Source of the DNA: an uncultured delta proteobacterium
Lineage (GTDB): Bacteria; Desulfobacterota; Binatia; UBA9968
DNA length: 64,000 bases
Assembly: GCA_963727625.1 (NCBI GenBank)
Contig: CAVSHR010000004.1
Location: 1,440,001 to 1,504,000 of the forward strand
Direction of reading: 5' to 3'
Positions 1-64,000 of the stretch are shown here, piece by piece. The position numbers and the translations under genes were made by a program. The notes below the pieces were generated by a model, which was given only the letters and a program-made list of their open reading frames with translations, was not told where the DNA came from and searched no databases. Numbering within the stretch: position 1 is the first letter of the stretch; every line of letters starts with the position of its first letter.

Positions 1-258
1 ATACGGCACCGATATCGTCTGCACTGCGCCTGTGGCGGGCACCACGGTGCCGTAAACGGTGATGTCTTCGCTTATCGTTTCTTTCTTGGCAGCGGCGACT
101 TTTACCGAAGCGATCGGCCCTGCGCTCTGGTCGACCTTCGCGACGTTGTTCTCATCGGCCGTCCCAGACTGATCGCCACGCACAAACCACCAGTAGCCGA
201 CGGCCATGAGCGCTGCGGTGGCTATGACGACGGCAATCGTTTTGAGCGTTCGAGTCAC
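1..258 (-). CDS. Efflux RND transporter periplasmic adaptor (membrane fusion protein), 5' part; runs off the window
   Basis: GTG at 258 overlaps the TolC stop (GTGA) with GGAGG upstream; reads MTRTLKTIAVVIATAALMAVGYWWFVRG...ASVKVAAAKKETISEDITVYGTV, an N-terminal anchor typical of MFPs. Confidence 0.75.
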   Translation of the reverse strand, partial: MTRTLKTIAVVIATAALMAVGYWWFVRGDQSGTADENNVAKVDQSAGPIASVKVAAAKKETISEDITVYGTVVPATGAVQTISVPY

Positions 259-1769
259 GGATTTACCTCCTTCCTCCCGACCGGTGACAGATAGCGCCCC
301 GCGGCAATTTCCAGGGCGACATGCATATCGGCTAACTGGCGCTTGAGATCGACAAGCTCCATTTGTTTCGAAACTAACTCGGCTCGCGCATTGTAATAGG
401 TCAAGATATCGGCGTTGCCTTGGCGTAACGCCTCGCGATAGGACTCGGTCACTTTTTGCAGTGTCGGAATCGCGCGTTCGGTGGCCTCGCTCTGGCGCCG
501 CAAGGATCTCATATCGGCGAGAATCCGCGCGACTTCGCCGCGGGCTTCAAACAGGCGCACGACATACTCGTCGAAGAGCTTGGCCCGGGTAGCCTTTTCG
601 ATCGCGATGGCACCCTGGTTGCGGTCGAAAAGAGGAAGATCGATGGTGATTCCGAAACCCGTAGTTACGATGTTGCTGGTATCGCCGGCGCGCGAAAAGC
701 CGAGGCTAATTTTTGGAAACTGCGCCAATACCGCTGATCCCAGCCGTTCCTCTTGACTCTGATATCCCTGCTTGAGCGCGAGCAGATCGAGGCGCGACCG
801 CTCGAGTCCGCCGACGAGCTCGGCGGCGGGCGGCAGAAGTTGCGGCTCGGGCGGGCTTATTTTTGTCTCAAGCGCAATGAACTCCTCCGAGGGAAAACCT
901 AGCAATTGATTGAGCGCCATGCGCTCCTGCTCGCGCTGTTGATCCAGCGCGAGCACGGACGCGTGCATTTTTTGCAAGGCCGCCTCCGCGGCAGCCAAGT
1001 CGACTACCGTGACGAAACCGAGGTCCGCAGCTCGTTTAACGAGATCGAGATTCTCCCCAAGTCTTACCTCCTCTTGTCCGGCAATCTCCAACTGCCGGTC
1101 GAAGAAATACAGATGATACACTTGGAGCTTTGCAGCTTGGGCGGTCTGCCATTCTTGCCAGGCGATATCGAGATCCACCGAACTCGCATCGGCTCTGGCG
1201 GCGGCTATTTTGGCGCCCCGTGTAATGAGCGAAGTAATTTCCCAGCTCAAGTCCACACCGAAAGCATTGACCAATCCTGGCGTCGTAGTTCCGCCGGTGG
1301 GTACATCGAGTTTATAAGAAAGCTGCGGGTTGGGCAGAATCCCAGCCTGCAGAAGCTGCGCCTCCGCGATCCCCCTTTGATCCCGGCTGGCGCGCAGTTT
1401 TGGATTTGCGATCACCGCCAAGATCGCCGCTTCGTCAGGCGAGAGCCCGTCGTTGATATTGAAATCGAGCGCTCGCAATATCGGATGATGAATCGTTTTC
1501 GCCTGAACCCGGATGACTTCCGTGCTCGGTGGCGCAAGCTTCGCCGCAACCGACCGTTGGTCGAGCGGCTGCGGCGTATAGGAGGCGCAACCCGACAGTA
1601 AGGCCGGCAACAAGCAAAGGCAGGATGCGCCGCTCGTTACGGTTTTCTTGAACCTGGCGGTTTGCCAAAATGCGCCCGTGAAGTGCTTCGCCCGAATCCG
1701 TTGAACGAAAAACGATTGAATGAAATTAAACTTCTTGCGCGCGTGTTGAGCCTGCTGAAACATGGTCAA
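255..1769 (-). CDS. TolC-family outer membrane efflux lipoprotein
   Basis: Lipobox-like LLSGC; ANPKLRA, LPNPQL and DLPLFDRNQG motifs; true start probably downstream of 1769. Confidence 0.85.
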   Translation of the reverse strand: MTMFQQAQHARKKFNFIQSFFVQRIRAKHFTGAFWQTARFKKTVTSGASCLCLLPALLSGCASYTPQPLDQRSVAAKLAPPSTEVIRVQAKTIHHPILRALDFNINDGLSPDEAAILAVIANPKLRASRDQRGIAEAQLLQAGILPNPQLSYKLDVPTGGTTTPGLVNAFGVDLSWEITSLITRGAKIAAARADASSVDLDIAWQEWQTAQAAKLQVYHLYFFDRQLEIAGQEEVRLGENLDLVKRAADLGFVTVVDLAAAEAALQKMHASVLALDQQREQERMALNQLLGFPSEEFIALETKISPPEPQLLPPAAELVGGLERSRLDLLALKQGYQSQEERLGSAVLAQFPKISLGFSRAGDTSNIVTTGFGITIDLPLFDRNQGAIAIEKATRAKLFDEYVVRLFEARGEVARILADMRSLRRQSEATERAIPTLQKVTESYREALRQGNADILTYYNARAELVSKQMELVDLKRQLADMHVALEIAAGRYLSPVGRKEVNP

Positions 1770-1853
1770 TATTTTTTCAAGAACCTGCTGGGAATTCGAT
1801 GGTCGAACCGAGCCGTGCGTGCAATGCCTAGCCCCGCCATCGACGCTCAGTCG

Positions 1854-2435
1854 CTAACCATTTGCGATCTTAGTGACGCTTTCGCCGCAAAGCGCGCCTA
1901 GTTCGATCCGGCAAGATTCCAGCACGTCCGTCGCCGCGACGCCGGATTGGCGGAAGACGATGCGCGCCAGGCTTGGCGGCGGAGCCCACCGTGCGAAATT
2001 TGCCTGGAGAAACAAGACGACAGTTCTGACCCGCAAGGCGCAAGCCAAATGAGCCGGACCACTGTCACAGGCGACAATCAGATCGCAGTGAGTGACCATC
2101 GAAGCCACACTTCTGATATTCGGCTCGAAAACAACCGGCACCCGATGGCCCAATACGGATTGCAGATAGACCAGGGTTTCCGTTTCCTCGGGCCCGACGA
2201 AGTCGAGCGTCGCCTGGGGAAAGTATTTGCGCAGAAACAAGATGGCCGGTGTCGCCAATATTAAATCGCCCATGCGAAAGAGACTGCGGACCAGCAAAAT
2301 CCTGTTGATATCCTCGCCTCGGAGATCGGTCTTCTGAACGCTCGCGCCGGCCGTGATCCCATTCGGTGCCCACATGACGCCGGCGCGAAATCTTCGATCG
2401 AGAAAAAAGCGAAACGCTTCACGGCTCTCTTTCAT
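1854..2435 (-). pseudogene. Glycosyltransferase family 9 (heptosyltransferase-like), apparently with an internal in-frame deletion
   Basis: Has the N-terminal RILLVRS..MGDLILATPAI and C-terminal CDSGPAHLACAL motifs, but is only 193 aa. Confidence 0.6.
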
Positions 2436-2924
2436 TCGCCATTCTTACCAATGCTTTGTTCCATGCAATAAGTTTTACCCAGAGCGAATGGCGAAGTCAC
2501 ACGCAAGCGTTGCCTGTAGCTTGCCTCAAAATTACAGATTGGAAAGGTTTGCTGCGAGCAGTGAAGAATACGGCCGCAGCGGATTTGTGGATTCGTTATC
2601 GTCAACGCACGGGCGAAGTTTGCTCCTGTACCTCCAGTGGCTCCGGTTTGTTCGTCAAGGCGACCGCGTAATCGTTTTTCGGCGACTAAAAAACACCCCC
2701 GTGCAAAGCCGCGAGACGGTAGTTGTTTCGTTCTGAGATCGGAAACCCGTCTAGCAATAATGGGCTAAGCGCCGCGCTCTCAGTCATCGCGATCTCGCTT
2801 GGATCAGTGCCGAGTCGCGTCCGCCAAAATTCGCCGCGACGGCGAATTCAATAAGCCGTTTTCGAACGAGTCGCCGGAGCAACGACAGCCTTTTCAGAGA
2901 TAATCGACCTATCCTCGGCTATAG

Positions 2925-3836
2925 CTATGGAGCGATCAGCTTGCGCATCACTCTGCCGGCAAACAAGGTATGCAGCCGGCGCGGCGTAAATTTGAGAAGC
3001 CTTACGAGCATCCGATTGTGCCAACCGGGAATGGTTACCGAAGTTTTCCCGAGTTTCCTTAAAGCCGTCCGGACGACGGGTTGCACCGCCATCGCCGCGA
3101 CCGCGGGTGATCCGGCCAAAGCGTGAAATTCGGTCTCCGTCGACCCCGGACACAGCGCTAAGACTTCCACGCCAGAATCTTCCAGCTCGTACCGGAGAGA
3201 TTCCGCCAGGAAGAGTTCGTAAACCTTGCTCGCTGAGTATGTCGCTTCGAAGGGAGTGGCGAGGTAGCCACTTACCGACGAAACCATAATAATTCCGCCT
3301 CGCTTGCGCTTTGCCATTTGGCGCGCGAAGACATGGCTCAATAACAGCGGCGCCCGGCAGTTGACGTTCAACAGATCCAACTCTCTCTCCATTTCATGCT
3401 CGATAAATCTTCCCGCCAGCCCGAATCCGGCGTTGTTGACCAAAAGGCCGATTTCTAGGGAAACTGTTTCGGCCAGAATGACGTGCAGAAAATCCGCTTG
3501 AGTTAAGTCGACGGCAATCACTTTGGTTTGAATGTTGGTCTCGTGTTCCAGCCGCTGCGCCAAGTCATTGAGCCGTTGCTTGCGTCGGGCCACGAGAACC
3601 AAATTAAATTTCTGTTCGGCCAATTGCCGGGCAAACTCAGCGCCGATGCCGGCGGAGGCACCGGTGACAAGCGCCCATGGTCCGAAGCGTTGCAAAAAAC
3701 GAGAATCGCCATTTACCCCACTCACACTAAACCTCCCGCGGCCGGCAGCGAATATTTTACCCGCAAGCTTGCAAACAGCCCGAATGACCTTCGATGTTGC
3801 CGCAACGAAGACGTCGTCATTCTTTCCAACGTGCAC
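2925..3836 (-). CDS. SDR family NAD(P)-dependent oxidoreductase
   Basis: TGASAGIG, NNAG and YSASK motifs; real start probably about 35-40 codons downstream. Confidence 0.9.
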   Translation of the reverse strand: MHVGKNDDVFVAATSKVIRAVCKLAGKIFAAGRGRFSVSGVNGDSRFLQRFGPWALVTGASAGIGAEFARQLAEQKFNLVLVARRKQRLNDLAQRLEHETNIQTKVIAVDLTQADFLHVILAETVSLEIGLLVNNAGFGLAGRFIEHEMERELDLLNVNCRAPLLLSHVFARQMAKRKRGGIIMVSSVSGYLATPFEATYSASKVYELFLAESLRYELEDSGVEVLALCPGSTETEFHALAGSPAVAAMAVQPVVRTALRKLGKTSVTIPGWHNRMLVRLLKFTPRRLHTLFAGRVMRKLIAP

Positions 3837-4010
3837 CGGTCGCTACGGTTCCGTTTCGGTCGCATTCTCGCTTGCATAGAATTCCGTACAGGCCTGCAGT
3901 GATTACCGGCTTACCCCTACGACAAATCTAACGGGCGAGCGACGCGAAGTAACGCGGCAACGTGACCGGGAGCTTTCCGCCGGATTACAGATCTGAAAGG
4001 TTTGACGAGA

Positions 4011-5414
4011 TTAGGTTGAAACGAGCGGACTGAGCGGCAGAGAGAGCGTGAAAACCGATCCGTTTTCCGGCGTGCTTTGGACATCGACGGTGCCATGGTG
4101 AGCGTGAACGACGGCTTTAACCAAGCTCAAGCCGAGGCCGAGCCCCGGCTGAGAGCGGCTTTTGTCGCCGCGGTAAAGGCGATCCCAAATTTTGGCAAAG
4201 TCTTCCGGCGCGATCGATACGCCGGTGTCTTCGAAGCTGATGATCGTGCGCGTCGGCTCCTGGCGCGCTCGGATGATCACTTGGCCACCGTCGGAATTGT
4301 ACTTGATGGCGTTGTCCATGAGATTTGCGAAGACCTGGCGCATACGATTTTGGTCCGCGGTGATGATCATGTCCGGTGAACCGTTGACCGATATCGATAT
4401 GTTTTTTTCCTCGGCGACATATTGATAGAGCTCGGCCACCTCGGCGAGCATTTTGGCCAAATCGAGCTTTTCCGGATTGAGACGCATCGTGCCGGTTTCG
4501 GCTTCGGAAACATCCATGAGCGAGTTAAGCAACGATAGTATTCGATCCGATTCTTCGATGCTGTTAGCGAGCGCTTCGCGGTATTGCTCCGGATCCGGTC
4601 GGCCCTGCAGCGCCACCTCAGCCGCGCCGCGTAAGCGCGTTATCGGCGTTCTCAGGTCGTGTGCGACATTGTCAAGCGATTCTTTCATGGCTGTAATCAG
4701 CGCCTCGATCCGACCGAGCATTTGGTTAAACAACATAGTGAGATCGTCTAATTCATCGCCGCGACCGCTTTCGGGAACGCGCGCGTTTACGTTACCGGTA
4801 ACAACAATCGATTGAATGACTTGGGAAAGATGGCGCACGGGCCGCAGCGCGCGAAACGCTAGAAAACTGCCGCCAGCCAGGCCGATGACGATCATGCCGA
4901 TCGTCACGCCGATGATCGTGTCGCGGTAATGCTCCAGGATCTCCTTACGATCCTGGATTTCCTTACCGACTTGCAGCAAGAAATCGCCCGGCAAACTCAC
5001 GGTCATCACTTCGAGCACGTCTCTATCTTCGGACGATGGCACGTATTGCCAAATGCCATTGGCAGCTGAGTTTCGAGAAACCGAATAAAACTCTTTCCAG
5101 ATTTTTGGATTGCTCTCGTAACTGACGGCGCCATGGTTATCGATCACGCGGATCACAACCCCTTTGCGACTGTAGTTGGGGTATCGGTTCGTATCCAATT
5201 GACCGATCGAGTGTACGCTATCCTGTTTCGCGATAGCTTTGAGCTCCTTCACCTTTGCCTGAATGATTTTGCTGTTGTCACGCACTGCCGAGGACAGATA
5301 AACATAGGAAATAATCGAGAGCGCCACCGTGATGACGAGGAAACTCACCGCGTACCAAATCGTCAGACGCAGGGCGAGGCTGTTTTTTATTCGGCTACTC
5401 GATTTTAAGCGCAT
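4011..5414 (-). CDS. HAMP-domain sensor histidine kinase (CusS/CzcS-like)
   Basis: Two TM segments, HAMP, H-box AHDLRTP, N box NLMDNAIKY, GLGLGL. Confidence 0.92.
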   Translation of the reverse strand: MRLKSSSRIKNSLALRLTIWYAVSFLVITVALSIISYVYLSSAVRDNSKIIQAKVKELKAIAKQDSVHSIGQLDTNRYPNYSRKGVVIRVIDNHGAVSYESNPKIWKEFYSVSRNSAANGIWQYVPSSEDRDVLEVMTVSLPGDFLLQVGKEIQDRKEILEHYRDTIIGVTIGMIVIGLAGGSFLAFRALRPVRHLSQVIQSIVVTGNVNARVPESGRGDELDDLTMLFNQMLGRIEALITAMKESLDNVAHDLRTPITRLRGAAEVALQGRPDPEQYREALANSIEESDRILSLLNSLMDVSEAETGTMRLNPEKLDLAKMLAEVAELYQYVAEEKNISISVNGSPDMIITADQNRMRQVFANLMDNAIKYNSDGGQVIIRARQEPTRTIISFEDTGVSIAPEDFAKIWDRLYRGDKSRSQPGLGLGLSLVKAVVHAHHGTVDVQSTPENGSVFTLSLPLSPLVST

Positions 5415-6069
5415 ATCCAACACCTCTATGCGTGTGAATCAGCTTGTTATTAAAATCCCGGTCGATTTTGTTGCGCAAACGCGATACCAGCACGTCTACA
5501 ATGTTAGTCATCGGGTCAAAATCGTAGCCCCACACATGTGCGATGATCATCGTCTTGGAAACAACCTTACCGGCATTGCGCATTAGATATTCCAGCAGGG
5601 CGAACTCACGAGGCTGCAAATCGATCTTCTGCCCCGCCCGATCGACCTCCCGGCTCAACAAGTCCAACCGAAGATCCCCGAATCGGACCTCGGTGGGCTC
5701 GGGCGTACGATGGCTTCGGCGAATCAACGCCTGGACGCGAGCGAGCAACTCCACGAATGAGAACGGTTTGGTCAGGTAGTCGTCGCCGCCGCCTTGCAGG
5801 CCTTTGACGCGATCGTCGACCGATCGTTTGGCGCTCAAGACGATAACCGGCGTAAGAATTTTTCGCTCTCGAAGACGGGCGATCATGGTCAAACCGTCGA
5901 TTTCCGGCAGCATGATATCCACGATCGCAGCGTCATATTCGAATGCGATCGCCCGTTTGAGCCCTTTTTCCCCATCCGCAGCGTGATCAACGGCAAAGCC
6001 CGCCTGCGTCAATCCCTTGACCACGAACGAGGCGATCTTCTTGTCATCTTCGACGACTAGAATCCGCAT
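5395..6069 (-). CDS. OmpR-family response regulator (CusR/CzcR-like)
   Basis: MRILVVEDD, DIMLP, DDYLTKPF and winged-helix THRGVGY. Confidence 0.95.
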   Translation of the reverse strand: MRILVVEDDKKIASFVVKGLTQAGFAVDHAADGEKGLKRAIAFEYDAAIVDIMLPEIDGLTMIARLRERKILTPVIVLSAKRSVDDRVKGLQGGGDDYLTKPFSFVELLARVQALIRRSHRTPEPTEVRFGDLRLDLLSREVDRAGQKIDLQPREFALLEYLMRNAGKVVSKTMIIAHVWGYDFDPMTNIVDVLVSRLRNKIDRDFNNKLIHTHRGVGYALKIE

Positions 6070-6400
6070 CGACTTTCTGTCCAAATTGCTTCCACTGCTA
6101 CCGCCAAAATTGTAGAAAATAATGTAACCAGACTCGGTGCTTCAATGCGATCACATGGACTCTTTGGCCCTCGGGACGAAATGCGCACGAATTCGTTTAA
6201 GAACAGACTGGCATTCCAGAGCGGAAAACGCAAAAATTAGCCCCTCCGGAGAATATTAACCCTCCGGCCCGGGTCCCCGCGCAATAAAATCGAAACCTGT
6301 TTTGGATGAAAACAACGTGCCGGTCTACAAGCTAGCCGTCGTTGCAACATCGCGCCTGGCCAAAAGCTTGAATCAAACCAACGACGAGCACCGTGACGAA

Positions 6401-7372
6401 CTATGATTTCAGTGCCTCGGGATTCAAAACATGCCCCGGTTTGCCGGCGACGAAAGATACGATGTCGTCGACCACCACGGCGTAATATTCCTCGTAGCTT
6501 TCGCGGGTGACGTAGCCGAGGTGAGGCGTGCAGGTGACGTTGTCCATCTTGAGCAGAGGATGATTCACGTCGAGCACAGGCTCGACGTTGTAGACATCCA
6601 CCGCCGCCATGCCCGGCCGGCCGGCTTTGAGCGCCTCTTCCAAAGCGTCCTTGGCGATCAGCCCGGAGCGGCTGGCATTCACGATCAACGCGCTCGATTT
6701 CATCCGCGTGAGATCCGCGCCCGTGACAATGCCGCGGGTTTCCTTGTTGAGCGGCAGATGCAAACTCAGGATATCGGCCTCGGCGAAGAAATCTTCACGG
6801 CTCTTCGCCACCTCGAAGCCTGCGGTCTTCGCCCGTCCCGTCGAGCCTTCCCGCCCCCAGCACAACACCCGCGCTCCGAAGGCCTTCCCCGCGGCGGCGA
6901 CGATGCTGCCGATCTTGCCGTATGCGTAGATGCCTAGGGTCTTGCCGTTGACACCGATGCCGAGGGTCGACTGCCATTGGCCCTCTTTCAACCGCCGTAC
7001 TTCATACGGTAGATGGCGCAGCGCGCTGAGGATCAACCCCCAAGTCAACTCCGCGGTCGCATGTGGATTGCCGCTGCCGCCCGCCGACACGACGACCCCA
7101 TTCTCTGTGCACGCCGCTAAATCGATATGCGCCGCCGCCCGGCCGGTCTGGCCGATCAATTTCAATTTCGGCAGCTTTTCGATCAACGCCCGTGAAAAGG
7201 CCGTGCGTTGCTGTGTCAGCACGACGGCGTCGGCGTCTCTCAAACGGTCGGCGATTTTTTCAATGTCGGTCTCAGGCTCGGTGTATACGATCACCTCGTG
7301 GCCGCTTAGCTTGGGATAACATTTCAAAGTTTTGAATGCGTTTTGGTAATCGTCGATCACGGCGATTTTCAT
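6401..7372 (-). CDS. D-2-hydroxyacid dehydrogenase family protein
   Basis: GIYAYGKIG, VNASRSG, DVYNVEP and TPHLG motifs. Confidence 0.92.
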   Translation of the reverse strand: MKIAVIDDYQNAFKTLKCYPKLSGHEVIVYTEPETDIEKIADRLRDADAVVLTQQRTAFSRALIEKLPKLKLIGQTGRAAAHIDLAACTENGVVVSAGGSGNPHATAELTWGLILSALRHLPYEVRRLKEGQWQSTLGIGVNGKTLGIYAYGKIGSIVAAAGKAFGARVLCWGREGSTGRAKTAGFEVAKSREDFFAEADILSLHLPLNKETRGIVTGADLTRMKSSALIVNASRSGLIAKDALEEALKAGRPGMAAVDVYNVEPVLDVNHPLLKMDNVTCTPHLGYVTRESYEEYYAVVVDDIVSFVAGKPGHVLNPEALKS

Positions 7373-7585
7373 GACGGTATCCTCTCTTTTTTGTGATCTT
7401 TGGGCTCAGCTTTTTTGCGTACTTTGCGCGGCACCAGTTCCTTGTATTCGCTCAGGACAAGCTTTGCGGTTAATTATTGAGGTTTGTAAAATATTGTGAC
7501 GGATCGCAATGCTTTTTCCCCTATGAATGTCGGCCAAAAGCTAGTCACTATAATCTGCAAACATCAATAATCCAAATCTCTAAAA

Positions 7586-7607
7586 GGGCGATGAATTGCG
7601 CCCCTAC
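7586..7607. repeat. REP-like palindrome (GTAG-type)
   Basis: Minus strand reads GTAGGGGCGCAATTCATCGCCC: GTAG tetranucleotide followed by a GGGCG/CGCCC stem. Confidence 0.55.
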
Positions 7608-7632
7608 TCTGTAACCGATGCGCCCTTCGCGG

Positions 7633-8547
7633 TTAATTCCCTCTTTGCAATTCCGCCACATAATCGCGTAGCCCCGCCTCCAATTTATATTCCGGATTGA
7701 ACCCCAGCTCGGTGCGCGCTCTCGTGATATCCATGCGCGGGCGCGCGGGCGTGAGCTTGCCGCGCTTCATATCGATAGCCGGAAAAATGGTTTTGAGCGC
7801 TCCTTCGACATCCTCCACAGTCGTCAATACCCCGCTGCCGAGATTATAAATCTGGTGTGGCAGCGGCGCCGTATGCGCCGCAAGAGCGATGCCGTTGGCC
7901 AAGTCCTTGGCGTAAATAAAATCGACGCTCGCGTAAACATTGAGCTCCACCGGTTTGCCCGCCATCGCGTCCCAAACCGCCCGTTGCACCGCTACACCCG
8001 GCCCGCCGGCAACAGAATAATAGCCGTACACACCCGCAAAGCGCAGCAACACCAGCTCGATTTTGTGCCGCGCCGCGTAGGTTCTCAGCACATGCTCGCA
8101 ACCGAGCTTCGAGGCGTTGTACACCCGACCGCGGCTGTCCAGCGGCGAATCTTCATAAAGCAATTCCTTGGGATCCTCGCCAACGTAGAGCGCTTGCGTG
8201 CTGGCGTGAACCACCCGCCGCACACCCATAAGCCGCGCGGCTTCGGCGACGTTGATCGTTGCCACCAGATTCACTTGAAAGCCGGCGTAGACGTTGTCGA
8301 TGTTGGCTTCACCCACCGACGCTGCCAGATGAATCACGCACTCCGGACGAACCCGCTGAAACGCGTCCACCAACGCTGCCAAATCACGGATGTCACCACG
8401 AAACACCGGCAGATCACGACCCGTCACTTGGCGGATGTAATCCGGCCGCGGCGCGAAATCGAAAAACGTCACTTCATCGCCGCGTTCGATCAACTCATTG
8501 GCCGCGTGCGTGCCGATCAAGCCGGCCCCGGTAATCAAAACTCGCAT
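7633..8547 (-). CDS. NAD-dependent epimerase/dehydratase
   Basis: [16 protein letters not shown] and YNASK; GGAGG RBS before ATG 8547. Confidence 0.9.
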
Positions 8548-8573
8548 CGTAGTCCTCCAGGATTCTTGAACCC

Positions 8574-8652
8574 GTTCAAGGTTCAAAAGTTCAAGGGTTC
8601 AAGGCAGGACTCAGATCTTACCTTTGAACTTTGAACGCTTGAACCCTTGAAC
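8574..8652. repeat. Intergenic inverted array of short tandem repeats, (GTTCAA-N1-2)x4 ... (N1-2-TTGAAC)x4
   Basis: gttcaag gttcaaaa gttcaagg gttcaagg ... tttgaac tttgaac gcttgaac ccttgaac. Confidence 0.75.
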
Positions 8653-8658
8653 GATCAT

Positions 8659-9705
8659 TTACCCGGCCACCTTCAACTTATAGAACCGCCGTGGATTATC
8701 GAAAAGAATTTTTCGTGGCAACGGCTCCGGCAAGTCTTTTCGATTCACCAGCGTATCGATATCGCCGCTGAACTCGTCCCAAGGCCGCTCATGGGGAAAG
8801 TCCGACGCCCATAGCAACTGCCCCGAGCCGATCAACTCTGCCACCGTCGCCAAGGTACGTTCTTCGCGCTCGCATGCATAGAAAAGATTTCCGCCGCGCA
8901 TGATTTCGCTTGGCGATTGCTTGGTTGGATGCGGCCAACGAGCGCGCCGGTGCTCCCAGCTCTCATCCAAGCGATCTGCCAAATACGGCACCCAGCCACA
9001 ACCCGATTCAAGATAGGCGACTCGCAGCTTGGGAAACCGTTCGAACACGCCGTAGATCATCATGCTCGTCACCTGCTGCATCTGCGCGAACGGATGGCTC
9101 AGCGGATAAACTCCGGCAAAAGACTGTACGTGATCCAGCCCAAGCTCTACCGCCGGCCCGCTGTGCACGGCCAGCGGCACATCGAGACGCTCCGCCATCT
9201 GGTAAATCGGATCGAATTCCGGCAAACCGAGGCCGCGCATCGGGCTCATCACTCCCGGCAACATGCCGGCGACCATGCCGAACTCGCGCACAGCGCGTTC
9301 CAATTCCTTGGCCGCATCCACCGGGCCCTGCGGTGCAAGCAGCGCGACACCCTGAAAGCGCGGACTCACACTGAGAAAATCATGATGCAGCCAGTCGTTG
9401 TACGCCCGCGCCAGCGCCGTCGCCCAGTCCCGATCGCGCTGCAAGCCGATATTCAGGCCCTCGTTCGGATAGAGCACGGTCAGCGCGATCTCCGTTGCAT
9501 CGAGAAAGCGCAGCCAAAGGTCAACGCTGGGATGTTCCCGCCGTTGCGGCGACAAGGCTCCCCGCGCCCAGCCGTCCCAGGAAAATAACGGATACTCGCG
9601 CTTCCCCGGCACCGCGCGAAACTGTGGCGGCAAAAACTCTCGCAATTCACAATCGCGTTCGAGCACGTGACCGTCGGCGTCGATTACTGGAAAGGATCGT
9701 TTCAT
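8659..9705 (-). CDS. Amidohydrolase family 2 protein
   Basis: IDADGH, YLESGCGW and WASDFPH motifs. Confidence 0.9.
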   Translation of the reverse strand: MKRSFPVIDADGHVLERDCELREFLPPQFRAVPGKREYPLFSWDGWARGALSPQRREHPSVDLWLRFLDATEIALTVLYPNEGLNIGLQRDRDWATALARAYNDWLHHDFLSVSPRFQGVALLAPQGPVDAAKELERAVREFGMVAGMLPGVMSPMRGLGLPEFDPIYQMAERLDVPLAVHSGPAVELGLDHVQSFAGVYPLSHPFAQMQQVTSMMIYGVFERFPKLRVAYLESGCGWVPYLADRLDESWEHRRARWPHPTKQSPSEIMRGGNLFYACEREERTLATVAELIGSGQLLWASDFPHERPWDEFSGDIDTLVNRKDLPEPLPRKILFDNPRRFYKLKVAG

Positions 9706-9873
9706 GCAAACTCTTTTACTACCCGCCTCTCGGCATCGTCAACACAAACTGGAAGCTTGCGCGGAGGCTTCCTTGTTGACTAGTGAAATTGGCTGTAGGA
9801 TGTTTGAAGAATGGCATCGGTAAGGCCCTTCCGAGACGCACTGAAATGAGTCGCAACGCGCGAGAGGTACAAT

Positions 9874-10455
9874 ATGGCTAATGTAATTTCCATTCATCCT
9901 GCGGTCGATAGAGGCTTGAAACCCGCCGCGGCGAACTTCTCTGGCGGCACGCTGCTCTGTGCCTGCTCGGACAAGAAAGTCGCCGTCGCGATCGGCAGTC
10001 AGTGCGCGCACAACCATGTTTGCGGCTGCACCAAGTGCTGGAAGCCGGCCGGCGCGCTGTTCTCCCAAGTCGCCGTCGTGCCGCGAGAGAAAGTTCGCGT
10101 CACCGCCAACGCGGATAAACTTTCGGTGGTCGATTCAAACGCGGTAATCCAACGGCACGCGTGCAAGGGTTGCGGCGTGCACATGTATGGCAGGATCGAG
10201 AACGAAAAAAAACCATTCTTTGGCTTCGATTTCATTCACACCGAACTGTCTTCCGACGAAGGCTGGACGCCGCCTGAATTTGCCGCCTTTGTCTCCTCAA
10301 TCATCGAATCGGGCGCCGATCCGGCAAGCATGGGCGCGGTCAGAACAAGGCTCAAAGAATTGAAATTGGAGCCCTATGATTGCCTGTCCCCGGCGCTGAT
10401 GGACGCCATCGCCACGCACGCGGCGAAAGCATCCGGCGTTCTTGGCGGCAGATAG
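9874..10455 (+). CDS. gfa: S-(hydroxymethyl)glutathione synthase (glutathione-dependent formaldehyde-activating enzyme)
   Basis: [41 protein letters not shown] and LEPYDCLSP signature motifs. Confidence 0.95.
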
Positions 10456-10545
10456 TGATCTGAAACCGCATCGCGCTCCGTAAAACCGGACGAGTGCGTC
10501 CTCGTAAGAATCCGGCAACTGGGCAAGATTGGCACGATTTCCCAT

Positions 10546-11025
10546 ATGAGTCGTTCCCCTAAGTTCTCGACCGACCGTTCCGGAGTTGTGTTACCGCCGC
10601 CTCTGATCTATGTCGCCTTTTTCCTCGCCGGCATGGGTTTAGAGCGTTACGTGACGTTGGCGCGATTGCCGGTCGGAACCGGACGTGTGTTGGGCGCGCT
10701 GTTCGGCTTCGCTTGTCTGATGCTTACGACCTGGAGCATCCGACGCTTCTGGGCGTCCGGGACGAGTATCGTTCCGATACGCCCCACCACTGCGTTGGTC
10801 ATCGACGGTCCGTATCGGTTCACTCGAAACCCGATGTACCTGGGTTTGCTGTTGCTGTACGCTGGTGTCGCGTCCTGGTTTGGACTCCTTTGGCCGTTGC
10901 TCCTGGCTCCTGCCCTTGTATGGGTGATGGGCGCGAACGTGATCGGCCGCGAAGAGCGTTATCTGGAGCGCAAGTTCGGCGATAAATACCGGGGCTATCA
11001 AGCGCAAGTTCGGCGCTGGTTGTAG
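10546..11025 (+). CDS. Isoprenylcysteine carboxylmethyltransferase (ICMT/PEMT) family membrane protein
   Basis: GPYRFTRNPMYLG and EERYLERKFG..Y..Y...VRRW. Confidence 0.9.
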   Translation: MSRSPKFSTDRSGVVLPPPLIYVAFFLAGMGLERYVTLARLPVGTGRVLGALFGFACLMLTTWSIRRFWASGTSIVPIRPTTALVIDGPYRFTRNPMYLGLLLLYAGVASWFGLLWPLLLAPALVWVMGANVIGREERYLERKFGDKYRGYQAQVRRWL

Positions 11026-11096
11026 GCGGCAACGTTGACAGGTCGGTGCCATCCTGTCTATCTTTCTTAAACCCTATTTCACAGGAGGCGAAAACC

Positions 11097-12068
11097 ATGA
11101 AAGCCATTCGCATCCACCAGTTTGGTTCCTCGGAAGATGTGCTCCAATACGAAGATGTCCCTGTGCCGGAACCGAAAGCCGGCGAAGTTTTGATCAAAGT
11201 CGAAGCGGCTTCGCTCAATCGAGCCGATCTTGGCCTACGAAAGGGCAACTATCGAATCTCGCCGGATCAATTGCCGGTAATTCCGGGCCGCGAATTCGCC
11301 GGTACGGTGGATAAGGTCGGCGCCGGTATAAGTGAATACAAAGCCGGCCAGCGCGTCGTCGGTTACCCCAGCCTCGGCGGCTACGCGGAATACGCCGTCG
11401 CGAAAACTGCCGATGTGCGGCCCATTCCCGACGGCGTCACATCGGCTCAGGCCGCCGCGCTGCCAACCGCGTTTCTGACCGCCTGGTTCGGGCTCAAAAC
11501 CGATGGCAATCTCAAAACCGGCGAATGGCTGCTCGTGCAAGGCGGCAGCAGCGGCGTCGGCACAGCGGCCATTCAAATCGCCAAGCATTGGGGCGCCAAG
11601 ATCATTGCCACCACCGGCAGCGAAGAGAAGGCGCGGCGGCTGCGCAAGCTCGGCGCCGACGTGACCATCGATGTCTCTCAATCCGATTTTCTGCCGGAAG
11701 CCAAGCGCGTGACCGACAACCGCGGTGTCGACGTGGTGCTGGAAATGATCGGCGGTGAGGTTTATCAAAAAAGTCTACACGCGCTTGCGCCGGGCGGCCG
11801 CTTGTTTTCCATTGGCGGCGCGTTCGGCGCCATCCCCGAGGCCCCGCCGGCATTGGCCGAAAACCGCAAGGCGACGCGCTTTTCGATAACCAATTACTTG
11901 AAGGCCAACCCGGAAGATTTCAAGCAGCTCGATGAGATCCTCAATCTGGTGGCGGAAAACAAGTTTCAAGTCGTCATCGGCAAGAGTTTTCCGCTGGCCG
12001 AAACCCGCGCAGCGCAGCGCTACCTTGAAGGGCGCGAACACTTTGGCAAAGTCATGTTGACGATGTAA
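11097..12068 (+). CDS. NADPH:quinone oxidoreductase (MDR family)
   Basis: MKAIRIHQFG, GGYAEYA, GGSSGVG and GKVML; RBS GGAGG at about 11084. Confidence 0.9.
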   Translation: MKAIRIHQFGSSEDVLQYEDVPVPEPKAGEVLIKVEAASLNRADLGLRKGNYRISPDQLPVIPGREFAGTVDKVGAGISEYKAGQRVVGYPSLGGYAEYAVAKTADVRPIPDGVTSAQAAALPTAFLTAWFGLKTDGNLKTGEWLLVQGGSSGVGTAAIQIAKHWGAKIIATTGSEEKARRLRKLGADVTIDVSQSDFLPEAKRVTDNRGVDVVLEMIGGEVYQKSLHALAPGGRLFSIGGAFGAIPEAPPALAENRKATRFSITNYLKANPEDFKQLDEILNLVAENKFQVVIGKSFPLAETRAAQRYLEGREHFGKVMLTM

Positions 12069-12175
12069 CGGGGTTATGGATCATCTTCGGGGGAAAAGGA
12101 GTTAAGATAAAAACCCGAGGAAGCATCCCACCAACGCCAACAATCAGTACCGCAATTGAAAGGAGACCCGTCACC

Positions 12176-12673
12176 ATGTCATTCAAAATCAAACGCGTCG
12201 GCCATCTGGTTCTTAAGGTGAAAGACCTCGAACGCTCGCGCAAGTTCTTCACCGAAGTCTTGGGCTTTCCGCAGGTCGGCGAAAACGATCGCGGCATGCT
12301 TTTTTTCAGCACCGACGTGAACGACAACCATCACATGCTGGCGATCAGAGAAGGCAAGCCAGGCGCGCCAATGCCGGATCCCGAGCAGATCGGCATGGAG
12401 CATGTATCCTTCGAAGTTGGCACGTTTGCCGAGTTGCAAGAAGCCTATCGAACGTTTCAGGAGCACAACGTGAAGCTGCGCCACACGATATTTCACGGCG
12501 TCGCCAAGAGCATTTATTTCTACGATCCCGACGGTAATCTGCTCGAAGTCTACTGCAACGTCCCGCCGGAAGAATACCGCAAGACCTGCTCCAACCCCTA
12601 TTACAATTACGGCGGCATCGAAGATGAGCTCTCGGGAAAGGTTCCACAGCGGCCAGGAACCGTAGCACCCTAG
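12176..12673 (+). CDS. VOC/glyoxalase family protein (extradiol dioxygenase-like)
   Basis: GHLVLKV.DLERS..FF, HH and SIYFYDPDGNLLE motifs. Confidence 0.88.
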   Translation: MSFKIKRVGHLVLKVKDLERSRKFFTEVLGFPQVGENDRGMLFFSTDVNDNHHMLAIREGKPGAPMPDPEQIGMEHVSFEVGTFAELQEAYRTFQEHNVKLRHTIFHGVAKSIYFYDPDGNLLEVYCNVPPEEYRKTCSNPYYNYGGIEDELSGKVPQRPGTVAP

Positions 12674-12822
12674 TTGATTTCGGCCTATTTTCCTTAGCCA
12701 TCTTCGCGTGTTTGCGCGCAAATCGTGAGTCGCGGTCGTGGTCGGACGAAGACGACTCGTGGGCACGATTAACGTGACAAATCATATGGCCCCTTCCCCA
12801 TCGCTCTGCTAAGATACACCGA

Positions 12823-13878
12823 ATGGACGCGGGAGAATCCAAAGAAAAACCGGCCAATCCGAACTTGCCCGCCGAACCGCCCGACCTCGGCGCCATGAGC
12901 GATGACCAGCTCCTGGCCATGCGCATCTGCGATTTGAAGCTCAAGATTCCCGGCACCGAGCTGGAATCGCGAATACAAATATTCTACGCCGAGCTCGACG
13001 CGAAAAATATTTTGGTGAAACCGATCTGCTACTTGGGCGAGGAATGGTACTGCCCCGAAGGCTGCGCCACCATCGCCATTCCCTTCTACCTCAGCCATCC
13101 GCGCTTAAAAAAGCTCGAAGAGAAAATGATGCTGGAAGTGGAAGGCGGCACCGAGGCCTGGTGTCTGCGCCTGCTCCGCCACGAGATGGGCCACGTGTTC
13201 AACCACGCCTACCTCCTGGAAAAAGACAAAACCTGGCAAAAACTTTTCGGGCCGGTGTCGCTCGAGTACTCCGAGAGCTTTCGCGCGCGGCCCTACAGCC
13301 GCGGCTTCGTGCGCCATCTGGACGGCTACTACGCGCAAAGTCACCCGGAGGAAGACTTCGCTGAAACCGTGGCGATCTGGCTAACCCCGGATCTCGATTG
13401 GCGCCACCAGTACCGCGGCTGGAAGGCGCTGACCAAGCTGGAATATGTCGACGAGCTGATGAACCGGCTCGCCGGCAAGCCTCCGATGGTCTTTGTCAAA
13501 ACCAAGATGAGCGAGGCTTCGCGCCTGCGCTCGCGTTTAGCGCTTTACTACAAGCGCAGGCGTAAAACCTACGCGGAGGACTTTCCGGAATTTTTCGACG
13601 CCGATTTGCGCCGGCTGTTCATCGACGCAGCGGCGGCGCCGGACAACGAGCGCGCCGCCGCCTTTCTGCGCCGTTCGAGCAAAATGATCCTGCAAGCGGT
13701 TTCCACCTGGACCGGCGAACCCAAGTTCACTCTCAACCGTCTGTTGCGCGCCTTGACCGAGCGCTGCGCCGAGCTGGAGCTGCGTTTACGCAATCCATCC
13801 GCCGCAGTCGAGGTTACTGCCTTTTTGGCGACACTCGCGTCCCATTACCGTCTGACCGGAAAATTCAAGAAATCCTGA
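12823..13878 (+). CDS. Putative zinc-binding metallopeptidase
   Basis: HEMGH (HExxH) and YAQSHPEEDFAET. Confidence 0.85.
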   Translation: MDAGESKEKPANPNLPAEPPDLGAMSDDQLLAMRICDLKLKIPGTELESRIQIFYAELDAKNILVKPICYLGEEWYCPEGCATIAIPFYLSHPRLKKLEEKMMLEVEGGTEAWCLRLLRHEMGHVFNHAYLLEKDKTWQKLFGPVSLEYSESFRARPYSRGFVRHLDGYYAQSHPEEDFAETVAIWLTPDLDWRHQYRGWKALTKLEYVDELMNRLAGKPPMVFVKTKMSEASRLRSRLALYYKRRRKTYAEDFPEFFDADLRRLFIDAAAAPDNERAAAFLRRSSKMILQAVSTWTGEPKFTLNRLLRALTERCAELELRLRNPSAAVEVTAFLATLASHYRLTGKFKKS

Positions 13879-13881
13879 GCT

Positions 13882-14901
13882 ATGACCCGAACGAGAAAAC
13901 GTTACAAAGTGCTCGTGCTCTTCGATACCGCAGGCACGCCGCCAGTGGATCAAGATTTTACCACGGAATTGAAAACTGACGACTGGGCGGCGGAAGCCAA
14001 CATAATCGAAGCGCTGGGCAAACTCGGCCACGAAGTCCGCACCATCGGCGTTTGGGACGAGCCCGGCATGATCATCGACGAAATCAAAGCCAATCCGCCC
14101 GACGTCGTCTTTAACTTGACCGAACATTTCAACGAAGTGTCCGCCTATGATCGTAACGTCGCCGGCCTGCTCGAAATGATGGGCGTACCTTACACCGGCT
14201 CGAGCCCCACAGGTCTGACACTCTGCAAAAACAAAGGCATGGCGAAGGAGCTTTTGGCCTATCACAAAATTCGCGTGCCGAATTTCGCGATTTTTTCGCC
14301 GGGCGCGGCAATTAAACGACCGAGCCGCCTGCAATTCCCGCTCTTCATCAAGCCCGCCGCCGAGGAAGCTTCCTACGGCATATCCTTGGACTCTTTCGTC
14401 GAGAACGACGAAGCCTTCGAGGAAAGAATTCGTTTCATTCACGAGCGAATGAATCAAGCGGCGCTAGCCGAGGAGTATATCGAAGGGCGAGAGATTTACG
14501 TGAGCTTGCTCGGCAACGACCGTTTGCGAGTGTTTCCCTTCCGCGAGGTGATCTTTACCGAGTTCCCCGAAGACCAGCCGAAGTTTTCCACCTTTAAAGC
14601 CAAATGGGACGATGCCTATCGCAAGCGCTGGGGCATTCAGAATGTCTTCGCCGAACCGTTCGCCAACGGCACCAGCCAGCGGATTGTAAAAATCTGCAAG
14701 GCGGTTTACCGCGCGCTGCGCATCCGGGGCTATGGCCGAATGGACTTGCGGGTCACGCCGGAGGGAGAAGTCGTCATTTTGGAAGCCAACCCCAATCCCA
14801 ACCTGGAGCGCGACGACGAGTTCGCCCAGTCGGCGATGAAAGCCGGCTTCACCTACGAGCGGCTGATTCAACGCATTCTGCGCTTGGCGTTGTCGAAATA
14901 A
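13882..14901 (+). CDS. D-alanine--D-alanine ligase-like ATP-grasp enzyme
   Basis: PYTGS, FIKP..E.AS.GI, EEYIEGRE, GYGRMD and ILEANPNP; lacks the Ddl N-terminal GG.S.E motif. Confidence 0.85.
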   Translation: MTRTRKRYKVLVLFDTAGTPPVDQDFTTELKTDDWAAEANIIEALGKLGHEVRTIGVWDEPGMIIDEIKANPPDVVFNLTEHFNEVSAYDRNVAGLLEMMGVPYTGSSPTGLTLCKNKGMAKELLAYHKIRVPNFAIFSPGAAIKRPSRLQFPLFIKPAAEEASYGISLDSFVENDEAFEERIRFIHERMNQAALAEEYIEGREIYVSLLGNDRLRVFPFREVIFTEFPEDQPKFSTFKAKWDDAYRKRWGIQNVFAEPFANGTSQRIVKICKAVYRALRIRGYGRMDLRVTPEGEVVILEANPNPNLERDDEFAQSAMKAGFTYERLIQRILRLALSK

Positions 14902-14918
14902 TTTTGCACCTCGATCGA

Positions 14919-16277
14919 ATGGAATTCAAAACTCCCGACATCAAAATTCAACCGGGCGAATTACCGCCGGCTTGGGACCGCCGCGTGCTCTTTTTCTCCA
15001 ACATCCACTCGATCTTCTACGGTAATGTCGAGGAGACCCGGCAATTGCTCGGCGAAATCTCCGGCGCTGACTCCTACGGCGGACGGGTCATGCCGATTCT
15101 CGATCTGCTCTTCCGGCGCCAGCCCAATTTGATGCTGCTCGAAGTCGCCCCCCGAGAAAGCCTGTTGCAGTACTTCAAGCGGGAGCTTGGCCTGTCCTTG
15201 CCCGATTATGAAATACTAAATTTGACCGATTACGACAAACTCGCCGCGGACTCGGCGCGCGACGATCGACTCTTCGCGCAATTGCGCGAACATCCCGCGG
15301 AATGGGTCGACGGCTTCGTCACCGATGCCAAGCTGGCGAAAATCGCCGAGCTGTTGGGGAAAAAAACTGTCAGCACTCTGGACGGCAGCAAGAACGGCAA
15401 CAACAAGTATCTTATCTACCGCCATCAAGTCGAGCAAAAGCTGCCCGCCTTTGATACTCTGATCGCGTCCGATCATGCTGAGGCGCGCAAAGCGCTTGGC
15501 GACCTGCGCGCGATGGGCTACCGCAAAGCGGTCGTTAAAGCCCAGATCGGTGCTTCAGGCTACGGCATGCTCATCGTCAACTTCGACAGTTCAGAGTTAC
15601 CCGCGGCGCCTGATTTTCTTTTCTTCGAAGGACCCTGCATGGTGCAAGGTTGGATCGAGGACGGCGTCCTCGGCATACGCAAGATCGCCTCGCCCAGCGT
15701 CCAACTATTCGTCAACGACGACATGGTTTTTCTCTACGACATGACCGAACAGATCCTGAGCGAGCAAAGCGTGCACCAAGGCAACATGTCACCGCCGCCC
15801 GTGGCTGAAGAACATCCCGATATCGGGCGCGAACTGTGGCGCCAGGCCGGCATCGCCGGCGCCTGGCTGCACCAGCAGGGCTACCGCGGCACCGGCAGCG
15901 TAGACTTTTTAATCGTCGAACGAAGCGGCAGGTTGGAAACGATTATCTGTGAGATCAACGCGCGCGTGACCGGCGCCACCTATCCGGCTTTTCTCGCCAG
16001 CTATTTCAAGCCCAAAGGGGATTGGCTTATGCGAAATATCGGCTTTCGCAAGCCGTTGGATGGAACCGACCTCATCGCCCTGATGGACCGCGCCGGTGTG
16101 TTGTATCGACGGGGCGCGAACCGGGGAATCATTCCGTTCAATTTCAACACCGACGCCGACGGCCAAGTGCTCAAGGGACAGTTCGTCTGCCTCGGCAGCA
16201 ATATCGACGACTGCGCGGCCCTGATCAATCGTGCCTGGTCCAAATTGCCTGTGGAGTGGAGATATGACCGCGACTGA
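14919..16277 (+). CDS. ATP-grasp protein, PGM1/peptide-ligase-like
   Basis: VVKAQIGASGYG, SPSVQ, EQIL...HQGN, GYRGTGSVDF and EINARVTGATY; start inferred at ATG 14919. Confidence 0.7.
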   Translation: MEFKTPDIKIQPGELPPAWDRRVLFFSNIHSIFYGNVEETRQLLGEISGADSYGGRVMPILDLLFRRQPNLMLLEVAPRESLLQYFKRELGLSLPDYEILNLTDYDKLAADSARDDRLFAQLREHPAEWVDGFVTDAKLAKIAELLGKKTVSTLDGSKNGNNKYLIYRHQVEQKLPAFDTLIASDHAEARKALGDLRAMGYRKAVVKAQIGASGYGMLIVNFDSSELPAAPDFLFFEGPCMVQGWIEDGVLGIRKIASPSVQLFVNDDMVFLYDMTEQILSEQSVHQGNMSPPPVAEEHPDIGRELWRQAGIAGAWLHQQGYRGTGSVDFLIVERSGRLETIICEINARVTGATYPAFLASYFKPKGDWLMRNIGFRKPLDGTDLIALMDRAGVLYRRGANRGIIPFNFNTDADGQVLKGQFVCLGSNIDDCAALINRAWSKLPVEWRYDRD

Positions 16278-17388
16278 AGAAACCTCTGCGCTGCGCCAGC
16301 GCCTCGTACAACTGACCAGGGATATGATTCTTATCCCGAGCACCGTCGACCGCCCGGAAGAGATCGAACGCTGCATGGAATTCGTCATTCATCATGCCGA
16401 GACTTCCGAGCATGTCACGGTGCACCGCTACCGCGAGGGCGGCGACCCCTCCACCGTCTTTCTCCCGAAGAACGCGGCAACGCCGATGGTACTGCTGTTG
16501 GCCCATCTCGACGTGGTCTCCTTGCCGCCCGGCACGGACTACCACTCCACGCTGCGCGACGGCAGAATTTTCGGCCCGGGCTCGGGAGATATGAAGGGCG
16601 AGCTGGCGATACTGCTGGAAGTTTTTCGCGTCATTCACGAACGCCATCCCGGTGCGTCGTTGGGTCTGGCGGTAACCTCCGACGAAGAACGGGGCGGCGC
16701 TCACGGTACGCGCTATCTTTTCGAGCAGGTCGGCCTTCGCTGCGGTACCGCCATCATTCCTGACTCCGGCTCACTGAACGAGATCGCCGTGGAGGAGAAA
16801 GGTACGCTGCGTATAAAGATTCTTGCGCGCGGCACGGCCGGTCACGGCAGCCGGCCCTGGCTGGCGGATAATGCTTGTGAACGGATGATCGGCACGCTCG
16901 GCAGGATTCGCGCCCACTTTGACACTTTCAAAGACAACGAAAAACACTGGTACCCGACCTGTGCCGTAACGGTCTGGGAAACACCCAATCGCGTGCCCAA
17001 CCGGATACCCGCTTCCGCAACGGTCACCCTTGATGTGCGCTTCCCCCCACCGCATACCGTTGCCCAGATGTCATCGAGCATCAGGGCGTTGTTGGACGAG
17101 CAGCTGGAGACGCAAGTGCTGCTGGCCACCGAGGCGACTTCCATGGCATCGGACCCACTCTATCTAAAAGTCTCCGAAGAGATCACCGGCCGGCCGGCGC
17201 GTTTGATCAGCGAGCATGGCGGCAGCGACGCTCGCTATATCGCGCAATACGGCATTCCTGTAATCATGACTCGTCCTTACGTCGGCCGGCTACACGCGTA
17301 TGAAGAATGGGTGGACATCGCTTCCATGGAAACTCTTTACCGGATCTATGAGCGCTACATCGAAAAAAAATTGGGTTTCATCGACTGA
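16264..17388 (+). CDS. M20/M25/M40 family metallopeptidase (ArgE/DapE-like)
   Basis: AHLDVV, GPGSGDMKG, DEERGG, GHGSRP, GGSDAR and LHAYEE. Confidence 0.9.
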   Translation: MTATEETSALRQRLVQLTRDMILIPSTVDRPEEIERCMEFVIHHAETSEHVTVHRYREGGDPSTVFLPKNAATPMVLLLAHLDVVSLPPGTDYHSTLRDGRIFGPGSGDMKGELAILLEVFRVIHERHPGASLGLAVTSDEERGGAHGTRYLFEQVGLRCGTAIIPDSGSLNEIAVEEKGTLRIKILARGTAGHGSRPWLADNACERMIGTLGRIRAHFDTFKDNEKHWYPTCAVTVWETPNRVPNRIPASATVTLDVRFPPPHTVAQMSSSIRALLDEQLETQVLLATEATSMASDPLYLKVSEEITGRPARLISEHGGSDARYIAQYGIPVIMTRPYVGRLHAYEEWVDIASMETLYRIYERYIEKKLGFID

Positions 17389-18667
17389 TCACCAGCGTTC
17401 CCGCGTCCTCGCGGCGACTGCTCATGCCGGTCTATGCTTTCCGCGCCTGGTATTGATCCGATTTCTCATCGTTCTGGCTTGCATCTCGGCTAAGCCGCTA
17501 TTTGCTTATGACGCGCCGATGCGAGTCTTCATCCTCGACAGCGCCGCGCTCATTCTCGCCAAGCAAACGATTCACAGCGGCGATATTTCCCTCGCGCCGG
17601 CGCTCGCAAGGCTACGACGTGACGCCGATCGCGCTCTGGAAAACCCAATCGACCCAGTCGCGAATAAAACATTCAGCCCGCCGAGCGGCGATAAGCACGA
17701 CTACATGAGTATTGCGCCCTATTGGTGGCCGAATCCGCGCACGTCGGATGGCCTGCCTTACATTCGCCGCGACGGTGAAGTGAACCCCGAGCGGGATCGG
17801 ATTTCGGATCGTAAGCACCTCGACACCATGGTCCAAGCCGTCAAGACTCTGGCCCTCGCCTACTTTTTTACCGACGGCGAAAAATACGCAAAGCGCGCCA
17901 CCAAACTACTACGCGCCTGGTTCATCGACGACACTACCAAGATGAATCCACATCTTCGCTTCGCTCAGGCAGTGCCCGGGCGAAACCAAATTCGCGGCAC
18001 GGGAATCATCGAAACCCATAATTTGCCAGAGCTGATCGATGCCGTCGGCCTACTGGGTTCTTCGCCCGTGTGGAGCAAAAATGAGCACGCTCGATTGCAA
18101 AACTGGTTTGGCGATTATCTCAATTGGCTAACCAAGAGTCCCGAGGGAAAAGCTGAGACGAAAGCGCAAAACAACCACGGTAGCTGGTACGACACCCAAA
18201 TCGCTTCATATGCGCTCTTCGTCGGCCGGGACGAATTGGCCAAGCGGGTACTTGGAAATTTCGCCGTCAAGCGGATTGTTAGGCAACTCGGAATCGACGG
18301 CAGCCAGCCTCAAGAGCTCGCGCGCACGCGATCCTGGCACTACGCGATTTTCAATCTCGCAGCGATGTTTAACGCCGCAGCGATCGCTGACCGGCTGGGA
18401 ATCGACCTGTGGAATTACCAGAGCACCGACCAACGCAGCATTCGCAAAGCGCTGGATTGGCTGGCGTCCTATGCGGCTGGAGAAAGAACCTGGACCTATA
18501 AACAGCTATCGCCGATTCAGCCGGAGAAACTCGCGCCGCTCTTGCGCCGCGCAACGCTTCGCTATCGCGAGCCGGCTTACGAGAAAGCGCTGCTCAAACT
18601 ACCGAATCTCAAGCGCGATGAGCGTTGGCAACTTCTGCACGCAACGATACCGCCGGCAAAATGGTAA
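17300..18667 (+). CDS. Alginate lyase family protein (secreted)
   Basis: PPSGDKHDYMSIAPYWWPNP, YIRRDGEVNPE, NNHGSWY and QPQELART; true start likely near TTG 17453 ahead of a signal peptide. Confidence 0.88.
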   Translation: MKNGWTSLPWKLFTGSMSATSKKNWVSSTDHQRSRVLAATAHAGLCFPRLVLIRFLIVLACISAKPLFAYDAPMRVFILDSAALILAKQTIHSGDISLAPALARLRRDADRALENPIDPVANKTFSPPSGDKHDYMSIAPYWWPNPRTSDGLPYIRRDGEVNPERDRISDRKHLDTMVQAVKTLALAYFFTDGEKYAKRATKLLRAWFIDDTTKMNPHLRFAQAVPGRNQIRGTGIIETHNLPELIDAVGLLGSSPVWSKNEHARLQNWFGDYLNWLTKSPEGKAETKAQNNHGSWYDTQIASYALFVGRDELAKRVLGNFAVKRIVRQLGIDGSQPQELARTRSWHYAIFNLAAMFNAAAIADRLGIDLWNYQSTDQRSIRKALDWLASYAAGERTWTYKQLSPIQPEKLAPLLRRATLRYREPAYEKALLKLPNLKRDERWQLLHATIPPAKW

Positions 18668-18693
18668 GGGCGGGTATTTAACCCGCCCTTACC
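18663..18693. terminator. Perfect 13-bp hairpin at the lyase stop (terminator or REP-like)
   Basis: GGTAAGGGCGGGT-ATTTA-ACCCGCCCTTACC. Confidence 0.6.
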
Positions 18694-18904
18694 AGGTTCA
18701 TTTCGGACTCCTGTCCGTCACGCTTTTTGTCGCCCGCGCAAATCTTCCAGAGGCTAGTTTGATTTTGTCGGCCTGGAAGATCACTCACCGCGGAGGCACG
18801 GAATACGCCGGGGTAAAAGTTTTTAATCGAAAAATATCCGAACCCTGGCCTCTGTGGTGAATGCCTTTTTTGCGATTCTGCTGCGCTGTGAAGCGTCGCC
18901 GATT

Positions 18905-19456
18905 TTATTTTCGGCCGATCTTGGTGAACTCTTCGAGAAAGGTTCCCGCCTTGTAATTCGGGTTGATCTTCGGCTTGTCGCCTTTGTAGACGATGTTGAG
19001 CTCGCCCAGGTATTCTTGAATCGGCAGCGGTTTGATCGCGAACACCATCGCCGGCTCGTCGCTGGTGACATGATGCTGATGCCACACGCCCTGGCCGATG
19101 TACATCGTATCGCCCGGCTTCCATTCGATGCGCTCTTCGTCGAGCAAGCTATACCCTTGGCCGCGCAGAACGATGATAATCGCTTCGTTATGCTTGTGGG
19201 TCACTGAATGGGAATGGGGCGGATAGATATGGCAGTCCACCTCGATGATACGATTTTCGAAGCCGAGCTCCTGGGAGACCAGCGGCCCCATCCACACGCC
19301 GTTTTGCTCTTCCCACTCGACCTTGACGTCTTCGCCCTTGATCGCCTTGCGGCCGGCCTTGCGACGGGCGATGTCCGCCTTGACCCGTTCCGCCCGCGAT
19401 TTGAATAGCGAGCTTTTCCCTTCGAACCACTTCTCGTTGCTGTCATGATCTGCCAT
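18905..19456 (-). CDS. Cupin domain protein
   Basis: HKH.E....VLRGQG and GD..YI....WHQH cupin motifs. Confidence 0.85.
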   Translation of the reverse strand: MADHDSNEKWFEGKSSLFKSRAERVKADIARRKAGRKAIKGEDVKVEWEEQNGVWMGPLVSQELGFENRIIEVDCHIYPPHSHSVTHKHNEAIIIVLRGQGYSLLDEERIEWKPGDTMYIGQGVWHQHHVTSDEPAMVFAIKPLPIQEYLGELNIVYKGDKPKINPNYKAGTFLEEFTKIGRK

Positions 19457-19610
19457 GAAGTTCTTCCCTTCCTGAATTAAGCTTTACGGACGGGGGTGAC
19501 GACCATCCGTGCCGATTCATTTCTGTTATATGCGCGGAATGCGTATGTCAAGAAAGGAACATTGCTGGTAGTGGATCAGACAAGACCCAAGCCAACCCTG
19601 CGCATCAACA

Positions 19611-19677
19611 GAGATTCCTCGCTCCGCTCGGAATGACAACTTAGCCGTCTGTCATCCCGAACAAAGAGAGTGATCTG
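19611..19677. repeat. Paired REP-like palindromes (TGTCATTCCGAGC-N-AGCGAGGAATCT family)
   Basis: gagattcctcgctccgctcggaatgaca followed by degenerate inverted tgtcatcccgaac...gatct; a related copy lies at 40104-40130. Confidence 0.65.
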
Positions 19678-19796
19678 GACCCAACCGAACCGCTACCGTA
19701 TCGCATAAAAACGACGAAGAAATAAGTTAGCAAGGCGTGAGCTGTTGAGTTTAAACCGGAAAATAATCGCTAATTCATTGACTCACTGAACCCTGC

Positions 19797-19988
19797 CTAA
19801 TTCAGCCACTCCTTCACGTCGCCTTTCATGATCACGTCAAGGATTTCCTTGCAGTCGTTGATCGCTTGATCCATCACCTTGGGTTCCTTGGCGTGAGCCA
19901 CGCCCTGCTTGACCGCGCCGTGGAGCGCGCGCACGACTTCCAAGAGATGCTCATCTAATTTTCCCGTATTCGGTACTGCTTGCGGCAT
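19797..19988 (-). CDS. Small hypothetical protein (63 aa)
   Basis: AAGGAGGAG RBS; starts 18 bp after the ferritin-like gene; helical sequence. Confidence 0.65.
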   Translation of the reverse strand: MPQAVPNTGKLDEHLLEVVRALHGAVKQGVAHAKEPKVMDQAINDCKEILDVIMKGDVKEWLN

Positions 19989-20006
19989 AACTCCTCCTTG
20001 CCTGGA

Positions 20007-20723
20007 TTAAACGTAGCGGCGTCCTTTGAGCGGGTCGGGAACCTTCAAGCCGATCTGCTGCAGGATCGGGTTGACTTCGTTTTGATAGTCTTGCCGCGCC
20101 TGCTCGTTGGAGCGCCGCTTGAGCCCCCAGTAGCGATAGCGCTCGGAGCGCTTGGAACCGGTCCTGCCGAACATGTCCAAGGCGCGGACATACCAGTGAT
20201 CGACCGCCTTCTGGGCTTTTTCCTTGCCTTCATCGCCGGACTGAATGAGTTCCACGGTCTTGTTGTAGCCGTATTCGATGTGGCCCAACTCCTCGGTCAC
20301 AATGTCGGGAAGAATGCGTTGCAGCGGCAGATAGCTGCAATCATAAAACTCCTCCAACTGATAGCGGCCGATGCGGTCAATGAGGAAACCGAACACCGCG
20401 TTGTCTTCCCAGGTATTGATCACGCCGCGGAAGGCGTCGACAAAGCGCTTCTCGTTGGGCTGGCTCAACACGAACGACACATCGACGCCGATATCACCCG
20501 CAAGCCGGGCAATTTTCCTGAAGTGGTCGACTTCCTCGGCGGCCGTGCGCGCCACAATCAGTTGATCCATCTTGGTCGGCGCCGCCGGCAGCATCGTCTC
20601 CACATACAAATGCGGCCCACCGATCTCACAATCCGCTTGGATCGTCAGCACATGTCCCAAGAGCTCTTTATACTCAGGATCCATCTTGTCGAAATCTTTT
20701 AATTCAATCTTATCTGTAAACAT
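20007..20723 (-). CDS. Ferritin-like diiron protein (PaaA/PaaC-like)
   Basis: QADCE, EEVDH and EELGH diiron motifs; WYVRALDMFG; WGLKRRSNE. Confidence 0.8.
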   Translation of the reverse strand: MFTDKIELKDFDKMDPEYKELLGHVLTIQADCEIGGPHLYVETMLPAAPTKMDQLIVARTAAEEVDHFRKIARLAGDIGVDVSFVLSQPNEKRFVDAFRGVINTWEDNAVFGFLIDRIGRYQLEEFYDCSYLPLQRILPDIVTEELGHIEYGYNKTVELIQSGDEGKEKAQKAVDHWYVRALDMFGRTGSKRSERYRYWGLKRRSNEQARQDYQNEVNPILQQIGLKVPDPLKGRRYV

Positions 20724-20976
20724 TCTCCCCTCCTTTAGATAAACCGCAATTAAAATAATTGGATTAAATAACAGCAAGGAAAGTGCCAATGGGAATTATT
20801 CGGATATCAGCGGAAGAATCTCTGACATTTACAAAAATTTTCCGACTTTTGCGAGAATCTTCAGCGCCATTTCTTACAATTAGGAATACCGTACCGACGA
20901 TTTTCGCGTTGACGCCGAAGCGAAGCATCTGCTAGCGCATGAAAACATCCATCGGAACTTTACCCGGAGGCAAGCG

Positions 20977-21981
20977 ATGAGAAAGCTAATAACCGCACTC
21001 GGCATCGCCGTCCAACTATTCGCAAGTGGAGCCGTCCCGACGGTGGCCGCCGAGAGATGGGTCGCCGGTTATTCCTCGATCAGCGCCGCCTAATGGACGA
21101 TCCTCACCGCAGCGAAAACCAACTTATTCGAGAAATACGGCTTGGAGGTTTCGACGGTTTACCTGGGCGGCAGCACCCGCATCGTGCAAGTGATGATCGC
21201 GGGGGATATCCAGATCGGTTCAAATCGGCGGCTCGGCGGCGCTCTTCGGCAGGGCTGCAGGCATCGACATGGCCTATATAGCGACAACCATCAACAGCAT
21301 GGCGGCACAAATCATGTCGCGCCCCGAGATCAAACAGGTCACCGATCTCAAAGGTAAGGCCATCGGCGTGACGCGACGCGGCGCGGCGCGAATACCGACT
21401 ATTGGGCGCGGTTCGGCTTGACCCGTCATGGCCTGGTGCCGGACAAGGATGTGAAAATTATCTACACCGGCGGTCTGCGCGAGACTTTAACGGCGCTGCA
21501 GCAGGGGCAAATCGCCGCGGCGGCGATGGGGCTGGGGAACTCGTTCGCGAAAATGCTCGAGCGCGAGGGTTTCCACAGGCTCATCGACATTTCCAAGCTC
21601 GGCTAGGACTTTCCATTCAACGGTTTGGCGACCACGAAGAAATATCTGCAAAGCAAGCGGCCGGTCGTCGTGAGCTTGTTGAAAGCCTATCTCGAAGCGA
21701 TCAAGTTAAACTTGGACAACAAACCGTTGAGCAAGAAAATATTAGCAGGGTACACCGGCGTCTCCGACGACCAGCTGCTAGACATCGCCCACGACATCTA
21801 TATCTTGAAAATTCGCAGCAAAGTTCCCTATCCGGTCAACAAAGGCTGGAAAACTTTGATCGAGTTTACCGCCCGCGACAACCCCAAGGTCAGCGAAGTA
21901 AGGGCCGAAGACATTCTCGATGACAGCGTGATTAAAGAATTGGATGAGAGCGGCTTTATCAAAAGCTTGGGCTTGAAATAA
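20977..21981 (+). pseudogene. ABC substrate-binding protein (NMT1/TauA-like), multiply disrupted
   Basis: ATG 20977 with signal peptide; in-frame TAA 21091-21093, frameshifts and TAG 21604-21606; fragments FEKYGLEV, DLKGKAIGVTR and ELDESGFIKSL. Confidence 0.8.
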
Positions 21982-22021
21982 TAACGGTTCCTCCGGCCCG
22001 CTCGCAGCTCCCAAATTTCTA

Positions 22022-23186
22022 GTGTAGTGACTCACGCTGTTTGTACTTTATCGAGGACGGCCTTAGCGCGGCGATATTTAGCGATGATGTCTTCAGCTTT
22101 AGCGGTCCACGCAAAGGGTTTCGGATTGTTGTTATGATGCGCAATGTAAGCTTGGATGGCGGCGATCAAGTCTGGGACCGACTTGAATACCCCTCGTCGA
22201 ATCCGTTTGTCGGTCAGATCACGGAACCAACGCTCGACCAGGTTGAGCCACGAGCTCGAAGTCGGCACAAAGTGCAGATGGAATCGGTGATGGCGTTTGA
22301 GCCAGGTTTTAACCTTGGGATGCTTATGAGTGGCGTAATTGTCCACGATCAGATGCAAGTCCAAGTGTGGCGGGGTTTGGCGATCGATCAAGTTCAAAAA
22401 CTTGATCCACTCCTGATGGCGGTGGCGATCCATGCAGGTCCCAATGACACTGCCTTCGGTCATCTCCAAAGCAGCGAACAGGGTCGTGGTGCCATTGCGC
22501 TTGTAGTCGTGGGTCAAGGTTCCCAATCGTCCCTTGACCAGGGGCAATCCCGGTTGGGTTCTGTCCAACGCTTGAACCGATGTCTTCTCATCGGCGCACA
22601 GCACCAGCGCGTGTTCGGGAGGGTTAAGATACAAACCCACCACATCGATGACTTTTTCAACAAACCGTTTGTCCCGGCTGACTTTGAAGGTCTTGTACAG
22701 GTGAGGTTTAAGACCGCTGCCGTGCCACACCCGTTGCACCATCGATTTGTCGATACCCAAGGTATCGGCCAACGTGCGTACGCTCCAGTGCGTGGCGTTA
22801 GGCGGTTTAGTTTGTGTGGTCCGCTCAATAATCACAGGCGCCATCTGTTCTCGCTGGGTCGCCTTTCGGCCACCCCGCGCAAGATCCTTCTCAATTCCCG
22901 CCACGCGCTTCTCGACAAACCGTCGCCGCCAGCGCGCGACTTGCCCGCAGTCCATCCCCAATCGCGCGGCAATCGTTTTGTTTTGTTCTCCCTTTGCCGC
23001 CAGCAAGATGATCTTGGCTCGCTTCATCACGCGCACAGCTGTGCGCCGCCCGCGGGACCACATCGTCAGGATCTTATTTTCACTTTCAGTCAGCTCAATC
23101 GATTGCGCTACTCGCATGGAACTTCCCTCCCCAAGCTTGCAACACTTAGACGAGGGATAAAATACTTTAATTCAGAGACATACCAC
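22022..23186 (-). mobile_element. IS630-family insertion sequence
   Basis: TA (CTAG context) at both ends; imperfect terminal IRs GTGTAGTGACTCA / AGAGACATACCAC. Confidence 0.8.
22032..23117 (-). CDS. IS630 family transposase
   Basis: DEKTSVQALDR, HDYKRNGTT, DNYATHK and SSWLNLVERWF. Confidence 0.95.
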   Translation of the reverse strand: MRVAQSIELTESENKILTMWSRGRRTAVRVMKRAKIILLAAKGEQNKTIAARLGMDCGQVARWRRRFVEKRVAGIEKDLARGGRKATQREQMAPVIIERTTQTKPPNATHWSVRTLADTLGIDKSMVQRVWHGSGLKPHLYKTFKVSRDKRFVEKVIDVVGLYLNPPEHALVLCADEKTSVQALDRTQPGLPLVKGRLGTLTHDYKRNGTTTLFAALEMTEGSVIGTCMDRHRHQEWIKFLNLIDRQTPPHLDLHLIVDNYATHKHPKVKTWLKRHHRFHLHFVPTSSSWLNLVERWFRDLTDKRIRRGVFKSVPDLIAAIQAYIAHHNNNPKPFAWTAKAEDIIAKYRRAKAVLDKVQTA

Positions 23187-23595
23187 TAGATCTGTCTTAC
23201 AGGGTTTGTCGAGACCGGCGCTACTCGGCATATAAATTCTGGCCGCCGAAGCCGCCGACTATGAAACCGCTGGCGAGTTGAGCTTTTTTGGACTCCTTTG
23301 CCTGCGATATTCAAAAACGGACAAAATCAACCGATTCTTTGATGCCCCGGACGGTCGAACGACGTGGAAACGATTCACAAATTCCGATTTTGCATTTCTC
23401 AAAGTTCCCATAATTCTCACAAAAAGTAGGACACCACTTCTCGGCATAATTCATGCTATTAGTTTGCCCTAACCGTTACAGATACGCAGGGAACATCATA
23501 TCCATACGTCGTGCTTGACCGACCCGCGTCGCGTTAGCCACCCGCTAATTATAAAAGAGGACACGACAAGATAGATCGCACTTTCGAGAGGCACT

Positions 23596-26109
23596 ATGAA
23601 ACGGACCTTTGGCCAAATGAATTGCTTAACGAAGCTGTCAACCGCACTGGTTGCCGGGCTCATTCTATGGAATTTTCCGGCAGGCATAAGCGTTACTTGG
23701 GCGCAAAGTAACCACCTGACCGAGCTGCGCGAGCTCGAGCATGATACCTCGCCACCGCTGGAAAAGATCCCGCCCCTTCCCCCACAGGCGGGAGCACCAC
23801 GGGTCGTTCCGCTGTACCGAACCCACGGAATCTTCGCGCGCCCGCAAGCTCAAACCGACCCGGTCCTCCAATCTTCCCCCTCCGGCGCCCTTACACCGAG
23901 CTCGGGAGGAAACTTTTCCGGGCTTGGAAAGGGCTTTTCCGGACCGCAAGGGAGTTTCACGGTTCAATATATTCCTCCGGATACCAATGGGGCGGTTGGA
24001 ACGACCCAGTACGTGCAGTGGGTTAACGCTTCGTTCGCAGTCTTTAACAAGTCAACTGGAGAGTCAACTTACGGCCCGGCTGCGGGCAACACTTTGTGGA
24101 CCGGTTTCGGCGGGCCCTGCGAGACGAATAATAGCGGCGATCCGATCGTTCAGTACGACAAGCTTGCTAATCGCTGGGTGCTGATGCAGCCGGTATTCAA
24201 GGCCCCTTACTACATCTGTGTGGCCGTTTCGACAACTTCGGACGCCAACGGCAGCTATGATCGCTACGCCTTTCCGGTGCCGAACCGACTGTTTCCTGAC
24301 TATCCAAAACTAGGCGTTTGGTCCGACGGCTACTACCTGACTTACAACCAATTTAAGGGGAATATATTTAAAGGCGCGGCAGCCTGCGTCTTGGACCGCA
24401 ACAACATGCTTCTTGGCAACGCAGCTACGATGCAATGTGGCACGATCGGTAGCAACTATGGCAGTCTTCTGCCGGCGGACCTTGACGGCGGCACGCCACC
24501 TCCCGCCGGTTCGCCAGGATATTTTCTAAATTATAACAGCAATCTTGCCTCTCTTTCTCTCTGGAATCTGTCGGTGAACTGGAACAATCCCAACAACTCC
24601 AGCCTGACCGGACCGACGAATCTCCTGGTGGCAGCTTTCAGCGAGGCCTGTGGCGGCGGCGCTTGCATCCCGCAAGCGGGGACGTCACAAAAACTTGATT
24701 CTCTCGGTGAACGGTTGATGTACCGCTTGGCGTATCGCAATTTCGGCGACCACGAGTCCATGGTCGTGAGCCATTCCGTCGATACCGGCACGGGGAGCGG
24801 TAACACAGGTACCCGGTGGTACGAACTGCGAAAAACCGGCGGCGGTTCTTTCGGGCTGTTTCAACAAGGGACCTATGCTCCGGATTCCGACTACCGCTGG
24901 ATGGGTAGCATTGCCATGGACAAGTTCGGCAATATTGGCTTGGGCTACAGCGTTTCGAGCAGCACCACGAGTCCGACGATTCGTTACACCGGACGTCTGC
25001 CCACCGATCCTCCAGGCTCAATGCAAGCTGAAAACGATCTTTTGACGGGTATCGGTCACGGCTCGCAAACGAGCTACGCCCGGTGGGGTGACTACAGCAG
25101 CATGACGATCGACCCCGTAGACGATTGCACGTTTTGGTTCACGACCGAATATCAGTCAGTCAACGGCAATGCGTGGAGCACGCGCATCGCCTCTTTCCGT
25201 TTCCCTTCTTGCGGCGGCGCCGTCGCGATATCCTCCGTCAGCCTCAACCCGACCAGCGTGGTCGGCGGTAGTTCGTCGACGGGCACAGTCACGCTCAGCG
25301 GTGCGCCTGCGGCAGACACGGTCATTTCACTTTCCAGCAGCAACGCTTCAGTAGCCCAGGTTCCCTCGAGCGTGACCGTCGCGGCCGGAGCTACGAGCGC
25401 GGACTTCAACGTCACCACCAGCCCGGTCACGACGACGACCGGAGTCAATATCACAGCCAGCTACGGCAGCTCGACGCCGAGCGCGACACTCACCGTAACC
25501 CCGCCGCTGACAGCATCCTCGGTAAGCCTTAATCCCACCAGCGTGGTCGGCGGTAATTCGTCGACTGGAACAGTGACACTCAGCGGTCTGGCTCCGGCCG
25601 GCGGTGCCAACGTTACGCTTTCCAGCAGTAATACCTCGGTGGCACAGGTTCCATCGAGCGTGACCGTCGCCTCCGGTGCCACGAGTGCAACCTTTAACGT
25701 CACGACCAGCACGGTGGCGACAACTACGGGAGTCAACATCACGGCCAACTACGGCGGCACGTCGCCGAGCGCAACTTTAACCGTGAACCCGGTGCCCGCG
25801 GGCGACTTTTCGATCTCGGTTTCGCCGGGAAATCGAACGGTCAAAGCCGGCAACAGCGCAAGCTATTCGATCACGGTGACTTCAACGGGGGGTTATGCCG
25901 GACGAGTCAATTTGGACGTAAGTGGACTGCCCAATAACGCCAGCGCGAGCGTTAGCCCGACATCTATTACCAACGGTTCCGGCGTCGCCAGTCTAACGGT
26001 GTCGACCACATCGACCACATCGAAAGGTTCCTACACGCTGACCATTAAAGGGATCGATAGCACCGGGAGTCCAAGCCACTCGACAACGACGGGCTTGAAA
26101 GTTCGATAG
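23596..26109 (+). CDS. Secreted protein: uncharacterised N-terminal domain plus two tandem Ig-like repeats and a C-terminal beta domain
   Basis: Signal peptide; PPDTNGAVG..QYVQWVN and RWGDYSSM.IDP.DDCTFW; SSVSLNPTSVVGG repeated twice. Confidence 0.8.
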   Translation: MKRTFGQMNCLTKLSTALVAGLILWNFPAGISVTWAQSNHLTELRELEHDTSPPLEKIPPLPPQAGAPRVVPLYRTHGIFARPQAQTDPVLQSSPSGALTPSSGGNFSGLGKGFSGPQGSFTVQYIPPDTNGAVGTTQYVQWVNASFAVFNKSTGESTYGPAAGNTLWTGFGGPCETNNSGDPIVQYDKLANRWVLMQPVFKAPYYICVAVSTTSDANGSYDRYAFPVPNRLFPDYPKLGVWSDGYYLTYNQFKGNIFKGAAACVLDRNNMLLGNAATMQCGTIGSNYGSLLPADLDGGTPPPAGSPGYFLNYNSNLASLSLWNLSVNWNNPNNSSLTGPTNLLVAAFSEACGGGACIPQAGTSQKLDSLGERLMYRLAYRNFGDHESMVVSHSVDTGTGSGNTGTRWYELRKTGGGSFGLFQQGTYAPDSDYRWMGSIAMDKFGNIGLGYSVSSSTTSPTIRYTGRLPTDPPGSMQAENDLLTGIGHGSQTSYARWGDYSSMTIDPVDDCTFWFTTEYQSVNGNAWSTRIASFRFPSCGGAVAISSVSLNPTSVVGGSSSTGTVTLSGAPAADTVISLSSSNASVAQVPSSVTVAAGATSADFNVTTSPVTTTTGVNITASYGSSTPSATLTVTPPLTASSVSLNPTSVVGGNSSTGTVTLSGLAPAGGANVTLSSSNTSVAQVPSSVTVASGATSATFNVTTSTVATTTGVNITANYGGTSPSATLTVNPVPAGDFSISVSPGNRTVKAGNSASYSITVTSTGGYAGRVNLDVSGLPNNASASVSPTSITNGSGVASLTVSTTSTTSKGSYTLTIKGIDSTGSPSHSTTTGLKVR
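25231..25785 (+). repeat. Two tandem ~95-codon intragenic repeats
   Basis: SSVSLNPTSVVGG.SSTGTVTLSG...PSATLTV occurs twice. Confidence 0.8.
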
Positions 26110-26184
26110 GAGAAAAACTCGGGCGCCCTGCATGCACATGCGCAATGCCTGGCAACAGAGCGCCCGATACATTCCCCCGCTACT

Positions 26185-27390
26185 TCATTGATACAAAAGC
26201 GCCGGCTCACGTTCTTCGAGCCACGCTGACTCCTCGGGCGCGGCAAGCTTTTCAAGATCGGCCGGTACTGCCGCGGGAGCGTCAACCCATTTGCGCAAAA
26301 GTTCGCCGCCGTTGATCAAATCGATCGCCAGCCGGTCGCTTTCGTACTCATAAGTGAAACTGCGCCAGAGATCGTAATCGGGGCGAAGCATTCTCAACGC
26401 CTTAAGAGCCAGTGCCATGAGACGCCATGGCCGAAACTTGTCGTGATCGTAGGCTGGATCGTCGACGTGGATTTGGATTCCCGCGCAGAGCTTGCCGGCG
26501 TGCTTGTTAAACGTCGGCTCGAACCAGCACTCGCGCAGGCGGCAGCCCCGAAGCCACTCCGGCGCAAGCATTTCCATTTTAGCAAGCAGTTCGCGCGGCT
26601 TGAGATCGGGCGCGCCGAAGAGCTCCAACGGCCGAGTGGTGCCGCGGCCTTCGGAGAGCGTCGTGCCTTCGAGCATCACCGTTCCGGCGTAGCAGCGGGC
26701 CATCGATAGATCCGCCGCGTTCGGACTGGGATTCACCCAGCTTCGCTCGCCCAATGGCCAGCCGTAGCCCGGCGCAGTGGTTGGTCTCCACCCTTCCATC
26801 GCCACGACCTCGCAGCCAATATCCAGATTCAACTTACGCACGAACCACTGCGCCAGTTCGCCTAGTGTGAGTCCGTGGCGCATCGGCAGAGGCCCTGCGC
26901 CGACAAAGCTCTCCCATCCCGGGCGAAGCTGAAGTCCTTCCACCGGCCGGCCGGCGGGATTGGGCCGGTCGAATACCCAGACCGCCTTTTTGTGCTGTGC
27001 CGCCGCTTCGAGTACATAACGCAGCGTCGTCATAAACGTGTAAACGCGGCATCCTATGTCCTGCAGATCGATCAGCAAGACGTCGAAGGTGTCCATCATA
27101 GCCGCCGTCGGCCGCCTCACCTCGCCATAAAGGCTGAAGACCGGGATGCCGTGCACCGGATCATGAAAATCCGGCGACTCGATCATGTTGTCCTGCTTGT
27201 CGCCGCGCAGCCCATGCTGCGGCCCGAACGCGGCAGCGAGCTTGATATCCCTCAAAGCCGCCAGAGCGTCGAGAGAGTGCACCAAATCACGGGTTACCGA
27301 AGCGGGATGAGCGAGTAACGCGATGCGCTTCCCGGCCAAGGATTTTCGCAGCGTCGGGTCCTCGAGGAAACGGTCGATGCCGAACTTCAT
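26185..27390 (-). CDS. Exo-beta-N-acetylmuramidase NamZ family (DUF1343)
   Basis: FGPQHG, SLYG, DLQDIGCRVYT, DRPNP, RHGLTLGE, PSPN and SEGRGTTRP. Confidence 0.9.
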   Translation of the reverse strand: MKFGIDRFLEDPTLRKSLAGKRIALLAHPASVTRDLVHSLDALAALRDIKLAAAFGPQHGLRGDKQDNMIESPDFHDPVHGIPVFSLYGEVRRPTAAMMDTFDVLLIDLQDIGCRVYTFMTTLRYVLEAAAQHKKAVWVFDRPNPAGRPVEGLQLRPGWESFVGAGPLPMRHGLTLGELAQWFVRKLNLDIGCEVVAMEGWRPTTAPGYGWPLGERSWVNPSPNAADLSMARCYAGTVMLEGTTLSEGRGTTRPLELFGAPDLKPRELLAKMEMLAPEWLRGCRLRECWFEPTFNKHAGKLCAGIQIHVDDPAYDHDKFRPWRLMALALKALRMLRPDYDLWRSFTYEYESDRLAIDLINGGELLRKWVDAPAAVPADLEKLAAPEESAWLEEREPALLYQ

Positions 27391-28070
27391 GGCTTGGCAG
27401 TATAAGCGATAGCGTCGCGGCCGGCCACCGAAGATTGGATTTCCAGGACAAAATTATCGGTATGATGAAAATCGGGCTTGCCAGGGGGATGCTTGAGCGC
27501 CCAGTAAGAAAGCCCACCGTCGCTGTCTTCGATGACCGCGGCAAGCCCAAGCCGGAGCGGGCCACCGGATTTTAGCGACGGTAGACTGCCCAGGGGTAAC
27601 GCCGCGCTCAACTCCAACTTCGCCGCTCCTTTTACCACGGCAATCTTCGGATCGAGATCGTCATCGTCAATCGGCCCGCCAATGCGGTAAGCGCGAAAGG
27701 CATACGCCGCCCATTGGCCCGAAGGAGAAAAGTTAAACTCGTAATATTCCGAATGTCCTGCGACGCCCAGAAACGCCTCAAAGCAAGTGTGCTCCCAGAG
27801 CCGATCCGCCCGTCGTGGCCACTGAAGTTCAGGAATTTGCAGACGGGAAAGGTCTCCCTTTAAAGCATACCTTAGAGAAAGCGTATCTCTGTTTATTCCG
27901 ATCTCCTGCGACTCAATTTCTATTCCATAAAGACAAGCGGTCGCCGCGTGGCAGTTAAGATTAACAACAAACAAATGGCCGTCCGTGTTAATTCGTCGGT
28001 CTTGTAACATCAGTTTATCGACGCATTCAGGTCCGGATTTTATCCTTCGCGACCATCTGCCGAAATACAC
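27387..28070 (-). CDS. DOMON-like domain protein
   Basis: LWEHTCFEAF, YYEFNFSPSG.WAAY and YWALKHP.GKPDFH; start likely downstream of 28070. Confidence 0.8.
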   Translation of the reverse strand: MYFGRWSRRIKSGPECVDKLMLQDRRINTDGHLFVVNLNCHAATACLYGIEIESQEIGINRDTLSLRYALKGDLSRLQIPELQWPRRADRLWEHTCFEAFLGVAGHSEYYEFNFSPSGQWAAYAFRAYRIGGPIDDDDLDPKIAVVKGAAKLELSAALPLGSLPSLKSGGPLRLGLAAVIEDSDGGLSYWALKHPPGKPDFHHTDNFVLEIQSSVAGRDAIAYTAKP

Positions 28071-28146
28071 TGCTCAAATCGCAACATTCATTACCATGAA
28101 TAACAGCTCCGCCGATTCCTTCGCAACAAATCAATGACTCGCAGCC

Positions 28147-28175
28147 TTGACAGCCGGATGGCCGGTCAATAGAAC
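28147..28175 (+). promoter_or_regulatory. Sigma70-type promoter overlapping a dyad (possible operator) upstream of the aldolase/decarboxylase cluster
   Basis: TTGACA-17 bp-TAGAAC; inverted repeat TTGAC...GTCAA spans 28147-28169. Confidence 0.5.
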
Positions 28176-28210
28176 CGAATCAACTATCAAACCCGGCCCA
28201 AGGAGCAATC

Positions 28211-28933
28211 ATGGCGACATCCAAGACTGATATTCCCGCTTTCGATTCCAGCAATCTCAAGGAGCTCAAGCAAAAACTCGTCGACGGCTGCCATATACTC
28301 GACCGCGAAGGCATCACCGATAGCTTCGGCCACGTAAGCGTCCGCATTCCCGGCGCCGACGCGTTTATCACTATAGCCGGGGTCAGCCCGGGCTGCGCGA
28401 CGTTGAAGCGAATCATTATGCTCGACCTCGACGGCCATTACCTTGGCGGCGACAAAGCCTCGCCCTTCGAGTGGCCTATCCACGCCCGGGTCCTGCGCGC
28501 GCGCCCCGAAGTCATGAGCGTGTGCCACACCCACTCGCGCTGGAGCGCGCTGTTCAGCGTGATCAAGGGCGGACTCCGGCCGATTCACATGTACGCAAAA
28601 TTTCTCCCGCCCGAAGGCCCGCCGGTCTATCCGGCCGCCGGCCTAATCGGTACCGTCGAGCGCGGCGAGGCGTTGGCCGAAACCTTGAAAGACAGCAACG
28701 CGGTCCTGCTGCGCGCCCACGGCGACGCCGTGGTGGGGACGACGCTCGAACAGGCGATCCAGCGCACCATCCAGCTCGCCTTTCTCGGCCAGCTCGCGCA
28801 TATGGCCGTCGCCCATGGCGAGCCGCTTTACATGAGCGAGGAGGAGCTGGCGACCTTCTCCTCCGAACCGGCGTTCCCGGCACGCCCATGGGAATATTAT
28901 TTGAGCCGGATTCGCGAGCGGCGCTCTGCTTGA
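28211..28933 (+). CDS. Class II aldolase/adducin family protein
   Basis: GHVSVR, EWPIH, HTH and LRAHG. Confidence 0.9.
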   Translation: MATSKTDIPAFDSSNLKELKQKLVDGCHILDREGITDSFGHVSVRIPGADAFITIAGVSPGCATLKRIIMLDLDGHYLGGDKASPFEWPIHARVLRARPEVMSVCHTHSRWSALFSVIKGGLRPIHMYAKFLPPEGPPVYPAAGLIGTVERGEALAETLKDSNAVLLRAHGDAVVGTTLEQAIQRTIQLAFLGQLAHMAVAHGEPLYMSEEELATFSSEPAFPARPWEYYLSRIRERRSA

Positions 28934-29006
28934 CAGCTATGCAAGCGACGCATAGATTCGCGAAACGGAATACTTCATCGTTCAATTGAGTGACTAAGGA
29001 GCGTTC

Positions 29007-29720
29007 ATGGCTGCCAAACAGGACGTGCCTAAAATCGACTCGTCCGAGCTCAAAGAATTGACCGAAAAGTTACTGACCGCCTGTCACATCCTCGATCACG
29101 AGGGCGTGACCGACGGCTATGGCCACATCAGCGCGCGCGTGCCCAACGCCGACGCGTTTATCACCATCGCCAACGTCAGCCCCGGCTGCGTCACCCGCGA
29201 TCGTTTGATCATGCAGGATCTCGACGGTAACTACCTGGACGGCGCCAAAACGCCCCCCAACGAATGGCCGATCCATTCGTGCATCTTGAGGGCGCGCCCG
29301 GAAATCGACAGTGTCGCGCATACCCATTCGAAGTGGAGCACGATCTTCAGCGTCCTGCCGATCAAGCTGAAACCGATGCACCACTACGGCAAGTTTCTCT
29401 CCGCCGACGGCCCGCCGGTGTACGAAGGCATCGGCCTGGTGCGCACGGTGGAGCGCGGCAACGAGCTGGCGGCCGCCCTCGGGGATGGGCCGGTCGTTTT
29501 GATGCGCGCCCATGGCGACGCCGTGGTCGGCGAGAGCATCGAGCAAGTTATCGAACGGACGACACGCCTCGCCATGCTCGGCGAGTGGAATCACCTGGCG
29601 CTGCTGCACGGCGAGCCGAGATACCTGACGGCGGAGGAGTTGGCAGTCTACAACGCGGATCAGCGCTTCCCGATGCGCGGCTGGGAGTATTTCGTCAGCC
29701 GGCTGAGCGGAAAGAAATAA
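29007..29720 (+). CDS. Class II aldolase/adducin family protein (tandem paralog)
   Basis: GHISAR, EWPIH, HTH and MRAHG; clearly similar to the upstream gene. Confidence 0.9.
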   Translation: MAAKQDVPKIDSSELKELTEKLLTACHILDHEGVTDGYGHISARVPNADAFITIANVSPGCVTRDRLIMQDLDGNYLDGAKTPPNEWPIHSCILRARPEIDSVAHTHSKWSTIFSVLPIKLKPMHHYGKFLSADGPPVYEGIGLVRTVERGNELAAALGDGPVVLMRAHGDAVVGESIEQVIERTTRLAMLGEWNHLALLHGEPRYLTAEELAVYNADQRFPMRGWEYFVSRLSGKK

Positions 29721-29722
29721 AC

Positions 29723-29772
29723 TGGAGTGGTGGAGCACTGGAGCGTGGTAACCCATCACTCCACCACTCCAT
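29723..29772. repeat. Inverted octamer-repeat hairpin, (TGGAG-N3)x3 ... (CACTCCA)x2
   Basis: tggagtggtggagcactggagcg...catcactccaccactccat; related repeats at 62604-62639. Confidence 0.6.
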
Positions 29773-29813
29773 GGCGCCGGTCGAGAATTTGATCCATTCA
29801 GGAGGAAAAGAAC

Positions 29814-30494
29814 ATGGCCACTTCTCAGGAATTCGTAACCCAGCTCAAAAAAGACATCCAGGCCTTTCCCAAGATCCGCATCAAGCATCCGTTCCTGAAA
29901 GCGGTGTGCAACGGCACGGCGACCTTGGATCAGATTCGCACCTGGACGATTCAAGATTATCAGTTTCGCGCCGCTGTGCCGCGCATCGCGATGCTGCGCT
30001 ATCTGGCGTGCAACGATCCTGAGATCGCGCAAAAGCTCTGGGGTGTCGTCGAAGAAGAGACTCGCGGCATGGACACCGGCAGCGCCGGCCATAACGAACT
30101 GGCAATCCGCTTCGCCGAGTCCATCGGACTCAGCCGCAGCCAGCTTGAGAATACCGAGCTGCTGCCGTCGACCGCGGCGCATCTTTACTACGTCGAGCTG
30201 ATCATTCACACCCTGCCCTGGTTTGTCGTCATGTCGATCCAGATCGGTGCCGAAGGCACTTTCGGCCCGGCGGCCGCAGCCCTCGGCAACGGATTCATCG
30301 AAAAGTACAACATGAAGCCTGAGGACGTGCGCTTTTTCACCGTCCACTCCGAAGCGGATGAAGAGCACGGCAGCCTTGCCGAGGAAATCGCCGTGCGTTA
30401 CCTCCACGCGCCGCATCTTCAGGAATTGACGCGCAAGCATAATTTCCGCCGCATGGAATTGCTTTACGACATCTGGTCGGTTGCGGGATATTAA
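29814..30494 (+). CDS. Heme-oxygenase-like iron-containing redox enzyme (TenA/PqqC/CADD fold)
   Basis: HPF, EE......H, E and FF.VH...D..H metal-ligand pattern. Confidence 0.8.
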   Translation: MATSQEFVTQLKKDIQAFPKIRIKHPFLKAVCNGTATLDQIRTWTIQDYQFRAAVPRIAMLRYLACNDPEIAQKLWGVVEEETRGMDTGSAGHNELAIRFAESIGLSRSQLENTELLPSTAAHLYYVELIIHTLPWFVVMSIQIGAEGTFGPAAAALGNGFIEKYNMKPEDVRFFTVHSEADEEHGSLAEEIAVRYLHAPHLQELTRKHNFRRMELLYDIWSVAGY

Positions 30495-30497
30495 GAG

Positions 30498-31508
30498 ATG
30501 GCGAAACTCACTTTAGGGTTCATCTCGGCGTTCAACGAGCGCGTCGAGCCTCTGATGAACGGCACCGTGCAGGCGGAAGGCATCGAGCTGATCCCGTCCT
30601 ACTCCCACCCCGCCGAAACCTTTTGGCGACAGCTCAAGTTCGGCGAGTTCGAGGTGGCGGAGATGTCGATGTCGTCGTATTTGATCGCCAAGGCGCACGG
30701 CCATGACATGATTGCGCTGCCGGTGTTTCCGAGCCGACGCTTGTTTCAAACCGAGCTGACTTATCATGTCGATTCCGGCATCACCAAACCGGAAGATCTC
30801 GCCGGCAAAAAGTTGGGTGTGGCGGAATATCAGCAAACTGCCGCGTTGTGGATTCGCGGCATTCTCGAGCACGACTTCGGCGTGTCTCAGTACAAGATTC
30901 ACTGGTACATGGAACGCAGCGAAGAAATGAGCCACGGCGGAGCCACCGGTTTCAAGCCGCCCGCGAGCATTTCGTTCAATCGGATCGCGCCGAACAAGAG
31001 CCTGGCCTCGACCCTGCTCGACAATGAACTGGACGTCGCCCACGTCGCCAGCCCCTTTGCGCTCCAAGCGAACGCCCTGGATCGCTCAAGCCGTATCACC
31101 GGCACAGGCAACTGGAGCAAAGTGCGGCCGCTGTTTCCCGACCGCATGGCCGAAGGCGCGCGCTTTTACAAACGGCATGGTTTTCTGCCGGTCAACCACG
31201 CCTACATCATTCGCGGTGATATCTATAAGAAGCATCCCTGGGTGGCGTTCAATCTTTACGCCGGTTTCGTCAAAGCCAAAGCGCTCGCCCGCGAGAAAAT
31301 GCTGGAGCGAATCCCGACCGCGCTTTTCTTTGGTCCGGAATATGCGGCGATGACTCGAGAGATGATCGGCGACGACCCGTTTCCCTTCGGCCTCAAGGCG
31401 AACAAGGCGATGCTCAAAACCATCATCGACTACTCCCACGAGCAAGGACTCACGCCGCGCAAAATGCAGGTTGAGGAGCTTTTCGCGGAAAGCACGCTGG
31501 GATTGTGA
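30498..31508 (+). CDS. 4,5-dihydroxyphthalate decarboxylase-like protein (PBP2 fold), paralog 1
   Basis: EMSMSSY, ALPVFPSR, EYQQTAALWIRGIL and YSHEQGL. Confidence 0.8.
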   Translation: MAKLTLGFISAFNERVEPLMNGTVQAEGIELIPSYSHPAETFWRQLKFGEFEVAEMSMSSYLIAKAHGHDMIALPVFPSRRLFQTELTYHVDSGITKPEDLAGKKLGVAEYQQTAALWIRGILEHDFGVSQYKIHWYMERSEEMSHGGATGFKPPASISFNRIAPNKSLASTLLDNELDVAHVASPFALQANALDRSSRITGTGNWSKVRPLFPDRMAEGARFYKRHGFLPVNHAYIIRGDIYKKHPWVAFNLYAGFVKAKALAREKMLERIPTALFFGPEYAAMTREMIGDDPFPFGLKANKAMLKTIIDYSHEQGLTPRKMQVEELFAESTLGL

Positions 31509-31545
31509 CGACGCCGCGACATCGCACCAAAGAGGCGGAATTAAG

Positions 31546-32559
31546 ATGCCTGAACTCACGCTAAGCTTTGTTTCCAATTACAATGAGCGGGTCGAGCCGC
31601 TGATGAACGGGACGGTCAAGGCTGACAGCGTCGAGATCATCCCGACCTACTCCCATCCCTCCGAGACCTTCTGGCGCCAGCTCAAGTTCCAGGAATTCGA
31701 AGTCGCGGAAATGTCGATGTCGTCGTTTTTGATCGCGCGCGCACACGGCATCGACATGATCGCGCTACCGGTGTTTCCGAGCCGCCGTTTTTTCCACGCC
31801 GAGCAATCCTATCACGTCGATTCCGGGATCAAGGGACCGGGGGACCTAAACGGCAAACGCATCGGGGTCGGCGAGTATCAGCAGACCGCCGCATTATGGG
31901 CGCGCGGCGTCTTGGAGCATGACTTCGGCGTGTCTCAATATAAAGTCCATTGGTACATGGAGCGCACAGACGAATTGAGCCACGGCGGCGCCACCGGTTT
32001 TTCACCGCCGCCGGGGATTTCGTTTCAACGCATTCCGCCGGACAAAAGCATGGCGACCATGCTGGTGAACAATGAAATCGACGTGGCGCCCATCGCCGGG
32101 CACCTGTCGCGCGTCGTCAATGTCATTGACCGATCGACCCATCTTCGCGGCGCAGAAGGCGACTGGTCGAAGGTCAAGCCGCTGTTTCCCGATGAGATCG
32201 CCGAAGCCAAACGCTTCGTAGCCGAACATGGTTTCGTGCCGGTCAATCACACCTACATCATCCGCGGCGACGTGTATCGGGAGAACCCCGGGATTGCGGT
32301 AAAATTATACGAGGCTTTCGCCGAAGCGAAAGCGCAGGCGGCAGCAACCCTGCTCGAGCGTGCGCCCGCGGCCCTCGTTTTCGGCGCCGAATATCTCGCG
32401 ATGACAAAAACGATACTCGGCGAGGACCCGTTTCCGTACGGCATTAAAGCCAACCGGACAATGCTCGAAACCATTATCAATTTTTCCCACGAGCAGGGGC
32501 TTACATCGCGCAAAATGAGAGTCGATGAGCTATTCGCCGAGGAAACGCTGAACACGTGA
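31546..32559 (+). CDS. 4,5-dihydroxyphthalate decarboxylase-like protein, paralog 2
   Basis: Same motifs as paralog 1; ATG at 31546. Confidence 0.8.
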   Translation: MPELTLSFVSNYNERVEPLMNGTVKADSVEIIPTYSHPSETFWRQLKFQEFEVAEMSMSSFLIARAHGIDMIALPVFPSRRFFHAEQSYHVDSGIKGPGDLNGKRIGVGEYQQTAALWARGVLEHDFGVSQYKVHWYMERTDELSHGGATGFSPPPGISFQRIPPDKSMATMLVNNEIDVAPIAGHLSRVVNVIDRSTHLRGAEGDWSKVKPLFPDEIAEAKRFVAEHGFVPVNHTYIIRGDVYRENPGIAVKLYEAFAEAKAQAAATLLERAPAALVFGAEYLAMTKTILGEDPFPYGIKANRTMLETIINFSHEQGLTSRKMRVDELFAEETLNT

Positions 32560-32628
32560 ACCGGGAGCGCGGCGTGCCGTGCCCCCGGGCCGAAGAACGA
32601 CAAAGCAAGACCGGAGGAGCAAGACCAG

Positions 32629-33642
32629 ATGTCCAAAATCAGATTGAGCTTCATTTCCGCTTTCAACGAACGGGTCGACCCATTGATGAAGGGACAAGTC
32701 CAGGCCGAAGGCATTGAAATCGTGCCGACCTACTCCCATCCCTCCGAGACCTTCTGGCGCCAGCTCAAGTTCCAGGAATTCGAAGTCGGCGAGATGTCGA
32801 TGTCCTCCTACCTGATCGCCCGCGAACGGGGTTTCGACATGATCGCCTTACCCGTTTTTCCGAGCCGGCGGCTTTTTCACACCGAGCTTTCTTACCACAC
32901 CGACTCGGGAATCACGAAGCCGGAAGATCTCGCCGGCAAACGCATCGGCATCGGCGAATACCAGCAGACCGCGGCACTTTGGCAGCGAGGCATTCTTGAG
33001 CATGATTTCGACGTTTCCCAGTATAAAGTCCATTGGTACATGGAGCGCACGGAGGAACTGAGCCATGGCGGAGCTACCGGTTTTATGCCGCCGCCGGGCA
33101 TTTCGTTTCAAAGAATCCCGCCGGACAAGAGCATGGCTTCCATGCTGGTCAATCATGAATTGGACGTTGCCGGTATCAACAGTCCGTGGAAGAACATGCC
33201 TAACGTCATCGGCCGTTCGTTTCGCATTCCAGGCTTGGAGGGCGACTGGAGCAAGGTAAAACTGCTTTTTTCCGACCGCATGGCCGAAGGCAAACGCTTT
33301 TTCCAGAAGTGGGGCTTTTTGCCGGTCAACCACGCGTACACGATCCGCGGCGACATCTATAAAAAATATCCCTGGGTCGCCTTCAACCTTTACGCGGCTT
33401 TCGTCAAAGCCAAGGCGGCGTTTAACGCAAAACTCCTTGACAGTATCCCGTCCGGACTGTTTTTTGGCAAAGAATACCTGGCGATGACTCAGGAGATCTT
33501 CGGCGCCGACCCCTATCCCTACGGCGTCAAAGCCAACAGAAAGATGCTCGAAACCCTCATGGACTTTTCCCATGAACAAGGGCTTACAAGTAAGAAAGCA
33601 CAAATTGAAGAATTGTTTGCTAAAAGCACGTTAGATCTATAA
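32629..33642 (+). CDS. 4,5-dihydroxyphthalate decarboxylase-like protein, paralog 3
   Basis: Same motifs as paralog 1; GGAGG RBS. Confidence 0.8.
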   Translation: MSKIRLSFISAFNERVDPLMKGQVQAEGIEIVPTYSHPSETFWRQLKFQEFEVGEMSMSSYLIARERGFDMIALPVFPSRRLFHTELSYHTDSGITKPEDLAGKRIGIGEYQQTAALWQRGILEHDFDVSQYKVHWYMERTEELSHGGATGFMPPPGISFQRIPPDKSMASMLVNHELDVAGINSPWKNMPNVIGRSFRIPGLEGDWSKVKLLFSDRMAEGKRFFQKWGFLPVNHAYTIRGDIYKKYPWVAFNLYAAFVKAKAAFNAKLLDSIPSGLFFGKEYLAMTQEIFGADPYPYGVKANRKMLETLMDFSHEQGLTSKKAQIEELFAKSTLDL

Positions 33643-33673
33643 AAAGAAAAGAAAAACCTCAGGAGGAAGCAAA

Positions 33674-34654
33674 TTGGCAAAAAATCGAATGAAGACCATC
33701 GCCCTTCTTATCTTGAGTCTTCTGTTAGGTTGCGTCGCGCGCGGAGATGCCGCCGCCGCTAGGACGATCACCTTTGCCTACAACACACCGACTCTAAGCG
33801 GCACCTTGCCAATCGTGGTGGCGCAGGACTTCGGCTTCTTCGCCAAGGAGGGATTGGAAGTAAGAACGGTTTTTATTCGAGGCGGTCCGACCGCCATGGC
33901 GGCACTCCTCGGCGGCGGCGTGGACTACACCTTCGTCGCCGGAGTCGCCTCGGTCCGCGCGATCGCCAAAAACGCGCCGATGCAAATCATCAGCGGTATC
34001 CAACCGTATATGGACTATACGCTGATTGCCGCTAAGGGCATCAACGGCGTCAATGATCTCAAAGGTAAAATCGTCGGCGTCACCGGGCCCGGGGGCGTGT
34101 CGGAGTTTGCCGCGGTTGAAGGTCTGGCCAAAAAAGGCTTGGTGCGTGACCGGGATTATAAAATCCTCTACGGCGTGGGCAATAGCCCAGCCCGTGCCCA
34201 AGCCCTCGAGAGCGGAAAGATTCAGGCTTCACCATTTTCTTTTTTGGAGAAACTAAAGCTCGAGAAAAAAGGCTTCATGCCGCTCTTCGATATCGGCGAA
34301 GTGATCCCGGGCTTTCCCTTCGTCGTGATCGTTTCGACGAATCAAACGATTGAAAGGGAACCGCAAGAAATTGTCGCACTGTTGCGTGCGATCAACCGGG
34401 GTCTGGACTTTCTTAAGAAGAACCGGGGTCAAGTCGCCGACGCGGTCATTAGGAAAAACAAATTCGGCGACCCAGCTACGGTGCGCCAAGTGATCAACCG
34501 ATTTGCCGACAAGTACTCGATCGCCATCGACAGGCAGGATATCGAGGCGCTCATCGCCGCCACGCACATCGAGGCGGAGGCGAAAAAGCTCGGCGGCCCG
34601 GAGAAATTCTTTACCCGGCAATTCTTAATCAAGGCTAGCGAACAAAACAAGTAA
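33674..34654 (+). CDS. ABC transporter substrate-binding protein (NMT1/TauA-like)
   Basis: Signal peptide, GFFAKEGLEV and DLKGKIVGVT. Confidence 0.85.
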   Translation: MAKNRMKTIALLILSLLLGCVARGDAAAARTITFAYNTPTLSGTLPIVVAQDFGFFAKEGLEVRTVFIRGGPTAMAALLGGGVDYTFVAGVASVRAIAKNAPMQIISGIQPYMDYTLIAAKGINGVNDLKGKIVGVTGPGGVSEFAAVEGLAKKGLVRDRDYKILYGVGNSPARAQALESGKIQASPFSFLEKLKLEKKGFMPLFDIGEVIPGFPFVVIVSTNQTIEREPQEIVALLRAINRGLDFLKKNRGQVADAVIRKNKFGDPATVRQVINRFADKYSIAIDRQDIEALIAATHIEAEAKKLGGPEKFFTRQFLIKASEQNK

Positions 34655-34737
34655 GGACAGTCACGGCTCTAGAGTTTTCGCTCCTTTCCCACGAGACGCT
34701 AGACTCTAGACGAGTTCCACGACCAGGATAATTGACT

Positions 34738-35685
34738 ATGGCACAAGATCTCGACCTGACCCTCATGCTCGCCGACTATCATCGCACCCGCCCTTTGCTT
34801 AACGGCGAGGTCACGGCCAAGGGAATCCATCTTCAGCCCCGCCGCGCCGAGACCGGGGAAGCTTGCATGCGGCCGGTCTACGAGGAATTCGACATCGCCG
34901 AGATGTCGCTCTCCTGGTACATGATGGCGCGCTGCCGAAACGAGCCGGTGATCGCCCTGCCGATCTTTCCCCTGCGCATGCAGATCCATCCGTATATTTT
35001 TTGTTCACCCGCTTCGGGCATCGAGAAGCCGGAGGACCTGAAGGGCAAAAAGATCGGCATGGACGAATACCGCTTGACGGTCGGCCTGTGGGCCAGAGGG
35101 ATTCTACAGGAGCATTACGGCCTACGCCCCGAAGAATGCGAATGGTTCACTTCCGATCCCGAACGCGCCGGCTACCAGCCGCCCGAGAACGTAAAAATCA
35201 CTGTGGTGGACGAGCCGACCGAGGCCCTGCTGTTGCGCGGCGAGATCGACGCCCTCATCCCGCCCAACATCGTGCCGTCGTTTCGCGCCAAGGATCCGCG
35301 CATTCGCCGCGTCTTCAAAGACATTCGCTCGACCGTGAACGAATATTATCAAAAGAGCAAAATCTTTCCGATTACCCACACTCTGGTCGTGCGCCAGTCG
35401 CTGTTCGACCAGCATCCTTGGTTGGCTTCCAGCCTGTTGAACGCCTTCACCGAGGCGGAAGAGCGCTGCCGAAAATCCTACGAATACGCCAAGCGCTCGG
35501 CGTTTCCTTCGGCGGTTTTGATCTTGGAAGAAGAGGAAGAGCGCTTTGGCACAAACCCCTGGGGCCACGGACTCACGCCGGAAAATCAAGTGGTGCTGGA
35601 AAAATTCGTCCAGTACGCGCACGAGCAAGGCTACATTCCCTATCGTGCGCCGCTCAGCGATTTGTTTGCTCCCGTAGGGAACTAA
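34738..35685 (+). CDS. 4,5-dihydroxyphthalate decarboxylase-like protein, divergent paralog 4
   Basis: DYHRTRPL, EMSLSWY, IFPITH and YAHEQG. Confidence 0.8.
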   Translation: MAQDLDLTLMLADYHRTRPLLNGEVTAKGIHLQPRRAETGEACMRPVYEEFDIAEMSLSWYMMARCRNEPVIALPIFPLRMQIHPYIFCSPASGIEKPEDLKGKKIGMDEYRLTVGLWARGILQEHYGLRPEECEWFTSDPERAGYQPPENVKITVVDEPTEALLLRGEIDALIPPNIVPSFRAKDPRIRRVFKDIRSTVNEYYQKSKIFPITHTLVVRQSLFDQHPWLASSLLNAFTEAEERCRKSYEYAKRSAFPSAVLILEEEEERFGTNPWGHGLTPENQVVLEKFVQYAHEQGYIPYRAPLSDLFAPVGN

Positions 35686-35709
35686 TGTTTCACGATCTAA
35701 AAACCGTCA

Positions 35710-36144
35710 TTAACCCACGAGCGGGTTCACTACATTAAGGTTGGGGAAGCGACCGAAGTCACGATCCGAGGTCCACAGCTCGCGCACGCCATGATCCCGG
35801 CAGATGGCTGCGACCCGTGCGTCGTGAACTTGCGGCCCACTGATCCGGCCTTGCTCCAGCGCTGAGCGAAGTTCCGGCCAATAACCTTCAGTTTCCGCGA
35901 GAACCACCAAGTTTGGCGACTCAAACCAGGCTTCCACCTGATCGATGGCTGCGGCAAGCGGTGTCGGCGGAGCATAAATCCGCGGATGAGTTACAATCGC
36001 CAGGAATTCGTGAATACATGGCCAAGGAATCGCCCACGGGGACCGACCCTCTGCGAGTCCAGCGATTTTCATGAGAGCGCCATCGTGCCAAGGGGAATCC
36101 GCCCGATGAGCGTAAACCAGGATATTGGTATCGACGGCAATCAT
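35710..36144 (-). CDS. VapC PIN-domain toxin
   Basis: VDTNIL, EFL, VHDA and DRDF. Confidence 0.9.
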   Translation of the reverse strand: MIAVDTNILVYAHRADSPWHDGALMKIAGLAEGRSPWAIPWPCIHEFLAIVTHPRIYAPPTPLAAAIDQVEAWFESPNLVVLAETEGYWPELRSALEQGRISGPQVHDARVAAICRDHGVRELWTSDRDFGRFPNLNVVNPLVG

Positions 36145-36386
36145 CCGCCCCTTCCCTGGTAAATGGTCTCGCGGATTCTCTCCCAGGTCGCATCTTCCAC
36201 GCCGGGCTGAATCCCCTTCCCTTTAAACGCGGCCTTCCGCAAACGAAACGCGCTTCGGCTCTTTCGTTCGGCAACGACTTTTCTCAGCCCCTGCTCAACG
36301 AACGCTCGGACCGTGGTTCCTTCCTTGGCTGCGAGCTTCTTAGCTTCATCCAGAAGAGAATCAGATATCTCTATGGTTGTCTTCAT
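36141..36386 (-). CDS. VapB-type antitoxin
   Basis: MKTTIEISDSLL..AK; 4-bp overlap with the toxin. Confidence 0.88.
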   Translation of the reverse strand: MKTTIEISDSLLDEAKKLAAKEGTTVRAFVEQGLRKVVAERKSRSAFRLRKAAFKGKGIQPGVEDATWERIRETIYQGRGG

Positions 36387-37190
36387 ATGGTTATATGTAT
36401 CATAACAACCATCTATATTTCAACGACCTTTGGCTCACTGGCGCTCTGCGTAGGCGAATGCAATGAATCGAAAACAAAGCCGTACGCCGCGTTACCCGGC
36501 GCTCGGCTCTAAGAATCATACAATGAATACTGTCTTGAGCGATTTAGGATTGCAGTGATCGGATGGGTTTTGACCACAATCCGGCACGGAACGATCGGTG
36601 CTGACAGAGAGGGTCAGGCGCATGCGGATCAAAACCCGATCGACTCAAGCCTTGGGTGAAGCGAAAGCGTTTCTCGGGAAAGTTTTTCTCTGATGATTTT
36701 ATGCAATCGAGACGACGCAAATTGATGAGCTAAAATATCCGCCATTCAGGACCCACAAAACGCCCTCCTTTCCCTCTGTGAATCGAGAACATTTACCTTA
36801 GGATGGAATCGTGCGACGCTTCAGTTTCATATGACGATGGTAAGGTAGCGGAGAATTCAAAGTAATTGCAAAAGTCGCCAAACCGGGTCTTTGCGCGTTC
36901 AGCGCGTGCGAAGATTCGGCAGCTCCGTGACCAGTTTCGAGTGGTCACCGCTCTCCTCTCCACTTGTTGATGGCTTAAACAACACGGTCCCAGGCTGTGT
37001 ACAACCTACTCGTTTCTTGCGCAGCCGCATAATTGAGAAAATCTAACTTGATGATCAGAGGCTCGCGGTGATGGCACCGAAAATCAGAATCATCACCAAG
37101 CCGGACCAGGCGAATAAACCGGCTCTCCGAGAGGTCGAAGCCGAATCCTGAGGCATGCCTTTGCCTTTTCCTTCATCTTTCTTTTTCCAT

Positions 37191-38117
37191 TTACCGCTTC
37201 AACATGCCCAACTTCTCCATCGCGTCACGCACCAGCTTCACTTCGCCCTCCGGCACCGGCACCTGTGGCGCACGCACGACAAAGTTGTCCATCAATCCGG
37301 CGAAATAAGCCGCGACCTTGTAGCGGCTGTGCTTGTAGACGTTGGGCGCCTTGTACACCGCGGCTTCGAGCTCCCAGTTGATCTGATGCAGCTTGCGCGC
37401 CTCGTCCAGGTCGCCGTCCATGACGGCTTTGAACAGATTGCAGCAAAACTCCGGGGCAAAGTTGGCAAAGCCGGTGAGCGCCCCGTCGGCGCCGGTGACG
37501 AAATGTTGGAACAGCGAGGAAGTCGCAAGCACCGAGACATGGCGCGGCAACTCGCGCATGCCGCGCAGCACCTGCTCGTAGCGGCGGATGTTGGCGCCGC
37601 TGGCCACTTTGATGGCGACCACCGAGTCCACGGCTCGGGCGATGCGCACCGCGGTGTCCGGCGAATAGCCGGAGGCTACCGCCGCCGGATAGTGAAAAAT
37701 CGTGATCGGGATCTCCACCGCCTTGGCGATATCGTGAAAATATTGAATGGCGAATTCGGGGTTGATCCGCGAGTCCCAGTCGTAGACATGGGGAGGCGTC
37801 AACATGATCGCGGCGGCGCCGGCCGCTTTGGCTTCCTGTGTTTGCTGGATCGCCTCGCGCGTCGATAGCGCTTCGATACCCGCGACCACCCGTTGGTCGC
37901 TACGGATCTCCTCGCGGATGATCTCGATGCAACGCACCCGCTCTTCACGGCTGAGAGTCGCGCCCTCCCCCGCCCCGGCGTTGCAAACGATCGCCGTGAC
38001 GCCTGCGGGCTTCGCCTGATAACGGATCAATCTGCGCAAGCCCGGCTCGTCGAGATCGTAGTTTTCCTTAAATGGGGTAACGTTAGCGCTCAGAATTCCT
38101 TCGAGCTTAAAATCCAT
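37191..38117 (-). CDS. Dihydrodipicolinate synthase (DapA) family aldolase
   Basis: TPF, GEG.TLS.EER and IK (Schiff-base Lys); lacks the canonical GTTGE. Confidence 0.85.
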   Translation of the reverse strand: MDFKLEGILSANVTPFKENYDLDEPGLRRLIRYQAKPAGVTAIVCNAGAGEGATLSREERVRCIEIIREEIRSDQRVVAGIEALSTREAIQQTQEAKAAGAAAIMLTPPHVYDWDSRINPEFAIQYFHDIAKAVEIPITIFHYPAAVASGYSPDTAVRIARAVDSVVAIKVASGANIRRYEQVLRGMRELPRHVSVLATSSLFQHFVTGADGALTGFANFAPEFCCNLFKAVMDGDLDEARKLHQINWELEAAVYKAPNVYKHSRYKVAAYFAGLMDNFVVRAPQVPVPEGEVKLVRDAMEKLGMLKR

Positions 38118-38156
38118 ATCGACAATTCCTTATGACTTGAAATTATTTCCGGCGCA

Positions 38157-39167
38157 TCATTTGGCGCGGTCGACGTTCTTGAAAAAACCGATTTGTTCGA
38201 GCTCACGCACAAACTGATTATCGATCTGATCGTCGATCGATAGCGATCGCACGGCCGCTTCCTTCTTATCTAAAAACGCTTTGATCACCGCGATGCCCGC
38301 CCGGCTCGGATACGGAATGGCGGGCATATAGCGCGGATAGTTCTTCTGGGTTTCATCGATCACCACCGGGTCGTCGATCTTGAGCCGCGCTTTCATGACC
38401 TTCCTTACGGATTCGGGATCGCTTCTAAATAACGCCATCGCTTCCGCGATCGACTTGACGACATTTCGCACCACATCGGGGTTCTGCTTGATGAACGCGC
38501 GCCGGGTCACCACCCCTGCCACTTGATAATCCGGAACCAGATCCGCCACGTCGGCAAGCTCGCGATAGCCTTCCTGCTTCGCTCGCGCCAGCGTCGGCAA
38601 AGAGAGCGGTCCGCCATAGATCTTCCCCGACTCCATGCCGGCCAAAATCGGCGGCACCCCTCCCATTTGCAAAATCGGCACGTCGATCTCGGGTTCGAAT
38701 CCCCATTTTTCCAACGACAAGCGGAGCAACATATCCGTCGACGAGCCGTAACGAGTGATGCCCATCGGCTTGCCCTTGAGCTCGCGATAGTCCTTGATCT
38801 CAGGGCGCACGATGATCGAAAACGGCGGCTTGGTCACCATCCCTAGGATCATCACCGTGTCGTTGCCGTGGGCGTTGACGCGGAAGACCGGCTCGATACC
38901 TTGTATGCCGATCGGCGTGGTGCCGCCAAGCAGCGATTGCATCGCCTGCGATCCTGCGACGTAAACCAACTCGACGTCGAGACCGTTCTTCGCGAACAAT
39001 CCCTTATCGGCGGCGAGCCAGGTCACAACCGCGGCTCCCGAGATCGAACTATAGGCCACCCGCAGCTGAGTCTTTGCCGACGCAGTGCAGGCAAGCGAAG
39101 TCAACGACGCCACGGCGAATACGAACACCGCGAGAATTAACTTCCCGCGCCCCAAATAAGTTTTCAT
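38157..39167 (-). CDS. ABC transporter substrate-binding protein (NMT1/TauA-like)
   Basis: Signal peptide, GLFAKNGLDV and LKGKPMGITRYGSS. Confidence 0.85.
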   Translation of the reverse strand: MKTYLGRGKLILAVFVFAVASLTSLACTASAKTQLRVAYSSISGAAVVTWLAADKGLFAKNGLDVELVYVAGSQAMQSLLGGTTPIGIQGIEPVFRVNAHGNDTVMILGMVTKPPFSIIVRPEIKDYRELKGKPMGITRYGSSTDMLLRLSLEKWGFEPEIDVPILQMGGVPPILAGMESGKIYGGPLSLPTLARAKQEGYRELADVADLVPDYQVAGVVTRRAFIKQNPDVVRNVVKSIAEAMALFRSDPESVRKVMKARLKIDDPVVIDETQKNYPRYMPAIPYPSRAGIAVIKAFLDKKEAAVRSLSIDDQIDNQFVRELEQIGFFKNVDRAK

Positions 39168-39205
39168 CGGAGATCTCCTTCTGAAAGCTGATCACTGACC
39201 ACTTT

Positions 39206-39985
39206 TCACTTCTTATGAAACTCTTTTGTCCCCGCGTAGGCGCGCGGATTGACCAGTGCATGTTCTTCCTGCATCAGCCAGGCGATTTCGGCGGCCAGCG
39301 GCACGCTTGCCGCTTCCATCGATGAATGCGCCGCCATCTTGCAGTATCGCAGCGTGGTCTTGTCGAACTTGCCGATCTCCTCGCCCCACTTCCAGGCTTC
39401 ATCTTGCAAGCGCTCGTGCGGCACCACGCGGTTGACCAAACCCGCGTTCATGGATTTCTTGGCGTCCCAATTTTCTCCGGTAAGAATCAATTCGAAGGCC
39501 AGCTTCGTCGGGATCAAGGTCTTAAACATCGTCGCGATGATCGGATAGGGCAAAAAGCCGCGTTTGATTTCCGGCAATCCGAACTGCGCCCGGTCCGACG
39601 CGATCGCGAGATCGTGCGGCAGCAGGAGCGTGATGCCGCCGCCGAGACAGAAGCCGTTGACCGCCGCGATAGTCACTTTCGGGAAAGTTCGAATCACTTC
39701 GGCGAGGTGATAGGCGCGCGGCTCGTTGCGCCGATCCCTGCCGCGGTTCTGACCGCCCTCGGTGGGAAACTCGGAAAGATCCCGTCCGGCGCAGTAGGCC
39801 ACGTCCCCCGCACCCGTGGTGAGAACCACAGCGATCGAATCGTCGTGGCGCAGCTCTTCGAACAGCCTCAAAATCTCGCGGATGGCGTCCCGGCTCAAAG
39901 CGTTTCGCTTATCCGGCCGGTTAATGGTAATCTTCGCCACCGCGCCGCGCGTTTCCAATAAAGTAAACTTGCCTTCCTTGATCAT
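39206..39985 (-). CDS. Enoyl-CoA hydratase/isomerase family protein
   Basis: NRPDKRNA, CAGRDL, AAVNGFCLGGG and FGLPEIKRG. Confidence 0.92.
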   Translation of the reverse strand: MIKEGKFTLLETRGAVAKITINRPDKRNALSRDAIREILRLFEELRHDDSIAVVLTTGAGDVAYCAGRDLSEFPTEGGQNRGRDRRNEPRAYHLAEVIRTFPKVTIAAVNGFCLGGGITLLLPHDLAIASDRAQFGLPEIKRGFLPYPIIATMFKTLIPTKLAFELILTGENWDAKKSMNAGLVNRVVPHERLQDEAWKWGEEIGKFDKTTLRYCKMAAHSSMEAASVPLAAEIAWLMQEEHALVNPRAYAGTKEFHKK

Positions 39986-40103
39986 GAATTATTCCTTTCC
40001 ATGGCGTTGCTCTCTACGCGAATAACACCGGCCCAACAGCAGGTCAAACGGCATTCCTGTCCTATTCTGCGAATCTTGGATCCGGGATTTCGAAGCCGCT
40101 TTT

Positions 40104-40130
40104 TGTCGTTCCGAGCCGAGCGAGGAATCT
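40104..40130. repeat. REP-like palindrome, same family as 19611
   Basis: tgtcgttccgagccgagcgaggaatct. Confidence 0.6.
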
Positions 40131-40166
40131 TTTCAGGCTTTTATCGTCGGTTCAAAACTGACATCA

Positions 40167-41066
40167 GTGGCAAGTGAAGCTTGCAAGACTTTTCCTGGTC
40201 GGATATCTCCAAACATCATGGAATCGACCCTCTGCCAAGTGAGTCAATCCGCCTACGCGATCGTCGGACCGGAAGGCGCGACAAATTTTTCTATTATCAA
40301 GGGGTCCGATAATTCCGCGGTTCTCATCGACGCGGATATCCGGCGCATCGACGAAGTCGAGAAAGCGCTTCGATTGACCGGCTGCTCCCAGGTCAAGCAC
40401 CTGATCGACACCCACGAGCACTTCGATCACACTTCGGCAAATTTCTATTTCCGCCGCCGCGGCGTGCCGATCGTCGCCAGCTCCGGCTGCGCCGGGGCCA
40501 TGCGCGACGAGGGGGGAGCCGATTTCGAGCGCATGATGAAGCCCGTGGCCGAGCTCTACGATCGCTTTCCCGGTCTTTGCTTGACCCTGCCGGACACCGT
40601 CTTTAACGATGAAACCCAAGTGACACTGCCCGGTGTCACGCTGCATTTGAAATACCGCGCGGAGAACGGCCACAGCCACAGCAAAGGCGACACCACGATC
40701 TACTTCGAGGAAGATGAAGTTTTCATCGCCGGCGATCTGCTCTACACCGAAGTGCATCCGGTGACCTTTTTCGGCAACATTCCCAATTGGCTCACGGCGC
40801 TCAAGCCGCTCTTTCAAAACCGCTACAAACAATTGGTACCGGGCCACGGTCCGACGGTGGAAGGCGACCAAGCGGGACGGAGTTACTTTAAACGCATGTA
40901 CGACTACCTCGAGGACTTTCACGACAACTTGCAAGAGATCAAATCCGGCCGCAAAAGCCGCGACGAGGTTACCAAGCATATGCTCGGCGGCGGTTACGCC
41001 GCACTCGGCAAGACCCGCATGGTGGAGCGAAATATCAACCAGTTTCTGACCGGAGCGTGGTATTGA
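40167..41066 (+). CDS. MBL-fold metallo-hydrolase
   Basis: THEHFDH, HSKGD, AGDL and VPGHG; start may be the ATG at about 40218. Confidence 0.9.
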   Translation: MASEACKTFPGRISPNIMESTLCQVSQSAYAIVGPEGATNFSIIKGSDNSAVLIDADIRRIDEVEKALRLTGCSQVKHLIDTHEHFDHTSANFYFRRRGVPIVASSGCAGAMRDEGGADFERMMKPVAELYDRFPGLCLTLPDTVFNDETQVTLPGVTLHLKYRAENGHSHSKGDTTIYFEEDEVFIAGDLLYTEVHPVTFFGNIPNWLTALKPLFQNRYKQLVPGHGPTVEGDQAGRSYFKRMYDYLEDFHDNLQEIKSGRKSRDEVTKHMLGGGYAALGKTRMVERNINQFLTGAWY

Positions 41067-41489
41067 ATGGGGCCAGCTTTGCCTCAAAATCGACATTGTT
41101 CTGTCGAACATCCAATTTCATCGGCGTGAGCGGCAAAGGTTTCAACTGTCGCAAATACGAAGGGCAAGAAAGTTGCGGATACGGAGATTTTCACAAATTT
41201 AATGCGCTTCAAACTACTATGTTTGAGAGTTTTCGCGGCTTGCACAAATTTCCCGACACATGAAACAGCTCGGATTCGGATCTTCCCCCCCAAGGCGCCA
41301 AGGACGCCAAGTTCGGAAAAATAGTTTCCGCTTTCTTTGCGGGAGATACTCCGAGATTTGGCTGCAGCTCTGCCGCTCGGGGTGATTCGTGGTGAGTTAT
41401 TCTTATTCACGAGTACCGCCGCACTATTGACACGAGCCTGCTGAGATCAATATGGTAGCGCCTAAACAAATCGGCAGCGGAGGTCACTC

Positions 41490-42455
41490 ATGGAACCCCT
41501 TCCTCGTGGAGCGAATTTTCAGCGCGCCTTGATGCTTTGGGAAATCGGCTTGCACATCGCCGGCAACCCCAACACCCCCTATTACGGCCCGCGCGACATG
41601 TGCATCTCGGTCGGCAGCGGCTCCAATGAAACTTTCAAGCCCTGGCTGCGCATGTCCACCGGCTCGCCGATCCTCGCCCACGGGGTCTGCAAGAATGAAT
41701 TGGAAGCGGCGATGATCAACCCCTCGGGATTGCTTACTCAAGCCTATCGCGGCACCGGGATTTTTCCCCAGAAATTGCCGGTTCGAATTATCGCGGTCTA
41801 TCCGTCGCTGGATCATTTCGTCTACGTCATTCACCCGCGCACCGGGCTTAAGTCGTTGGCCGAGATCAAGGAGAAAAAATATCCGCTGCGACTGTCAATC
41901 CGCGAAGACGCCACCCACTCCACCCGCGTGCTGGTGGACCAGACGCTGGCAGCCTACGGCATGACGGTAAAAGACATCGAATCCTGGGGCGGCAAACTGC
42001 AGCTCAACGGCGGCCCCGGCGACGCGCGGCGCATGAAAGCGATTCGCGAAGGCACGATCGACGCGATCTTCGACGAAGGTTTGCCGCTGTGGTTCGAGCC
42101 CGCGCTGGCGGCGGGCATGCAGCCGGTCACGCTGGATGATCATGCCTTTAAATCTCTGGTCGATGACCTCGGCTGGCGCCGCTATACGATCAAGCCCGGC
42201 CGCTTCACGGGACTCGATGCCGATTACACCTGCATCGACTACAGCGGCTGGCCGATCTATACCCGCGCCGCCCTGCCCGACGACGATGCCTACAAGATCT
42301 GCGATGCCATCGCCGCTCGCAAAGATCAAATGTTCTGGGAGGATTCCTACACCGGAGTCGGCCAGTTGGGCGAAAACACCGACGCCACCCCGCGCGACGT
42401 GCCGCTCCACCCCGGTGCGGAGAAGTGGTACCGGGAGCATGGATTCAAGGTATGA
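41490..42455 (+). CDS. TAXI-family TRAP solute-binding-like protein
   Basis: C-terminal DVPLHPGAEKWYRE; no obvious signal peptide. Confidence 0.75.
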   Translation: MEPLPRGANFQRALMLWEIGLHIAGNPNTPYYGPRDMCISVGSGSNETFKPWLRMSTGSPILAHGVCKNELEAAMINPSGLLTQAYRGTGIFPQKLPVRIIAVYPSLDHFVYVIHPRTGLKSLAEIKEKKYPLRLSIREDATHSTRVLVDQTLAAYGMTVKDIESWGGKLQLNGGPGDARRMKAIREGTIDAIFDEGLPLWFEPALAAGMQPVTLDDHAFKSLVDDLGWRRYTIKPGRFTGLDADYTCIDYSGWPIYTRAALPDDDAYKICDAIAARKDQMFWEDSYTGVGQLGENTDATPRDVPLHPGAEKWYREHGFKV

Positions 42456-42521
42456 ACGTTAAAGAATCGGAGCTTTCTCGAGCCTAATAGGGCGATGGTG
42501 CTCCAAGCCGGCGGCGAGAAG

Positions 42522-42968
42522 CTACGTGGAAACAAGAGCTGTTTCGACGTTCACCGCATCAAGCCTTTCCGCCTGCGCCGCCTTGAGCAAGTTTTTGTCG
42601 GCGGCGGCGAATCTCATTTCTTCCCCGAGCGCGGTTTTAAGGCAAAGCGCAGAGGCGAGATGAACGGCATCGAATCCTTTGAGCGAGTGGCGTTGGATCA
42701 AATCGCGGGCCAGAGCCAAAATCTCATCTTGTAGCTCCACTCGAACGTAGGCTAGCCAATCGTTCTCAAACTGGCGGCAAGCCAAAGAGTACTGCGCTTT
42801 GGACAAATGGCCTTCTCGGAGTTTGCGCGTGAGCCCGGCGAAGATTTCAGCGTAGGCGATTTTCGCGGTCGCAACGGCGTTCGCTCCTTGCACGAGGGAC
42901 TGAACCAAGGGCGAACCCTTTTCGTTAATGAACCGTTTAACGAGGGCGCTGGTATCGAGGTAGATCAC
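42522..42968 (-). CDS. VapC PIN-domain toxin
   Basis: YLDTSALVK and DAVHLASA. Confidence 0.9.
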   Translation of the reverse strand: MIYLDTSALVKRFINEKGSPLVQSLVQGANAVATAKIAYAEIFAGLTRKLREGHLSKAQYSLACRQFENDWLAYVRVELQDEILALARDLIQRHSLKGFDAVHLASALCLKTALGEEMRFAAADKNLLKAAQAERLDAVNVETALVST

Positions 42969-43246
42969 CGCCGATCTTCTACGATAATCTTTGATAGCGG
43001 CTTTCCGGATACTTTTATCGCCCGGACCCGGCGCAAGGGCTTCCGGGTCGGCAACGTGACCAGTCCCTGCGCCGCGACCCTGGCAAGCTTAGCTTCCAGA
43101 CTAACCGCCTTATTCGCGCCCTTGATCGGCTGGATCAAGGCAATAGGATTACCCCGCTCGGTGACAATGACCTCTTCGCCTTGCTTGGTGCGTCGAAGGT
43201 ATCGTGTGAGGGAATTTTTCAGTTCCTTAATTCCAACCGTGCCCAT
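42965..43246 (-). CDS. Phd/YefM-family antitoxin
   Basis: VGIKELKNSL..YL....GEEVIVTERG.PIA. Confidence 0.9.
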   Translation of the reverse strand: MGTVGIKELKNSLTRYLRRTKQGEEVIVTERGNPIALIQPIKGANKAVSLEAKLARVAAQGLVTLPTRKPLRRVRAIKVSGKPLSKIIVEDRR

Positions 43247-43426
43247 GCAGATTCCTCCAATGTAGCCATGGTAGCTACTTTGGCCGCCAAGTCAAACCCC
43301 GAGACAATCGGCGCCCCACCGGTCAAAGAGGCGGCTGGGACCGGATGCTATGGCCGTTGAGCGCGATTGTCGCGAATTCTGCAAAAGCCCTATGTTCCGA
43401 CACATTCGGTTCGGAATTGAGAACCC

Positions 43427-43463
43427 GTAGGATGGGTGGAGGCGCAATGCGCTGATACCCATC
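43427..43463. repeat. REP-like palindrome (GTAGGATGGGT...ACCCATC)
   Basis: GTAG tetranucleotide plus GATGGGT/ACCCATC stem, just downstream of the regulator stop. Confidence 0.55.
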
Positions 43464-43473
43464 GCGCTCGATC

Positions 43474-44817
43474 CTATTCGATACCCAGTGACTTCATCAG
43501 CCGTAAAAAATATTTAGTCTCGAGCCCGAGCGACCGCGCCGCCGCGGCCCGGTTGCCGTCGGTTTTGCGCAGTGCTTTGACGACCAAATCCTTGCGCGCG
43601 GCGTTGATGCCGTCGCGGTAGGATAGATTGTCTACGGACAGCGGAATCGATTCGCCGGCGAATCGCGACGGCAGGTCCGATGCTTCGATCATGTCGCCCG
43701 ATCCGAGCACAACCGCGTGTTCGATCACGTTTGCTAATTCCCGGACATTACCCGGCCAATCGTAATCCATCATTCTTGACTGCGCGTCATCGCTGATTCC
43801 GGTGAGGTGGCGTCGGGCCGAGATCGAAAACTTGCGCAAAAAATATTCGGCTAGAGTAGGAATGTCTTCTTTACGCTCCCGGAGCGGCGGCGGCGTGATC
43901 GCCACGACGTTGAGCCGGTGATAGAGATCGTCGCGAAAAGCGCCGCTCTTCACCGCCGCGTCAAGATCTCGATTGGTCGCCGCGATCACTCGAACGTCCA
44001 CGGAGATCGAGGTGACCCCACCAACCCGCTCGAATTCACGCTCCTGGAGAAAGCGCAGCAGCTTTGCCTGCATCTCGCGCGAGATATCGCCGATCTCGTC
44101 GAAAAAGATCGTGCCGCCGTTGGCCAGCTCGATCTTGCCTTTTTTCATTTTGTGCGCGCCGGTAAACGCGCCCTGTTCGTGGCCGAACAGATCGCTTTCC
44201 AGCAGTTCTTTCGATAAGCCGACCGAGTTGATCGCGATAAACGGCCGATTGACCCGCTCGCTCTGATTGTGGATGAACCGGGCAAACAACTCTTTGCCCG
44301 TGCCACTCTCGCCCAATAGCAATACGGTGGAATTGCTCGCCGCCGCTTTCCGCGCCATTTCCACCGTGCGCTTCATCTTCGGGCTTTCGCCGACGATCAA
44401 ATGATAACGATCGCGCAGCTCATCCGAGAGCACTTCGACTTCCCGCTTCAGCGACTGCCGCTCGATCGCCTTGCGCACCACCAGCTCGATGTGATCGGGA
44501 TCGAAGGGCCGGGTGATGAAATCGTAGGCGCCGGCTTTCATGACCTCGACCGCGCGCTCGACGGAACCGTATGCCGTGATCATGATGACCGGCGTGTCGT
44601 TGTTCTTGGCGCGAAGTTCTTGTAGAACCTCGAGGCCGCTCATGTCCGGCATCATGTAATCGAGGATCACCAGATCCAGCGGAGCCGATTCGATCTTTGC
44701 CAAAGCCTCTCTGCCGCCCCCCACCGTATCGACGGCAAAGCCCTTGTGCACCAGCTCCTGCGCCAGAATCTTTCGATTAGACGGCTCGTCGTCGGCGATG
44801 AGGATTTTATCAGCCAT
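43474..44817 (-). CDS. Sigma-54-dependent response regulator (NtrC family)
   Basis: Receiver domain, [22 protein letters not shown] and a Fis-type HTH. Confidence 0.95.
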
Positions 44818-44820
44818 AAT

Positions 44821-46713
44821 CTAACCGGCAACACTTTCTCTATGTTTGGCCGGCAGCGTCACGGTAAAAGTTGACCCTTTGCCGACCTCGCTCTCCACCA
44901 CCACCGTTCCTCCTAACAATTCAGCCAGCCGCTTCACGATCGCTAGTCCCAGACCGGTCCCGTGGTATTGTCCGTCCGTCGACATCGTGCCCCGGTCAAA
45001 TTCCTCAAAAATTCGGGTCATATCCGCCGGATCTATCCCGATTCCAGTATCCATCACCGCAAGCTTGAAATCACCGTTGACCTGGCACGCGGATATTCTT
45101 ATCTCACCCCGCTCAGTGAATTTCACAGCGTTACCGAGCAAGTTAATAACAATTTGGCGCAGCTTATCGCGATCCGTGTTCAATGGCACCATCTTTTCCG
45201 GAAGATCACGGACCAACCTAACCATGCGTTTGTCCAAAATTGGTTCTACAGCCGACGCGACGCCGTGAATCAACTCGTCCACCCGCACCGGCACAATTTG
45301 GACTTCCATCTTTCCTGCCTCGATTTTGGCGAAATCCAGGAGGCTATCGATCATAATAAGCAGCCGCTCGGCGTTGCGCAGCAGATCGTCCAGGTTCTCC
45401 CGCTGCAAAGAAGAAATTTGATCTCCGCTCTCCCGCCGCAGCAAGCGCGCATAGCCGATTATCGAACTCAGCGGTGTGCGCAACTCGTGATTGACGTTGG
45501 CAAGAAACCTCGACTTGTGCTTGCTCGCTTCCGCCAGATTGATGTTAGCAATCCGTAATTCACTTGTCCGCTCTGCCACTTTGCGCTCCAGATCCGCATA
45601 CGAGTTCCTGAGATGCGCGGCCATGTCATTGAACTCATCCGCAAGAACCTCAATCTCGTCCCCCGTCCTGATATCGAGGCGCGCGCTTAAATCGCCCTCC
45701 CGAGCGCGCTCGACCCCTTGACGGAGCGCCTCAAGGGGGACAACCACGCGACGCCTGATCATTAGAGTGGCGAGCAAAGCGACCACCAGAGCAACTATGA
45801 ATGCCCCTCCGGTGCGCAACATAGAAGCGTATAAGGGCGCGTAAATCTCCGCGATTGGCTGCTCGACAAAAACCACCCAACCGAGGCTGGGAATGAGCGC
45901 ATAGGAGGTGAATACTGGTTTTCCTTCCATATTGCGCGCCACAAACGCTTTTAAAGAAGTCGGGCGAGCGAGTCTATTAAACGCGGTCTTTATTTGTTCC
46001 ATTACCGCAAGGTTTCGTTTCTGCAATACTCGGCTAAGATCAGGGTGTCCAATGAGTTGACCCCTCCGATTGACCAAGTAGGCGTAGCCTTTCTTCCCTA
46101 CTCGCACTTGTGACATGACTTCGTCGATATATTTGAGGTCTAGCTCCGCGAGCAGCATTCCAATGATTTCGCCAGCGATTCGCTCAATGGGCACGGCGAT
46201 GCGCATATAGGGCCCGGTGCCCTCAATAAAATACACTGGACCGAAGTAAGATCTTCCTTCTTTGACTTGATCCAGTAATGTATGGGGGAGGCCATCCCAA
46301 TCGTCGCTGGTAAAAACAGGCCGCAAGCGCCCAGCATCCGCTCGTGGTACTCCGTTCATGTCGAAGGCAACTGCTAAAGTGATCGACGGCGCATTGACAA
46401 GCAATCTCCTCAATTCCCACTTGTAATCGGACGTAAGTCCGACCTGGACAAGTTCACTCGTTCGTGTCGCCGCCCTCAAAGTGCGTTTTTGTTCTTGCAG
46501 AAACCGCTCAATTTTAAACGCCGTAGCTTCGGCGAACTCGTTCTGAATGACACTTAGATGCTCTAGGTTCTCTTGGTGGCTAAAGTAAACTTCGAGACTT
46601 CCGCTCGTGATGAGCCCGACGCAAATAATTATGAATGAGATAACGAAATACTGACGTATAAATCTACCTTTGCGCGCTCGCCGGAGCCGTAGTCCTGGTT
46701 TTCTTACCAGCAT
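44821..46713 (-). CDS. dCache/HAMP sensor histidine kinase
   Basis: Cache motif GYAYLVN..G.LIGHPD, HAMP, NHELRTPL, NAVKFT and GTGLGL. Confidence 0.92.
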   Translation of the reverse strand: MLVRKPGLRLRRARKGRFIRQYFVISFIIICVGLITSGSLEVYFSHQENLEHLSVIQNEFAEATAFKIERFLQEQKRTLRAATRTSELVQVGLTSDYKWELRRLLVNAPSITLAVAFDMNGVPRADAGRLRPVFTSDDWDGLPHTLLDQVKEGRSYFGPVYFIEGTGPYMRIAVPIERIAGEIIGMLLAELDLKYIDEVMSQVRVGKKGYAYLVNRRGQLIGHPDLSRVLQKRNLAVMEQIKTAFNRLARPTSLKAFVARNMEGKPVFTSYALIPSLGWVVFVEQPIAEIYAPLYASMLRTGGAFIVALVVALLATLMIRRRVVVPLEALRQGVERAREGDLSARLDIRTGDEIEVLADEFNDMAAHLRNSYADLERKVAERTSELRIANINLAEASKHKSRFLANVNHELRTPLSSIIGYARLLRRESGDQISSLQRENLDDLLRNAERLLIMIDSLLDFAKIEAGKMEVQIVPVRVDELIHGVASAVEPILDKRMVRLVRDLPEKMVPLNTDRDKLRQIVINLLGNAVKFTERGEIRISACQVNGDFKLAVMDTGIGIDPADMTRIFEEFDRGTMSTDGQYHGTGLGLAIVKRLAELLGGTVVVESEVGKGSTFTVTLPAKHRESVAG

Positions 46714-46724
46714 GGTTCTTGCAA

Positions 46725-47696
46725 TTATCGGATTACTTCATTCGCTTCCAGGAGAATTTGCGGTGGGATTTTCCACAGCATTCTATGAGCGGTTCGGAGG
46801 TTGATCACGAATTCAAACTGCGGTGGTTCGACCGGCAGGACAGACGGGCTGGTACCTTTGATAATCTTATCGACATAGTAAGCGGCGCGCCGCCATGACG
46901 CTGTGTAATCAACACCGAAAGACATTAGCCCTCCTTTTTCGACAAACTCCCGAGATTCGTACATCGTCGGCAGACGCTGCTTAGCGGTAAAATTGATGAT
47001 TCGATCGGCATTTTGAATCGTAAACGAATTGCGTACCGTGATGAGGGCATCCGGGCCAGTCGCTGCGATTTTAACAAAAGCTTGATCGAGCTCTTCCGCA
47101 GTGAATGCGTTCACAGCCTCCAACCCGAGATCCATCTTCGCAGCTTCCTTCAAATAGTCTTTCACGCGGGCGGGTCGATGGTCTGCATTCAGGAGCATCA
47201 CACGAAACATTTGGGGAAAAATATCCTTGAGCAGTTCAACTCTTTTTCCTTCGTCGCGCTGGGCCGAGCTGGATAAACCTGTGACGTTTCCCGCCGGCGC
47301 AGAAAGAGTCTTAACGAACCCTCGGCCCACGGGATTACCGCCGCTGATCATGATAATGGGTATCGTTTTTGTAGTTTTAAGCGCGCCGGCTATTGCTGTG
47401 GTGCCCACCGCAACGATGGCCGAGACACCGAGTTTAGCCAAATCGCCCGCGAGGTCAGGTAAATGCTTAATTTTGCGATTGGCGGGGCGGTATTCGATTA
47501 AAATATCCTTGCCGACGATATAGCCAAACTTTTCGAAGCCCTGAACTAAGGCGTTGAGGTGGCGTTTCGCTTCCGGCTCGGTAAGGCTACCCGGCATTAA
47601 TACACCGATGCGGGGTATTCGAAGCTGCGTTTGCGCAGCGGCAAGCCCTTGGCTTAAGAATACCCAAACCGAAAGCAGCCGACAGATCGTTTTCAT
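46725..47696 (-). CDS. ABC transporter substrate-binding protein (ABC_sub_bind type)
   Basis: RIGVL, GNVTGLS, GGLMSFG and FVINLRTA. Confidence 0.88.
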   Translation of the reverse strand: MKTICRLLSVWVFLSQGLAAAQTQLRIPRIGVLMPGSLTEPEAKRHLNALVQGFEKFGYIVGKDILIEYRPANRKIKHLPDLAGDLAKLGVSAIVAVGTTAIAGALKTTKTIPIIMISGGNPVGRGFVKTLSAPAGNVTGLSSSAQRDEGKRVELLKDIFPQMFRVMLLNADHRPARVKDYLKEAAKMDLGLEAVNAFTAEELDQAFVKIAATGPDALITVRNSFTIQNADRIINFTAKQRLPTMYESREFVEKGGLMSFGVDYTASWRRAAYYVDKIIKGTSPSVLPVEPPQFEFVINLRTAHRMLWKIPPQILLEANEVIR

Positions 47697-48114
47697 CTAT
47701 CTAGCCCGGATAACCTTCTACCAAGAAACGCTTTTGCGGCCATACGCATCCAATGCGTAACTGTACTACTCTAACGCTGCTCCGCACGAGTTTTTTCGAC
47801 TCCGATCTCCAAACCGTAGACTTGGGGAATTCGATTACATCAAATCAGTAGACTGAGCAAGCGTCGCAAGTGAGGACATCGGCACTTTCTCCTTGGCGCC
47901 TTGCATTCCTTTGACGTTGTTCAAAACATGCTTCGCGAGATCGGTACCAAAGCAATTTTATATCATACGACTCGTTGGTAGAGTGAGCGTGAATTTCGAC
48001 CCCTTCCCCACCTCGCTCTCGACCGCAACCGTTCCCCCCAACAAGTCCGCCAGCCTCTTCACGATCGCGAGTCCCAAACCCGTCCCGTGATACTGTCCGT
48101 TCCTCGACATCGTA

Positions 48115-49236
48115 TCAATCGTTGCAAAAGTAATGGCTATTTGTAGGTAACTGGTGTAGAGTCTACTTATGCCAAGGAAAGCAAAGAAGAAGCCGGTAAG
48201 CGTTAGAGCGCAAGTCCGTTATGAGAAGCGGCGCATGGCAGTTGAAGCCCTGAGCAAAGGAGAGCTAGCTTCAGATGTGGCTCGAGTGATGAAGATTCCG
48301 CGAAGAACGCTATTCACTTGGATAGCTCGCTACCGGCATGGAGGCGAGCATGCCTTGCAAGACCGCCAGAAGAGCGGGCGACCTCGAAAGGCCGAGGCGA
48401 AAGTTCTGCAATGGCTTTACGACGCGATTACACTGGGCGACCCGCGGCAATACCAATTGCCATATTGCCTGTGGACGCTGGCGATCGTGCGGCGATTGTT
48501 GAAGAAGGAGCATGGCGTGGAAATGAGCAAGAGTGGAGTGAGCCGCATGCTCAAGCATTTGGGGCTGAGCCCACAGCGGCCAATTTACAGGAGCTACAAG
48601 CGCGATCCCGAGGAGATGAAGAAGTATCTGGATAAGACGTTTCCCGGCTTGCGGGCCAAAGCAGGTCGAATGGGGGCCGCGATCTACTTTGTGGATGAGG
48701 CGTCGGTCCGGTCGGACGCTCATCGCGGAACGACCTGGGGCAAGATCGGGCAGACCCCGGAGGCTGACGACAGTGGCGACCGCTTCAGCATCCGGCTCAT
48801 CAGCGCAGTCAGCCCGCGTGGGGACATGAAATTCAGCAGCTTCACAGGCAGAATGAACGGCATCCGTTTTGTGAACTTTCTCAAGAAGCTCCATGCCGAT
48901 GTCGGCCGCCCCATCATCGTCATCGCGGACAACGCCAGCTACCACACTGGCGGGGTTGTCCAGCGCTACGTGAAGCAGACTCGCGGACAGGTCACTGTGG
49001 GAAGCCTGCCCAGATACTCGCCAGAGCTCAATCCGGACGAACAAGTGTGGAATCATGCGAAGGCAAGACTCGCCAAGCTATTCGTGGCGACTAAGGATGA
49101 GTTCAAAGCGGCTCTATCCTCGATTCTGCTCTCGATTCAAAGGTCGACTGATCTTGTCCTCTCCTTCTTTCAGCTTCCTGACACCCAGTATGCTGCCAAA
49201 GCTGTCTTCTAGTGCATATACTTATGCAATGATTGA
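48115..49236 (+). mobile_element. IS630-family element, copy A (1122 bp)
   Basis: IRs TCAATCGTTGCA / TGCAATGATTGA; TA duplication at 48113-48114 and 49237-49238. Confidence 0.93.
48169..49212 (+). CDS. IS630 family transposase
   Basis: HTH, FVDEAS, ADNASYH and [12 protein letters not shown]. Confidence 0.95.
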
Positions 49237-50010
49237 TACCCCGGTCAAATTCCTCGAAGATCCGGTTCAAATCCCCTGGATCGATACCGATGCCGGTATC
49301 GGCTACCGCCAGCTTGAAATCACCATTGACCTGAATAGCAGAGATTCTTATCTCCCCTCGCTCGGTAAATTTCACCGCGTTGCCTAGCAAATTAAGCACG
49401 ATCTGACGCAGTTTTTCCCGATCCGTGTTCAACGGCGCTATCGTCGGCGGCACGTCGAGGACAAGCCGCACGGCCTCATTGTTCACCACCCGCTCGATCG
49501 TCGCCGCGACCCCTTGTATCAATTCGTCGACCCTGACCGGTTCGACGTTAACCTCCATCTTCCCGGCTTCGATCTTGGCGAAATCCAGAAGGCTGTCGAT
49601 CATACCGAGCAGCCGCTCGGCGTTGCGCAGAAGATCTTCGATATTCTCCTGCTGCAATGACGAGATCTGCCCTTCGGTTTGCCGCCGCAGCAAACGAGCG
49701 TACCCGATAATCGAGCTGAGCGGCGTGCGCAGCTCGTGATTAACGTTGGCAAGAAAACGTGACTTGTGCCGGCTAGCATCGGCGAGCTTGATGTTGGCAG
49801 TCCGCAATTCACTTGTCCGCTCTGCTACTTTACGCTCCAAGCCAGCATACAGCTCGTTCAGCGACCGTGCCATCTCGTTAAAGCTCGTCGCCAACTGGCC
49901 GACTTCGTCATGCGATTCGACGGGAATCACTTGACTCCACCTACCCTGACTCATCTGCTGAGCTTGTGTCGTAAGCTGCTTGATCGGGCGCGTGATTCTT
50001 ACAGAGAAGT

Positions 50011-50970
50011 CAGAAGCGTCCGACAGATTTTAGGTCTCTCTGATAAAAAGCTAGGTATTGCGCAGTGTTCATAAAGTATCGAGGTGTTAACGATTTGAAT
50101 TTATATTGTCATTGTCGGCAGTCTTTCGGGACTTTCCCGGGAGGCACCGATGCACACAGGCAATCTGGTATTCGCACAACTCATGGAGTTTGCGCCGTGG
50201 CATACGTTTCGTCGGCTGGTGGCGAAGTATCGTGGCGATTTCAACGTGCGCACCTTCAGCTGCTTGGACCAGTTTCTCTCGATGGCCTTCGCACAGCTAA
50301 CCTACCGCGAAAGCCTGCGCGACATCGAGGCGTGTTTGCGCGCGCAGCCCGCCAAGCTCTATCATATGGGTCTTCGCGGCAAGCTAAGCCGCAGTGCTCT
50401 GGCCGACGCCAACGAGTCGCGCGATTGGCGCATCTTTGCCGAGTACGCTCATGCACTTATCCGCACCGCACGCAGACTGTATTCCCAGGACTCTCTTTCT
50501 GTGGAGCTTGCCGAGACGGTTTACGCTTTGGATGCCACCACCATCGACTTGTGCTTGTCGCTGTTCGCGTGGGCCAAGTTTCGCAAGACCAAAGCGGCGA
50601 TCAAGCTGCACACGCTGCTCGACTTGCGCGGCGCGATTCCCAGCTTCATTCACATCTCCGACGGCAAGCTGCACGATGTCAATGTTCTCGATGTGTTGAT
50701 TGCCGAACCGGGCGCGTTCTACGTCATGGACCGCGGCTACATCGACTTCGAGCGGCTGTACCGCCTCGATCAGGACGCCAGCTTCTTCGTCACTCGTGCC
50801 AAAGCCAACTTCAAATTCAAGCGCGTCTACTCCCGACCGGTCGATCGCCGCACCGGATTGCTCTGCGACCAGGAAGTAAACTTGGTCGTACCGCGTTCTG
50901 TGAAGGCCTATCCCGCGCGCCTGCGCCGGATTCGCTATCGCGATGCCGAAGGACGGCGGTTGGTGTTTTT
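50011..50970 (+). mobile_element. IS4-family element (DUF4372 type), left part only
   Basis: Left end inferred where the kinase frame stops; the transposase is cut at the IS21 end. Confidence 0.7.
50150..50970 (+). pseudogene. IS4 family transposase, 3'-truncated by IS21
   Basis: QLTYRESLRDIE, DATTIDLC, KLHTLLDL and MDRGYIDF; stops just before the expected FLTNN motif. Confidence 0.88.
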
Positions 50971-51480
50971 CCTCAATGGTCACTTCAAAACCGGCCATTA
51001 GTGGTCAGCGCAAAACCGGCCAACGGAGAGCGTGCGAGACAGGGTTGTTTTAACCTTTTGCCTCCTGGTTGGGCAAGTCCATTTTGGTTCTCCAACTGCG
51101 CGGTCCGCATTTGAGAACGTGACCGTGGTGCAGCAAGCGATCGAGCATAGCAGAGACCGCAGCGCTGTCACCGAGTAGCTTTCCCCAATCTTCGACAGGA
51201 CGGTTCGAGGTCATCAGAGTGCTGGCCCGTTCATAGCGGCGCATGACGATCTCCAGGATGTCCTCGGCCGCGGTGGACGGGAGCTTGCGCATGCCCAGAT
51301 CATCGATGATGAGCAGCGGCACGGTGGCCAGAAGTTCCATGTGCTGTTTGCGGGAGCCGTCGATGGTGGCTTCGGCGATCTCGTCAAGCAGGGTATGGGT
51401 CTCACGGTAGAGTACGCGATAGCCCTGTTGGATGGCGGCCAGACCGATGGCCTGAGCCAAGTGGCTCTTGCCGGTGCCGG

Positions 51481-51960
51481 GCGAACCCGTCACACAATGC
51501 TCAGTTTTCAACATCAGTAACAATCCATTATCCCTGGCATCCGCTGTTCGGCACGACGCTGTCAGTGAAACGGTCCCATAGAGGGTCGGACAGAGAAGTA
51601 TCACTTGTTTGCTTGCTCGGCGACAGCACCTGGGCGTTGATTCCGAGCTGGATGACGATGCGGGAGCGGTGTGCCGAATTGAAGATGGTTGAAACACCGG
51701 AGCTTTCGGTTTCAGCCCTGAGGGAAGTCGCGCAGTTTATGGCGTTGTTGAGTTGCCCTACCAATGTGGAGAACATCCGAGCTAAGGGAAATCACAAGGA
51801 GGCTCGGCAGGATGAAAGTCAGCAAGCGGATGCAGTTGGATCTGGTTTGGATCGAGGAAGTCTGCTGGGAGGATCTGCCCGTTCAGACACGGCAACAGGT
51901 CAAGGAGTTGATCGTCAAGTTACTGCGCCAGGCAGCCAGAGAGGGGGTGAAGGAAAATGA
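51481..51960 (+). CDS. DUF5372-like protein; its start codon lies across attP at the element's other end (ATG 54064)
   Basis: Open frame from the left junction, VTIHYPWHPLFG...LIPSWMT; no in-frame ATG/GTG/TTG before 51565. Confidence 0.6.
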   Translation, partial: ANPSHNAQFSTSVTIHYPWHPLFGTTLSVKRSHRGSDREVSLVCLLGDSTWALIPSWMTMRERCAELKMVETPELSVSALREVAQFMALLSCPTNVENIRAKGNHKEARQDESQQADAVGSGLDRGSLLGGSARSDTATGQGVDRQVTAPGSQRGGEGK

Positions 51961-51973
51961 TGCTGATGAATAA
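51812..51973 (+). CDS. Small LSR-associated protein (53 aa)
   Basis: GGAGG upstream; WEDLPVQTRQQVKELIVKLL; its stop overlaps the recombinase start region. Confidence 0.6.
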   Translation: MKVSKRMQLDLVWIEEVCWEDLPVQTRQQVKELIVKLLRQAAREGVKENDADE

Positions 51974-54050
51974 GGAAAAGATTGGACTCCAGCATCTGGG
52001 GCGTGGAGCGAGAGTTTACGTGCGGCAGTCAACGCTGGACCAGGTGCGTCATAACCATGAGAGTCGTCGTCGGCAGTATGAATTAGCAGACCGAGCTCGC
52101 TCATTAGGCTGGAGCGAAGTGGAAGTCATCGATGAGGATCTCGGCAAATCGGCGGCGGGGAGCACCGAGCGCACGGGATTCCAGCGACTGGTGGCAGAGG
52201 TCGGTCTAGGACAAGTGGGAGCGGTGTTTAGCATCGAAGTTTCTCGTCTGGCTCGCAACAACCGAGACTGGTACCAGCTTTTGGATTTGTGTGGACTGAT
52301 GGACACGCTGATCGTGGATGGCGAGGCAATTTACGACACGCGCCAGCTCAACGATCGGCTTCTGTTGGGACTCAAGGGGACCATCAGCGAAGCGGAGCTT
52401 GGCTGGATTCGCCAGAGGGCGCAGGAAGGTCTTTTGGCCAAAGCCCGCCGCGGCGAGCTGATCTTGAGTCTTGCGGTGGGCTATGTCGAAAGCTCCGATG
52501 GTCGTGTGGAAAAGCATCCTGACCAGCGAGTTCAACAGGCGATTGCTCTGGTGTTTCAAAAGTTCTCTGAACTGCGCAGCGTGCGGCAAGTGCTATTGTG
52601 GTTCCGCCACGAAAAAATTCTTCTACCTGTGGCGCTCGATGCCAAAGCAGGAACGACGACCTGGCGGCTGCCGGTTTATAATACAATACTGAAGTTCTTG
52701 CAGAATCCATGCTACGCGGGAGCTTACGTCTTCGGGCGGACCACAGGACGCATCCGTGTTATCGATGGCAAAGCGCACAAGACGGCGGGACATCGTCGCG
52801 ATCGGCAGGATTGGATCGCGTTGCGACGCGATCACCACGAGGGCTATATTGCGTGGGAAACTTACGAAAACAATCAGCGCGCTATTGCCGAGAATGCTCA
52901 GATGAAAGGACTCATGAACCGAGGGGCCGTTAAGCGCGGCCCCAGCCTAATGGCAGGACTATTACTTTGCGGCAAGTGTGGCCGCAAAATCCATGTCGCT
53001 TACTCGGGGAGCCGTGGCCAGGTTCCACGATACTATTGTCGTGGGGCGCTGATTAATCATGGGGAGGGTGGGTGTATCTCGTTCGGTGGCCATCGTGTCG
53101 ACGAAGCGATCGAGCGAGAGGTGCTCCGCGTGCTGAGTCCTGGAGCAATTGAGGCCGCCCTCCATTCTGCAGATCAAGTGGTTGAGGATACCGATGAGAT
53201 CAGCCGGGCGGTCGAACTGGAACTTTCTCAGGCCTGCTACGAGCGAGACCGCGCACAACGACAGTACGACGCGGTAGAACCGGAGAATCGGTTGGTAGCA
53301 GAAACGCTTGAGAACCGTTGGAATCTGGCGCTGGAGCGCGTGCATCAGCTGGAACACCGGCTTGAAGAAATTAAGAGCAAGCAAAAAAATCAAGCCGTGC
53401 CGGATCGCGCCGAGCTGTTAGCTTTGGCTAAGAGTTTTCCTGCTTTGTGGTCTGATTCCGCTACGGATCATCTCATCAAAAAACGAATCGTGCGTCTGGT
53501 TATCTACCAGATTGTTGCGCGTCTGGTGGAGGATAACGTTGAGTTGGTAATCCACTGGCAAGGCGGCAAGCACACGACCCTAAGCGTGCGTAAGAATCAT
53601 ACGGGTCAACACCGTCATTCAACAAGCCGTGAAGTCGTCGACGTCGTCCGCGACCTTGCCCGCTGTCTACCCGATGGCCACATTGCCGGAGTGCTCAATC
53701 GACTGGGTTATCGAACTGGAGCAAACAATAGCTGGACGTTGTCTCGAGTTGTCAGTCTGCGAAGCCATCATAAGATCGCGGTGTTTGACCCCGAAGTCGA
53801 TGGTGTCACATCAATGACACTAGGCAAGGCCGCGGAAACGCTGGGCGTAAGTAATATGACCGTGCGACGCATGATCCAACGAGGCATTTTACCTGCTAAG
53901 CAGCCCGTAACGCATGCTCCTTGGTCGATTGCTCCCGAAACTTTGACAAGTGAACCAGTCAAGCGTGCGGTCCACGCAATCAAGCAAGGACGTGATCTTC
54001 CGCTAACAGCTTCAGACGATCAACTGGCCTTAATCAAATCAAGCACATAG
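51957..54050 (+). CDS. Large serine recombinase (resolvase + recombinase + zinc ribbon + C-terminal HTH)
   Basis: YVRQST (catalytic Ser), EVSRLARN, NPCYAGAYVFG, CGKCG..YYC and TLGKAAETLGVSNMTVRRMI. Confidence 0.93.
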   Translation: MMLMNKEKIGLQHLGRGARVYVRQSTLDQVRHNHESRRRQYELADRARSLGWSEVEVIDEDLGKSAAGSTERTGFQRLVAEVGLGQVGAVFSIEVSRLARNNRDWYQLLDLCGLMDTLIVDGEAIYDTRQLNDRLLLGLKGTISEAELGWIRQRAQEGLLAKARRGELILSLAVGYVESSDGRVEKHPDQRVQQAIALVFQKFSELRSVRQVLLWFRHEKILLPVALDAKAGTTTWRLPVYNTILKFLQNPCYAGAYVFGRTTGRIRVIDGKAHKTAGHRRDRQDWIALRRDHHEGYIAWETYENNQRAIAENAQMKGLMNRGAVKRGPSLMAGLLLCGKCGRKIHVAYSGSRGQVPRYYCRGALINHGEGGCISFGGHRVDEAIEREVLRVLSPGAIEAALHSADQVVEDTDEISRAVELELSQACYERDRAQRQYDAVEPENRLVAETLENRWNLALERVHQLEHRLEEIKSKQKNQAVPDRAELLALAKSFPALWSDSATDHLIKKRIVRLVIYQIVARLVEDNVELVIHWQGGKHTTLSVRKNHTGQHRHSTSREVVDVVRDLARCLPDGHIAGVLNRLGYRTGANNSWTLSRVVSLRSHHKIAVFDPEVDGVTSMTLGKAAETLGVSNMTVRRMIQRGILPAKQPVTHAPWSIAPETLTSEPVKRAVHAIKQGRDLPLTASDDQLALIKSST

Positions 54051-55801
54051 CGAGGTGGGCAGTATGTCACTCAATCGGGGGGCCCTAAAAAAAGCGCGTC
54101 TTCATGTTTGGCGATGAAGCCAGCCGTAGCCAGATCGAAGACCAGAGAGCGATTGAGCTTTTTGTTAAAGGCGAAGTCAAAATTCTCCAGGGTCTTCTGT
54201 GGATCACGAAACTGCGCTTGCTTTTGTCGGCGATCGAGCAGGCGGTTGGTTCTGCGCGAGAGTTCATCGCTGATCAGACAGGAGACCAGATCGATCGGCG
54301 CCATCGATTGGGCTTGGGCCTGGAGTAAGCGGGTCTCCAGCACGGCAGCGATGCCGCCCAGGCGCAGTTGTTTTAGGGCACGGTTAAGTTCAATCAGATT
54401 CATTTTGGTTCTCCTTGGTTTTGAGGTCGATAAGATCGCGATATTCGGACAATTCACGGATCAGCGGATCGACATGGCGTAGAGAGAGCTGGGGGTGGCG
54501 CTCCAGGTAGCGGCGCACGAAGCGGTAGTTCTCGACTCCCAGATCGAGGGCCGCAGCGCAGGCATCGTCGACGGCGGCCACACCATGTTTTTTGGCTAGC
54601 GCCACTACACCCAGAATGCGGCGAATGCCTGTCTCGGCTTCATTGCGAAAGATCGCCTCGCAGAGCTGACCGATGTGGGGACCGGCCTTGGCAGCGCGGG
54701 CCAACAGTTGCACGGTGGAGAGCGGAGCTTTGTTGGAGCGGTCTTCATCGTTGATGCGGTAGTTGCCTGGGAACTGACGCAGGTGTTCGCGCAAGAGCTG
54801 ATAGTTTCTCGGATCGAGGATACGGATATGCAGAGCATCCCATTGGACTTTGACCTGCCGGCCGATCCAGCCCGGTGGTAAGCCGTAGTAAGCACGCTCG
54901 ACTTCGACGCAGCCGTCGAGATGCACCACCCGCTCGCCATACTGGTAATAGCGAAACGGTTCGATCGGCAGTGGCTGCAACAACAGTTTTTCCTCGGCGA
55001 ACATGACTGCCACTTGGCGTTTGGTGGTGCCGTGGATGCGGGTATCGGCCCAGCGTTTCTCCCAGTGATCGAGATAGGCTTGGGCTTCCTCCAAGTTCTC
55101 GAAGCGCTGTCCCTTGAGCGGGGTTTTCTGCGCGTGCCCGACCCCCGACTCGACTTTGCCTTTTCGATCCGGATCTCGGACCCGGCACGGCATGGCCACC
55201 ACGCCGTAGTGTGAAAGGACATCGCGGTAGAGCGGATTAAGTGTCGGATCGTAGATGTCTGCGGCGAGCACGCCCTCGCGCAGATTGTCGAGCACCACCA
55301 CCCGCGGGCTGCCACCGAGCTGGCGAAAGGCTTTCTCGTGGAGCTCGGCCCACGTCTGAGAACTGGAGCGAAAGACCAGCAAGCGGACCGACTTGCGGCT
55401 GTAGCCCAGGGTCATGACGAACAGCCGAGTGCGTCGGTACTTGCCGCTCTTCTCCTCGCGCACCATCGGGCCGGTGCCGTAGTCGACCTGAACTTCTTCG
55501 CCAGGCGATGTCAGAATGATCCCGACGGCTTGAGGTGAGTGAGCGCCACGCAACTTACGGACGAAGCGTTTGACCGTTTGATAGCCGCCGTTATAGCCGT
55601 GGTGATCAACCAGGTCCTGCCAGATGGCCACGGCATTGCGCCCGCGGCTCAGTCCAACTTCGATGCTCTCGCGATACGGTTCACAGGCACTGGCAGTGGG
55701 CGATGGGTTGGCGGGTTGCGGTTCTGGCTTCTCCGGAGTTTGTCCTCCAGAGTCGGTGGTCACCTCATTGGCCGGTTTTGCCGCGGTCGAATTGGCCACT
55801 A

Positions 55802-56923
55802 TCAATCGTTGCAAAAGTAATGGCTATTTGTAGGTAACTGGTGTAGAGTCTACTTATGCCAAGGAAAGCAAAGAAGAAGCCGGTAAGCGTTAGAGCGCAA
55901 GTCCGTTATGAGAAGCGGCGCATGGCAGTTGAAGCCCTGAGCAAAGGAGAGCTAGCTTCAGATGTGGCTCGAGTGATGAAGATTCCGCGAAGAACGCTAT
56001 TCACTTGGATAGCTCGCTACCGGCATGGAGGCGAGCATGCCTTGCAAGACCGCCAGAAGAGCGGGCGACCTCGAAAGGCCGAGGCGAAAGTTCTGCAATG
56101 GCTTTACGACGCGATTACACTGGGCGACCCGCGGCAATACCAATTGCCATATTGCCTGTGGACGCTGGCGATCGTGCGGCGATTGTTGAAGAAGGAGCAT
56201 GGCGTGGAAATGAGCAAGAGTGGAGTGAGCCGCATGCTCAAGCATTTGGGGCTGAGCCCACAGCGGCCAATTTACAGGAGCTACAAGCGCGATCCCGAGG
56301 AGATGAAGAAGTATCTGGATAAGACGTTTCCCGGCTTGCGGGCCAAAGCAGGTCGAATGGGGGCCGCGATCTACTTTGTGGATGAGGCGTCGGTCCGGTC
56401 GGACGCTCATCGCGGAACGACCTGGGGCAAGATCGGGCAGACCCCGGAGGCCGACGACAGTGGCGACCGCTTCAGCATCCGGCTCATCAGCGCAGTCAGC
56501 CCGCGTGGGGACATGAAATTCAGCAGCTTCACAGGCAGAATGAACGGCATCCGTTTTGTGAACTTTCTCAAGAAGCTCCATGCCGATGTCGGCCGCCCCA
56601 TCATCGTCATCGCGGACAACGCCAGCTACCACACTGGCGGGGTTGTCCAGCGCTACGTGAAGCAGACTCGCGGACAGGTCACTGTGGGAAGCCTGCCCAG
56701 ATACTCGCCAGAGCTCAATCCGGACGAACAAGTGTGGAATCATGCGAAGGCAAGACTCGCCAAGCTATTCGTGGCGACTAAGGATGAGTTCAAAGCGGCT
56801 CTATCCTCGATTCTGCTCTCGATTCAAAGGTCGACTGATCTTGTCCTCTCCTTCTTTCAGCTTCCTGACACCCAGTATGCTGCCAAAGCTGTCTTCTAGT
56901 GCATATACTTATGCAATGATTGA
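55802..56923 (+). mobile_element. IS630-family element, copy B
   Basis: Same IRs as copy A; TA duplication at 55800-55801 and 56924-56925; only one difference from copy A seen (48765 T vs 56452 C, synonymous). Confidence 0.93.
55856..56899 (+). CDS. IS630 family transposase
   Basis: Protein identical to 48169-49212. Confidence 0.95.
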   Translation: MPRKAKKKPVSVRAQVRYEKRRMAVEALSKGELASDVARVMKIPRRTLFTWIARYRHGGEHALQDRQKSGRPRKAEAKVLQWLYDAITLGDPRQYQLPYCLWTLAIVRRLLKKEHGVEMSKSGVSRMLKHLGLSPQRPIYRSYKRDPEEMKKYLDKTFPGLRAKAGRMGAAIYFVDEASVRSDAHRGTTWGKIGQTPEADDSGDRFSIRLISAVSPRGDMKFSSFTGRMNGIRFVNFLKKLHADVGRPIIVIADNASYHTGGVVQRYVKQTRGQVTVGSLPRYSPELNPDEQVWNHAKARLAKLFVATKDEFKAALSSILLSIQRSTDLVLSFFQLPDTQYAAKAVF

Positions 56924-57229
56924 TAGCTCACGGGTTGGGGTTGAGACTCCTCGTCGTCCCCAACGACCTGGACCGCGCACGGCGATGCCAGCCGCTTTCA
57001 GATAGGCGCTGGCGGTCTCACGGCGCACACTGGTCTGCTGCTCGATGCGCCGCAGCGACCACCCGAGGCGCCCAAGGGCTATTACTTGTTGTTTTGTTTC
57101 TTCGCTCAAGACATTGCTCATGGCGCGCGAGCCTAAAAGGCTTCGCCACGCTGTCAATGTCTCGAACGCTTTTACCGTTGGCCGGTTTTGAAGTGACCTT
57201 TAATGGCCGGTTTTGGGTGACCGCCGAGG

Positions 57230-58389
57230 CGGGCAACAGCTATGTGACGGCTGCATTTCGTGGCTCCGCGACTTTTGGGCCGGGAGAGGCCAATGAGACT
57301 ACCCTGACGTCTGTGCCTGTGGATGAGTTCGACATTTTTGTCGCGAAGTATGATTTGAACGGCTCATTTCTCTGGGCCAAGCGAGCCGGCGGCGCAAGCG
57401 TTGACGTTGGAAATCGTATCGCGGTGGATGGTTCCGGGAATAGCTATGCAACGGGATCTTTCGTTGACATGGCGATATTTGGACTCGGAGAAACCAACGA
57501 GACCACACTGGTATCCGCCGGTGCTGGAGACATCTTTGTCGCGAAGTTTGAAGCGGGCATGCCGCTAGTGAATTGTGCGACGCAATCTCTGCAAGCCGCC
57601 GTGAATAATGCCTTGCCCGGCCAGACGATAGCGGTCACCGGCACCTGCAACGAGAACATCCTCATCCGCAACGAAAAACAGCGGCTCGCCATCGACGGCG
57701 GCGGAACCGCGACGATCAACGGGCCGAACGTCAACAGCCCTGCCCTCAACGTACGCGGCAAAGGCATCTTGATTCAGAACCTGACCATAACAGGTGGGAG
57801 TGCTGGCATTCACGTCAACCGCGGCTCGAACGCGGTCATCAACAACAACCTGATCCAAAACAGCTCCGGCAACGGCGTGCTCGTTGACGAACTCGCCTTC
57901 TCGGTCCTCACCAACAACACGATCCAAAACCATCCCGGAGCCGGTATCATGGTGAGCCAGAGCTCCTCGGCGCGGATCGGGTTTAACCTGGACGCCGAGA
58001 CCACTGCCAGTCCCAATACAATTCAGAATAACGGTACCGGAGTGCTCATAAGCCAGGGCTCCAGCGCCAGGATCGTGGGGAACACTATCTCCGGGAACTC
58101 CGGCAGCGGGGTTTATGTGCTGAGAGACGCGGTAGCGGATATTTCGAGCAACACGATCGACGGCAATGGCGCCGATGGAATCCAGATCGAGGATAACTCC
58201 ATGGTTCAGCTCGGCGCGGACATCGGGACATCGATCTTCGAAGCGGCCAACAGCACCACCTCAAACAATACCGGCTTCGGGATTCGTTGCGCCAGCGGCA
58301 GTACCATCGATGGCCGGCTCGGCAGTTTAACCGGCAATCTCGGCTCAACGAGCTTTGAACCGAACTGCATTGATGATTCGGTGCCGTGA
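57230..58389 (+). pseudogene. 5'-truncated surface protein (SBBP beta-propeller repeats plus right-handed beta-helix)
   Basis: GNSYVT, DIFVAKYD..G...WAKRAGG and IAVDGSGNSYATG, then NNTIQNN repeats; begins abruptly at the IS21 end. Confidence 0.75.
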
Positions 58390-58469
58390 TGAGGTAATTG
58401 ATGAAGAAGGACATGGGGTAGCTAAGGTCTATTGTTGCAGCATTCTTGCTCCCGGTGTAACGGCCCATC

Positions 58470-58622
58470 ATGGCCCGACGGCTAAACATCGAGTATGCCG
58501 GCGCACTTTATCACGTGACATCCCGTAGCGACCGGCAAGAAACGATCTTCGACAACGATCAGGATCGAAGCGCTTTCATGAATATCCTGGGCGAAGTCGT
58601 CTCCCGGTTTCGCTGGCGCTGA
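58470..58622 (+). pseudogene. Y1/REP-associated tyrosine transposase N-terminal stub
   Basis: MARRLNIEYAGALYHVTSRSDRQETIFDNDQDR...FRWR*. Confidence 0.75.
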
Positions 58623-58956
58623 AAGAGTTGGGGGGGGTCTCGCATAAGTTGTGCTTTATTTTTAGCGACGATCGCGTTAGGTCTTGCAGTACCGCAACGG
58701 GCGGTGCTTACTCCTGCGGGACTTTGTTGATTAACTTCCCAATCATAAAAATCTCGTAACGCCTCAACGCCAGCTCATAACCGCTGGTGGATGGTTAGAT
58801 GTAACCTTGAAACCAAGGCTAGCTCAGGACGACACTTACCTTGCCCCAACTCTGGCGAAACGAGCTATACCCTATTGATGAGAACTAAAAAGAAATTCGT
58901 TTAGTTTGTTCGTAGTTAGCGTCTGTCGTGTAGCACTGCACCAACCTGCGCATGAT

Positions 58957-59241
58957 TCACTGGATCGAAAGCCGCTTTTGGATTCTCTGGTAGACATCGC
59001 GCCGATTGATGATGGCAAAAATCAAAACCTCGGTTTTGACGACCTTGAATACTACCCGATAGTCTCCGACCCGCAGTTTCCAGTAGCCCTTCAACGTGCG
59101 CCGAAGAGGTTCGCCGTAACGTTCCGGTTCCGTGGACAAACGTGATTCGATCGCACGTTGAATGCGCTTGCTCATATCGCAGTTGAGCGCTGGAATATCC
59201 AGAGTCTTGACTTCGGGATGGTAGACGAGCGTAAAAGGCAT
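58957..59241 (-). CDS. RelE/ParE family toxin
   Basis: GEPLRRTLKGYWKLRVGDYRVVF...RRDVY. Confidence 0.9.
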   Translation of the reverse strand: MPFTLVYHPEVKTLDIPALNCDMSKRIQRAIESRLSTEPERYGEPLRRTLKGYWKLRVGDYRVVFKVVKTEVLIFAIINRRDVYQRIQKRLSIQ

Positions 59242-59256
59242 GCGATAGCGTGTTTC

Positions 59257-59487
59257 CTAGGATCCCCAGACCTGTTTATGGCTCAGCGCCCGGCGCCGCC
59301 GAAAAGTTTTTTCACGCTCCGCCGCCAGTTCCGCTAACGCGCTATCTTCTTGGCCTTCGAGCGCTTCTTTGACGAGGTCTCGGATCTTCAACGACAATGA
59401 GATGTCTTCACTTGCGGCCAAGCGTCGAACGCTGTCGTACAAGGGTTTTTCTAAGACTACATTGATTCGCGGGTTTTTTGTCGGCAT
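59257..59487 (-). CDS. RHH-family antitoxin
   Basis: MPTKNPRINVVLE...SLSLKIRDLV..ALE..ED; lies upstream of RelE; GAGGAG RBS. Confidence 0.85.
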   Translation of the reverse strand: MPTKNPRINVVLEKPLYDSVRRLAASEDISLSLKIRDLVKEALEGQEDSALAELAAEREKTFRRRRALSHKQVWGS

Positions 59488-59630
59488 GAGTTTTCTCCTC
59501 GCCGGGAAGTGTAACACTTGTGCTGCACCTTCGCAATGTTTTGCGAAGGCGCTATTCTTTGAAAAGGACACAGATATATGGCGTAAGAGCAATTAATGTC
59601 TCAACTCCGCTGCCGTTGTAACGTCCAATC

Positions 59631-59690
59631 ATGGCCCCACCTTTACGCGTCCAGTATTCGGCGTACTTTATCACGTGTCCTCCCACGGCG
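59631..59690 (+). pseudogene. Second Y1/RAYT transposase stub
   Basis: MAPPLRVQYS-(fs)-VLYHVSSHG; leader tgtaacgtccaatcATGGCCC matches tgtaacggcccatcATGGCCC at 58456. Confidence 0.55.
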
Positions 59691-60012
59691 GGCGGACACG
59701 AGCCCTAGATCACTGGCCTCGTAAACCGTCAGCCGATAACAATGGGCTAAATCGTGACTGCCTCGGTACTCGTCGGCTCCCAGACTATAGGTCTCAATCC
59801 GTAAATCTAAAAAATTACCGAAGAGTTCGGAAACATCGTCAGCGATTAGCCTTACTTTCGTCACGAGAACATTGCCAACTTCGCAATTCAATAACTCTGG
59901 CGCAATGAGGGGTTCTTTACCGTTCAAGTGTTGTTCAAGGATTTCACTCGACCCGGGTGGAGGGCTCTTCCAGGAACCACCGAAGCACGACCGACGCATC
60001 GACTACCTTCAC
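59690..60012 (-). pseudogene. VapC PIN toxin, frameshifted and 3'-truncated
   Basis: GTG 60012 gives MKVVDASVVLRWFLEE, then a frameshift into APELLNCEVGNVL...LTVYEAS. Confidence 0.75.
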
Positions 60013-60281
60013 CGGCTTTCCCGGCTTTGCCTCAACAGCTTAACGGCATCGAGCCCTTTGAGTTTAGCGGCATGCCGTTTTGTCCATTCGGTAATCTTCT
60101 CAACCGCCAAACGCAAACGTGTTTCTCGGCCTGATGTTCTGGTTTGATAATCCTGCGCTGGAACCAACACCGCGAGAGGCGTGTTGGCCCGGTAGATGGT
60201 GACGAAAGTACGCTTCTTGCTCACCAGAACGAGCACACTGCCAAACTGTTTGCGTACCTCAAGAGCGCTCATGGTTTTCAT
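60009..60281 (-). CDS. Phd/YefM-family antitoxin
   Basis: MKTMSALEVRKQFG.VL......VTI.R...PLAVLVP. Confidence 0.8.
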   Translation of the reverse strand: MKTMSALEVRKQFGSVLVLVSKKRTFVTIYRANTPLAVLVPAQDYQTRTSGRETRLRLAVEKITEWTKRHAAKLKGLDAVKLLRQSRESR

Positions 60282-60326
60282 CAGGTCTCCAGTCCATTGA
60301 TGTATTAGCTATGATAGCCATCCATG

Positions 60327-60549
60327 CTACTCGGGATCAACTCCAACCCGCTCCCGCAGCGCTTCCAGCGTCGGCGCAATCGACGTGAACTCTTTTTCCG
60401 AGAATTGAATCGCTTCGGGCTGCTTCAAACCGTGGCCGGTGAGGTTGCATACGACCGTGTCGTCGCGGCCGATCACGCCGGTGACGCGGAGTTTTTTGCG
60501 GCGGCGACGGAAGTAACGGTCGCGGGCTCGGCGAAGATGCCGGCGAGGT
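60327..60549 (-). repeat. Diverged duplicate of the threonine synthase 3' end
   Basis: Encodes LAGIFAEPATVTSVAAAKKLR...VCNLTGHGLKQPEAIQFSEKEFT...*, collinear with 61325-61548. Confidence 0.85.
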
Positions 60550-60626
60550 CTATTGTGGGACCGCCTTTCAATTGCGGATTCACCTCACATGCCCTATGAT
60601 TGTTGCAAATCTCCCGGGGTTTACTT

Positions 60627-60851
60627 TTGGCGATACATTTTAGCAGGCATGCGCGGCGCCAAATGAAATGGCGTCGTATTTCGGAAACCGAAGTCCTGGC
60701 AGTGCTTAATCATCCGGATCGAGTAGAAGAAAGCATCGACAATCGACGTAACGCCTATAAATCATTGGATAGCCGAATTTTGAAGGTCACTTATGCGGTA
60801 GAGTAAGAGGATGTTGTGGTGATAACCGTGATAGAAAAAGAAGGGATGTGA
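60627..60851 (+). pseudogene. DUF4258-family putative toxin with a premature stop
   Basis: FSRHARRQMKWRRIS..EV; TAA at 60804-60806 is followed in frame by EDVVVITVIEK. Confidence 0.7.
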
Positions 60852-60859
60852 GCACAGTG

Positions 60860-61075
60860 ATGAAGATCGAATACGATAAAAAAGTTGATGCGCTTTACAT
60901 CAGAATTCAGGAAAAAGAAGTCGCTCGGACCCAAGAGGTGTCTGATGGTGTGAATCTTGACTTCGATGGCGAGGGCCGGCTAATCGGCCTTGAAGTCTTA
61001 AGCGCTTCTAAACGATACCCCTCAGCTGATATTTTCAACCTCTCGACGGAGAATCTCATTCTGAACGACACGTAA
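60860..61075 (+). CDS. DUF2283 domain protein (putative antitoxin)
   Basis: MKIEYDKKVDALYI...LD.D..G.LIGLEVL.AS. Confidence 0.88.
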   Translation: MKIEYDKKVDALYIRIQEKEVARTQEVSDGVNLDFDGEGRLIGLEVLSASKRYPSADIFNLSTENLILNDT

Positions 61076-61324
61076 GCAAACTACACAAGCCTAACGTCAG
61101 GACTCATCTCCGTTCCAGGCCCTGTTGATACGCTTCAATCAACGTTCTCGTCGCATCGTTAAATTTCAATCGGTTTCTGTGGGACACAAAGAAGCTTGAC
61201 GGTTTCCTTCTTTCGTCCGTAGAGCGGAAAAACATCCGCGATTCGCTGCAGCCGACACAGTAGATCAAATCACGGCATACTCATCACCCTGTTCCGGGAT
61301 CGGGGTATCGCTTCTCCGTGAGAA

Positions 61325-62563
61325 TTACTCCATCAGGCGCCTGACCTGCTCCCGGAGTGCCATGAGAGTCGGTGTTATCGGCGTGAACTCTTTCTCCGAG
61401 TATCGGATCGCCTCGGGCTGCTTCAAGCCGTGGCCGGTGAGGTTGCAGACAACCGATTCATCGGCAGTGATAACGCCGGAGGTGCGGAGTTTTTTTGCGG
61501 CGGCGACGGAAGTCGCGGCGGCGGGTTCGGCGAAGATGCCAGCGAGGTATCCGGTTAGAGATTGGGCTTCGAGAATTTCTTCGTCGGTGAGCGCGGTCGC
61601 TGTGCCGCCGGATTCGCGCAGCGCTGCGAGTGCCCGCCAGCCGAGCGAAGCCGGATTGCCGACTTGAATGCTTTCAGCGACCGTCTCGCGCGCGACGACG
61701 GGTTCGACTTCGGTCGATCCTTTCTCGAACGCAGCCACGATAGGCGCGGCGGCTTCGCTTTGAGCGGCGACCAGCTTAGGCGCTCGTTCGATCCAGCCGA
61801 GCGACAGGAATTCTTTATAGCCTTTCCACATGGCGTATATGCCTGTGCCGCCGGCGGTGGGATGGATCACCCAGTCGGGCATGCGCCCGTCGAGCTGATC
61901 GACCATCTCGTAAGCATAGGACTTCTTTCCTTCGTCGCGATAGGGATTGGTCGAAAGACAATCGTACCAACCGAATTCTTGAACCGCCGCTTTGTAAAGC
62001 TTCGCGACTTCGTTGTCGAAGTCGCCGTCGACCACGATCACCGTCGCGCCGTAGGCGCGGGCCTGGATGATCTTCGACGGCGCCGTTCCTTTGGGCACCA
62101 TGACGACGCTCTTGATCCCCGCCGCAGCGGAGTAGGCCGCGACGGACGCAGCCGCATTCCCTGTCGACATCACCGCAGCAGTTTGAAACCCCAACTCCTT
62201 CGCCACCGAAAGGCCGACGCTGTTGCTGCGATCCTTGAGTGAACCGGTGGGCAGCACCGTGTCGTTCTTCATATACAACTTGGCAATACCGATCCGCTCC
62301 CCGAGACGCGCCGTGTGAATCAAGGGAGTGCTTCCTTCGCCTAATGACACGATCGACGAACGATTCGCCACGGGGAAAAATTCGAACCAGCGCCAAATCG
62401 ACGTATCCCGGTCGGCGCGCATCCGCGCAAGGTCGCCGCGAGTCAGATGATCGATGGCAAGGTTAACTTCGAGAATGCTCCGGCACTGCGGGCACTGAAA
62501 AATCGTGCGCGCCTCCGGCTCGCAGCCGCACTTCGGACAGCTAAGCTTGCTTACCTTGCCCAT
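61325..62563 (-). CDS. thrC: Threonine synthase (PLP-dependent, fold type II)
   Basis: SLGEG.TPL, PTGSLKDR, STGNAAAS, AEPAAA and NLTGHGLK. Confidence 0.85.
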   Translation of the reverse strand: MGKVSKLSCPKCGCEPEARTIFQCPQCRSILEVNLAIDHLTRGDLARMRADRDTSIWRWFEFFPVANRSSIVSLGEGSTPLIHTARLGERIGIAKLYMKNDTVLPTGSLKDRSNSVGLSVAKELGFQTAAVMSTGNAAASVAAYSAAAGIKSVVMVPKGTAPSKIIQARAYGATVIVVDGDFDNEVAKLYKAAVQEFGWYDCLSTNPYRDEGKKSYAYEMVDQLDGRMPDWVIHPTAGGTGIYAMWKGYKEFLSLGWIERAPKLVAAQSEAAAPIVAAFEKGSTEVEPVVARETVAESIQVGNPASLGWRALAALRESGGTATALTDEEILEAQSLTGYLAGIFAEPAAATSVAAAKKLRTSGVITADESVVCNLTGHGLKQPEAIRYSEKEFTPITPTLMALREQVRRLME

Positions 62564-62644
62564 ATGGGATGCTCAACCACCATCGTTAGCCTCTTTGACC
62601 ACCCGCTACTCCAACACTCCATCCTTCCAACACTCCAATCCGCC

Positions 62645-63211
62645 TTAGCCCGTTCGCCGTTCCATCTCGGTTAAGGATTTTTCCAACTCCGCTTCCAGTT
62701 CGCCCACGTCGAAACCCACGGCGCGCGCGCCGTCCAGGATGGCGATGCAAATCATGATCAGGTTCAAACCCTCGCGCGGCGGCGGCTCGTCGGGATGGTC
62801 ATAAAGGTAATGATCGACCCGCTGCTTGAGCATGAGAAAGTCACGCAGGCAGACCACCGCCGGCAAATTCTCCACCGGCCCCGAGTTCACCGTCATCGGC
62901 GCAAAGGCCACACCGCCCGGATCGACCAAGGCGATCTGCGTGCCGTCCTCGAAGAGCAGAACTAAATAACGATCTCCGGTCTCCGGATGGTTCTTTTGTT
63001 CGAACGCGGTCACCTCGCCCCACGTAAGCCTCACGCTCTTCCCTGAGGCTACGTCGAGCAGCGTCGAGCGCTCGTCGTCGTAAAGAACCACCCCGGGGTG
63101 CTTGGCAATCCAGTTTTCCGCTACTGTCTTCGCTCCATCCATAAGAACTTCAAGCTCATAGTAATCCCATCGCTCCCCTTGCGCCAACCGGTTTGCGTGG
63201 AGAACGTCCAT
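62645..63211 (-). CDS. Hypothetical protein
   Basis: Coding-like ORF upstream of thrC; start possibly at about 63141. Confidence 0.7.
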   Translation of the reverse strand: MDVLHANRLAQGERWDYYELEVLMDGAKTVAENWIAKHPGVVLYDDERSTLLDVASGKSVRLTWGEVTAFEQKNHPETGDRYLVLLFEDGTQIALVDPGGVAFAPMTVNSGPVENLPAVVCLRDFLMLKQRVDHYLYDHPDEPPPREGLNLIMICIAILDGARAVGFDVGELEAELEKSLTEMERRTG

Positions 63212-63322
63212 TGATAACCGCGATTGCTATTCTCGGTCGACATAGTAACCTTGATGTTAAATTTGGCGTATGCGTACCCGGTTAAATTTACGATCTCGCC
63301 TCCAGGGCTGCCTTCGCCTCCG

Positions 63323-64000
63323 ATGAGTCCCCGCCTGCCGCGCCGGTTTTTGCTCGGTTATTGGATTTTCGTTGTCTACGGCTCGTTCATTCCGTTTGTT
63401 TTTAACCTCGATCCCAACTTCGTGCACTGGCGTCTCGATATATTTTTATTTCGATCGCTTTCTAGAGGAGTAACCCGCTGGTCGTGGTCTGATATCATCG
63501 TCAACGTCTTGCTTTATTTTCCTTTGGGTTTACTGGGCTTGGCTCGCCTGGGCCGCGCTCGCTGGTTTGCGCAATCGTTCGTCATGCCGCTGATCGTGGG
63601 CGCGATCGGACTTTGCGCCGGCCTTGCCGTCGAGCTAGGGCAAACGCTGTCTCCTTACCGCAGTCCTTCGATGCTCGACGCGTTTTGCAACGGCTTCGGA
63701 GCTCTGATTGGTGCCGCGGCAGCCAGCTTCTTGCTATGCTCCCGCGGCCGCAGTTTTGGCTCCCGCGTGGGTCGGCTGGTGCGAGCTCACCCTGCGGAAT
63801 GCGCGGCCGGGGTACTCTTGGTCGTTGCGCTTGCTGGGAGTTATTATCCATTTATTCCCGCGCCGGACGCACTTTATCTTCGGTTCAATTCGACTCGCGC
63901 CTTTGGCGCTGATCTCTGGCCCGCCACTCCTCGCGCGTGGATCGATATTGTTATTAACAAGGGCGTGATTTTCGCCGCGTTCGGTTTCGCGCGGTATCGC
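63323..64000 (+). CDS. VanZ family membrane protein, partial; runs off the window
   Basis: ATG 63323; VYGSFIPF, DIIVNVLLYFPLG, VELGQ and R.PS..D...N..GA; open to the window end. Confidence 0.8.
   Translation, partial: MSPRLPRRFLLGYWIFVVYGSFIPFVFNLDPNFVHWRLDIFLFRSLSRGVTRWSWSDIIVNVLLYFPLGLLGLARLGRARWFAQSFVMPLIVGAIGLCAGLAVELGQTLSPYRSPSMLDAFCNGFGALIGAAAASFLLCSRGRSFGSRVGRLVRAHPAECAAGVLLVVALAGSYYPFIPAPDALYLRFNSTRAFGADLWPATPRAWIDIVINKGVIFAAFGFARYR

Follow-up and report, generated by a model that had tools for sequence, protein, structure and literature searches.

A cargo-free large serine recombinase element in the Walker A codons of an IS21 istB gene, with relatives in the genes of other mobile elements

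The window (the whole stretch of 64,000 nucleotides analysed) carries an IS21 insertion sequence whose istB gene is interrupted within the Walker A codons by an insert of 2598 bp. This insert is very probably a self-contained, cargo-free integrative element that is moved by its own large serine recombinase (LSR) and homes to the IstB Walker A codons. Relatives are likewise found in many unrelated transposons, and the element thus acts as a parasite on other mobile DNA. The parts of the host IS21 are listed first.

50971 to 51049, no strand assigned: IS21 end past istB, with two AAAACCGGCCA repeats (inverted partner at 55768-55781)
51050 to 51481, minus strand: istB 3' part, from the end of codon 109 to the stop (Pfam IstB_IS21 profile positions 97-233, E 5e-41; restored frame)
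54080 to 54403, minus strand: istB 5' part, codons 1-108 (Pfam IstB_IS21 profile positions 3-101; restored frame)
54390 to 55814, minus strand: istA, with rve and Mu-transposase C-terminal domains (Pfam)

The istA gene is a 474-aa ORF with rve and Mu-transpos_C_2, and its end is overlapped by the start of the restored IstB; istA followed by an overlapping istB is the arrangement of IS21. The AAAACCGGCCA repeat is present twice at one end and in inverted orientation near the other, upstream end beside istA, where the terminus is interrupted at 55798 by an IS630-like insertion.

When positions 51482-54079 were removed in silico and the flanks rejoined by coordinates, a single minus-strand frame was obtained that contains LGPPGTGKS and encodes a 251-aa IstB from its ATG; this scripted join bears out the restoration claimed by the sequence-only reading. 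The gene is interrupted mid-codon, in codon 109, the second Pro of the motif (G-P-[P]-G-T-G-K-S). The left junction (51481/51482) reads GTGCCGGG followed by CGAACCCGTCAC, the right junction (54079/54080) reads CTCAATCGGG followed by GGGCCC, and a GG dinucleotide is present at both. Independent copies fix the element ends to the base. The copy at locus L002 of another genome, G061, shares 89.6% DNA identity with the window element over 2534 columns, and 96% over 81 bases at the left end; its likeness begins at the base equivalent to 51482 and stops at that equivalent to 54078, within the GG pair. L021 and L022 are further copies that define both ends. The element comprises the following features.

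51482 to 54079, plus strand: LSR element, 2598 bp with one core copy counted (ends from G061/L002, L021 and L022; 2598-base joints)
51482 to 51500, plus strand: left-end recombinase arm (P'), which also codes for the ORF-X N-terminal region (conserved in relatives; dyad match with the right arm)
51484 to 51960, plus strand: ORF-X, without a start codon when integrated (frame open through the left end; alignment with relatives)
51812 to 51973, plus strand: ORF-Y, 53 aa, with AGGAGG upstream (sequence; codon-position changes)
51957 to 54050, plus strand: LSR, 697 aa (Pfam Resolvase, PF00239, E 9e-20, residues 20-167; Recombinase, PF07508, E 3e-13; Zn_ribbon_recom, PF13408, E 3e-7; HTH_17, E 3e-5, residues 620-648)
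54052 to 54066, plus strand: GAGGTG ribosome-site-like motif (54052-54057) and ATG (54064-54066), 13 nt past the LSR stop codon
54059 to 54079, plus strand: right-end arm (P, 54059-54077) and attR GG core (54078-54079) (sequence, dyad match)

The 2598 bp are taken up, on the coding strand, by ORF-X, ORF-Y and the LSR gene. No relaxase gene, as an integrative and mobilizable element (IME) would carry besides its integrase, was found in the 2598-bp element, nor was a conspicuous promoter (3 sites versus 1.7 expected). The recombinase has the domains of an LSR, namely a serine-motif resolvase domain, a recombinase domain and a zinc beta-ribbon, and carries at its C-terminus an HTH_17 (excisionase-like) domain; its score against TIGR01764 was below the cut-off of that model. 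The Y-V-R-Q-S motif at residues 21-25, whose serine is presumably the nucleophile, is common to the relatives compared. The best NCBIfam match was XisF (81.9 bits versus a cut-off of 375), followed by CcrC (38 versus 900) and further XisF/Ccr equivalogs (37.4 versus 700 and 29.7 versus 900); with all scores far below the cut-offs, assignment to any of these equivalogs was ruled out.

ORF-X has no family match of its own in Pfam or NCBIfam. Its conserved domain (approximately 51484-51760, YPWHPLFG...PSWM) appears distantly DUF5372-like: the ORF-X homologue of L025 reached 17.6 bits against PF17342 (DUF5372; gathering cut-off 25), and hhalign matched the alignment of ORF-X with its relatives to a DUF5372 protein, itself matching PF17342 at E 3.9e-28, with a probability of 82% and E 1e-5. 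Codon-position changes in ORF-X (31/20/41) gave a modest signal. ORF-Y, which matched no family, shares sequence with the end of ORF-X, read in a different frame, and with the LSR start; in the ORF-X/ORF-Y overlap, changes by codon position were 15/9/20 in the ORF-Y frame versus 20/15/9 in the ORF-X frame, and plasmid relatives have a PGAP hypothetical protein of 55-66 aa at this place. Because the predicted ribosome site and ATG for ORF-X lie at the right end of the element, a whole copy of this gene would exist only in the excised circle. In silico circles with joined ends yielded ORFs of 165-185 aa from the right-end ATG in all five elements tested, from three clades; the same right-end layout recurs in other clades, and the ORF-X peptide is conserved across the left arm.

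The arms of the predicted attP match as a dyad about GG at 12/19 positions (binomial P = 4.8e-4 for one fixed centre), as had been read from the sequence, and the left arm is conserved in relatives as CGRACCCGYCACA. Comparison of attP with attB gave matches at only 6/19 (P versus B) and 5/19 (P' versus B') positions; judged by sequence, attP has imperfect dyad arms, unlike attB. The proposed GG core, whose attL copy (51480-51481) lies within the istB 3' part, holds for the window junctions, but in relatives the dinucleotide is GT, CT or GA and tracks whether Pro, Thr or Ser stands third in the Walker A motif. The attL and attR cores could be compared at 13 sites, and were the same at eight and unlike at five (L065, L066, L073, L076 and G061). 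A canonical serine recombinase should not yield unlike cores. They could stem from flank exchange between copies, which is seen at L091 in another clade.

Empty sites agree with the predicted junction and not with the suggested alternative, a crossover at the GTCAC repeat. Intact istB copies in G051 and G056 (80-84% identical) read ...F/LLGPPGVGKTH..., and alignment with them places the element end directly before the common CC. In addition, metagenome contigs from three of four runs (X1, X4 and X5, from three studies) join 51477-51482 to 54076-54081 and skip exactly 2598 bases, with four bases common at the joint. The same runs hold contigs with empty sites and contigs bearing the element; since this evidence consists of contigs only, the empty sites may be never-occupied copies. 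At L019/L020, a 98.96%-identical copy of the element resides in another IS21, which shares only 26% IstA identity with that of the window, and a Sinorhizobium relative of 2574 nt differs by 0-1 mismatches among eight places on three plasmids and in four IstB lineages. These sequence comparisons support recent mobility of this type of element.

The copy in the window could nonetheless be a fossil, once target-specific and now trapped, immobile, in a nest of dead IS21 DNA, a reading that we hold to be rather unlikely. The genome that contains the window, where the sequence-only reading had proposed to look for uninterrupted IS21 copies, yielded none: the element is single-copy and the only IS21 is the occupied one. 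This IS21 is also cut by the IS630-like insertion and abuts another IS, and the relative in G056 has shrunk to an LSR fragment of 231 aa. Against a fossil stand the intactness of all three reading frames, the nearly identical copy in a different IS21 elsewhere and the co-occurrence of empty-site and element contigs in the same metagenome runs.

The preferred reading of an element homing to the IstB Walker A codons was compared with the insertion sites of relatives. Of 26 places with readable junctions of this LSR type, 24 were in the same IstB Walker A codon, with close and distant homologues alike; insertion of close homologs at unrelated sequences, which the sequence-only reading had set as a refuting outcome, was for the most part not seen. 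The two exceptions are G061, whose LSR (93% identical to that of the window) sits in an intergenic pseudo-site, and L068, where the LSR of an IstB-targeting plasmid subclade (49% identical) lies in an IS66 transposase. Flanks of the IstB-inserted relatives match Pfam IstB_IS21 and are adjoined by an annotated istA. The 16 left junctions represent ten IstB lineages of less than 70% identity, and overall at least ten lineages were found. The window, L021, L023, L024 and L037 belong to the same IS21 lineage (IstB identity 96-97%), and one ancestral insertion may account for all of them. A search of 72,556 plasmid records found LSRs similar to that of the window in 485 (E ≤1e-40, all below 60% identity). 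By these sequences, target specificity is strong but not absolute.

In related LSR clades, the insertions fall at conserved motifs within genes of other mobile elements. Their targets (a slash marks the split) are IS200 TnpA in its N-terminal region, IS3 OrfB at Y/NxxRPH, IS21 IstA at PRDK/GKVE, a second site in IstB, IS66 TnpC at NSLFAGS, group II intron reverse transcriptase at its motifs, and DUF7146, which we take to be toprim-associated. The proposal of a parasite of transposons is thereby supported, but it fits the whole LSR superfamily with its several targets and not this element alone. On balance we lean towards a large and hitherto undescribed superfamily of LSR 'hyperparasites' that carry no cargo. 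Every clade would have evolved to read the nucleotide footprint of a conserved catalytic motif in a gene of another mobile element, silencing and riding that element, with the attP-spanning gene limiting full expression to the circle. The variable core may let one recombinase follow the Pro, Thr and Ser forms of the motif, possibly by tolerating mismatched cores. Our literature searches turned up no description of IS-targeting LSR elements; a precedent exists in the serine-recombinase elements found within ICE genes.

A domesticated excision switch like the XisF or SpoIVCA elements, by which the IS21 or the host toggles IstB, seems improbable. Excision would restore IstB exactly and XisF is the best NCBIfam match, but at a low score; moreover, a single plasmid holds identical copies in several different IS21 elements, sister clades insert into genes of other mobile elements and off-target copies are present, all of which indicates a spreading element. 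A chance landing in istB by a TnpX/TndX-type serine transposon of low specificity is more improbable still: the intergenic location of the close relative in G061 and the varying core dinucleotides would suit it, but not the concentration of insertions in one codon across at least ten IstB lineages. Nor does the LSR have among its Pfam matches DUF4368, a domain that Durrant et al. linked to multi-targeting LSRs (PMC10083194). That the recombinase is a cargo gene or resolvase of an IS21-derived transposon, with no separate insertion, has in its favour the location within an IS21 but is hardly credible, as istB is split mid-codon and its frame restored on removal, the same 2.6-kb LSR unit is present both in unrelated IS21 elements and at a site without an IS21, and empty sites exist.

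For the homing element we propose the following course. The attP used by the LSR would be the junction of the circle, in the order right arm, core, left arm. Its partner attB would consist of the Walker A codons, whose nucleotide pattern is fixed in that Gly and Lys codons are invariant at their first two positions (GGN...GGN AAR). Crossover over 2 bp would take place at bases 1 and 2 of the third Walker A codon. As a landing site, the IS together with its plasmid would be dispensable, present in many copies and horizontally mobile, and integration, by disabling IstB, would disable the host IS. ORF-X would be split by attP: the right end would supply its ribosome site and ATG and the left end its body, after which ORF-Y and then the LSR gene would follow in overlapping reading frames; the full operon would therefore be translated only from the excised circle. 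Such circle-only expression would favour re-integration and then be shut off by it.

Among known systems, the serine-recombinase IMEs in Tn5252-type ICEs of Firmicutes are similar in that an LSR-type integrase inserts site-specifically in, and disrupts, a conserved gene of another mobile element, there Maff2-like, SNF2 or traG (Guedon et al. 2017, PMC5704250). They carry mobilization, replication and cargo genes and target ICE conjugation regions (PMC5704250). The window element, in contrast, has three genes and no relaxase, and its type targets insertion sequences at catalytic-motif codons in Proteobacteria-type hosts. With the large serine integrases of phages and ICEs (phiC31, Bxb1, A118, TP901-1) it shares resolvase, recombinase and zinc-ribbon domains, an attP unlike attB and a conserved gene as target, as is often the case for these enzymes; the 2-bp crossover that they use is predicted for the window element too. 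Durrant et al. catalogued LSRs (2022, PMC10083194) and give a Mg-chelatase/ATP-dependent protease gene as the most frequent target, and IS21, IstB and insertion sequences have no occurrence in their main text. The window element differs from phage and ICE integrase systems by the lack of a phage or ICE body, an extra C-terminal HTH_17 and the attP-spanning gene.

Tn4451/Tn4453 (TnpX) and Tn5397 (TndX) are excised as a circle by a large serine recombinase. In Tn4451 the circle junction reportedly forms the tnpX promoter, as Lyras and Rood are said to have found in 2000, which is the same logic as the predicted circle-only start of ORF-X. In the window element, however, a coding start would be rebuilt beyond a promoter, the target codes for a protein motif where TnpX and TndX use a loose GA site, and cargo and DUF4368 are absent. 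The group II intron RmInt1 in ISRm2011-2 and the 'res hunters' Tn5053/Tn402 also use another mobile element as a safe, mobile landing site, but by retrohoming or DDE transposition and at targets other than catalytic-motif codons. XisF, SpoIVCA and CcrA/B/C elements interrupt a gene that can be restored on excision, but their target is a single gene of the host, and they are not known to spread from one IS copy to another. The IS607 family, too, comprises minimal mobile elements moved by a serine recombinase; theirs is small, with an N-terminal HTH and often TnpB, in contrast to the 697-aa LSR with its recombinase and zinc-ribbon domains.

The element illustrates how a protein motif can serve as a portable address for a site-specific recombinase: the invariant codon positions of G-x-x-G-x-G-K-S/T provide a DNA site wherever IS21 exists, in any host or plasmid. 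For annotation, a split 'ATP-binding protein' or pseudo-istB beside a 'recombinase family protein' becomes readable as one nested insertion. Many natural sets of LSR, attP and attB with known cores, together with several retargeting events in one family, are useful for studying the evolution of LSR specificity, and use as an integrase tool is plausible, the present enzyme being a candidate only. Insertion sequences, usually viewed as the bottom of the parasite chain, have specialised parasites of their own, and IS-inactivating LSR elements may curb the expansion of insertion sequences in bacteria rich in plasmids, rhizobia among them.

In the window, the istB gene of an IS21 is split by a 2598-bp insert that encodes a large serine recombinase (LSR) and is referred to here as the element. 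Both istB pieces match the Pfam profile IstB_IS21.

Features of the element and of the IS21 that it interrupts (window coordinates)
51050-51481, minus strand: istB piece, profile positions 97-233 of Pfam IstB_IS21
51482-54079: 2598-bp insert between the istB pieces, coding on the plus strand
51484-51960, plus strand: ORF-X, first gene of the element
51812-51973, plus strand: ORF-Y, second gene
51957-54050, plus strand: LSR gene
54052-54057: GAGGTG motif at the right end of the element
54064-54066: ATG, 13 nt past the LSR stop
54080-54403, minus strand: istB piece, profile positions 3-101 of Pfam IstB_IS21
54390-55814, minus strand: istA, with rve and Mu-transposase C-terminal domains

When the two flanks were joined computationally at their coordinates, a single frame resulted that reads LGPPGTGKS and encodes a 251-aa IstB; the interrupted codon is number 109, which specifies the second Pro. 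Each junction carries GG (51480-51481 and 54078-54079), and the arms bordering the joined ends form a dyad with 12/19 matching positions. The sequence-only reading, which had described an insertion in the Walker A codons whose deletion restores istB, was thus right throughout. As element and IS21 are each single copy in the window's own genome, the boundary test was taken from other genomes and metagenomes. No uninterrupted IS21 was found in the window's genome by blastn with both flanks or by a PF01695 profile search, the matches being the two istB halves, a DnaA-like match, a degraded N-terminal remnant on contig C6, and nothing else. This IstB remnant (C6:158667-159059) contains stop codons; together with a 153-bp stretch at C4:176355-176506 that is 90% identical to the IS21 end, it is a trace of older IS21 copies in this genome.

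Other mobile sequences surround the IS21, so that four mobile elements are nested in this region. One of them is IS630-like (DDE_3 transposase, 347 aa) and has three genomic copies, two of which are in the window at 48169-49212 and 55856-56899; the copy with its element start at 55798 has inserted within the IS21 terminal repeat region. A further repeated element at 50011-50970 abuts the other IS21 end and has a 99.9%-identical copy at C4:1097890-1098849.

The boundaries of the element are real. A copy in G061, a metagenome-assembled genome of the same family (locus L002), is 90% identical, with an LSR 93% identical to that of the window. Its likeness to the window stops at the base matching 54078, within the GG pair, and its left end starts at the base matching 51482, though displaced by an inserted 4779-nt IS21-like transposon. 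This transposon (L043) lies within the LSR element between positions matching 51556-51562 and carries IstA-like and IstB-like genes and threefold terminal repeats, a nesting that is the reverse of the window's. Two metagenome contigs (L021 and L022) have both element ends at the same bases as the window. When metagenome contigs were compared with window 51100-54500, joints skipping exactly 2598 bases were found in 3/4 runs, from three studies; they run from 51477 to 54076 and from 51482 to 54081, with 4 bases shared. Genomes G051 and G056 hold an istB interrupted by an LSR 58-60% identical to the window's as well as intact istB copies (80-84% identical), which read ...F/LLGPPGVGKTH...; in the occupied copy, the element end directly precedes the shared CC. 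The alternative crossover at the GTCAC repeat, named in the sequence-only reading, was not seen in the junctions and empty sites compared, and crossover at the CG opening the left arm was rejected, as it would add 4 bases to attB and break the Walker A frame. G056 also contains a further istB copy (L047, C1:1940723-1941361) with a cut some 8 nt upstream of where the LSR crossover falls and unrelated sequence before it; this may represent either a scar left by an earlier event or a different element.

Target specificity was evaluated by reading junctions at 26 places, with LSRs from the two subclades that include the window's. Before counting, L026 and L028 (contig without junction) and L104 (contig too short) were dropped, as were L070, L071, L072, L074 and L077, being the same places as L062, L067, L066, L068 and L065, respectively. 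At 24/26 places the insertion lies in the same codon of the IstB Walker A motif: 8/9 window-type copies (exception: G061, intergenic), 3/3 for G051, G056 and G067, and 13/14 plasmid places in Sinorhizobium, Bradyrhizobium, Azospirillum, Skermanella and Rhizobium (exception: L068, in an IS66 transposase). The interrupted-gene pieces are IstB_IS21 (Pfam), and 16 left flanks fall into 10 IstB lineages at <70% identity. The site in G061 is beside a terminator-like hairpin and resembles the upstream half only of the IstB site, while in L068 the IS66 TnpC is split after ...RKNSLFAGSD. At the annotation level, the LSR adjoins an 'ATP-binding protein' fragment and/or istA in three further plasmid matches (Paraburkholderia, Mesorhizobium and Bradyrhizobium SK17), another match lies in IS66, and one from Nitrobacter is of unclear setting; the 13 examined of 40 listed plasmid records comprise 10 in IS21, 2 in IS66 and 1 of unclear setting. 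The proposal that such elements parasitize transposons through the IstB Walker A codons is supported by the tabulated flanks, with G061 and L068 departing from it. A contig of metagenome run X4 with a loose end at window 54078 joins the right end of the element to a flank reading ...ENLLIVGK in the IstB sense, probably another Walker A target with a GT core.

Two sets of copies provide evidence of recent movement. The element at L019/L020 is 98.96% identical to the window's over 2413 bases and lies directly against a different IS21: the IstA there has 26% identity to that of the window, and the N-terminal part of its IstB ends at ...NVLLTGP. A Sinorhizobium relative of 2574 nt shows 0-1 mismatches among 8 distinct places on three plasmids, and these places span four of the 10 IstB lineages.

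Read in the IstB sense, flanks before the core (the presumed 2-bp crossover dinucleotide) consist of hydrophobic codons, then GGN, then CCN or GGN, and those after it share N GGN NNN GGN AAR (A/T)CN; the conserved bases are those fixed by the Gly and Lys codons. The core corresponds to bases 1-2 of the third Walker A codon and reads, on the element strand, GG (Pro), GT (Thr), and CT or GA (Ser). Where both junctions were read, the two core copies are equal at 8 of 13 sites and unequal at five (L065, L066, L073, L076 and G061). Such inequality might stem from an exchange of flanks between copies. That process does occur, since the flanks of L091, in another clade, are clearly chimeric: set against L082 and L085 (S. 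medicae pSymA), this IS3-targeting copy combines the left flank of one IS3-type gene with the right flank of a second, so copies swap flanks and thereby rearrange the plasmid. Mismatch-tolerant strand exchange might also produce unequal cores.

The ORF-X frame (from 51484) continues open across the left end and has no start before 51565. Its N-terminal 90 residues are kept in all relatives (YPWHPLFG...PSWM), and changes by codon position (31/20/41) follow a substitution pattern that fits coding. The window's ORF-X had no Pfam or NCBIfam match; it is a putative distant DUF5372 relative. From 51812 the coding signal moves to a second frame, that of ORF-Y (53 aa, AGGAGG ahead, overlapping the LSR start; changes 15/9/20), for which a profile search gave no family match. 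With the ends joined in silico, ORFs of 165-185 aa that begin at the right-end ATG resulted in 5/5 elements from three clades, and the GAGGTG motif and ATG are also visible at the right ends of the other clades. Full translation of ORF-X, ORF-Y and the LSR would thus need the excised circle. Lyras and Rood reportedly described in 2000 a promoter formed at the circle junction of Tn4451; the presumed circle-dependent translation of the window's element would follow a parallel logic. A promoter and terminator scan gave nothing above chance. We infer recombination by the LSR, and likewise its directionality. On B. barranii pCC829_2 (L067, 6264-7992), one row of genes encodes an annotated DUF5372 protein, an HTH protein and another recombinase, which looks like a related three-gene element type.

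Further mobile-element genes are interrupted, again at conserved motifs, by related LSRs that share this architecture; mostly, both gene halves flank the element.

Targets of related LSR types
LSR 44-56% identical to the window's: IS200-like TnpA (Y1_Tnp), between ...VP and K...
2628-bp element, eight copies 99.6-100% identical: IS3-type OrfB genes of three kinds, between Y and N of YNxxRPH
38% type: IstA, between ...PRDK and (A/G)KVE
39% type: IstB, after ...LLFHTLLD, in an istB also hit at Walker A
42% type: group II intron-like reverse transcriptases
39% type from the phylum sample, not in the tree: group II intron-like reverse transcriptase, different motif
One further LSR type: DUF7146 gene

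For the 38% type, an end at position 3635 of L083, L087 and L092 was rejected, as the similarity there belongs to the target istA and the element actually stops some 50 nt further inward. On a Skermanella plasmid (L063, NZ_CP067421.1, 447571-452941), one istB carries two different LSR elements, at Walker A and after ...LLFHTLLD, leaving an 80-residue middle piece. In an LSR tree (n = 23; five partial LSRs left out), the IstB, IS200 and IS3 types group together (support 87/93) without resolution within the group, and the IstA, reverse transcriptase and DUF7146 types make up the other group (98/97). Of 72,556 plasmid records, 485 contain LSR matches at E ≤1e-40, all at <60% identity and mostly in rhizobia. 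Within the sample of the window's own phylum they are rare (E ≤1e-100 in 4/400 other genomes, three of the four contigs being too short for target reading), and among viral contigs five stretches matched a pattern, none encoding a relative.

The 697-aa protein of the insert carries Resolvase, Recombinase and Zn_ribbon_recom domains and a C-terminal, excisionase-like HTH_17 (Pfam), a content that identifies the predicted enzyme as a large serine recombinase. Identity as an XisF or Ccr recombinase was rejected, scores being far under the NCBIfam cut-offs, and a PDB sequence search matched only chains of resolvase domains plus a single integrase chain of 500 residues, in every case within the N-terminal 200 residues of the query. 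DUF4368, which Durrant et al. (PMC10083194) link to multi-targeting LSRs, is absent from the window's LSR (Pfam). Among published systems, serine-recombinase IMEs integrated in conserved genes of Tn5252-type ICEs (PMC5704250) behave most similarly. Our literature search turned up no description of LSR elements within IstB or another IS gene, although IstB may be listed in the target-gene tables of Durrant et al. The insertion itself is real, and the broader pattern of LSR elements splitting mobile-element genes appears undescribed. We rate the window's element as an LSR integrative element whose lifestyle and gene layout are unusual.
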